The notes below the pieces were generated by a model. The model searched no databases. It had not been told where the DNA came from and saw only the letters and a program-made list of their open reading frames with translations. From the NCBI GenBank assembly GCA_964401865.1, contig CAYNZZ010000003.1, forward strand, positions 81,372 to 113,371: 32,000 bases of DNA, read 5' to 3'. Of this stretch, positions 1 to 32,000 are shown in pieces. The DNA comes from an uncultured Erysipelotrichaceae bacterium (GTDB lineage Bacteria > Bacillota_I > Bacilli_A > Erysipelotrichales > Erysipelotrichaceae). Position numbers and translations under genes: made by a program. Within the stretch, counting starts at the first letter, position 1. Each line of letters starts with the position of its first letter.

Positions 1-1
1 A

Positions 2-778
2 GCGAAATTGGTATTAGGAATTTTACAGGTAAATTGTAACAAGATTGCTGCTATACCTCAGGTTTTGACTTTAGGTTTTAGTGCCGGTTTAGTTCCATAC
101 TTAACAGAATCTTTGGAAAAACAGGATTTTAAAAATCTGCAGAAACAATTATCTGAAATATTTGATACAGTATTTTATCTATTGATACCAGTTGTGTTGG
201 CGTTTATGTTATTTGCGAAAGCCATTTATTTTATTATGTATGGTAATGCTAACTTAGATTTGGGCAGTGAAGTGTTTATGGTTTCTAACTTACAAACAAT
301 CACTGATACTATTGCGCCTATATTGTCATCAATTCTTATTACACTAAGACATAGAAAAGTCGCTATTTTACTGTTAGCTATTAGTTTTGGCGTAAAATTT
401 ATTAGTTTTTTCCCAATGGTTTCGCTAACTGGATATTTAGGTTTAATTTACAGTTCATTGCTATGCAGTTTGATTGTAATTGTATTTGGCTTTATCTTTC
501 TTAAAAGATCGTACTCATTTAAACTTAAAAGTTCAATGCGTAGATTGTTATTTATAGTGATAAGTTCTGTTCTATGTTTGATTCCTAGCTTTATTATTTG
601 CCATATTATTCCATTTAATTATTCAAATAGAATTATTTGTCTAATGTATATGCTATTTCACGCTTGCTTATCTGGTGGTTTATATTTAGCTATATCTTAT
701 TTACTGTACTTGCCTCAGGCGATATTTCATTTAAAAGGTAAAGATGTCTTTAAAGTGATTAAACGTTTTAGGGGTTAA
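2..778 (+). CDS. MOP-superfamily flippase, C-terminal portion (MurJ/SpoVB/YtgP-like); 5' end lies outside the window
   Basis: The frame is open from the window edge to TAA 776-778. The track start at 8 is only an in-frame TTG. The translation is a run of hydrophobic helices with short basic loops, as in polysaccharide/lipid II flippases. The family call is from memory, not alignment. Confidence 0.5.
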   Translation, partial: AKLVLGILQVNCNKIAAIPQVLTLGFSAGLVPYLTESLEKQDFKNLQKQLSEIFDTVFYLLIPVVLAFMLFAKAIYFIMYGNANLDLGSEVFMVSNLQTITDTIAPILSSILITLRHRKVAILLLAISFGVKFISFFPMVSLTGYLGLIYSSLLCSLIVIVFGFIFLKRSYSFKLKSSMRRLLFIVISSVLCLIPSFIICHIIPFNYSNRIICLMYMLFHACLSGGLYLAISYLLYLPQAIFHLKGKDVFKVIKRFRG

Positions 779-1683
779 GAGATAAGCTTATCAATTTTGA
801 TTTCTTCTTTAATAAGCGAGCCACTTTCGTTAAATTTATTTAGACATTCAATAACTTGGTTGGTTAGATAAGTTGGAGTGCTTGCACCAGCCGTCACGTA
901 AATGTTATCAACATTTAAGTCTTTGATATCGATGTCATGTGCATTTTCAATCATTAAAACCTTCTTAATGCCACTTTGTAAAGCTATTTGTTTGAGCTTG
1001 TTGGTGTTATTGGATTTTGGGTCTCCTACAACATACAATAAATCGCAATCTTTTAAATCCATTATAGCCTTTTGTCTAATGCTGGTTGCGTTGCATATTT
1101 CTTCTAAGATGGTCGCGTTAGGCCATTTTTCTTTTATTCTGTTGTTTATGTCTTGTATTTCAAAAATTGACATCGTTGTTTGATTGGTTACGAAAATTGG
1201 TTCAGTTATTTCTGTTGAATCTAATTCGTTGATATTGCTAATTAATTGTATTTTTTTGTCAATGCCTAAAACAGCTTCGGCTTCAGGATGTCTATTTTTA
1301 CCGATATAGAGAACATTAAAACCTTCTGAAAGTTTTTTCTTGATAATATTTTGCGTTTTAATCACATCTATACACGATGCATCGATGACTTTTAACCCTT
1401 TTTGAATAGCTTTGTTTTTTATTTTTTCTGATATTCCATGAGCAGTGAAAATAACTATACCATCATCTATTTCATCAATTAATTCTTCTTTCGATTTAAT
1501 AGAATCGTCTAAAGTTGTGATGTCATAAAGTTTTAAGGCCTCAGTGATATAGCGATTGTGAACAATCATTCCTAAAACATAGATATTATCATTCGGATTA
1601 TCTTTACGAGCTTGCTTGGCAATTTCTATGGCTCTTACAACGCCCTTACAATAGCCACTTGGTATTACTTTTTTTATTTTCAT
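775..1683 (-). CDS. ispH: 4-hydroxy-3-methylbut-2-enyl diphosphate reductase (IspH/LytB)
   Basis: 302 aa. Motifs seen: GYCKGVVRAIEIA (first cluster Cys), HNRYI, FTAHG, DASCIDV, NQTT, ICNATSIRQ, and a C-terminal SNNTNKL and GASTP. The stop overlaps the upstream convergent gene by 4 nt. Confidence 0.93.
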   Translation of the reverse strand: MKIKKVIPSGYCKGVVRAIEIAKQARKDNPNDNIYVLGMIVHNRYITEALKLYDITTLDDSIKSKEELIDEIDDGIVIFTAHGISEKIKNKAIQKGLKVIDASCIDVIKTQNIIKKKLSEGFNVLYIGKNRHPEAEAVLGIDKKIQLISNINELDSTEITEPIFVTNQTTMSIFEIQDINNRIKEKWPNATILEEICNATSIRQKAIMDLKDCDLLYVVGDPKSNNTNKLKQIALQSGIKKVLMIENAHDIDIKDLNVDNIYVTAGASTPTYLTNQVIECLNKFNESGSLIKEEIKIDKLIS

Positions 1684-1689
1684 ATACTT

Positions 1690-1698
1690 ATTTTACCA
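1690..1698 (-). promoter_or_regulatory. Extended -10 box (TGGTAAAAT on the minus strand) 6 nt upstream of the ispH ATG
   Basis: The minus strand reads TGGTAAAAT-AAGTAT-ATG. There is no Shine-Dalgarno between the box and the start codon. Confidence 0.45.
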
Positions 1699-1722
1699 TA
1701 TTATGCTTTTTAGTTTATTTTA

Positions 1723-1731
1723 TGATAAAAT
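1723..1731 (+). promoter_or_regulatory. Extended -10 box (TGATAAAAT) 7 nt upstream of the helicase ATG at 1739
   Basis: Reads TGATAAAAT-ATTAAGC-ATG with no SD. It is divergent from the ispH box 25 bp away. Confidence 0.4.
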
Positions 1732-1738
1732 ATTAAGC

Positions 1739-3076
1739 ATGAATAACTTGAATTTAAAATCTGAAACATTAAAATTTATTGAATTAAATGGATTTAAGTC
1801 TTTAACAAAAGTTCAAGATGCAACAATAAAAATTGCCAACAAGGGTAAAGATGTCATTGTATTGTCTAAGACTGGTACTGGTAAGACGCATGCTTTTTTA
1901 ATTCCGATTATGGAAAAAATTAATCCAGCTATTGATGAAACACAAGTTATAATTTCATCGCCAACTAGAGAGTTAGCTTTTCAAATATATCAAAATGCTT
2001 TGATTATGAAAGAAATATATCCAGATTTAAGAATTAAACTTCTATCTGGTGGTCTAGATACTAGGCGTATGAAAGACGGACTTAAGAAAGCTCCTCAGAT
2101 TGTAATTGGCACGCCTGGAAGAATTAAAGCTTTATTTTCAGATAGTACATTACGTGTTGATTTAGTTAAGATGTTTGTGGTTGATGAAGCGGACATGACA
2201 ATCGAGTATGGTTTTTTAGATGATGTTGATGCTGTTTTTTCTAAGATGTTTAATCCGCAAGTAATGTGTTTTAGTGCCACTTTGCCTGAAGGTTTAAAAC
2301 CATTTATTAAAAAGTACTTAAATCATCCACAATTAATTGAAATCAAAGATGATGAAAAAGTTGATCCTAATATCGAACATATATTAATTAACTGCAAGCA
2401 TAAATCGTATGGAGAAGCATTATTAGATATTTTAGGTGGTTTTAATCCATATGTATGTTTAATCTTTGCTAATACTCGCGAAGAATGTGATGAAGTATAT
2501 GCCCTTTTTAAAAGAAACAAGATTAAAGCTGTGCTTTTACATGGAGGTCTAGATTCAAGACAAAGACAAAGAGCGATTAAAGAAATAAGTAGCAAAGAAA
2601 TTACTTATGTTATTGCGAGTGATATTGCGTCAAGAGGTTTGGATATTGATGCTATTACTCATGTGGTATCACTTGGTTTTCCAAAAGAATTGAGCTTTTA
2701 TATCCATCGTAGCGGAAGAACCGGAAGAAATGGCAGACATGGTATTTGCTATGCTTTATATCAGAAACAAGATGAAGCGGCAATCAATACTCTAATTAAA
2801 CAAGGTATTAAGTTTACTCCTAAACAATATAAAAATGGAGAATGGCGAGATCTTAAATCATTCGATTTTAAGCGGGTAAGCTATAGCGAAAAACGCGAAA
2901 AAGAAATCGCTAAGATGCTTAAAAAGAAAAACGAGAAGGTTAAACCTAATTATAAGAAAAAGAAAACTCAAAAAATCGAAGATATTAAACGCAAAGAAAG
3001 ACGTGAATATATTCGAAAAAAGATACAAGAAGAAAAGAAAGCTAGATATAAAAACGCCGCTAGAAATAAAGATTAG
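1739..3076 (+). CDS. cshB: DEAD-box ATP-dependent RNA helicase (CshB-like) with a Lys/Arg-rich C-terminal tail
   Basis: Motifs: Q-motif region LTKVQ, SKTGTGKT (I), PTRELA (Ia), TPGR (Ib), DEAD (II), SAT (III), ASDIASRGLD (V), HRSGRTGR (VI). Start 1739 (MNNLNLK) puts the Q motif at the usual distance from the N-terminus. The ATG at 1703 would add 12 hydrophobic residues. Adjacency to ispH mirrors the B. subtilis yqfP/yqfR neighbourhood (from memory). Confidence 0.88.
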   Translation: MNNLNLKSETLKFIELNGFKSLTKVQDATIKIANKGKDVIVLSKTGTGKTHAFLIPIMEKINPAIDETQVIISSPTRELAFQIYQNALIMKEIYPDLRIKLLSGGLDTRRMKDGLKKAPQIVIGTPGRIKALFSDSTLRVDLVKMFVVDEADMTIEYGFLDDVDAVFSKMFNPQVMCFSATLPEGLKPFIKKYLNHPQLIEIKDDEKVDPNIEHILINCKHKSYGEALLDILGGFNPYVCLIFANTREECDEVYALFKRNKIKAVLLHGGLDSRQRQRAIKEISSKEITYVIASDIASRGLDIDAITHVVSLGFPKELSFYIHRSGRTGRNGRHGICYALYQKQDEAAINTLIKQGIKFTPKQYKNGEWRDLKSFDFKRVSYSEKREKEIAKMLKKKNEKVKPNYKKKKTQKIEDIKRKERREYIRKKIQEEKKARYKNAARNKD

Positions 3077-3100
3077 GAATACTTAGGTATTCCTTTTTTT
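3075..3100 (+). terminator. Rho-independent terminator after the helicase gene
   Basis: AGGAATAC-TTAG-GTATTCCT is a perfect 8-bp stem. It is followed by a T run (3095-3100). Confidence 0.75.
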
Positions 3101-3144
3101 GTGAAAAGCATTATGTGTTTATAGATAATTGTAATCGTTTATTC

Positions 3145-3150
3145 TATAAT
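3145..3150 (+). promoter_or_regulatory. -10 box TATAAT 6 nt upstream of the MATE ATG at 3157
   Basis: Reads TATAAT-TATTTT-ATG with no SD. No convincing -35 and no TG extension. Confidence 0.35.
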
Positions 3151-3156
3151 TATTTT

Positions 3157-4512
3157 ATGACGACTTTTGTATCTAATTACATAGGCGATAGAGAATTCTA
3201 TCAAAAGACATTTAGAGTTACGATTCCATTGGCGATGACGATGTTGCTATCTAGTTGTATGTCGATAATTGATTCAATAATGGTATCTTCAATCGGGATG
3301 CTTACAGCGGTCGGTAACGCATCACAGGTGATCACATTATCTAATGGTATATCATGGGGCATTACTAGTGGTGTTGCGATATTTGCCGCTCAATTTTTTG
3401 GGGCTAAACAGTTTGATAAGATGGGTAAGTCTTTGGGTTTGAGTATTATGCTGACTCTATTGAATGCAGCTATTTGGATTACAGTTGCCTATACGATTGC
3501 TGATAAAGTCTTGTTGTTTTATTTGAATGATTTAGAAATATTAGATTATAGCCGTGCTTATCTTCAAATTGTGGTTTTTGCAGAAATCCCTTTGGCTTTA
3601 AATAATTCTATTGGATTGATGTATCGAAGTGAACACAATACGAAATTAACTTTTATTATGAGTGTTTTTGGCGCCTTTTTTAATGTTTGTCTCAATGCGC
3701 TATTTATCTATGTATTAAAGATTGGGATTGCAGGTGCTGCATATGGTACTCTAATTGCTCAATTGTTAGTCTTATTATTGTATATTGCCTATCTTATTAA
3801 AGATAAGCCTAAATTTATATTAGGTAGAGCTAATTTTGAATTGAGTTTTGATTTTGTAAAATCGATTTTTTCTCGTATTTTGCCTTTGATGATTAATGAA
3901 ACGTTATTTGGCTTTGGGATGACCTTATTTACAAAGGCATTCGGTATGCTTGGCACACAGAATATGGATGCTTATTATGTGGCTAATCAAATATTTAGTC
4001 TGTTCTTATTCATTGTTCATGGCTATGGTTCGGCAGTATCAATATTGATTGGTACAAGGTTAGGCGAGGGAAGAATAGAATTGGCAAAGGAAGAAGCTAA
4101 GTATCAAATCGGTCTAGCTGCCTTCCTTGCGACATGTATAGTATGTGTTATGCTTGTGTTTAAAACGCCTCTTTTACATTTGTATAATGTTGAAAATGAA
4201 ACTACTTTTAGAATTTGTCAGGGTTTACTAAATGTATTTGCCCTTAAAGTGTTTATTAGAATGTTTAACTTTGTAATGTTTTCGACTCTTAGGGCAGGTG
4301 GAGATGCCAAGATTTTAAATCTACTAGATTCAGGTATTATGTATTTAGTAGGCGTTCCGATTGCTTTCTTAAGTGTTGGTGTTTTAAAAATTGATAATAT
4401 TGTTTTGGTTTTATTATTGTGTCAGATTGAACAAGTTGTTCGTTTCTTTTTGACTTATCATCGTTACAACAAGGGTAGTTGGGCTAATGATTTAACTAAG
4501 ACTATGGTATAA
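3157..4512 (+). CDS. MATE family efflux transporter
   Basis: About 450 aa with 12 predicted hydrophobic helices in two 6-helix halves, and an N-terminal FYQKTFRVTIPLAMTMLL-type MatE opening. The track start (GTG 3115) adds a non-hydrophobic, Cys/Asn-rich extension, so ATG 3157 is preferred. Confidence 0.8.
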   Translation: MTTFVSNYIGDREFYQKTFRVTIPLAMTMLLSSCMSIIDSIMVSSIGMLTAVGNASQVITLSNGISWGITSGVAIFAAQFFGAKQFDKMGKSLGLSIMLTLLNAAIWITVAYTIADKVLLFYLNDLEILDYSRAYLQIVVFAEIPLALNNSIGLMYRSEHNTKLTFIMSVFGAFFNVCLNALFIYVLKIGIAGAAYGTLIAQLLVLLLYIAYLIKDKPKFILGRANFELSFDFVKSIFSRILPLMINETLFGFGMTLFTKAFGMLGTQNMDAYYVANQIFSLFLFIVHGYGSAVSILIGTRLGEGRIELAKEEAKYQIGLAAFLATCIVCVMLVFKTPLLHLYNVENETTFRICQGLLNVFALKVFIRMFNFVMFSTLRAGGDAKILNLLDSGIMYLVGVPIAFLSVGVLKIDNIVLVLLLCQIEQVVRFFLTYHRYNKGSWANDLTKTMV

Positions 4513-4513
4513 T
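4505..4513 (+). promoter_or_regulatory. Extended -10 box TGGTATAAT overlapping the MATE stop codon, 6 nt upstream of the ATG at 4520
   Basis: Reads TGGTATAAT-TGACAT-ATG. The TAA stop of the MATE gene (4510-4512) lies inside the hexamer. No SD. Confidence 0.45.
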
Positions 4514-4519
4514 TGACAT

Positions 4520-4855
4520 ATGAAAAAAAGAGAAGTATTGATTGTTTTGGTGGTTGTTGTGTTTAGCTTTATGGCATTGTTGATCAACAACTTTATCAAT
4601 ACGAATAAAACAGTGGTAAAGATAATTGATGGTAGTGGTAAAGAAGTATTGAACTTTGATATTAACTCCGATGGATACTATTCTGTTGATGGCGCGTATG
4701 GAAAATTTAATGTCGAGGTAAAAAATGGTAAATGGCGTGCGGTTGATGTTGATTGCCCTAATCATGATTGTGAAAAAATGGGATGGTCATCGAAAGATAT
4801 TTACATTCCGATTATCTGTTTGCCTAATCAGTTGTGGGTGACCCTAGATGAATAG
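4520..4855 (+). CDS. NusG domain II-containing membrane-anchored protein
   Basis: 111 aa. It has an N-terminal TM anchor, then a beta-rich domain ending in the CPNHDCEKMGW ... ICLPNQLWVTL pattern typical of the NusG_II family. It overlaps the downstream Gx-transporter gene by 8 nt. Confidence 0.75.
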   Translation: MKKREVLIVLVVVVFSFMALLINNFINTNKTVVKIIDGSGKEVLNFDINSDGYYSVDGAYGKFNVEVKNGKWRAVDVDCPNHDCEKMGWSSKDIYIPIICLPNQLWVTLDE

Positions 4856-5336
4856 AACTAAAAATATGGTTACTTTGATGATGCTTTCAGCGTTGGCTAT
4901 AGTCATTAATCTATTTGAAAGTGCTTTTATTCCGCCTATACAATTTGGAATTCGTTTTGGTTTGGCTAATATCGTTGCTCTTATCACTATTAAACTATAT
5001 GGTAGTAAAGAGATGATTATTGTTAATTCTTTGCGTGTAACTATTGGTAATTTATTAAAGGGGATGATTTTTGGTTCTCCTTTCTGGATTTCTTTTTCAG
5101 GTGTTACACTATCAACCATTGCAATTATTGTTTGCGATAGGCTAAAGACTTCGATATTGTTCACTTCTATCGTGTCGGCTATTTTTCATAGCTTAGGACA
5201 AGTTATAATGGTAATGTTTTTTTATAATCAAGCTGGTGTTGTTTCGCTATTTCCAGTATTAGCTCTAACTTCTATTGGAACAGGCATTTTAACTGGTTTT
5301 GTTACAAAAGGAGTATTGAAGAGGATTGTAATATGA
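4848..5336 (+). CDS. Gx transporter family protein (family historically mislabelled heptaprenyl diphosphate synthase component I)
   Basis: 162 aa, 5-6 TM helices. Motifs GLANIVALI, LRVTIGNLLKG and HSLGQVIMV match my memory of this family. It is the usual partner of NusG_II proteins. Confidence 0.7.
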   Translation: MNRTKNMVTLMMLSALAIVINLFESAFIPPIQFGIRFGLANIVALITIKLYGSKEMIIVNSLRVTIGNLLKGMIFGSPFWISFSGVTLSTIAIIVCDRLKTSILFTSIVSAIFHSLGQVIMVMFFYNQAGVVSLFPVLALTSIGTGILTGFVTKGVLKRIVI

Positions 5337-6637
5337 AAATAGGTTTTATTTCTTTGGGTTGTTGTAAGAATTTGGTTGATAGCGAGTATATTATTGGCTT
5401 GTTTGATGATGGTTTTTTTGAGTATGAAAGCGATCCTAAAAAGTGTGATGTCATCGTCATAAATACTTGTGGTTTTATCTTAGATGCAAAAAAAGAGGCC
5501 ATTGATACAATATTGGAGATGGCGGAATATAAAAATAATTGTCTTAAAAAGTTGATTGTTTGTGGTTGTTTTGTAGAGCGATACACTGAAGATTGTCTAA
5601 GGGAATTTCCGGAAGTTGATTTATTTGTGCCGATTAGAGAATATCCAAATTTTCCTAATTTGTTGAAGGGGTTGTTCAAGCGTGAATTTTCGACAGGTTA
5701 TAGAGAAAAACGCAAAATGATTACTAGCGATCATTATGCATATCTTAAAATTTCTGATGGTTGTGATAATCGTTGCGCATATTGTGCGATTCCACTCATT
5801 AGAGGTAATTGTAAATCATATCCAATCGAGGAGTTAGTTAAAGAAGCCAAAGACTTATATGATAAAGGAGTCAAGGAGCTAAATGTGATTGCTCAAGACA
5901 CCACTTATTATGGTAAAGACTTGTATGGGCATTTTGCATTAAAGGAACTCTTGATGGAACTTGATAAAATACCTTTTACATGGATAAGGGTTTTGTATAT
6001 GTATCCCGATGAAATTGAGGACGATCTATTGAAGACAATGAAAACTTTAAAAAGAGTTATTCCTTATTTTGATATTCCTATTCAATATGGCAACGACAGA
6101 ATGCTTAAACTGATGAATAGAAGAGGCAGTGTAGAACTCATTAAAGAAAAGATTAATAAGATTAGGATGTATTTTGATGATGCAGTTATACGCACCACTA
6201 TTATTGTTGGATTCCCTCAAGAAGACGATAACAGTTTCAATGATACGCTCGACTTGATTAAAGATATAAAATTTGATTCTTTAGGGGCTTTTACATATTC
6301 AAAAGAAGATGATACTAAGGCTTATGATTTGGACGGAGAAGTTGATGAAACAGTTGCTAAAGAAAGATATAATCAATTGATGCAGATACAAGCAGAGATT
6401 GTAAAAGAGAAAAATGAAGCCAAAATAGGTAGTATAATAGAAGTGTTAATTGATAGCTATGAATCGTTATTAGATCGTTATGTTGCAAGATCTAAAGCTT
6501 GTGCACCTGATGATGTCGATGGCAAGATTTATGTAAATAGCGATGAGGCTTTAAAAATTGGAGAATTTTATAAAGTGCGTGTGAATAGTGCAAATGTTTA
6601 CGATTTGCTTACATATGTAGAAAAGGAGATAAAGTAA
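5333..6637 (+). CDS. rimO: Ribosomal protein S12 methylthiotransferase RimO (radical SAM)
   Basis: The N-terminal SLGCCKNLVDSEYIIG is the RimO-type UPF0004 domain. The radical-SAM motif is CDNRCAYCAIP. There is a C-terminal TRAM-like domain. An ATGA overlap joins it to the upstream gene. Confidence 0.88.
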   Translation: MKIGFISLGCCKNLVDSEYIIGLFDDGFFEYESDPKKCDVIVINTCGFILDAKKEAIDTILEMAEYKNNCLKKLIVCGCFVERYTEDCLREFPEVDLFVPIREYPNFPNLLKGLFKREFSTGYREKRKMITSDHYAYLKISDGCDNRCAYCAIPLIRGNCKSYPIEELVKEAKDLYDKGVKELNVIAQDTTYYGKDLYGHFALKELLMELDKIPFTWIRVLYMYPDEIEDDLLKTMKTLKRVIPYFDIPIQYGNDRMLKLMNRRGSVELIKEKINKIRMYFDDAVIRTTIIVGFPQEDDNSFNDTLDLIKDIKFDSLGAFTYSKEDDTKAYDLDGEVDETVAKERYNQLMQIQAEIVKEKNEAKIGSIIEVLIDSYESLLDRYVARSKACAPDDVDGKIYVNSDEALKIGEFYKVRVNSANVYDLLTYVEKEIK

Positions 6638-7539
6638 TGGGATATTATATTGGCGTTGATTTAGGCGGTACAAATGTAAGAGTTGCGAAAGTTGATGAAA
6701 ACGGAAACATCATTGAGGAGATTAAAGAGCCCTCATTAGCTGATAAAGGACCGGAAGTTGTATTAGAACATATCGTTGATATGGTTAAAAGAATTAGTTC
6801 ATATGAGACATGTTATGGCGTTGGTGTAGGCGTTCCAGGACCGGTAGATACGTTGAATGGATGTATGACTATTTCTACTAATTTGAATGGATTTACTAAT
6901 TATCCGGTTGTTGATTGCTTATCTAAAGCACTAAATTTGCCAATTTACATGGACAATGATGCTAATGTCGCCGGTTTAGCTGAAGCAATGCTTGGAGCTG
7001 GCAAAGGTTATCCGGTAGTATATTATTTAACTCATTCAACTGGTATTGGTGGTGCTTTAATTATTAATAACAAGATTGTTTCTGGACGTAAAGGTTATGC
7101 TGGGGAAGTTGCTAATATCATAATTGATCGCAACAGAAGAAAACATAATGATTTAAATGTTGGGGCGGTAGAAAATGAAGCTAGCGGAGTTGCAATCGCT
7201 AGAATCGGACAAGAAAGATTGAATACCAAGACAACTAAAGATGTTTTTGATTTAGCTGATAAAGGGTATGAAGAAGCTTTAAAGATTCTTGATGAGATGT
7301 CATATGATTTTGCACAAATGATGTCAACGATATCTGCTGTCTGCGATCCACATATTTTCGTTATTGGTGGTGGAGTTGCTCAAAACAATCATGCTGCTTA
7401 TTTTGATAAGATTAATAAATATTACAAGACGATGGTTCACAATATGCAACAAGATACGCCAATGGTTTTGGCGACACTTGATGAACCGGGCGTTGTAGGG
7501 GCTGCGATGTTGGTGCGCTCAGCTGAATTGAACAAATAG
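6637..7539 (+). CDS. ROK family sugar kinase (atypical: zinc-binding Cys motif absent)
   Basis: Motifs: N-terminal IGVDLGGTNVRVA ATP-binding motif, DNDANVAGLAE, THSTGIGGA, GYAGEV. The canonical GH...CxCGxxGCxE segment is replaced by AN...HNDLNVGAVE. A TAATG overlap joins it to rimO. Confidence 0.8.
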   Translation: MGYYIGVDLGGTNVRVAKVDENGNIIEEIKEPSLADKGPEVVLEHIVDMVKRISSYETCYGVGVGVPGPVDTLNGCMTISTNLNGFTNYPVVDCLSKALNLPIYMDNDANVAGLAEAMLGAGKGYPVVYYLTHSTGIGGALIINNKIVSGRKGYAGEVANIIIDRNRRKHNDLNVGAVENEASGVAIARIGQERLNTKTTKDVFDLADKGYEEALKILDEMSYDFAQMMSTISAVCDPHIFVIGGGVAQNNHAAYFDKINKYYKTMVHNMQQDTPMVLATLDEPGVVGAAMLVRSAELNK

Positions 7540-7556
7540 AAAAGGAGTCATGTGTT

Positions 7557-8792
7557 ATGCCTAAAAAAGAATTGTTACAAGAATTTGCTAAATTAGCTAT
7601 TGAACTTGGAGTTAATCCCAAGAAAGGTCAACCGGTTGTTATTATGGCACCAGTTGAAGCGTATGAATTCGTTGAAATGTGTGCCAAAGCTGCATATGAA
7701 TATGGTTCAGGACCTGTTCATATCGAGTGGAGAGATAATGTTTTGACACGTCTAAGTTATGAAAATGTTGAAACAGATGTTTTAAAAGAAGTGCCAAACT
7801 ATATGATTGAAAAAATGAAATATAGTATAGAAAAGGGCGTGTGCCAATTAAGTATTGATTGTCCAGATCCAGATTTGTTAGATGGTATTGACCAAGACAA
7901 GATTAAAGCGGTACGCATGGAATCATTAAAAGCTATGCAACCATACCGCTACTACACTATGAATAGTGTTGGTCAATGGTCAATCATTGCTTATCCTAAT
8001 AAAAAATGGGCAAAGAAAGTTTTTCCTGAATTAAACGAAGAAGAAGCTATGGAAAAGCTTTGGGATGCTATTTTATATACATCGAGAGTTCATGAAGGTA
8101 AAGATGTGATAAAAGAATGGGAAAAACATAATGGCGAAATTCACGCGCATTGTAAAAAACTAAATGAGTATGATTTTAAGTCGTTACACTTCACTAATAA
8201 ATATGGAACTGATTTAACTGTAGGTTTAGTAGAGAATCACATTTGGGCTGGTGGCGATGAAGTTAGTACAAGTGGTAGGGTATTTAATCCTAATATCCCA
8301 ACTGAAGAAGTGTTCACAATGCCTGATTGCCATAACATCAATGGCACGGTTGTATCTACAAAACCGCTTAATTATGCCGGTCAAATCATTCCTGAGTTTA
8401 AGCTGACTTTTAAAGATGGCAAGGTTGTTGAAGGAATCGCAACAGAAAATCAAGCGATTTTAGATCAATTATTAAATACTGATGAAGGATGCAGGAGCTT
8501 AGGCGAAGTTGCGTTAATATCTTACGATTCACCGATTTCTAACTCTAAAATTTTATTCTATAACACTTTATTTGATGAGAATGCATCATGTCATTTAGCT
8601 TTAGGGGCTTGTTATCCAACAACCGTTAAAGGTGGCGAAACAATGAGTGAAGAAGGATTATATTCAATCGGTGGAAATCATTCAATGAACCATGTTGATT
8701 TCATGTTCGGAAGCGACGATATGAAAGTGGTTGGAATGACACATGATGGTCAGGAAATCCAAGTTTTTGATGATGGCAATTTTGTTATATAA
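7557..8792 (+). CDS. M29 family aminopeptidase (PepS/AmpS-like)
   Basis: 411 aa. It contains the LFDENASCHLALG metal-site motif, GGNHSMNHVDF near the C-terminus, and an N-terminal LAIELGVNPKKGQPVVI opening typical of thermophilic-metalloprotease (M29) aminopeptidases. SD AAGGAG lies upstream. Confidence 0.85.
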   Translation: MPKKELLQEFAKLAIELGVNPKKGQPVVIMAPVEAYEFVEMCAKAAYEYGSGPVHIEWRDNVLTRLSYENVETDVLKEVPNYMIEKMKYSIEKGVCQLSIDCPDPDLLDGIDQDKIKAVRMESLKAMQPYRYYTMNSVGQWSIIAYPNKKWAKKVFPELNEEEAMEKLWDAILYTSRVHEGKDVIKEWEKHNGEIHAHCKKLNEYDFKSLHFTNKYGTDLTVGLVENHIWAGGDEVSTSGRVFNPNIPTEEVFTMPDCHNINGTVVSTKPLNYAGQIIPEFKLTFKDGKVVEGIATENQAILDQLLNTDEGCRSLGEVALISYDSPISNSKILFYNTLFDENASCHLALGACYPTTVKGGETMSEEGLYSIGGNHSMNHVDFMFGSDDMKVVGMTHDGQEIQVFDDGNFVI

Positions 8793-8795
8793 GGA

Positions 8796-9056
8796 ATGGA
8801 AGATATGTTAGAATTTCGTTATGATACTCAATTACTAATAGAGGGTAAAAATTTAAATGAAGATGCCATTAGTGAATATTTCACTAATAATTTTAAAGGC
8901 GATTGCTTATTGGCAGTTGGAGATGATGAACTAATCAAAATTCATTTTCATACCAATGAACCATGGAAAGTTTTAAAATATTGTTCAACATTAGGTGAGA
9001 TATATGACATTGTTGTTGAAGATATGGATAGGCAAGCTAGGGGCTTGAAAGGTTAA
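8796..9056 (+). CDS. Small stand-alone protein resembling the central domain of FakA/YloV (DAK2-domain fatty-acid kinase)
   Basis: 86 aa. GDCLLAVGDDELIKIHFHTNEPWKVL ... GEIYDIVVEDMDRQ closely parallels the GDSLxVxxDDELVKVHxHxEEPGxVL ... GELxxIKIENMREQ block I remember from YloV/FakA. No DAK2 or C-terminal domain is attached. The start could instead be ATG 8805. Confidence 0.55.
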   Translation: MEDMLEFRYDTQLLIEGKNLNEDAISEYFTNNFKGDCLLAVGDDELIKIHFHTNEPWKVLKYCSTLGEIYDIVVEDMDRQARGLKG

Positions 9057-9076
9057 TAAGATAATAATGATTATTG

Positions 9077-9085
9077 TGCTATAAT
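9077..9085 (+). promoter_or_regulatory. Extended -10 box TGCTATAAT upstream of the DUF2779 gene
   Basis: TGCTATAAT lies 16 nt before ATG 9102, with SD AGAGGAAG (9092-9099) in between. This implies a very short leader. Confidence 0.4.
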
Positions 9086-9101
9086 TTAGTTAGAGGAAGT
9101 A

Positions 9102-10556
9102 ATGTTTCGTATAAGCGACTTTAAGAGATTTCTTTCTTGTCATAGATATTATTATTTGTATCAGGAAAAGAAAGTTGATCATGTACCATATATATACAAT
9201 GGAGATAATGTTACTTCATTATGTATTAAAAAGTTAAGGATCGATAACTATTACTTAGGGATGAAAAACGATCCTGCCAGTCGCTTTATTGAAAATTTTA
9301 AGTCGTATGAGTGGTTTGTAAAAGCTCGGTTAGAAGCTGATGGTTTAAGAGTCAAAGTTCCGATCATTCATAAAACAAATGATGGTATAGATATATACTT
9401 TACATATTATGGTCTGTGTCCGAAGGAAAATGAATTAGATTATTATCGTTTTACAGTCGAAGTAATCAGAAGGAATAATATCAATGTTAATAGCATTTAT
9501 ATTATCTATTTGAACGAAGAATATGTATTGCAAGGTGATTTGGATGTTGACTTGCTATTTAAGATTAGCGATTGTCTATATTCAGATAAGATGAAACCAT
9601 CATATCATTTGAATAACATTCTTAAATATCGTATTAATCTTAAAAATATTGCAAAAGATATAAACGAACATACACTTAATGATTATCTTCCGATTAAAGA
9701 GAAGAAGTGCCACACAAAAAGGATGTGCCCATATTATTACGAGTGTTTTAAAGAAGAAAAAGATATTCCTGATGACAGTGTTTTAACATTAATTGGATAC
9801 CAAGATAGACAAAGATTATATGAAAATGGTATTCACTGTTTGAAGGATATTAAAGAACTAAATGGTTGTAGTAAAATTCAATATGCACAAATAATGGCTA
9901 GTCGAAAGAATGGCATATTCTTTGATTTATTTCCCTTAAAAAGTTTTTTGAAAAAGATCGAATCAAGACCTATTACATTTATTGATTTTGAATGGGATCG
10001 TCATTTAATCCCACCATATGAAGGACTTAGCCCTTGTCAAATTGTATGTTTTGAGTTTGCGATGTATGCATTAGATAAAAACGACAAATTATCTCATGAA
10101 GTATATATAGGGAATAATGACTGCCGTTTGGAGTTTATTAAACATCTAATTAGTACGATTCCTGAAAGCGGGCCGATCGTTGCTTACAATGCTTATGGAG
10201 CTGAAGTGATGCGCCTTAAAGAATTGGCATCGCAGTTTGAGGAATATCGAGAAGAACTTTTATCAATAGCTGACCGTTTTGTTGATTTGGCATATCCATT
10301 TGTGAATGGAATAGTATATGACATAAAAATGAAGGGAGATTTATCTTTAAAATCATTAGTTAATGCCATTTCTGATTATTCATATGATAATCTTGAAATT
10401 CAAAATGGTATGGAAGCTGTTGCCGGTTTTAGAAATTTGAAAGATGATAGTCAAGAGGTCGTTAAACAGCTAGAGGAGTATTGCAGTTTAGATGCCTATG
10501 GGCTTTATTTGGTATATAAGTGGCTATTGGAAATATCGAATAGTCAGAATTCATAA
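9102..10556 (+). CDS. DUF2779 domain protein (Cas4/RecB-like N-terminal half plus DEDD-like exonuclease C-terminal half)
   Basis: 484 aa. Cys13 plus C203-x5-C209-x5-C215 resemble the Cas4/AddB iron-sulfur pattern. The C-terminal half has FIDFEW (DxE), AYNAYGAE and YCSLD, consistent with a DnaQ-like fold. The block FIDFE...PY...PCQIVCFEF matches my memory of DUF2779. Confidence 0.7.
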   Translation: MFRISDFKRFLSCHRYYYLYQEKKVDHVPYIYNGDNVTSLCIKKLRIDNYYLGMKNDPASRFIENFKSYEWFVKARLEADGLRVKVPIIHKTNDGIDIYFTYYGLCPKENELDYYRFTVEVIRRNNINVNSIYIIYLNEEYVLQGDLDVDLLFKISDCLYSDKMKPSYHLNNILKYRINLKNIAKDINEHTLNDYLPIKEKKCHTKRMCPYYYECFKEEKDIPDDSVLTLIGYQDRQRLYENGIHCLKDIKELNGCSKIQYAQIMASRKNGIFFDLFPLKSFLKKIESRPITFIDFEWDRHLIPPYEGLSPCQIVCFEFAMYALDKNDKLSHEVYIGNNDCRLEFIKHLISTIPESGPIVAYNAYGAEVMRLKELASQFEEYREELLSIADRFVDLAYPFVNGIVYDIKMKGDLSLKSLVNAISDYSYDNLEIQNGMEAVAGFRNLKDDSQEVVKQLEEYCSLDAYGLYLVYKWLLEISNSQNS

Positions 10557-10574
10557 AAATAGGAGGTAGCATTT

Positions 10575-11102
10575 ATGAAGTTCACAATTTATGGAGACAA
10601 TGTAGTTATCACAGAGGGTATGAGAGAAAAAATCGAATCCAAGCTTTCTTTTTTAAAGAAGTATCTATTGATTGATGACAATACTACTGCTAGGGTAGTT
10701 GCTAAGGTTTATCCTAATACTCAAAAAGTTGAAATTACTATTCCGACAAAAGTTGGTATCTTGCGTGCAGAAGTAATGCATCCGGATTTTTATAGTGCTA
10801 TTGATTTAGCTATTGATAAACTTGAAGATCAAATTCGCCGTCAGAAGACACGTTTATCAAGAAGACACAAAGATTCTTTGGTTGAAGGCTTTATTGAGGA
10901 AGATGATGAATATTTCAAAGACGACATTCCGGTAAGAACTAAAAATATTTTTGTTGAAGAAATGACATTAGACGATGCGATTATGCAAATGGAAATGCTA
11001 GGTCATTCATTCTTTGTATATAAAGATGCTGACTCAGAGAAAATTGCCGTTGTGTATAAGCGCAATGATGGAGCGTATGGTTTAATCGAAGTAATGGAAT
11101 AA
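10575..11102 (+). CDS. hpf: Ribosome hibernation promoting factor, long form (HPF/YvyD)
   Basis: 175 aa. It has an N-terminal RaiA/S30AE domain (MKFTIYGDNVVITEGMREKIESKL), a linker, and a C-terminal dimerisation domain (MTLDDAIMQMEMLGHSFFVYKD ... VVYKRNDGAYGLIE). Strong SD AGGAGG. Confidence 0.92.
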   Translation: MKFTIYGDNVVITEGMREKIESKLSFLKKYLLIDDNTTARVVAKVYPNTQKVEITIPTKVGILRAEVMHPDFYSAIDLAIDKLEDQIRRQKTRLSRRHKDSLVEGFIEEDDEYFKDDIPVRTKNIFVEEMTLDDAIMQMEMLGHSFFVYKDADSEKIAVVYKRNDGAYGLIEVME

Positions 11103-11136
11103 TATTTTTAGGAATCTTACATTTAGCTTTCAACAA

Positions 11137-11160
11137 TATGATAGAGAAAGAACTATCATA
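11137..11160. repeat. Inverted repeat TATGATAG-N8-CTATCATA in the hpf / small-ORF intergenic region
   Basis: A perfect 8-bp inverted repeat with an 8-nt spacer lies about 30 nt upstream of ATG 11191. No T run follows, so it is not a typical terminator. It could be an operator or a weak hairpin. Confidence 0.4.
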
Positions 11161-11190
11161 GAGTATCTAAAAGGAGGATTGGGAGGCTAA

Positions 11191-11493
11191 ATGAAAGAGA
11201 AACAAATAATTGACATAATGGCTCAAAGCTACAAGCAGAGCAAAATATTCATTAGTGAATGTGAGATGGGTGCAAGAAATAACTATCAAATTGATTTGGC
11301 TACATCTAGAAAAATCGTTGAACATATTGATATGATTGTTAGTTATCTCAATGAAAGGGATCGATTCATTATCTATCATGAGGTTATCTTGGGAAAAACT
11401 GGCAATTGGTATCGAGATAGTTTATCTCAACCGAGTTATTATCGCCATCGAAAAGAGGCATATAAAACTTTCTTGCATAATCTAAATGTATAA
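11191..11493 (+). CDS. Small hypothetical protein with a sigma-70 region-4-like / ArpU-DUF1492-like C-terminal HTH
   Basis: 100 aa with a tandem SD (AAGGAGGA and GGGAGG). The C-terminal pattern LNERDRFIIYHEVILG...W...LSQPSYYRHRKEAYKTFL resembles the LsxxERxII...(S/T)YYRxKxxAxxxF signature of small phage-type region-4 regulators (from memory). It is not HPr: there is no GIHARPA and no KS(I/L)MG. Confidence 0.45.
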   Translation: MKEKQIIDIMAQSYKQSKIFISECEMGARNNYQIDLATSRKIVEHIDMIVSYLNERDRFIIYHEVILGKTGNWYRDSLSQPSYYRHRKEAYKTFLHNLNV

Positions 11494-11505
11494 AGGAGAA
11501 ACAAA

Positions 11506-13209
11506 ATGTATAAAGGTATTGCGGTTTCTGATGGTATTGTAATTGGAAAGACCTTCAAGTTTGAACAGCCTAAGATTGAAATCAAACACCATGATTCTAA
11601 TGCTGAAGAAGAATTGATAAAATTAGAAAAAGCTTTAGAAAAAACTGTTTCAGATATTGAAAAAATCAAAAACCGTGCAAGTAAAAATTTGTCCGCAGAA
11701 GAACTTGCGATCTTTGATGGCCATATTATGATGGCAACCGATCCGGAATATATCGGACAGATAAAAGATATGATTAGTAATGGTAACTGTTCTGAAGAAG
11801 CGATATCAAAAGTTTCAGATATGATGATTGAAATATTTGAAAATATGGATAATGATTATTTCAAAGAGAGAGCCGCTGATATCAAAGATGTCAGTTATCG
11901 CTTAATGTGTAATGTTTTAGGATTAACCATTCCGGACTTATCGTTAATCGATGAAGAAGTTATCATTGTTGCGGAAGATTTGGCTCCTTCTGATACTGCT
12001 CAACTTGATAAACAGTATGTTCTTGGATTTGTTACGGAAGTTGGTGGTAAAACTTCGCACTCTGCAATAATGGCTAGAAGCTTAGAAATACCTGCTATTG
12101 TTGGTATTACTGATGTTTTGAATAATATTCCTGATGGTGCCAATATTATTATGGATGCAATTAAAGGCGAGGTTATTGTTGATCCAAGCGATGAAGAGAT
12201 AAAACGTTATACTGCATTGAAGTTGGAATACGAAGAAGAAAAGAAAGAATTAAAAGTTCTAGTTCACGAAAAGAGTATTACGCTTGATGGCCATGAAGTT
12301 GAACTTGCGAGTAATATCGGTACACCAAAAGATGTTGAAGGTTTGCTCAAAAATGGTGCTGAAGGTTCAGGATTATATCGTACAGAGTTTTTATATCTTG
12401 ATTCAAAAGAGGATTTTCCTACCGAAGATCAACAATACGAGGCATATAAAACTGTTTTAGAGCAGATGAATGGACAAAAGGTAGTTGTTAGAACACTTGA
12501 TATTGGCGGAGATAAGAAATTAGATTATTTCAAGTTTCCTCAAGAGATGAATCCGTTCTTAGGCTATCGCGCCATTCGTATGTGTTTAGACCGCAAAGAT
12601 ATCTTCCGTGTGCAAATTCGTGCCTTGTTAAGGGCATCGATTTACGGAAAATTGTGTATTATGTTTCCGATGATTGCAACGATTGAAGAATTTTTAGAAG
12701 CTAAAGCATTAGTGTTCGAAGAAAAGGAAAATCTTAGAAATGAAGGTTATGAAGTTTCTGATGATATTCAAATTGGCATGATGATAGAAATACCATCTGC
12801 TGCGGTAATGGCGAGGGAATATGCAAAACATGCAGACTTCTTCTCAATCGGCACAAATGATTTAATTCAATACACAATGGCTGCTGATCGTTTATCTAAG
12901 AGTGTATCATATTTATACCAACCACTACATCCTGCGGTGTTGCGTTTAATCAAAATGACTATTGATGGCGGACATGCTGAAGGAAGATGGGTGGGCATGT
13001 GTGGTGAGATGTGCAGTGATCCAATGGTTATACCTGTTTTATTGGGTCTGGGCTTAGATGAATTCTCAATGAGTTCAAATGCTATATTAAAGGCTAGGAA
13101 GACTGTTCGCTCACTTTCGCAAAAGGAAATGGAAAAATTGGCTGCTGACGCTTTGACTATGGATAGCGAAGAAAAGGTTGTCGAATTAGTTAAAAAAGCT
13201 ATGAAATGA
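11506..13209 (+). CDS. ptsI: Phosphoenolpyruvate-protein phosphotransferase (PTS enzyme I)
   Basis: 567 aa. Motifs: GGKTSHSAIMARSLEIPAIVG (active-site His), LYRTEFLY, GTNDLIQY, MCGEM. Ends in TGA. Confidence 0.95.
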   Translation: MYKGIAVSDGIVIGKTFKFEQPKIEIKHHDSNAEEELIKLEKALEKTVSDIEKIKNRASKNLSAEELAIFDGHIMMATDPEYIGQIKDMISNGNCSEEAISKVSDMMIEIFENMDNDYFKERAADIKDVSYRLMCNVLGLTIPDLSLIDEEVIIVAEDLAPSDTAQLDKQYVLGFVTEVGGKTSHSAIMARSLEIPAIVGITDVLNNIPDGANIIMDAIKGEVIVDPSDEEIKRYTALKLEYEEEKKELKVLVHEKSITLDGHEVELASNIGTPKDVEGLLKNGAEGSGLYRTEFLYLDSKEDFPTEDQQYEAYKTVLEQMNGQKVVVRTLDIGGDKKLDYFKFPQEMNPFLGYRAIRMCLDRKDIFRVQIRALLRASIYGKLCIMFPMIATIEEFLEAKALVFEEKENLRNEGYEVSDDIQIGMMIEIPSAAVMAREYAKHADFFSIGTNDLIQYTMAADRLSKSVSYLYQPLHPAVLRLIKMTIDGGHAEGRWVGMCGEMCSDPMVIPVLLGLGLDEFSMSSNAILKARKTVRSLSQKEMEKLAADALTMDSEEKVVELVKKAMK

Positions 13210-13216
13210 TGTATAA

Positions 13217-13242
13217 TGGAGTACGAAAGTACTCCATTATTT
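13217..13242 (+). terminator. Hairpin / probable weak terminator after ptsI
   Basis: TGGAGTAC-GAAA-GTACTCCA is a perfect 8-bp stem with a GAAA tetraloop. It is followed by TTATTTAT. It lies inside the N-terminal extension proposed by the ORF track for the next gene. Confidence 0.5.
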
Positions 13243-13710
13243 ATGAAAAAAATACTGATGATTTCAAGTGGCGGTGGACATTTAACAGAGCTATTACAAT
13301 TAAAAGAAGTCTTTTCAAAATACGATTATAAAATTATTACTGAAAAAACTAAGACGACAAGTTATTTAAAAAAAGAAGATGCTAAGACATCGTATTTATT
13401 GTATGGTACGCAAGATCATCTAATACCCTATCTTTTTATCTTTCCAATCAATATTGTTATCTCGTTTTTTTATTTTATTTTATTTAGACCTGATGTAGTT
13501 GTTACGACTGGTACACATACGGCAGTGCCAATGTGTTTCATTGCACATCTCTTCAAAAAGAAGGTGGTGTTTATTGAAACTTTTGCCAATTCTAAGACAC
13601 CGACTAAGGCTGGTAGAATGGTATATAAGATTGCTGATTTATTTATTGTTCAATGGGAAGAAATGCTAAAATATTATCCTAATGCGGAGTATTGGGGGTG
13701 GATTTTTTAA
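13243..13710 (+). CDS. Alg14-like membrane-anchor subunit of a split glycosyltransferase (PssD/Cps14F family)
   Basis: MKKILMISSGGGHLTE ... FIVQWEEMLKYYPNAEYWGWIF matches the Cps14F pattern (MKKICLVGSSGGHL ... FIVQWEEMKKVYPKA..GGIF) as I remember it. Start 13243 is preferred over 13216 because of this alignment and the hairpin at 13217-13242. Confidence 0.8.
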   Translation: MKKILMISSGGGHLTELLQLKEVFSKYDYKIITEKTKTTSYLKKEDAKTSYLLYGTQDHLIPYLFIFPINIVISFFYFILFRPDVVVTTGTHTAVPMCFIAHLFKKKVVFIETFANSKTPTKAGRMVYKIADLFIVQWEEMLKYYPNAEYWGWIF

Positions 13711-14177
13711 TGATATTTGTAAGTTTGGGAACTCAAGACAAACCTTTTACAAGGCTTTTAGATATTCTTGAACATAGCAATATTAGTGAAGAAATTATTG
13801 TACAAGCTGGTTTTACTAAATATTCATCAAAAAAAATGCAAATATTTGAATATATGGAACCAGATGATTTTGATAAATATTTAAATGAATCAAGGATTGT
13901 GATTTGTCATGGTGGTGTTGGAACAATCATGAAGGCTTTGAATTTATCTAAAACCGTCATTGCCTGTTCAAGATTATCGAAATATGGCGAACATCAAAAC
14001 GATCATCAAAAACAGATAGTTGCTAATTTTGCGGAGCATGGATATATCATGGCTTTGAATGAAAAAGATGATATTGATGAAATAATAAAAAGGGCTGATT
14101 TGTTCACTCCAGAGAAAATATGCTCTAATAAAAAAGTTTTTTTATCTAAATTTGAAAAATATCTAGAAACAATCTAA
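13710..14177 (+). CDS. Alg13-like catalytic subunit of a split glycosyltransferase (PssE/Cps14G family)
   Basis: MIFVSLGTQDKPFTRLL ... HGGVGTIM ... GEHQNDHQKQI matches Cps14G (MIFVTVGTHEQQFNRL ... HGGPATFM ... GEHINDHQIQF). A TAATG overlap joins it to the upstream partner. SD GGGGGTG. Confidence 0.82.
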   Translation: MIFVSLGTQDKPFTRLLDILEHSNISEEIIVQAGFTKYSSKKMQIFEYMEPDDFDKYLNESRIVICHGGVGTIMKALNLSKTVIACSRLSKYGEHQNDHQKQIVANFAEHGYIMALNEKDDIDEIIKRADLFTPEKICSNKKVFLSKFEKYLETI

Positions 14178-14194
14178 ATTTTAATACTCTGATA

Positions 14195-14203
14195 TGATAT
14201 AAT
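14195..14203 (+). promoter_or_regulatory. Extended -10 box TGATATAAT for yebC
   Basis: TGATATAAT lies 22 nt upstream of ATG 14226, with SD AAAGGAG (14214-14220). Confidence 0.5.
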
Positions 14204-14225
14204 ATTCAACTGTAAAGGAGACAAT

Positions 14226-14945
14226 ATGGGAAGAGCACATGAAGTTCGAGCTGCTGCTATGGCTAAAACAGCGGCTATGAAATCAAAATTATATTCACGT
14301 TACGGAAAGGAATTGTATATCGCTGCAAAGAATGGAGTTCCTGATCCAGATACCAATCTAGAATTAAGAAGAAAAATCAAAGAAGCTAAAGCTAACCAAG
14401 TACCTGCTGATGTAATTAAAAGAGCAATCGAAAAGGCAAAGGGCGGAGTTAATGAAAACTATGATTCTTTGCGTTATGAAGGATTTGGACCTGGGCAGGC
14501 CACGATTATCATTGATTGTTTAACAAACAACTGCAATCGTACTGTGGCAGCTATGAATGCCTGTTTCAACAAATCTCATTGCAAGATGGGTGTTAAAGGA
14601 AGTGTTTCTTTTAACTATGACAATTTAGGTGTACTATCATTTAAATATGAAGATGATGAAGCTATGCTAGAAACACTGATTATGGCTGATGTCAATGTCA
14701 ATGATATTGAAGTTGAAGATGGACAAATGGTTGTATATGTTGAAGCTTCTGATTTACACAAGGCTCAAGAAGCAATTGAAAACGCAATTGAAAATGTTGA
14801 ATTTGAAACATGCGCTATTAAAATGCTTCCTCACGAGTATGTAAAGATTGAAAATCCAGATGACAAGGAACTTTGGGATCGTCTTTTAACATTATTAGAT
14901 GATTGCGAAGATGTTCAAGAAGTTTTCCATAATGTTGAAGAATAA
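14226..14945 (+). CDS. yebC: YebC/PmpR family DNA-binding regulatory protein
   Basis: 239 aa. The N-terminus [41 protein letters not shown]..LR and EGFGPG are family hallmarks. Confidence 0.9.
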   Translation: [239 protein letters not shown]

Positions 14946-14967
14946 AAAAGAGTGCATACTCTTTTTT
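14945..14967 (+). terminator. Rho-independent terminator after yebC
   Basis: AAAAAGAGT-GCAT-ACTCTTTTT: a short GC-containing core (GAGT/ACTC) extended by A/T pairs, with a T run to 14967. Confidence 0.55.
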
Positions 14968-14968
14968 G

Positions 14969-14977
14969 TGTATAAAT
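14969..14977 (+). promoter_or_regulatory. Extended -10-like box TGTATAAAT upstream of glyQS
   Basis: It lies directly after the yebC terminator and 23 nt before ATG 15001, with SD AGGGGGGAG (14987-14995). Confidence 0.4.
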
Positions 14978-15000
14978 AATAGTAAAAGGGGGGAGATAAT

Positions 15001-16380
15001 ATGGTGATGAAGAAATATTCATTTGATGAGATAGTATCACATTTAAGAAATAGCGGATATGTATATCAAGGTTCTGAGATATATGGTGGTTTATCTAATT
15101 CGTGGGATTTTGGTATTTTAGGATCATACTTAAAGAAAAATATTAAAGATTTATGGTGGAAAGAATTTATCGAAAAATCACCTAATAATGTTGGAATTGA
15201 TTCTGCTATTTTAATGAATCCAAAAACCTGGGAAGCGACAGGCCATCTTAAAGGTTTTAGTGATTCGATGGTAGATTGTAAAGAATGCAAGGCTAGATTT
15301 CGTGCTGACCAATTGATTGAAGATAATACAGGAATTAGTGCTGATGGCAAAACACCTGAAGAAATGGATGCTTTAATTGAAGAACATAATATAGTGTGTC
15401 CAAAATGTGGTAAACATAATTTTACTAATGCTCGTCCATTTAATTTGATGTTTAAGACATTCATTGGTACAGTTGAAGATGCTAAGTCAGTTGTTTATTT
15501 AAGACCAGAAACAGCTCAGGGCATTTTTGTCAATTTCAATAATGTCCTAAGGACTTCTCGTAAAAAGATACCTTTTGGTATTGGACAAATTGGTAAGTCA
15601 TTCAGAAATGAGATTACACCTGGCAACTTTATTTTCAGAGTTAGAGAGTTCGAACAGATGGAATTAGAATTTTTCTGTGAACCCGGTGAAGACCTTAAAT
15701 GGTTTGAATACTGGGTTGATAAATGTTACAACTTCATTAAGAGAATGGGTATTAAAGAAGAAAATCTTCGTATAAGACAACATAGTCAAGAAGAATTATC
15801 GTTCTATTCAAATGCAACAAGCGATATCGAATATGCTTTCCCATTTACTGAGTGGGGAGAAGTATGGGGTATTGCCGATCGTACTGATTATGATTTAAAA
15901 CAACATGCTGAATATTCGAAAGTTAGTCTTTCTTACCGCGATCCTAATACTAATGAAGTTTATGTTCCATATTGTGTTGAACCAAGTGTCGGTGTTGAGC
16001 GTCTATTCTTGATGGCTGTTTGTGATGCTTATGACAAAGAAGTTTTGGAAAATGGCGAAGAACGTGTAGTTATGCATTTGCACCCTGCTTTAGCACCAGT
16101 TAAGGCTTGTATCTGTCCACTTGTTAAAAAATTAAGCCCGCAAGCTAAAGAATTATACGATGATTTAATTAAAGAATTCCATGTAGAATTCGATGAAGCT
16201 GGTACGGTTGGCAAACGTTATCGCAGAAATGACGCTATCGGTACACCATATTGTATTACATATGATTTTGATACTTTAGAAGATGAAGCAGTCACTGTTC
16301 GCGATCGTGACACAATGCAACAGGAAAGAATTAAAATCAAAGATTTAAAAGAGTACTTAAAGAATAAAATTGAATTTTAA
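15001..16380 (+). CDS. glyQS: Glycine-tRNA ligase, single-chain alpha2 type
   Basis: 459 aa. Motifs: YQGSEIYGGL, RPETAQGIF, GQIGKSFRNEITP, FRVREFEQMELEFF (class II motif 2 region), CVEPSVGVERL (motif 3), and a C-terminal anticodon-binding domain. Confidence 0.95.
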   Translation: MVMKKYSFDEIVSHLRNSGYVYQGSEIYGGLSNSWDFGILGSYLKKNIKDLWWKEFIEKSPNNVGIDSAILMNPKTWEATGHLKGFSDSMVDCKECKARFRADQLIEDNTGISADGKTPEEMDALIEEHNIVCPKCGKHNFTNARPFNLMFKTFIGTVEDAKSVVYLRPETAQGIFVNFNNVLRTSRKKIPFGIGQIGKSFRNEITPGNFIFRVREFEQMELEFFCEPGEDLKWFEYWVDKCYNFIKRMGIKEENLRIRQHSQEELSFYSNATSDIEYAFPFTEWGEVWGIADRTDYDLKQHAEYSKVSLSYRDPNTNEVYVPYCVEPSVGVERLFLMAVCDAYDKEVLENGEERVVMHLHPALAPVKACICPLVKKLSPQAKELYDDLIKEFHVEFDEAGTVGKRYRRNDAIGTPYCITYDFDTLEDEAVTVRDRDTMQQERIKIKDLKEYLKNKIEF

Positions 16381-18125
16381 TGCATATTTCTAAAGAGACA
16401 ATCGATGAAATAAGGAATAGTGCCAGTATTACACAAGTAATAGGCCACTATATTCCGCTTATAAAAAAAGGAAGGGGTTATACGGCTGTATGCCCTTTTC
16501 ATGATGATCATGATCCATCGTTGTCGATTTCTGAAGAAAAACAGATATTTAAATGTTTTGTGTGTGGCAAGGGTGGTAATGTATTCAGTTTTGTCATGGA
16601 CTATAAAAAATGTTCATTTGAAGAGGCGGTCGTCGAAGTTAGCAATATTATCGGAAAACCACTAAACATCACTTTTGAAAAGAAGAAAAGAGTATCTAAA
16701 TATGAACATTTATATGAGATAATGAGTGAAGCTAAAGTATTTTGTAATTACTTGTTATCTTCGAATGGTGGTAAAGACGCTTTGAATTATCTTACAAATC
16801 GCGGTCTAGATACTGATATCATCGAAAGATTTCAGATCGGCTATGTCCCTAATGACAATATCCTATATCGTTATTTGAAGGGGAAAGGATATAAGGATGA
16901 AGATTTAATCAGAGTCAATTTAGCTCGTTTAGGTCAATATGGCATGCAGGATGTCTTCTATAACCGCATTGTTTTTCCTATTCATGATGAATATGGAAAT
17001 TGTGTTGCTTATACTGCTAGGACTTTGTCCAATAATCAATCAAAGTACATCAATACATCTCAAACGGAAATATATACTAAAGGAGATGTCTTATATAATT
17101 TAGACAAGGCTAAGGAATCTATTATTTCTGCACAAAGAGTTATAGTGTGCGAAGGGGTAATGGATGTTTTAGCATTCGAACGTTCAGGAATTAAATACGC
17201 TGTTGCGACGCTAGGCACAGCTTGCAGTCCAAAACAACTTCAACTTTTATCTAAGTACAGCAAACATCTTTTATTGGCATACGATGGTGATGAAGCGGGA
17301 CAAAATGCTATTTTAAAACTTGGTGTTGAGGCATATAAACAAAATTTGACAGTGACAGTCATTGACAACAAAACTGGTCTTGACCCTGATGAAATAGTTA
17401 ATAAGTATAAAGAAAAAGCATTACGTGATGTTGCGAGCCACGAAATCCATTTTATTGATTTTGCGATTAATTATTATAGAAGTCGTTACAATTTAAATAA
17501 TTATAGCGATCGTAAAGAAATGACAGAGAAAGTTGGCGAGTTAATCGGATTGTTAAATGACGAATATGACCGTATTAATTTTGAAAAAACCTTATTTGAT
17601 ATTACAAAAATGAATGTAGTTAAGACAAATAATGTAAAAAAATGGTATAATAAAAAGAAAGTTTTTGAGCCATATTATTCAATAGATGGTCTTACTAAAG
17701 CTGAATACACGATATTAGCAGAAATGGCAATATCAAAAAGAGCAGTGCAAATATATCGAAATGAACTTGGATGTATGCTTTCAGACATCAATGAGGCACT
17801 AGCGATTATGATTATTGAAATGTATCGCAAATATGATGAGTGTAACTTTTCTAGACTTTATGACGAAACGACTGATGATAGAATCAAAAACTTAATAGAA
17901 GATTTATCTGTGAATGAATCTTTGCCAAAAGTATATTCTGAAGAAATATTATTGGGTTCAATTGAGAAGGTTAAACTAGAGATTAAGATGAAGAAGCTTG
18001 AACAATTGAAAGCTCGTATGAAAGAAGTAGAACTCGTAGATCCTTCAAAAGCCCAAGAGTTACTTAGAGAATATAGTGAAATTACCAAAGAATTAGGAGG
18101 TATTTATGGCAAAAAAGCAAGATAA
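16380..18125 (+). CDS. dnaG: DNA primase
   Basis: Zinc finger [10 protein letters not shown]...[15 protein letters not shown] motifs VCEGVMDV and YDGDEAG. A TAATG overlap joins it to glyQS. Confidence 0.95.
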
Positions 18126-19290
18126 CAAAAGCACAAAAAACACAAATGAAAAGATGACCATTGATATGAAAAATATCAAGACCCTAGATGAACTAAAAGA
18201 AGAAATCTTGTCTTTTAAGGAAAAAGGAATTGTCATACCTTTAAAAGAATATGTAGATGCTTTAAACAAATTTGATGTCAATGATAATGATATTGATAAA
18301 TTTTATGAATGGTTAAATGATAATGAACTAAGTTTAAGTGATGTTGACGATGTAGAACTTGAAAATGATGAAGTTTTAGATTCTGATGATGAAGATTATT
18401 CTGACGATGTTCGTGAGTACAATTTTGATGATTCTTTAGCATATAGCAATTCTAAAATCAGTGATCCGGTTAAGATGTACCTTAAAGATATTGGTCGCGT
18501 TGATTTGTTGAAACCAGATGAAGAGATTGAGATTGCCAAAAGAGTTGAAGCTGGAGATCAAAATGCAAGAAAAATTTTGATTTCTGCCAATTTGAGGCTG
18601 GTTGTTTCAATCGCGAAGAAATATACTGGCCGTGGTATGTTGTTCTTAGATCTTATTCAAGAAGGGAATATGGGTCTTATAAAGGCTGTAGAAAAATTTG
18701 ATTATCGTAAAGGTTTTAAATTCTCCACTTATGCGACATGGTGGATTAGACAAGCTATCACAAGAGCTATTGCTGACCAAGCTAGAACAATCAGAATACC
18801 TGTTCATATGGTCGAAACTATCAATAAAATGACTCGTATTCAAAGACAATTAGTCCAAGAGTTAGGACGTGATCCAACGGCTGAAGAGATTGCTAATAAA
18901 ATGGGTAACCTAACCGAAGAAAAGGTTAGAGATATTCAAAGAATAGCTCTTGATCCAGTGTCTTTAGAGACGCCAATCGGTGAAGAAGATGATTCGCATT
19001 TAGGTGATTTCATTGAAGATAAAGATGCGTTGTCACCGGATCAATATGCCAATAATCAATTATTGAAAGATGAAATTGATTTAGTGTTGAAATCTTTAAC
19101 TGAAAGGGAAGAAAAAGTTCTTCGCCTTCGTTTTGGTCTGGAAGATGGCAGAACTAGAACATTAGAAGAAGTTGGCAGGGAATTCGATGTAACTCGTGAA
19201 AGAATTCGTCAAATTGAAGCTAAGGCTTTGCGTAAGTTAAAAAACCCTGCTAAATGCAAGCGATTAAAAGAATTTTTAGATGATAAATAA
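18106..19290 (+). CDS. rpoD: Primary RNA polymerase sigma factor (sigma-70/SigA)
   Basis: Acidic region 1; region 2 [38 protein letters not shown]; region 4.2 [35 protein letters not shown] lies inside the dnaG 3' end, giving a 20-nt overlap. Confidence 0.96.
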
Positions 19291-19937
19291 TGATATCTAA
19301 GCGATTAAAAACAATTAGTGAAATGGTTATGAAAAACGAGGTAGTGTTTGATTGTGGTAGCGATCATGCTTTGCTACCTTGTTTTTTGGTAGCTAACGGT
19401 ATATCTCCAAAAGTTTATGCTGGTGATTTAAGAGAGGGACCACTCAATCAGGCTAAGCAGAATATCGAGATGTGCAAATTGGAAGATAGGGTAATACCTG
19501 TATTGTCTAATGGTCTTGAAAAGATGAATAACGATGTAAAAGTTGTTACTATTGCCGGAATGGGATATTATACAGTTGAAGAAATATTAAACAATTCTGA
19601 TATATCAAATCTTAAACAAGTGATTATTCAAGTGAATCGCAATGTCGATAAGCTAAGAGAATACATTAGTAATCGTCGATATACCATCATAGACGAAAGA
19701 GTTGTTTACGATGGCTTTTACTATGAAATAGTAGCTTTTAGCCCTGGCGAAACTAATATGCCGTTAAGTGACTTAGAGATAAAGTATGGACCTGTTTTAC
19801 TAAACAAAAGACCTCAAGAATTTATCGATTATTTAAATTACCGTATAAGATTCTTAAATGAAATTTATGCTAAAAGTCACAAGATTGAAGTATTAAATGA
19901 AGTTAAAGAAATTGAAGACATAATAAAAGCCACATAA
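19290..19937 (+). CDS. trmK: tRNA (adenine22-N1)-methyltransferase TrmK
   Basis: The N-terminus SKRLKTISEMV..VVFDCGSDHALLPCFL is typical of TrmK/YqfN. Its position after sigA matches Bacillus. A TAATG overlap joins it to rpoD. Confidence 0.85.
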   Translation: MISKRLKTISEMVMKNEVVFDCGSDHALLPCFLVANGISPKVYAGDLREGPLNQAKQNIEMCKLEDRVIPVLSNGLEKMNNDVKVVTIAGMGYYTVEEILNNSDISNLKQVIIQVNRNVDKLREYISNRRYTIIDERVVYDGFYYEIVAFSPGETNMPLSDLEIKYGPVLLNKRPQEFIDYLNYRIRFLNEIYAKSHKIEVLNEVKEIEDIIKAT

Positions 19938-19950
19938 GTGGCTATTTTAT
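19928..19950. terminator. Bidirectional terminator between trmK (+) and rpsT (-)
   Basis: AGCCAC-ATAA-GTGGCT is a 6-bp stem that includes the trmK stop codon. It is flanked by A-rich sequence upstream and ATTTTATT downstream, so it could work on both strands. Confidence 0.55.
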
Positions 19951-20210
19951 TATAAAGAATTCACTAATGTAGATAAACGAGCTTTTTGTCTTGCAACATA
20001 ATTTTTATGTTTCAAGTGTTTTACTTGAGCTTTATCTAGAAGTGAGCTACATTCGTTATATGCTTTAACTGCTTCTTCTTTATTCTTTGCTTCAACAGCT
20101 TTTAAAACAGATTTGATAGATGTTTTTAAACGGCTTTTGTCAGAAGAATTTTGAAGGTTCTTTTTTGCATTTGTAAGAGCTCTTTTCTTTTGAGATTTGA
20201 TATTTGCCAT
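19950..20210 (-). CDS. rpsT: 30S ribosomal protein S20
   Basis: MANIKSQKKRALTNAKKN is the classic S20 N-terminus. ATG 20210 is preceded by AGGAGGAAGT. The track's upstream start at 20249 would include the SD in the coding sequence. Confidence 0.95.
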   Translation of the reverse strand: MANIKSQKKRALTNAKKNLQNSSDKSRLKTSIKSVLKAVEAKNKEEAVKAYNECSSLLDKAQVKHLKHKNYVARQKARLSTLVNSL

Positions 20211-20234
20211 ACTTCCTCCTTTATACGCTTTTAA

Positions 20235-20263
20235 AGTATAGCAAACCACACCTTAAAAATCAA
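20235..20263 (-). promoter_or_regulatory. SigA-type promoter of rpsT (-35 TTGATT, 17-nt spacer with TG, -10 TATACT)
   Basis: The minus strand reads TTGATT-N14-TGC-TATACT, then a 24-nt leader containing AAGGAGG. Confidence 0.6.
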
Positions 20264-20303
20264 TATTATGTAATGATTTGTATCTTTAATTTTTTTTTAA
20301 GAT

Positions 20304-20312
20304 TGTTATAAT
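20304..20312 (+). promoter_or_regulatory. Extended -10 box TGTTATAAT 6 nt upstream of the fmt ATG
   Basis: Reads TGTTATAAT-TGGGAT-ATG(20319). There is no correctly spaced SD. Confidence 0.5.
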
Positions 20313-20318
20313 TGGGAT

Positions 20319-21266
20319 ATGAAAAATACAAGAATTGTTTTTATGGGTACACCGTTTTTTGCAGGGCATGTTTTAGAAGAATTAATAAATAATGATTATA
20401 ATATCGTTGCAGTTGTAAGTCAACAAGATAAAAAAGTTGGACGAAAACAGATTTTAACTCCATCACCAGTAAAAGAAGTTGCCAACAAGCACGGTATTAA
20501 AGTCATTCAACCATACAAAATCAGACAGGAATATCAAGAGATTATTGATGTTGATCCTGAACTGATTATTACTTGTGCATACGGTCAAATTATTCCTAGG
20601 GTATTACTCGATTATCCTAAATATAAATGTATAAATACACATGCATCTTTATTGCCAAAATACCGTGGTGGAGCTCCAATTCAATGGTCCATCATCAATG
20701 GTGAAACACAAACCGGCGTTTCGATTATGTATATGAACGAAAAGATGGATGAAGGGGATATCTTGTATCAAAAGAGCCTTGATATAGATATTAAGGATAC
20801 TTCTACTACATTATTTAAAAGATTATCTATCTTAGCATCTGATATGTTGATTGATTTTTTACCGGATTTTTTAAACGGGAATTTCACCCCGCTTAAACAA
20901 GATCATAATCAAGCTACTTATGCTTATAATTTGACTAAGAAGGATGAATTTATCAGCTTTAATGATGATACTAAAAAGGTTTACAATCATATTCGTGGTT
21001 TATTAGACAATCCTGGAGCATACGGAATCATCGATGGTAAGAAGATAAAATTTATTGATGTAGATTTTACTGGCGATATAAGTGACGAAGCAGGCAAGAT
21101 GATTGGCATGGTTGATGGGAAATTAGCTATCGCATGTAATAATGGGGCTATTTTAGTTTCAATGCTTCAACAGGAATCTAAAAAGGCTTTAAATGCTCAT
21201 GATTTTTTTAATGGCGTAGGCAAAAGTCTTGTTGGAAAGAAATTTATTTATGAAATACAAAACTAA
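20319..21266 (+). CDS. fmt: Methionyl-tRNA formyltransferase
   Basis: Motifs: IVFMGTP.FA, HASLLPKYRGGAPIQW, and a C-terminal beta-barrel domain. 315 aa. Confidence 0.93.
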   Translation: MKNTRIVFMGTPFFAGHVLEELINNDYNIVAVVSQQDKKVGRKQILTPSPVKEVANKHGIKVIQPYKIRQEYQEIIDVDPELIITCAYGQIIPRVLLDYPKYKCINTHASLLPKYRGGAPIQWSIINGETQTGVSIMYMNEKMDEGDILYQKSLDIDIKDTSTTLFKRLSILASDMLIDFLPDFLNGNFTPLKQDHNQATYAYNLTKKDEFISFNDDTKKVYNHIRGLLDNPGAYGIIDGKKIKFIDVDFTGDISDEAGKMIGMVDGKLAIACNNGAILVSMLQQESKKALNAHDFFNGVGKSLVGKKFIYEIQN

Positions 21267-21750
21267 ACGAATAGTTTTAACAGCTCTATTTATTGCCATA
21301 ATGGCTTGTTTAACAATGGTTATTTCTATACCTATCGCTTCGTTTGGCTATATTAATTTGAGTGATATGCTCATCTATCTGATTTCTTCTACTTCGATGT
21401 TGTCATTTTCCATCGCGGTTTCAGGAATTGGCTGCATGTTGGCGGATATCTTTTTGGGATATAGCCAATATGCTATTATTACATTGTTTGCCAAAGGATT
21501 AGAGGCATTTACAAGTTTTTATTTAGTAAATAAGAAAAGATGGAATATTTATATTTCTTATATGTTCGCTGGTATGGTAATGCTTTGTACATATGCGATT
21601 GGAGATTGCATATTAACAGGTGACTTGAAAACATTTACTGTTTCGTTTTTAGCCAATCTTCCGCAAGCAGTTATCTGTATTGTATTGGCTATTTTATCCT
21701 ATAAACATTTTAAAAAGATTATGGAGAAGATTGATTATGGATCAAAATAA
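21250..21750 (+). CDS. ECF-transporter S-component-like membrane protein (substrate unknown)
   Basis: 166 aa from [19 protein letters not shown]. About 5-6 TM helices, with the ..[10 protein letters not shown].. and ..[20 protein letters not shown].. pattern I associate with ECF S components. It overlaps fmt by 17 nt and lepA by 14 nt. No EcfA/T genes are in the window. Confidence 0.55.
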
Positions 21751-23542
21751 AATACGTAATTTTTCAATTATTGCACATATAGATCATGGAAAATCAACTT
21801 TAGCTGATCGAATTTTAGAATTGACTGAAACAGTTTCCAAAAGAGAAATGGAATCTCAAATTTTAGATTCTTTGGAATTAGAGAAAGAAAGAGGCATCAC
21901 AATTAAGCTCAATGTCGTTCAATTAAAGTATCATGCTCAGGATGGCGAAGATTATATTTTTCATCTAATTGATACACCAGGACATGTCGATTTTTCATAT
22001 GAAGTATCTAGATCTTTAGCTGCTTGTGATGGAGCGATATTGGTTGTCGATGCAGCTCAGGGCATAGAGGCACAGACATTGGCTAATGTTTACTTGGCTT
22101 TAGATAATGATTTAGAGATTCTACCGGTTATCAATAAGATAGATTTACCTAGTGCCGATCCTGATAGAGTAAAAAAAGAAATCGAAGATGTTATTGGGCT
22201 TGATTGCACAGATATTCCGATGATTTCTGCTAAAAGCGGTTTAAATGTCGAGGACGTTCTTGAAGGGGTAGTCCATAAGTTGCCATGCCCAAACGGCGAT
22301 GTTAATGCGCCCTTGAAAGCTTTGGTTTTTGATTCGTATTATGATGCATATCGTGGTGTTGTGGTATTCGTGCGTGTTAAGGACGGACGGATGAAAGTTG
22401 GCGACAAGATTACTTTTATGGCTTCTAATAAAGAATATGAGATTGTTGAACTCGGTGTTAAAACGCCTAAGGAAATAAAAAGAAATTCTCTAGAAGCAGG
22501 TGAAGTAGGATATGTTTGTGCGGCCATTAAATCAATTAGAGATATTCATGTCGGTGATACCATTACTTTAAGCGATAATATGACTGATGAACCTTTATCT
22601 GGCTATCGGAAAATGAATCCAATGGTTTATTGTGGTTTATATCCAACTGATAATGCTAAGTACAATGACCTTCGTGATGCTCTGGAGAAATTACAATTGA
22701 ATGATTCGGCGTTAATTTTTGAAGCAGAATCATCAAAGGCTTTAGGGTTTGGCTTTAGGCTGGGTTTTTTGGGCTTGTTGCATATGGAAGTCGTTCAAGA
22801 GAGACTCGAAAGGGAATACGATCTTTCTTTGATTGCCACAGCTCCAAGTGTTGTATATCGTTGTCATTTAACTGATGGAAGTACCATTGATATCGATAAT
22901 CCAAGTATGTTACCCGAACCAACGGTTTTAGACTATATTGAAGAACCATATGTTAGAGCGAGTATTATGGTTCCTAATGATTATATTGGTGCAGTAATGG
23001 AATTATCTCAAAACAAAAGAGGTATTTATTCTGATATGATTTACATTGACGATAACCGTAATCAGTTAATTTATGAAATGCCTTTATCAGAAGTAATATT
23101 TGAATATTTTGATAAGCTTAAGAGTGTTTCTAAAGGCTATGCTTCTTTAGATTATGAAGTTATCGGTTATCGAAGAAGCAATCTTGTAAAGATGGATATC
23201 TTGATTAATGGTGAAATAGTTGATGCTTTAAGCATTATTGTTCATCGTGATTTTGCATATAATCGCGGGCAAGCTATTACTAGTAAATTAAAGGACTTAA
23301 TACCTAAACAACAATTTGAAATTCCAATTCAAGCTGCCATCAATAATAAAATTATCGCCAGAACCAACATTAAATCATTGCGCAAAAATGTTTTAGCGAA
23401 GTGTTATGGTGGTGATATTTCTCGTAAGAAGAAATTATTGGAGAAACAAAAAGAGGGTAAAAAACGTATGAAGGCAGTTGGCAGTGTCGAAATACCACAA
23501 GAGGCTTTTATGTCTGTTCTGTCGATGGAGTCAGATAAGTAG
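21737..23542 (+). CDS. lepA: Translation elongation factor 4 (LepA)
   Basis: Motifs: [33 protein letters not shown], and the C-terminal LepA-specific domain (..[26 protein letters not shown]..). Start 21737 (MDQNK) is preferred over the track's 21680. Confidence 0.95.
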
Positions 23543-23591
23543 CTATTTTTAGGCAATAGGTTTAAAATATAAGTATAAGGAGGATTGTTTT

Positions 23592-24188
23592 ATGAAAATC
23601 CTAAAAGAAATAAAATGGAATACCATTGTTACTAGCGTGGTATATATAGCACTGGGTATAGTGTTATTGTTTATGCCAACTACTTCTTTATACATTATCT
23701 TAAATATAATTGGTATTGGTACAGCGGTTGCTGGACTGTTGTCACTTATTAGATACTTTACTTTTGATGCCAACGAATCTTTTTATCGGAACGATTTCTT
23801 ACTAGGTCTTATTGGAGTCGCTATTGGTTTATTGATTTTCTTGCGCAAAGATATCTTTGCGTCACTAATACCATTCTTATTAGGTATTGCAATTATGTTT
23901 TCTGGCTTTGTAAAATTACAGGATTCGATTGACGCAAAGAGAATGGGCTATCAAAACAGTGTTGTGTATATCGTTTTATCACTTATTAATATTGTAGTGG
24001 GGATAGTTGTAATATTGAATCCATTCAAAACAAGTGAGCTATTGTTTATGATTATTGGTGCTGGTTTGATGTATAGTGGAATTTCTGATTTAGTTTCTAC
24101 TGTTTATCTATCACGCAGATTGAATAAACTTCATAAAGAACTTAAGAAGAATATTGTCGATGTCGAAGCTAAGACGAAAGATGAATAA
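23592..24188 (+). CDS. DUF308/HdeD-family membrane protein
   Basis: 198 aa. It has six hydrophobic helices in repeated pairs with Gly-rich helix cores (GIGTAVAGLL, LLGIAIMFSG, IIGAGLMYSG). Strong SD AAGGAGG. Confidence 0.6.
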   Translation: MKILKEIKWNTIVTSVVYIALGIVLLFMPTTSLYIILNIIGIGTAVAGLLSLIRYFTFDANESFYRNDFLLGLIGVAIGLLIFLRKDIFASLIPFLLGIAIMFSGFVKLQDSIDAKRMGYQNSVVYIVLSLINIVVGIVVILNPFKTSELLFMIIGAGLMYSGISDLVSTVYLSRRLNKLHKELKKNIVDVEAKTKDE

Positions 24189-24193
24189 CGATT

Positions 24194-24219
24194 AAAACAC
24201 CGCTTAAAGTGGTGTTTTA
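24194..24219 (+). terminator. Rho-independent terminator after the DUF308 gene
   Basis: AAACACCGC-TTAAA-GTGGTGTTT has one G-U pair. It is followed by TTTTAT. Confidence 0.7.
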
Positions 24220-24235
24220 TAATGCTTTAATTGTA

Positions 24236-24244
24236 TGATAAGAT
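24236..24244 (+). promoter_or_regulatory. Extended -10 box TGATAAGAT 6 nt upstream of the hemW ATG
   Basis: Reads TGATAAGAT-GAAATC-ATG(24251), with no SD. Confidence 0.45.
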
Positions 24245-24250
24245 GAAATC

Positions 24251-25327
24251 ATGGCTAAACATTTATATTTGCATGTACCATTTTGCCAAAACATTTGTTA
24301 CTATTGTGATTTTTGTCATCGTCTTTATGATGAAAACACTGTTAATAAATGGTTAAAAGAGGTTAAAGAAGAAATATCTAACTATGAAATCGAAAAAGAT
24401 TTAAAGACTATTTATATCGGTGGTGGCACGCCTTCTTCTCTAAAATATAATGAATTAGAGGAATTGTTAAAACTTTTAAAGCCATATAGTGAAAAAACAC
24501 AAGAGTACACGATAGAGGCAAATCCTGAAAGTATAGATATTGATAAGATTAAACTATTAAAAAAATATGGCATCAATCGTATTTCGATGGGCGTAGAAGC
24601 TATTCAAGATAAATTGCTTAAAATGATGAATAGGAGACATAATTTTGAAGATGTTAAAAGAACAGTATCATTATTGAATAGCGAAGGAATTGATAATATA
24701 TCATTAGATCTGATGTATTCTTTGCCTTATCAAAGCCTTGAAGATTTTAACGAAAGTCTTGTTGAAATTGCTAAATTAAATATTAAACACATATCTATTT
24801 ACTCTTTGACAATCGAAGAAAACACAGTATTTGCTAAAAAGGGATATAGTTCGTTAGATGATGAAATGGAAGCTGATATGTACGAGATGGCAGTAGATTA
24901 TTTAAATTCTATGGGCTTTAAACAATATGAGATATCTAATTTTGCCAAAGACGGTTTTTATTCAAAACACAATTTATCATATTGGGATTATGAAGATTTT
25001 TATGGTATCTCTTTAGGGGCCAGTGGAAAACTAAATGATTATCGTTATGATAATACGAGATCTTTTACTAAATATTTTTCTAAAGAATATATTGAAAATA
25101 TAATATACCTTGATAAAAAAGATAAAATGTTTGAAGAAACTATGATGTCTTTGCGGTTGGTTAAAGGTTTAGATTTGAAACGCTTTAAAAAAAGATACGA
25201 TATTGATTTTTTTGAAGTATATAAAAAACCCTTTGAATACCATGTCGATGATTTCATAATCGAAAATGATTTTCTAAGGGTTAAAAACTTGGCTTTATTA
25301 AATTCTATTTTGGTTGATTTTCTGTGA
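24251..25327 (+). CDS. hemW: Radical SAM heme chaperone HemW (HemN-like, oxygen-independent coproporphyrinogen oxidase family)
   Basis: Contains HVPFCQNICYYCDF (CxxxCxxC), GGGTPS and a HemN_C-like tail. Its position after lepA matches other Firmicutes. Confidence 0.88.
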   Translation: MAKHLYLHVPFCQNICYYCDFCHRLYDENTVNKWLKEVKEEISNYEIEKDLKTIYIGGGTPSSLKYNELEELLKLLKPYSEKTQEYTIEANPESIDIDKIKLLKKYGINRISMGVEAIQDKLLKMMNRRHNFEDVKRTVSLLNSEGIDNISLDLMYSLPYQSLEDFNESLVEIAKLNIKHISIYSLTIEENTVFAKKGYSSLDDEMEADMYEMAVDYLNSMGFKQYEISNFAKDGFYSKHNLSYWDYEDFYGISLGASGKLNDYRYDNTRSFTKYFSKEYIENIIYLDKKDKMFEETMMSLRLVKGLDLKRFKKRYDIDFFEVYKKPFEYHVDDFIIENDFLRVKNLALLNSILVDFL

Positions 25328-27190
25328 TTATTTCATTGCTTCTATCATTATTTTAGATAAACGAAGAGAATAATCAGCAGGATCTTTTATTTCTAGTCCG
25401 GCAATCAATAAGGCCTGATCATATAATAATTTAGCGAAATCTTCTAAGTTTTTATTTTGCTCGTGAGCTTTTTTGAGAGATTCAAATAGTGGATGACTTG
25501 GATTTAATTCGAGAATTCTTGTCGCATGTACATTTTCTCCTTGATTCATTTCTTTTAATACTTTTTCCATATCGAGAGATAGACCGTCTTCGCTGCTTAA
25601 ACATACAGGGTGCGATTTTAAACGAGTAGATAATCTAACTTCCTTTACTTCGTCTTTTAGATATGAAGATAGTTGTTCTAACAAGTCTTTGTTTTCGGTA
25701 GTCTGTTTTTCAGTTTCTTTCTTTTCTTCTTCGGAGTCGAAATCCACATCGCTATTATTAATAGATTTAAATGTTTTTCCATTATAATCGTGTAAAACAT
25801 TAACTAAGAATTCATCGACATTATCGGTTAAATATAGTACTTCGTAGCCTTTGTCAATGATTTTTTCTAGTTGTGGCAAGTCTTTGATTTTATCGATGCT
25901 ATCGCCACAAACATAATAAATGTCATTTTGTTCCTCTTTCATTCTAGAAATATATTCTTTTAAAGAAACGTATTTTTCCTCGTGTGATGAGACAAATAAC
26001 AATAAATCTATTAGTAAATCTTTGTTTTGGCCGAATTTATCATATGCGCCATATTTTAATTGAAGTCCGAATTCCTTAAAGAACGATTCATAATCTTCTC
26101 TATTTTTTTCTAACATTTTTTCAAGTGTTGATTTAACCTTTTTATCAATTGATTTTTTGAGACTTTGCATTTGATAGTCTTGTTGGAGAATTTCTCTTGA
26201 GATGTTAAGGTTTAAATCATCAGAATCGACTAATCCCCTTACAAATCTAAAACAGTCACTGATTAGTTCGCTGGCTTCATCTTTAATGAATACGCCTTTA
26301 GAATATAAAGATAATCCATTTTTATAATCAGTAGTATAGTAGTTGTATGGAGCTTTACTAGGAATAAACAAAAGGGCAGTATATGATGTATTACCTTCCA
26401 CTTTGTAATGAATAGTCTTTATAGGCTTGTTATAGTCATAGTATTTTGAGAAATAGAAATCATTGTAGTCATCTTCCTTGATACTCTTTTTATCTTTTTT
26501 CCAAAGAGGAGTCATTGAGTTGACGGTCTTGATTTCTTTTTTAGCTTCGTTATTATCGCCATAAGTTTCTACTTCCATTTTGATTGGATAACGAATATAG
26601 TCTGAATAACGTTTGATTAACATTTGTACTTCATTAGAATCTAAATATCGATCGTAATTGATTTCTTTAGTATTATCTTTAATCCAAAGGGTAATAACAG
26701 TTCCTGCATCTTCCTTTTCACTCTTTTTGATTTCATAACCTTCTTCATCTTCCGAAGTCCAAAGATAAGCTTCATCGCTCAATACTTTTTTAGATAAAAC
26801 CTCTATCTTTTTAGCGACCATAAAAGCACTATAGAAACCAACGCCAAATTGGCCAATAATATCTACTTTTTCATTTTCATCAAGTTCTTGTTTAAAATTG
26901 AATGAGCCACTGTTGGCAATAGTGCCTAGATTATTTTCTAGGTCGTCTTTATCCATACCGATACCATTATCGCTGATGGAGATCTTTCTGTTTTCCTTAT
27001 CGATTTCAATACTGATGGCTAAATCATTGGCTTTTAGTTCGCTGTTAGTCAATGATAGATAATGTTTTTTATCTAGAGCATCTGATGCATTGGAGATAAG
27101 CTCTCTTAAAAAAATATCCTTATTTGTATATATAGAGTTAGCCATTAAATCAAGTAATCTTTTCGATTCAGTTTTAAATTGTTTTTTCAT
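25328..27190 (-). CDS. htpG: Molecular chaperone HtpG (Hsp90)
   Basis: Motifs: FLRELISNASDALDK, DNGIGM, GQFGVGFYSAFMVA. 620 aa. Its stop codon abuts the hemW stop with no intergenic nucleotide. Confidence 0.96.
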   Translation of the reverse strand: MKKQFKTESKRLLDLMANSIYTNKDIFLRELISNASDALDKKHYLSLTNSELKANDLAISIEIDKENRKISISDNGIGMDKDDLENNLGTIANSGSFNFKQELDENEKVDIIGQFGVGFYSAFMVAKKIEVLSKKVLSDEAYLWTSEDEEGYEIKKSEKEDAGTVITLWIKDNTKEINYDRYLDSNEVQMLIKRYSDYIRYPIKMEVETYGDNNEAKKEIKTVNSMTPLWKKDKKSIKEDDYNDFYFSKYYDYNKPIKTIHYKVEGNTSYTALLFIPSKAPYNYYTTDYKNGLSLYSKGVFIKDEASELISDCFRFVRGLVDSDDLNLNISREILQQDYQMQSLKKSIDKKVKSTLEKMLEKNREDYESFFKEFGLQLKYGAYDKFGQNKDLLIDLLLFVSSHEEKYVSLKEYISRMKEEQNDIYYVCGDSIDKIKDLPQLEKIIDKGYEVLYLTDNVDEFLVNVLHDYNGKTFKSINNSDVDFDSEEEKKETEKQTTENKDLLEQLSSYLKDEVKEVRLSTRLKSHPVCLSSEDGLSLDMEKVLKEMNQGENVHATRILELNPSHPLFESLKKAHEQNKNLEDFAKLLYDQALLIAGLEIKDPADYSLRLSKIMIEAMK

Positions 27191-27204
27191 CTTATTTCAC
27201 TCCT

Positions 27205-27231
27205 TTAGCACTCTTATTAGATGATTGCTAA
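27205..27231 (-). promoter_or_regulatory. CIRCE operator (HrcA binding site) in the htpG leader
   Basis: The minus strand reads TTAGCAATC-N9-GAGTGCTAA. The consensus is TTAGCACTC-N9-GAGTGCTAA, so 17 of 18 positions match. It sits between the -10 box and the SD AGGAG. Confidence 0.8.
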
Positions 27232-27234
27232 TTA

Positions 27235-27263
27235 ACTATAACACTAAAGAAATTAACTTGCAA
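27235..27263 (-). promoter_or_regulatory. SigA-type promoter of htpG (-35 TTGCAA, 17-nt spacer with TG, -10 TATAGT)
   Basis: The minus strand reads TTGCAA-N14-TGT-TATAGT, followed 3 nt later by CIRCE. Confidence 0.65.
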
Positions 27264-27390
27264 CATCTATCATTTGTCATATTGAATGTAAGGTATCAAT
27301 TAATTGTGCATATTATTAGTGACGCATTTTAGAAATTGATTATGATTATTTATGTACTTATGTTTAAAAAGTTGCAACTTACTGCTTTTA

Positions 27391-27427
27391 AAAATAAAAA
27401 CGGTAAGGAATTGATCTTTACCGTTTT
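27391..27427 (-). terminator. Rho-independent (structurally bidirectional) terminator after the cyclophilin gene
   Basis: CGGTAAGGA-ATTGA-TCTTTACCG is a 9-bp stem with one G-U pair. It is flanked by an A run (27391-27400) and a T run (27424-27427). On the minus strand the hairpin is followed by TTTTTATTTT. Confidence 0.75.
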
Positions 27428-27439
27428 GTATCAAAATCA

Positions 27440-27880
27440 TTAATCTTTGATTAGTTTAATCTCTTTAATGACATCACCATTATGCATGTTTCTAACAGCT
27501 CCCATATTGTCGGTTACTTTTCCAAAAACTGTGTGTACACCATCTAAATGTGGCTGCGGTTCGTGACAAATGAAGAATTGACAACTTCCAGTATCTTTTC
27601 CTCTATGAGCCATAGAAATTGAACCAGTCTCGTGTCTAAGAGGATTGTTTTTAGTCTCGCATTTAATTGTGTAATCAAGTTCGCCTGTTCCATCACCATT
27701 AGGGCAACCTCCTTGGGAGACGAAGTGTGGAATACAACGATGAAAAGTTAAACCATCATAGAAATGTTTTTCAATTAGAGATACGAAATTTTTTACTGTA
27801 TTTGGTGCACATTCAGGGTATAAATCAAATGGAATTTCAGCACCATTTTCCATTGTTATAAGTCCTTTGATTGTTTTCAT
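27440..27880 (-). CDS. ppiB: Peptidyl-prolyl cis-trans isomerase, cyclophilin type
   Basis: 146 aa. Motifs: FHRCIPHFVSQGG, GSISMAHRG, SCQFFIC, LDGVHTVFGKV. SD GGAGGAG. Confidence 0.93.
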   Translation of the reverse strand: MKTIKGLITMENGAEIPFDLYPECAPNTVKNFVSLIEKHFYDGLTFHRCIPHFVSQGGCPNGDGTGELDYTIKCETKNNPLRHETGSISMAHRGKDTGSCQFFICHEPQPHLDGVHTVFGKVTDNMGAVRNMHNGDVIKEIKLIKD

Positions 27881-27908
27881 TTATTGTTCTCCTCCGTATA
27901 TTAAATTA

Positions 27909-27917
27909 TGATAATAT
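27909..27917 (+). promoter_or_regulatory. Extended -10 box TGATAATAT 6 nt upstream of the YitT-family gene ATG
   Basis: Reads TGATAATAT-AATACT-ATG(27924), with no SD. It overlaps the divergent cyclophilin upstream region. Confidence 0.4.
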
Positions 27918-27923
27918 AATACT

Positions 27924-28787
27924 ATGAAAAATGATACTTTAAAAAGCTATTTTATGATTGCGATTGGATCTGCATTATTTGCGGTAGCCATTAACTTATT
28001 CATTGTTCCATATGGCTTGTATAATAGCGGAATTATAGGCTTTGCCCAAATATTTAGAACGATGATAGTAAAACATTTTGTTTTAAAAACATCTTATGAT
28101 ATTGCAGGTATAATCAACTTTTGTTTAAATGTGCCACTTTTATTTCTCGCTATCAAATATTTAAAAATGTCTTTCGTAAAGAAAACTATCTGGTCAATTG
28201 CTGTGCAAACTTTGGTTATGAGTATTGTCCCGATATTAAAAACGCCTATTGTACAAGATAGATTGGCTTCTATTATTATTGGGGCAATTATATCAGCGGT
28301 TGGTTGCAGTATGATTCTTGTTCAAAAGGGTTGTGCAGGTGGTACTGATATTATCGGTATGGTTTTGTCATTAAAAATACCGAAAATGTCTGTTGGCAAA
28401 TTTGGTTTATATTTTAATATTGTTTTATATTCTCTGTGTGCTTGCATTTTTAATTTGGAGATTGCGATTTATTCGATTTTACAGACAGCAATTTTCTCTT
28501 ATGTCGTAGATAAGACGCACTTACAAAATATCGAAGTTAGCTTGATGATATTTACTAAGTGTAAAGATGTAAAAGAGATGATAATTAACGAACAGCATCG
28601 TGGTGTAACGTATTGGAAGGGTATTGGTGCATATACCGATCAAGAAACTGAAGTATTGGTTAGTATCGTATCTAAATATGAAATTCCTGAACTATTAAAG
28701 AAGATTAAAAAACTAGATCCTCAAGCTTTCATTATTACTTCTTCAAAATTGGAAGTTAGTGGTGGTTTTGAAAAGAGATTAGTCTAA
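27924..28787 (+). CDS. YitT family membrane protein (DUF161 repeats plus C-terminal DUF2179 domain)
   Basis: 287 aa. Five TM helices are followed by a soluble tail GVTYWKGIGAYTDQETEVLVSIVSKYEIPELLKKIKKLDPQAFIITSS, typical of DUF2179. Confidence 0.8.
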   Translation: MKNDTLKSYFMIAIGSALFAVAINLFIVPYGLYNSGIIGFAQIFRTMIVKHFVLKTSYDIAGIINFCLNVPLLFLAIKYLKMSFVKKTIWSIAVQTLVMSIVPILKTPIVQDRLASIIIGAIISAVGCSMILVQKGCAGGTDIIGMVLSLKIPKMSVGKFGLYFNIVLYSLCACIFNLEIAIYSILQTAIFSYVVDKTHLQNIEVSLMIFTKCKDVKEMIINEQHRGVTYWKGIGAYTDQETEVLVSIVSKYEIPELLKKIKKLDPQAFIITSSKLEVSGGFEKRLV

Positions 28788-28797
28788 AAGGAGCAAG

Positions 28798-29997
28798 ATG
28801 AGAAAAATCAAGGAAGAACTTAGAGATCTAAAACCTAAATTATTACTGATAAGTTTTGCAGTTGTGCTATTTTTTGTTGCGATTAGATTTGATGATATTT
28901 TAGGTTTAGCGTCAAGACTTTTATCTTATTTATCTCCGCTTGTAATTGCGATTGGTTTAGCTTTTGCCTTGAATGTACCGATGCGAAGAATAGAAAAATT
29001 TATCAATTCACATAGTAAAGATGGCAGTGTATTTCGTCGTTTTTCAAGAGGTATTGCAATTGTAGGCGCAATAGTAATTGTGGTTGTTTTGTTTGTTTTT
29101 CTAGGTATGATAGTTGTACCGGAATTCTTTGCGTCAATAGGAAATTTCTTTTTGAATTTAAGTGTTTATATTAATAATATATCTGAGAATATTTACTCTG
29201 TTTTGAAGTATTTCAATATTGATTATGAACAAATCGCTAATTCTCAAATCGAAAATTTTTTCAACAGTATCGGTCTTAACTACAGCGATATTTTAAAACA
29301 GGCTTCAAATTGGATATTAGGAACCGGGCAAGGAACTGTTGATTATATCATGGCTACTGGCAACTACTTGTTCATGCTTATGATGTCATTTACCATCAGC
29401 ATTTATTTATTGGCATCTAAGGAAACTTTTATAAGACAATTAAAGAAAGTTACTTTAGCTATTTTTCCATCCGATATTGCTGAAGATATCTTTGATTCTA
29501 GTAAGGTTGCTAATGATATTTTCTCAAACTTTATTGGTGGAAAATGTGTTGAATGTGTTGTTGTTGGAGTTATGGTTTACGCTATTATGGCAGTATTCAA
29601 AATGCCATTTGCTATTTTGATTGCTTGTTTGTGCGGTGCATTGACAATTATTCCAGTCTTTGGATCGCTTGTAGCCACAATTATCGGATGTTTGCTTCTT
29701 CTATCGGTTAATATATGGTATCCAATATTCTTTTTCTTTATCTATTGGTTTGTTCAAATTGTTGATGGCAATTTTATTTATCCTAATTATATTGGCAGTA
29801 ACATGGGTTTACCGGCAGTATGGATTTTGACATCTGTTTTGGTGTTTGGTTCCGTGTATGGTTTTATAGGGGCTCTATTAGCAGCTCCGACAACTGCTTG
29901 TTTATACACATTCTTTGCCAATTACATCAATAAAAAATTAAACAATAAACACATTACCGTCGATAAAGATGGAAATTATACACAAAATGATAATTAA
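28798..29997 (+). CDS. AI-2E family transporter (PerM/UPF0118)
   Basis: 399 aa, about 8 TM helices. The C-terminal half has IIPVFGSLVATIIG ... VDGNFIYPNYIGSNMGLPAVW, characteristic of the family. SD AAGGAG. Confidence 0.8.
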   Translation: MRKIKEELRDLKPKLLLISFAVVLFFVAIRFDDILGLASRLLSYLSPLVIAIGLAFALNVPMRRIEKFINSHSKDGSVFRRFSRGIAIVGAIVIVVVLFVFLGMIVVPEFFASIGNFFLNLSVYINNISENIYSVLKYFNIDYEQIANSQIENFFNSIGLNYSDILKQASNWILGTGQGTVDYIMATGNYLFMLMMSFTISIYLLASKETFIRQLKKVTLAIFPSDIAEDIFDSSKVANDIFSNFIGGKCVECVVVGVMVYAIMAVFKMPFAILIACLCGALTIIPVFGSLVATIIGCLLLLSVNIWYPIFFFFIYWFVQIVDGNFIYPNYIGSNMGLPAVWILTSVLVFGSVYGFIGALLAAPTTACLYTFFANYINKKLNNKHITVDKDGNYTQNDN

Positions 29998-30020
29998 GAT
30001 GCTTCGGGCATCTTTTTTTA
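29996..30020 (+). terminator. Rho-independent terminator after the AI-2E transporter gene
   Basis: AAGATGC-TTCGG-GCATCTT is followed by a T run. Confidence 0.78.
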
Positions 30021-30069
30021 GGATTTAACTCTTTATACATAAATAATAAGGCATAAGGAGGTAGATAAG

Positions 30070-30369
30070 ATGCGCCAGATATATGTAGAGCCATCACGTT
30101 TGGAAGAAATAGCTTCTAAAGTTGAAATTGCTAATAGTGACTATGAAAGGCTTTGCCATTCTCTTTATTCGGAAGTCGATAAGATGTCGTCAGCTTGGCA
30201 AGGTAAGGATAATGTCGCTTTTAGCAATCAGATTCATTCTTACGAAGAAGATTTGAAACAAATTTCCATCATTATGCGTCAATATGCAGATTTCTTAAGG
30301 AATAGTGCTCGTGCTTATAGAGAAACTCAAGATGAATTGTATTCGCAAGCACAGAAACTATTTCGATAG
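30070..30369 (+). CDS. WXG100 family protein (EsxA-like type VII secretion substrate candidate)
   Basis: 99 aa, with a predicted helix-turn-helix hairpin. W43-Q-G45 (nt 30196-30204) is at the same position as W43-E-G in S. aureus EsxA as I recall it. The opening IYVEPSRLEEIASKV resembles the EsxA N-terminus. SD AAGGAGG at 30055-30061. Confidence 0.8.
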   Translation: MRQIYVEPSRLEEIASKVEIANSDYERLCHSLYSEVDKMSSAWQGKDNVAFSNQIHSYEEDLKQISIIMRQYADFLRNSARAYRETQDELYSQAQKLFR

Positions 30370-30384
30370 TTAGGAGGTAAGAAT

Positions 30385-30678
30385 ATGGATCAAATAAAGA
30401 TTACGCTTAATGAGGTGAGTAATTTAGCAAGCCAGATTCGTTTGATAAATGCCAATTTAGATGATGTGTTAGACTATACCAAAAGATTGATGCAGGACTT
30501 AAATGTAGTGTGGAATTCTGATGGAGCAACCGCAATAATGAATCGCTTTTTGCAGTTCTCTAATCGCTTTAATGAGGAATCAGAAACAATAGAAAGTTAT
30601 GCTCGCTTTTTGGATTATACTGTATCGTCCTATGATAGTTTAGAATCGACTATTGAATCGAATGCACAGACATTCTAA
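30385..30678 (+). CDS. WXG100-like partner protein (degenerate W-x3-G, C-terminal YxxxE)
   Basis: 97 aa, the same length class, with heptad-like helices. W43-N-S-D-G47 replaces WXG. Y83-D-S-L-E87 (nt 30631-30645) lies near the C-terminus. SD AGGAGG at 30372-30377. Confidence 0.6.
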   Translation: MDQIKITLNEVSNLASQIRLINANLDDVLDYTKRLMQDLNVVWNSDGATAIMNRFLQFSNRFNEESETIESYARFLDYTVSSYDSLESTIESNAQTF

Positions 30679-32000
30679 TAATAGAAAATGGTTTTTTCTT
30701 GTTTTGACGCTTTTAATTATTGTTACTTGCACAGCGTGTCATGACAGGAAGGATGCATATCTGATTGGACAATTTTTTGATGATTTAGCTATTAAAAGCG
30801 GTTTGATGTATGAAGATTCTAATAGTAGAGATGCTTTAGTTAAATGGGGCGTGCTGAAAGATGAAGAATATAATCTGGATAATCATTTAAAATATGATCT
30901 ATTTTCTGAAGTTATCATTAAAATGTTGGATATAGATGATAATGAATATCTAAAAGTTTTAAAGAATAAGAATTGGGTTGAAACTGGTGTAAATGATACA
31001 GATGAAGTCAGTAAAGAAGAAGCTCATAAAATTATTGATAAAACAATAGATATAATTAATAATCAAAACTTTGAAAATGATTATACTTATGAATTTAATG
31101 ATGCATTTAAGATTATAGATACAAGCTTGAAAGATGGATCGGGAAGTTTAGATGAACTAAACGATTTCAAATATGTTTACTCAAGAAAAGATGAGAAACT
31201 TTACAAAGTGGAATATGAAGGGGAAAGATATAGTTTTAAAGAGTGTGAGTTAGAAAATGCTTTTTCAAAGCTATATCTTTCTAGCTCTGATTGCGTTGAT
31301 ATAAATGAGGCGATAATAGAACCATATGGAGAACTAATAGATGATAGTCTTTTTAAAGATGGCTATCGTCTTTTATCAAATAAATCTAATGTATTTTATG
31401 TTGAGGGTTTTAGAATTTCTTATACTTTGTCGGCCGGCGATATTCGTTTTCATATTTCTAAGAAGACTAAACAGAATATTAATGTTTATGGAGATTTTTC
31501 TCTATACAATATTAAACCTAGTTTCATATGGGAATATGATAACGGAAATATTAAACATGCATTTTTTAAAGTTGATTTTAACAGTATGGAAAATTTTGGA
31601 TTATCGGTAGGAAAATATAAAGATTTTAATATTGATATAAAAGAATTAGATGATTCTTCTTTACTTAATAAAATATCCAGTGTTTTGAAAACTAAACAGG
31701 ATGAAGTGGATAGTACAATTCCATTATGTAGAATTAAATTGCCAATTAAAGAAATACCATTTGTATATTTGAATATGGATTTGTCGTTACACATATATGC
31801 GAGTGGAAAAGCAGAGATAAAAGTGTCAAATGTTCATACAATTGGTTTTGAGGTAAAAAATAATAATGTAAGGTTTATATTTGATCATGATCATGATATT
31901 GATGCAATAATAAATGCCAGTTTTAATACGACATTAGGTACGGATTTTCATTTAGATGCTTTTAACCAAAAACTAATGAATATAGATACTCGTGCGGGAA
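30662..32000 (+). CDS. Large lipoprotein-like secreted protein of unknown function (3' end outside the window)
   Basis: Not in the supplied track. The frame of nt 30662 is open from ATG 30662 to the window end (more than 446 codons). The N-terminus MHRHSNNRKWFFLVLTLLIIVTCTAC has a basic n-region, a hydrophobic core and Cys-containing lipobox-like ends (IVTC / CTAC). The rest is Asp/Asn/Lys-rich and beta-strand-like. It overlaps the preceding gene by 17 nt. I recognise no family. Confidence 0.7.
   Translation, partial: MHRHSNNRKWFFLVLTLLIIVTCTACHDRKDAYLIGQFFDDLAIKSGLMYEDSNSRDALVKWGVLKDEEYNLDNHLKYDLFSEVIIKMLDIDDNEYLKVLKNKNWVETGVNDTDEVSKEEAHKIIDKTIDIINNQNFENDYTYEFNDAFKIIDTSLKDGSGSLDELNDFKYVYSRKDEKLYKVEYEGERYSFKECELENAFSKLYLSSSDCVDINEAIIEPYGELIDDSLFKDGYRLLSNKSNVFYVEGFRISYTLSAGDIRFHISKKTKQNINVYGDFSLYNIKPSFIWEYDNGNIKHAFFKVDFNSMENFGLSVGKYKDFNIDIKELDDSSLLNKISSVLKTKQDEVDSTIPLCRIKLPIKEIPFVYLNMDLSLHIYASGKAEIKVSNVHTIGFEVKNNNVRFIFDHDHDIDAIINASFNTTLGTDFHLDAFNQKLMNIDTRAG

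What the first reader, a model, noticed from the sequence alone, without database searches (positions are those of the whole stretch)
30070..32000. WXG100 gene pair coupled to an unknown lipoprotein at the edge of an otherwise core region: a possible non-canonical type VII secretion-associated locus
The AI-2E gene ends in a strong terminator. After it, two tandem genes of about 100 aa encode helical-hairpin proteins, each with a strong SD. The first is a clear WXG100 protein.
In the Firmicute T7SSb loci I know (S. aureus ess, B. subtilis yuk), esxA is followed by esaA/essA/esaB/essB/essC-type genes. Here the next gene overlaps the second esx-like gene by 17 nt and encodes a protein of more than 446 aa. 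That protein has a lipoprotein-type signal peptide and no motif I can place, and it does not resemble EsaA/YueB.
Everything to the left is housekeeping, so this is the start of an accessory block. Either the secretion ATPase (FtsK/SpoIIIE-type EssC) lies beyond the window, or this is a WXG100-lipoprotein module of undescribed function.
Basis: partly seen in the sequence, partly recalled or inferred. Interest (0 to 1): 0.72.

Follow-up and report, generated by a model that had tools for sequence, protein, structure and literature searches.

The report
Compact type VII secretion operon start
The two small WXG100 genes and the unknown lipoprotein gene are the first three genes of a compact five-to-six-gene type VII-like protein secretion operon that recurs in Erysipelotrichaceae gut bacteria and matches none of the ten described type VII subtypes in gene content.

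Summary
Window 30070-30369 and 30385-30678 encode a paralogous WXG100 pair. An ORF starting at 30662 overlaps the second gene by 17 nt and encodes a lipoprotein-type protein with no known domain in its first 560 residues.

Contigs 99.4-100% identical to the window continue past its right edge. There the lipoprotein is 640 aa, or 504 aa in a nonsense allele carried by the contigs identical to the window. It is followed by:
- a 1210-aa EssC-like FtsK/SpoIIIE membrane ATPase;
- an 85-aa protein that may be ubiquitin-like;
- a 916-aa membrane-anchored glucosaminidase;
- housekeeping genes.

The order WXG100, WXG100, lipoprotein, EssC-like, small protein is unchanged in about 30 loci from 27 or more species. 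Almost all are Erysipelotrichaceae, including cultured Stecheria intestinalis. The genes are tightly packed and the module sits in different chromosomal contexts. No EssA, EssB, EsaA, kinase or LXG genes accompany it.

The lipoprotein is a module-specific partner, not a housekeeping gene.

By gene content the module fits none of the published subtypes T7SSa-j. I rate it a new variant of a known kind, of moderate interest. The lipoprotein's role and the fold of the small protein are unproven.

The parts
29996..30024 (+). Intrinsic terminator of the upstream AI-2E transporter gene. It marks the left boundary of the operon.
   Evidence: Stem of 8 pairs plus a T-run. The sequence was read.
30056..30062 (+). 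Shine-Dalgarno sequence AAGGAGG for the first WXG100 gene.
   Evidence: Direct reading of the sequence; 7 nt before ATG 30070.
30070..30369 (+). WXG1, a canonical WXG100 protein of 99 aa (EsxA/TsxA-like). It carries W43-Q-G.
   Evidence: PF06013 41.7 bits against a gathering score of 27.3. TIGR03930 44.5 bits against 44.85. Best solved relatives are Geobacillus EsxA 3zbh and B. anthracis EsxB. The W-x-G-K-D-N motif is invariant in 27 orthologues.
30371..30378 (+). Shine-Dalgarno sequence TAGGAGGT for the second WXG100 gene.
   Evidence: Direct reading of the sequence.
30385..30678 (+). WXG2, a divergent WXG100 paralogue of 97 aa. It has W-N-S instead of W-x-G, an invariant Y-x-x-x-E (Y83-E87) and a conserved C-terminal tail.
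   Evidence: NF035934 110.2 bits against a cutoff of 100. PF06013 23.9 bits, E=5e-5, aligned full length. Homologues are named 'pore-forming ESAT-6 family protein [Erysipelotrichaceae bacterium]' and mostly carry PF06013. It clusters with WXG1 by BLASTP. Motif conservation is shown.
30662..30739 (+). Lipoprotein-type signal peptide of the third gene, ending at the predicted lipidated Cys26 (codon 30737-30739).
   Evidence: Hydrophobic segment at residues 10-28. The Cys is at least 90% conserved and aligns with LTGC/LSGC lipoboxes in divergent members. No signal-peptide predictor was available.
30662..32000 (+). First 446 codons of the module-specific lipoprotein, cut by the window end. Full length is 640 aa, or 504 aa in the nonsense allele of the contigs identical to the window. 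The window part covers three N-terminal helical repeats (residues about 30-135) and most of a beta-rich body with no detected relative in PDB or BFVD.
   Evidence: Translation. Full length read from L003/L004 and the truncated allele from L001/L005/L007. AF2 model with mean pLDDT 80.4. Foldseek and HMM searches of PDB and BFVD match only the C-terminal Big_2 domain. Always found between WXG2 and the EssC-like gene.

Best explanation
Window 30070-32000 is the 5' end of one operon encoding a compact type VII-like secretion system found in Erysipelotrichaceae.

Shown here:
- The genes, in order, are WXG1, WXG2, a lipoprotein (640 aa when intact), an EssC-like FtsK/SpoIIIE ATPase (1210 aa), a small protein (about 72-96 aa; 85 aa here) and, in this sub-clade, a glucosaminidase (916 aa). 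The last three lie beyond the window.
- The first five genes keep the same order and tight spacing in about 30 loci.
- The ATPase has two transmembrane helices and a single conserved Walker A/B pair.

Inferred mechanism:
- WXG1 and WXG2 form a helical-hairpin heterodimer. WXG1 supplies the W-x-G turn. WXG2 supplies the Y-x-x-x-E motif and a C-terminal tail. This resembles the bipartite signal of mycobacterial EsxA/EsxB.
- The dimer is recognised by the variable C-terminal part of the ATPase and is exported through the oligomeric ATPase.
- The small protein is the counterpart of the ubiquitin-like EsaB/YukD/TsxB regulator.
- The lipoprotein is tethered to the outer face of the membrane. It is the extracytoplasmic component that stands in for the missing EsaA/EssA/EssB (or TsxI) parts, for example by stabilising the translocon or guiding substrates through the wall.
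- The membrane-anchored glucosaminidase opens the peptidoglycan locally.

In the window's own lineage the lipoprotein carries a premature stop at codon 505, so this copy may be impaired.
For: Extension beyond the window:
- The window is 99.4-100% identical over 10-12 kb to eight contigs that continue rightward.
- The downstream 1210-aa protein matches PF01580 (E=7e-22) and TIGR03928 EssC (E=3e-84). Its best solved relative is B. subtilis YukB (E=1.5e-53).
- It has two transmembrane segments at 233-281, Walker A GTTGSGKS at 601 and Walker B LIVIDEF at 713. These motifs are conserved in the 18 orthologues compared, except a Walker A variant (GGGKS) in L030.

Conserved synteny:
- The order is invariant in 27 GTDB species loci plus L009, L011, L039 and L040.
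- Gene junctions overlap or are separated by at most 17 nt.
- The chromosomal context differs between species: after rbfA, after lacZ, and after the AI-2E gene here.
- No other gene family recurs next to the module.

Substrate pair:
- W-x-G-K-D-N is invariant in WXG1 and Y-x-x-x-E is invariant in WXG2.

Accessory proteins:
- A profile of the small protein matches a ubiquitin-like PDB chain, 5zmb, in register over 55 residues (E=0.006).
- A profile of the ATPase N-terminus draws mainly FHA-domain chains (E=0.1-1.2).
- The lipoprotein signal and lipobox Cys are conserved.

Definition used: ESX systems are defined by an FtsK/SpoIIIE ATPase plus WXG100 substrates (abstracts of PMC4010439 and PMC11217815).
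Against: - Nothing here shows secretion. All mechanistic steps are inferred from homology and synteny.
- The EssC-like protein scores far below the T7SSb equivalog cutoff (283 against 778 bits). It has only one canonical P-loop and is about 270 aa shorter than S. aureus EssC (1479 aa).
- The small protein has no Pfam YukD or NCBIfam hit. hhalign against YukD gives probability 0.3. The single-sequence AF2 model was poor (pLDDT 51).
- The lipoprotein could be a passenger or an adhesin. Its fold gave no functional clue.
- Contigs identical to the window carry a nonsense codon that removes the most conserved part of the lipoprotein.
- The heterodimer and the helical-hairpin folds were not modelled.
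Confidence: 0.8

Rival explanations
1. The locus is a type VII-like system, but the lipoprotein is not part of the machine. It is a co-expressed surface protein (adhesin or wall-binding protein) or a functional partner of the exported WXG100 dimer.
For: - It has a C-terminal Big_2 Ig-like domain, typical of surface and adhesion proteins, in 22 of 27 members.
- Two divergent members match SLH wall-binding repeats (best E=1.2e-5).
- It has its own Sec/lipoprotein signal.
- A natural nonsense allele is found in contigs from five sequencing runs while the rest of the operon stays intact.
Against: - It always sits between WXG2 and the ATPase, with overlapping or abutting reading frames, in about 30 loci.
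- No other candidate extracytoplasmic or membrane component recurs in the module.
- Every type VII system described so far has membrane or envelope partners besides the ATPase (PMC11217815).
Confidence: 0.25
2. In the window's own lineage the system is decaying. The lipoprotein gene is a recent pseudogene and the operon no longer works.
For: - Contigs 99.98-100% identical to the window (L001, L005, L007, and also L002 and L006) carry TAA in place of CAA at codon 505.
- The stop removes residues 505-640, which hold most of the invariant positions from 503 onward (G513, H533, E535, C543, T544 and others) and the Big_2 domain.
Against: - It is a single substitution, and the downstream reading frame is otherwise intact.
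- WXG1, WXG2, the ATPase, the small protein and the glucosaminidase are full length in the same contigs.
- Sister contigs at 99.4-99.6% identity have the intact 640-aa gene.
- The window ends before codon 505, so its own allele was not observed directly.
Confidence: 0.3
3. The WXG100-lipoprotein pair is an autonomous module with no dedicated ATPase.
For: Within the window itself no ATPase is visible.
Against: An EssC-like gene follows the lipoprotein gene directly in every locus whose contig extends far enough. This holds for the contigs identical to the window that reach that far (L008 ends before it) and for 26 loci from other species.
Confidence: 0.02
4. The FtsK/SpoIIIE protein is a DNA translocase of a conjugative or other mobile element, and the WXG100 genes are accessory.
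For: - The FtsK/SpoIIIE domain is shared with conjugative coupling proteins. Weak hits to TraG-D_C and to a 'DNA translocase coupling protein' were seen.
- The module sits at different chromosomal positions in different species.
Against: - No relaxase, integrase or other transfer gene family recurs in the 10-kb flanks.
- The best profile and structure-database matches are EssC, YukB and EccC, not FtsK or TraD.
- GC content is only slightly below that of the flanks.
- The common position near rbfA/truB suggests vertical inheritance.
Confidence: 0.03

Closest known systems
T7SSb of Bacillota (S. aureus Ess, B. subtilis Yuk)
   Same: - A WXG100 gene comes first and the same operon encodes a membrane FtsK/SpoIIIE ATPase with two transmembrane helices.
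- YukB is the closest solved relative of the ATPase.
- The ATPase has an N-terminal cytoplasmic domain of about 230 aa that may be FHA-like.
- A small protein of about 80 aa lies next to the ATPase, as EsaB/YukD does.
   Different: - No EsaA/YueB, EssA or EssB/YukC is present.
- There are two non-identical WXG100 genes instead of one.
- The ATPase scores 283 bits against the 778-bit EssC equivalog cutoff, has only one canonical P-loop and is about 270 aa shorter.
- A lipoprotein gene sits between esx and essC.
- No LXG toxin or immunity genes are linked.
T7SSg (Acetivibrio/Paenibacillus) of Garrett, Higginson and Palmer 2024 (PMC11217815)
   Same: It is a similarly small set of five genes: two WXG100 paralogues, one small B-type protein, one C ATPase and one extra system-specific protein.
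   Different: - The extra protein in T7SSg is TsgL, a DUF5050 beta-propeller. Here it is a lipoprotein with long beta-hairpins and a Big_2 domain, and no DUF5050 hit in 27 members.
- TsgC lacks an N-terminal domain, whereas this ATPase has about 230 aa before the membrane.
- T7SSg is always next to Tad pilus genes, and none occur here.
- The host taxa differ.
Mycobacterial ESX (T7SSa) EsxA/EsxB pair
   Same: - It is a tandem pair of non-identical WXG100 genes.
- One partner carries W-x-G and the other carries Y-x-x-x-D/E near the C-terminus. I know this arrangement as the bipartite ESX export signal from my own knowledge of the ESX literature.
   Different: - No EccB, EccD, EccE or MycP is present.
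- The ATPase is closer to YukB than to EccC.
- The heterodimer was not modelled here.
TsdI/TseI/TsjI envelope proteins of T7SSd/e/j (PMC11217815)
   Same: - They are Sec-exported, Ig-domain-containing proteins proposed to span the envelope.
- The lipoprotein (Big_2) and the 916-aa glucosaminidase (signal peptide, Big_3, C-terminal transmembrane helix) have comparable topologies.
   Different: - TsxI proteins are much larger (about 1650 aa) and consist of many Ig-like domains.
- Those systems also need kinases, phosphatases and FHA proteins, which are absent here.
NCBIfam NF035934 'pore-forming ESAT-6 family protein'
   Same: - WXG2 passes this model (110.2 bits against a cutoff of 100).
- Its NCBI homologues already carry this name.
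   Different: - The name is only an annotation label. No paper in the library uses the phrase.
- Nothing here tests pore formation.
- The model says nothing about the lipoprotein or about the operon.

Membership tests
WXG100 superfamily (PF06013): gene 1 | Protein of about 100 aa scoring above the Pfam gathering threshold | tested here: met
   99 aa; 41.7 bits against 27.3, aligned over 1-84 of 86 model positions.
WXG100 superfamily (PF06013): gene 1 | Central W-x-G motif | tested here: met
   W43-Q-G. W-x-G-K-D-N is invariant in 27 orthologues.
WXG100 superfamily (PF06013): gene 2 | Protein of about 100 aa scoring above the Pfam gathering threshold | tested here: inconclusive
   97 aa; 23.9 bits, below 27.3, but E=5e-5 and aligned over 1-85 of 86 positions. 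It passes NF035934. Most homologues have PF06013 on record. It is a BLASTP paralogue of gene 1.
WXG100 superfamily (PF06013): gene 2 | Central W-x-G motif | tested here: not met
   The window protein has W-N-S. The Trp is invariant, but the third position is Ser in most orthologues and Gly only in a subset.
WXG100 superfamily: both genes | Helix-turn-helix hairpin that forms a four-helix-bundle dimer | not tested
No multimer tool was available.
Type VII secretion system in the broad sense (PMC4010439, PMC11217815) | A membrane-bound FtsK/SpoIIIE (EccC/EssC/TsxC) ATPase encoded together with a WXG100 protein | tested here: met
   Shown in contigs 99.4-100% identical to the window. The protein is 1210 aa, with PF01580 E=7e-22, TIGR03928 E=3e-84 and two transmembrane helices. 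It lies outside the window.
Type VII secretion system in the broad sense | A small ubiquitin-like TsxB (EsaB/YukD) protein, present in nearly all subtypes | tested here: inconclusive
   A protein of 71-96 aa follows the ATPase in 27 of 27 loci that extend far enough. Its profile matches the ubiquitin-like chain 5zmb at E=0.006. It has no Pfam YukD or NCBIfam hit. hhalign against YukD gives probability 0.3. The AF2 model has pLDDT 51.
Type VII secretion system in the broad sense | Demonstrated ATPase-dependent export of the WXG100 proteins | not testable with these tools
   This needs a secretome comparison between wild type and an ATPase mutant.
T7SSb (canonical Bacillota Ess/Yuk) | Core membrane components EsaA/YueB, EssA and EssB/YukC encoded in the locus | tested here: not met
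   No such Pfam or NCBIfam hits in the locus. No further gene family recurs in 29 loci.
T7SSb (canonical Bacillota Ess/Yuk) | EssC equivalog (TIGR03928 at or above 778 bits) with three P-loop ATPase domains | tested here: not met
   283 bits. One Walker A motif is conserved in the family. The flanking FtsK-like regions are degenerate.
T7SSg (PMC11217815) | TsgL DUF5050 beta-propeller, an ATPase without an N-terminal domain, and adjacent Tad pilus genes | tested here: not met
   No DUF5050 hit in 27 lipoprotein family members. The model has long beta-hairpins, not propeller blades. The ATPase has about 230 aa before its first transmembrane helix. No Tad genes recur.
Bacterial lipoprotein (SPase II substrate) | N-terminal signal peptide ending in a lipobox with an invariant Cys | tested here: inconclusive
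   A basic n-region, a hydrophobic core and a Cys that is at least 90% conserved and aligned with LTGC/LSGC in divergent members. The window protein's own box (C-T-A-C) is atypical at position -3. No dedicated predictor and no lipid-labelling data were available.

The most novel reading that the evidence does not exclude
This may be an eleventh, previously undescribed type VII secretion subtype, specific to Erysipelotrichaceae and the simplest so far. In this reading, a single-P-loop EssC-like ATPase, a beta-rich lipoprotein with no detected structural relative, a small B-type protein and a WXG100 heterodimer are sufficient for export. The lipoprotein would then be the sole envelope partner, replacing EsaA/EssA/EssB.
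Probability: 0.5. Interest if true: 0.65.

Novelty: new variant of a known kind. Interest (0 to 1): 0.55.

Why it matters
- Type VII systems are studied mainly in pathogens, and their minimal working parts are still debated.
- A five-gene version has one active ATPase domain and one lipoprotein as the only envelope partner. That makes it a simple test case for what is actually needed to move WXG100 proteins across a Gram-positive envelope.
- It would extend the T7SSa-j catalogue into Erysipelotrichaceae, a family of gut commensals for which no paper in the searched library describes type VII secretion.
- The module occurs in at least one cultured species, Stecheria intestinalis, so experiments are possible.
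- The lipoprotein family has at least 119 full-length representatives at 50% identity and a body with no structural relative in the libraries searched.

Tried and rejected
- **Small protein as YukD.** There was no Pfam or NCBIfam hit in 18 members. hhalign against the verified YukD sequence gave probability 0.3. The homologue search returned only one near-identical protein, so AF2 ran without an alignment and gave pLDDT 51. Its Foldseek hits (HPr, E about 1) are meaningless. The designed PPR proteins that hit the profile are repeat artefacts.
- **SLH repeats at the lipoprotein N-terminus.** Pfam SLH matched only 2 of 27 members. A profile of the N-terminal region found no SLH structure in the PDB. 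I keep this as a weak lead only.
- **ATPase N-terminal FHA domain.** Only sub-threshold hits were found (E=0.1-1.2), though they are mostly FHA chains.
- **Organism name.** The exact-sequence look-up gave no name, and no GTDB representative was closer than 52% identity for the lipoprotein.
- **Structured RNAs.** Rfam found nothing in the window.
- **Promoter.** No convincing sigma-70-type site lies between the terminator and gene 1.
- **Mobile element or DNA translocase reading.** Rejected, because no transfer genes recur in the flanks.
- **Literature.** No paper on type VII secretion in Erysipelotrichaceae/Erysipelotrichales and no subtype beyond T7SSj turned up. The main text and held supplements of Garrett et al. 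do not mention these taxa.
Full report
**1. What is in the window**

The AI-2E transporter gene (28798-29997; PF01594 E=1e-43) ends in a stem-loop plus T-run at 29996-30024. Three genes follow on the + strand.

- Gene 1 (30070-30369, 99 aa) is preceded by AAGGAGG. It is a clear WXG100 protein. It scores 41.7 bits on PF06013 against a gathering score of 27.3. It scores 44.5 bits on TIGR03930. Its best solved relatives are Geobacillus EsxA and B. anthracis EsxB.
- Gene 2 (30385-30678, 97 aa) is preceded by TAGGAGGT and is a divergent paralogue.
  - It scores only 23.9 bits on PF06013 (E=5e-5), though aligned end to end.
  - It passes NCBIfam NF035934, 'pore-forming ESAT-6 family protein', at 110.2 bits against a cutoff of 100.
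  - Most of its 78 database homologues carry PF06013. The named ones come from Erysipelotrichaceae MAGs.
- Gene 3 starts at ATG 30662, overlapping gene 2 by 17 nt, and runs off the window after 446 codons. It has no Pfam or NCBIfam match in that part.
  - Its N-terminus has a basic region, a hydrophobic core and VTCTAC.
  - Cys26 is at least 90% conserved and aligns with the Cys of canonical LTGC/LSGC lipoboxes in divergent homologues.

Everything to the left in the window is housekeeping.

**2. What lies beyond the window edge**

An exact-sequence look-up of gene 1 found 23 contigs, of which eight were fetched (L001-L008). The window is 100% identical to L005 and L007, 99.98% to L001, and 99.4-99.6% to L003 and L004 over 10-12 kb. 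In these contigs the operon continues as follows.

| Gene | Size | Main features |
|---|---|---|
| Lipoprotein | 640 aa | Continues gene 3 of the window |
| EssC-like ATPase | 1210 aa | Start overlaps the lipoprotein stop |
| Small protein | 85 aa | No family match |
| Glucosaminidase | 916 aa | Signal peptide, PF01832 (33 bits against 30.2), a weak Big_3 match (16.9 bits, below the 21.2 cutoff), C-terminal transmembrane helix |

After these come a pseudouridine synthase gene and an NFACT gene. The accessory island is therefore about 9 kb and six genes long.

**3. The ATPase**

- It matches PF01580 (E=7e-22), the EssC model TIGR03928 (E=3e-84) and EccCa (E=2.5e-51). Its 283 bits on TIGR03928 are far below the 778-bit equivalog cutoff.
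- Its best solved relative is B. subtilis YukB (E=1.5e-53), ahead of actinobacterial EccC.
- It has two hydrophobic segments at 233-251 and 263-281.
- Only one canonical nucleotide-binding site is present: Walker A GTTGSGKS at 601 and Walker B LIVIDEF at 713. Both are conserved in the 18 orthologues compared, apart from a Walker A variant (GGGKS) in L030.
- The regions around 365-446 and 955-1060 give only faint matches to a profile of that domain. They are probably degenerate FtsK-like domains.
- Residues 800-1210 are poorly conserved.
- A profile of the 225-aa N-terminal cytoplasmic part drew mainly FHA-domain chains, all on the same segment, at E=0.1-1.2. This suggests an FHA-like domain, as in T7SSb EssC, but does not prove it.

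**4. Conservation of the module**

- The lipoprotein has 31 homologue clusters in the word-indexed database.
- It has at least 119 full-length representatives at 50% identity in the exhaustive search.
- A scan of GTDB species representatives found 27 loci. Nearly all are labelled Erysipelotrichaceae. They include Bulleidia, Anaerorhabdus, Candidatus Colivicinus equi and the cultured Stecheria intestinalis. A few bins carry other labels that I take to be mis-binned.
- In every locus the order is WXG1, WXG2, lipoprotein, EssC-like. Iterative search finds the small protein directly after the ATPase in all 27 loci that extend that far.
- Four further loci reached through distant lipoprotein homologues show the same module.
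- Gene junctions overlap or are at most 17 nt apart. The one exception is L012, where the ATPase gene is split.
- The surrounding genes differ between species. Many loci lie near rbfA/truB, one follows lacZ, and here the module sits between the AI-2E gene and rluB.
- All-against-all clustering of flank ORFs shows that only the five core families, plus the glucosaminidase in 9 loci, recur. No EssA, EssB, EsaA, kinase, phosphatase, EspG-like or LXG family recurs.

**5. The WXG100 pair**

- WXG1 carries an invariant W-x-G-K-D-N.
- WXG2 keeps the Trp, but the motif is mostly W-x-S. It has an invariant Y-x-x-x-E about 14 residues from the end and a conserved tail.
- One partner with W-x-G and the other with Y-x-x-x-D/E is the arrangement I know from the mycobacterial EsxA/EsxB export signal. 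This is my own knowledge and was not tested here.
- I infer a heterodimeric substrate or cofactor. The dimer itself was not modelled.

**6. The small protein**

- Its position and size fit EsaB/YukD/TsxB.
- A family profile matches the 81-residue 'ubiquitin-like protein' 5zmb in register over 55 residues (E=0.006).
- Against this, there is no Pfam YukD or NCBIfam hit.
- hhalign against the YukD sequence, which I verified against 2bps/9qks, gives probability 0.3.
- The only model I could make was single-sequence and poor, with pLDDT 51.
- Verdict on this protein: inconclusive, leaning towards a beta-grasp fold.

**7. The lipoprotein**

- AF2 with a 27-sequence alignment gave mean pLDDT 80.4 and pTM 0.68.
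- The model shows three short helical repeats (about 30-135), a beta-rich region (140-315), a set of very long beta-hairpins (349-502) and a C-terminal Ig-like domain (565-640).
- The last domain is Big_2, hit in 22 of 27 members.
- Foldseek against PDB and BFVD, and a profile search of PDB sequences, match only that domain. The body has no detected relative in the libraries I could search.
- SLH similarity is limited to two divergent members and is not seen in a PDB profile search.
- Many of the invariant residues lie at 489-588 (C489, N503, G513, H533, E535, C543, T544 and others).

**8. A nonsense allele**

Contigs identical or nearly identical to the window (L001, L002, L005, L006, L007) carry TAA instead of CAA at lipoprotein codon 505. 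L003 and L004 are intact. The rest of the frame and of the operon is undamaged. The window stops at codon 446, so its own state is unseen, but its lineage very probably carries the stop. The stop removes most of the invariant residues from position 503 onward and the Big_2 domain.

**9. Comparison with known systems**

- Type VII systems are defined by an FtsK/SpoIIIE ATPase plus WXG100 proteins (PMC4010439 abstract). The locus meets that definition.
- Garrett, Higginson and Palmer (PMC11217815) list subtypes T7SSa-j with their components. None includes a lipoprotein.
- Neither that paper nor its held supplements mention Erysipelotrichaceae taxa.
- The closest by gene count is T7SSg, with two WXG100 proteins, B, C and a DUF5050 propeller. 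Here the extra protein is unrelated and the ATPase has an N-terminal domain. T7SSg is also always next to Tad pilus genes, and none are present here.
- T7SSb is closest by ATPase sequence, but EsaA, EssA and EssB are missing.
- No later paper in the library names further subtypes or describes type VII secretion in this family.

**10. Verdict**

- The region is the start of a compact type VII-like operon with a module-specific lipoprotein.
- I rate it a new variant of a known kind, of moderate interest.
- The type VII assignment is well supported.
- Four points are inferred and untested: the lipoprotein's role as the envelope component, the ubiquitin-like nature of the small protein, the heterodimer, and any secretion at all.

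Noticed in passing
L001 12105-12107 (TAA) against L003 about 11892-11894 (CAA); 58 codons (175 nt) beyond the window end: Natural nonsense allele (Q505*) of the lipoprotein gene. It occurs in five contigs, from five runs that appear to come from three projects, all 99.98-100% identical to the window. Two contigs at 99.4-99.6% identity are intact. The rest of the operon is undamaged.
   Followed up: partly
L003 16175-18925 (916 aa), outside the window: [quoted passage not shown] It is the last gene of the operon only in the sub-clade closest to the window (9 loci) and is absent from the more distant modules.
   Followed up: partly
L003 12296-15928 (EssC-like, 1210 aa), outside the window: The ATPase has a single conserved Walker A/B pair, and the neighbouring FtsK-like regions are degenerate. 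Published T7SS ATPases are described as having four NTPase domains. One orthologue (L030) even lacks the canonical Walker A spacing.
   Followed up: partly
L009, L039, L040 (module near rbfA / truB): In several species the module sits inside the conserved nusA-infB-rbfA ... truB-ribF neighbourhood, often followed by an opposite-strand radical-SAM/SPASM gene. The window's lineage has it between the AI-2E transporter gene and rluB, which implies relocation.
   Followed up: no
L003 lipoprotein residues 489-588: A cluster of invariant residues (C489, N503, G513, H533, E535, C543, T544; consensus HIENGHFVKxCTRK) in a region of lower model confidence. It could be a metal-binding or catalytic site. 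No known motif was matched.
   Followed up: no
window 11191-11493 (+): A 100-aa ORF directly upstream of ptsI, where HPr (ptsH) would be expected. It has no Pfam hit at E<=1e-5, and no HPr-like active-site motif is evident on reading its sequence.
   Followed up: no
window 8806-9057 (+): A short ORF of about 83 aa between the M29 aminopeptidase gene and the DUF2779 gene. By eye it resembles the C-terminal part of a DAK2/YloV-type protein and may be a gene fragment. It was not searched.
   Followed up: no
L012 2392-5941: In one MAG (CALBGK010000145) the EssC-like gene is split into 287-aa and 869-aa ORFs. This could be a frameshift, an assembly error or a pseudogene.
   Followed up: no
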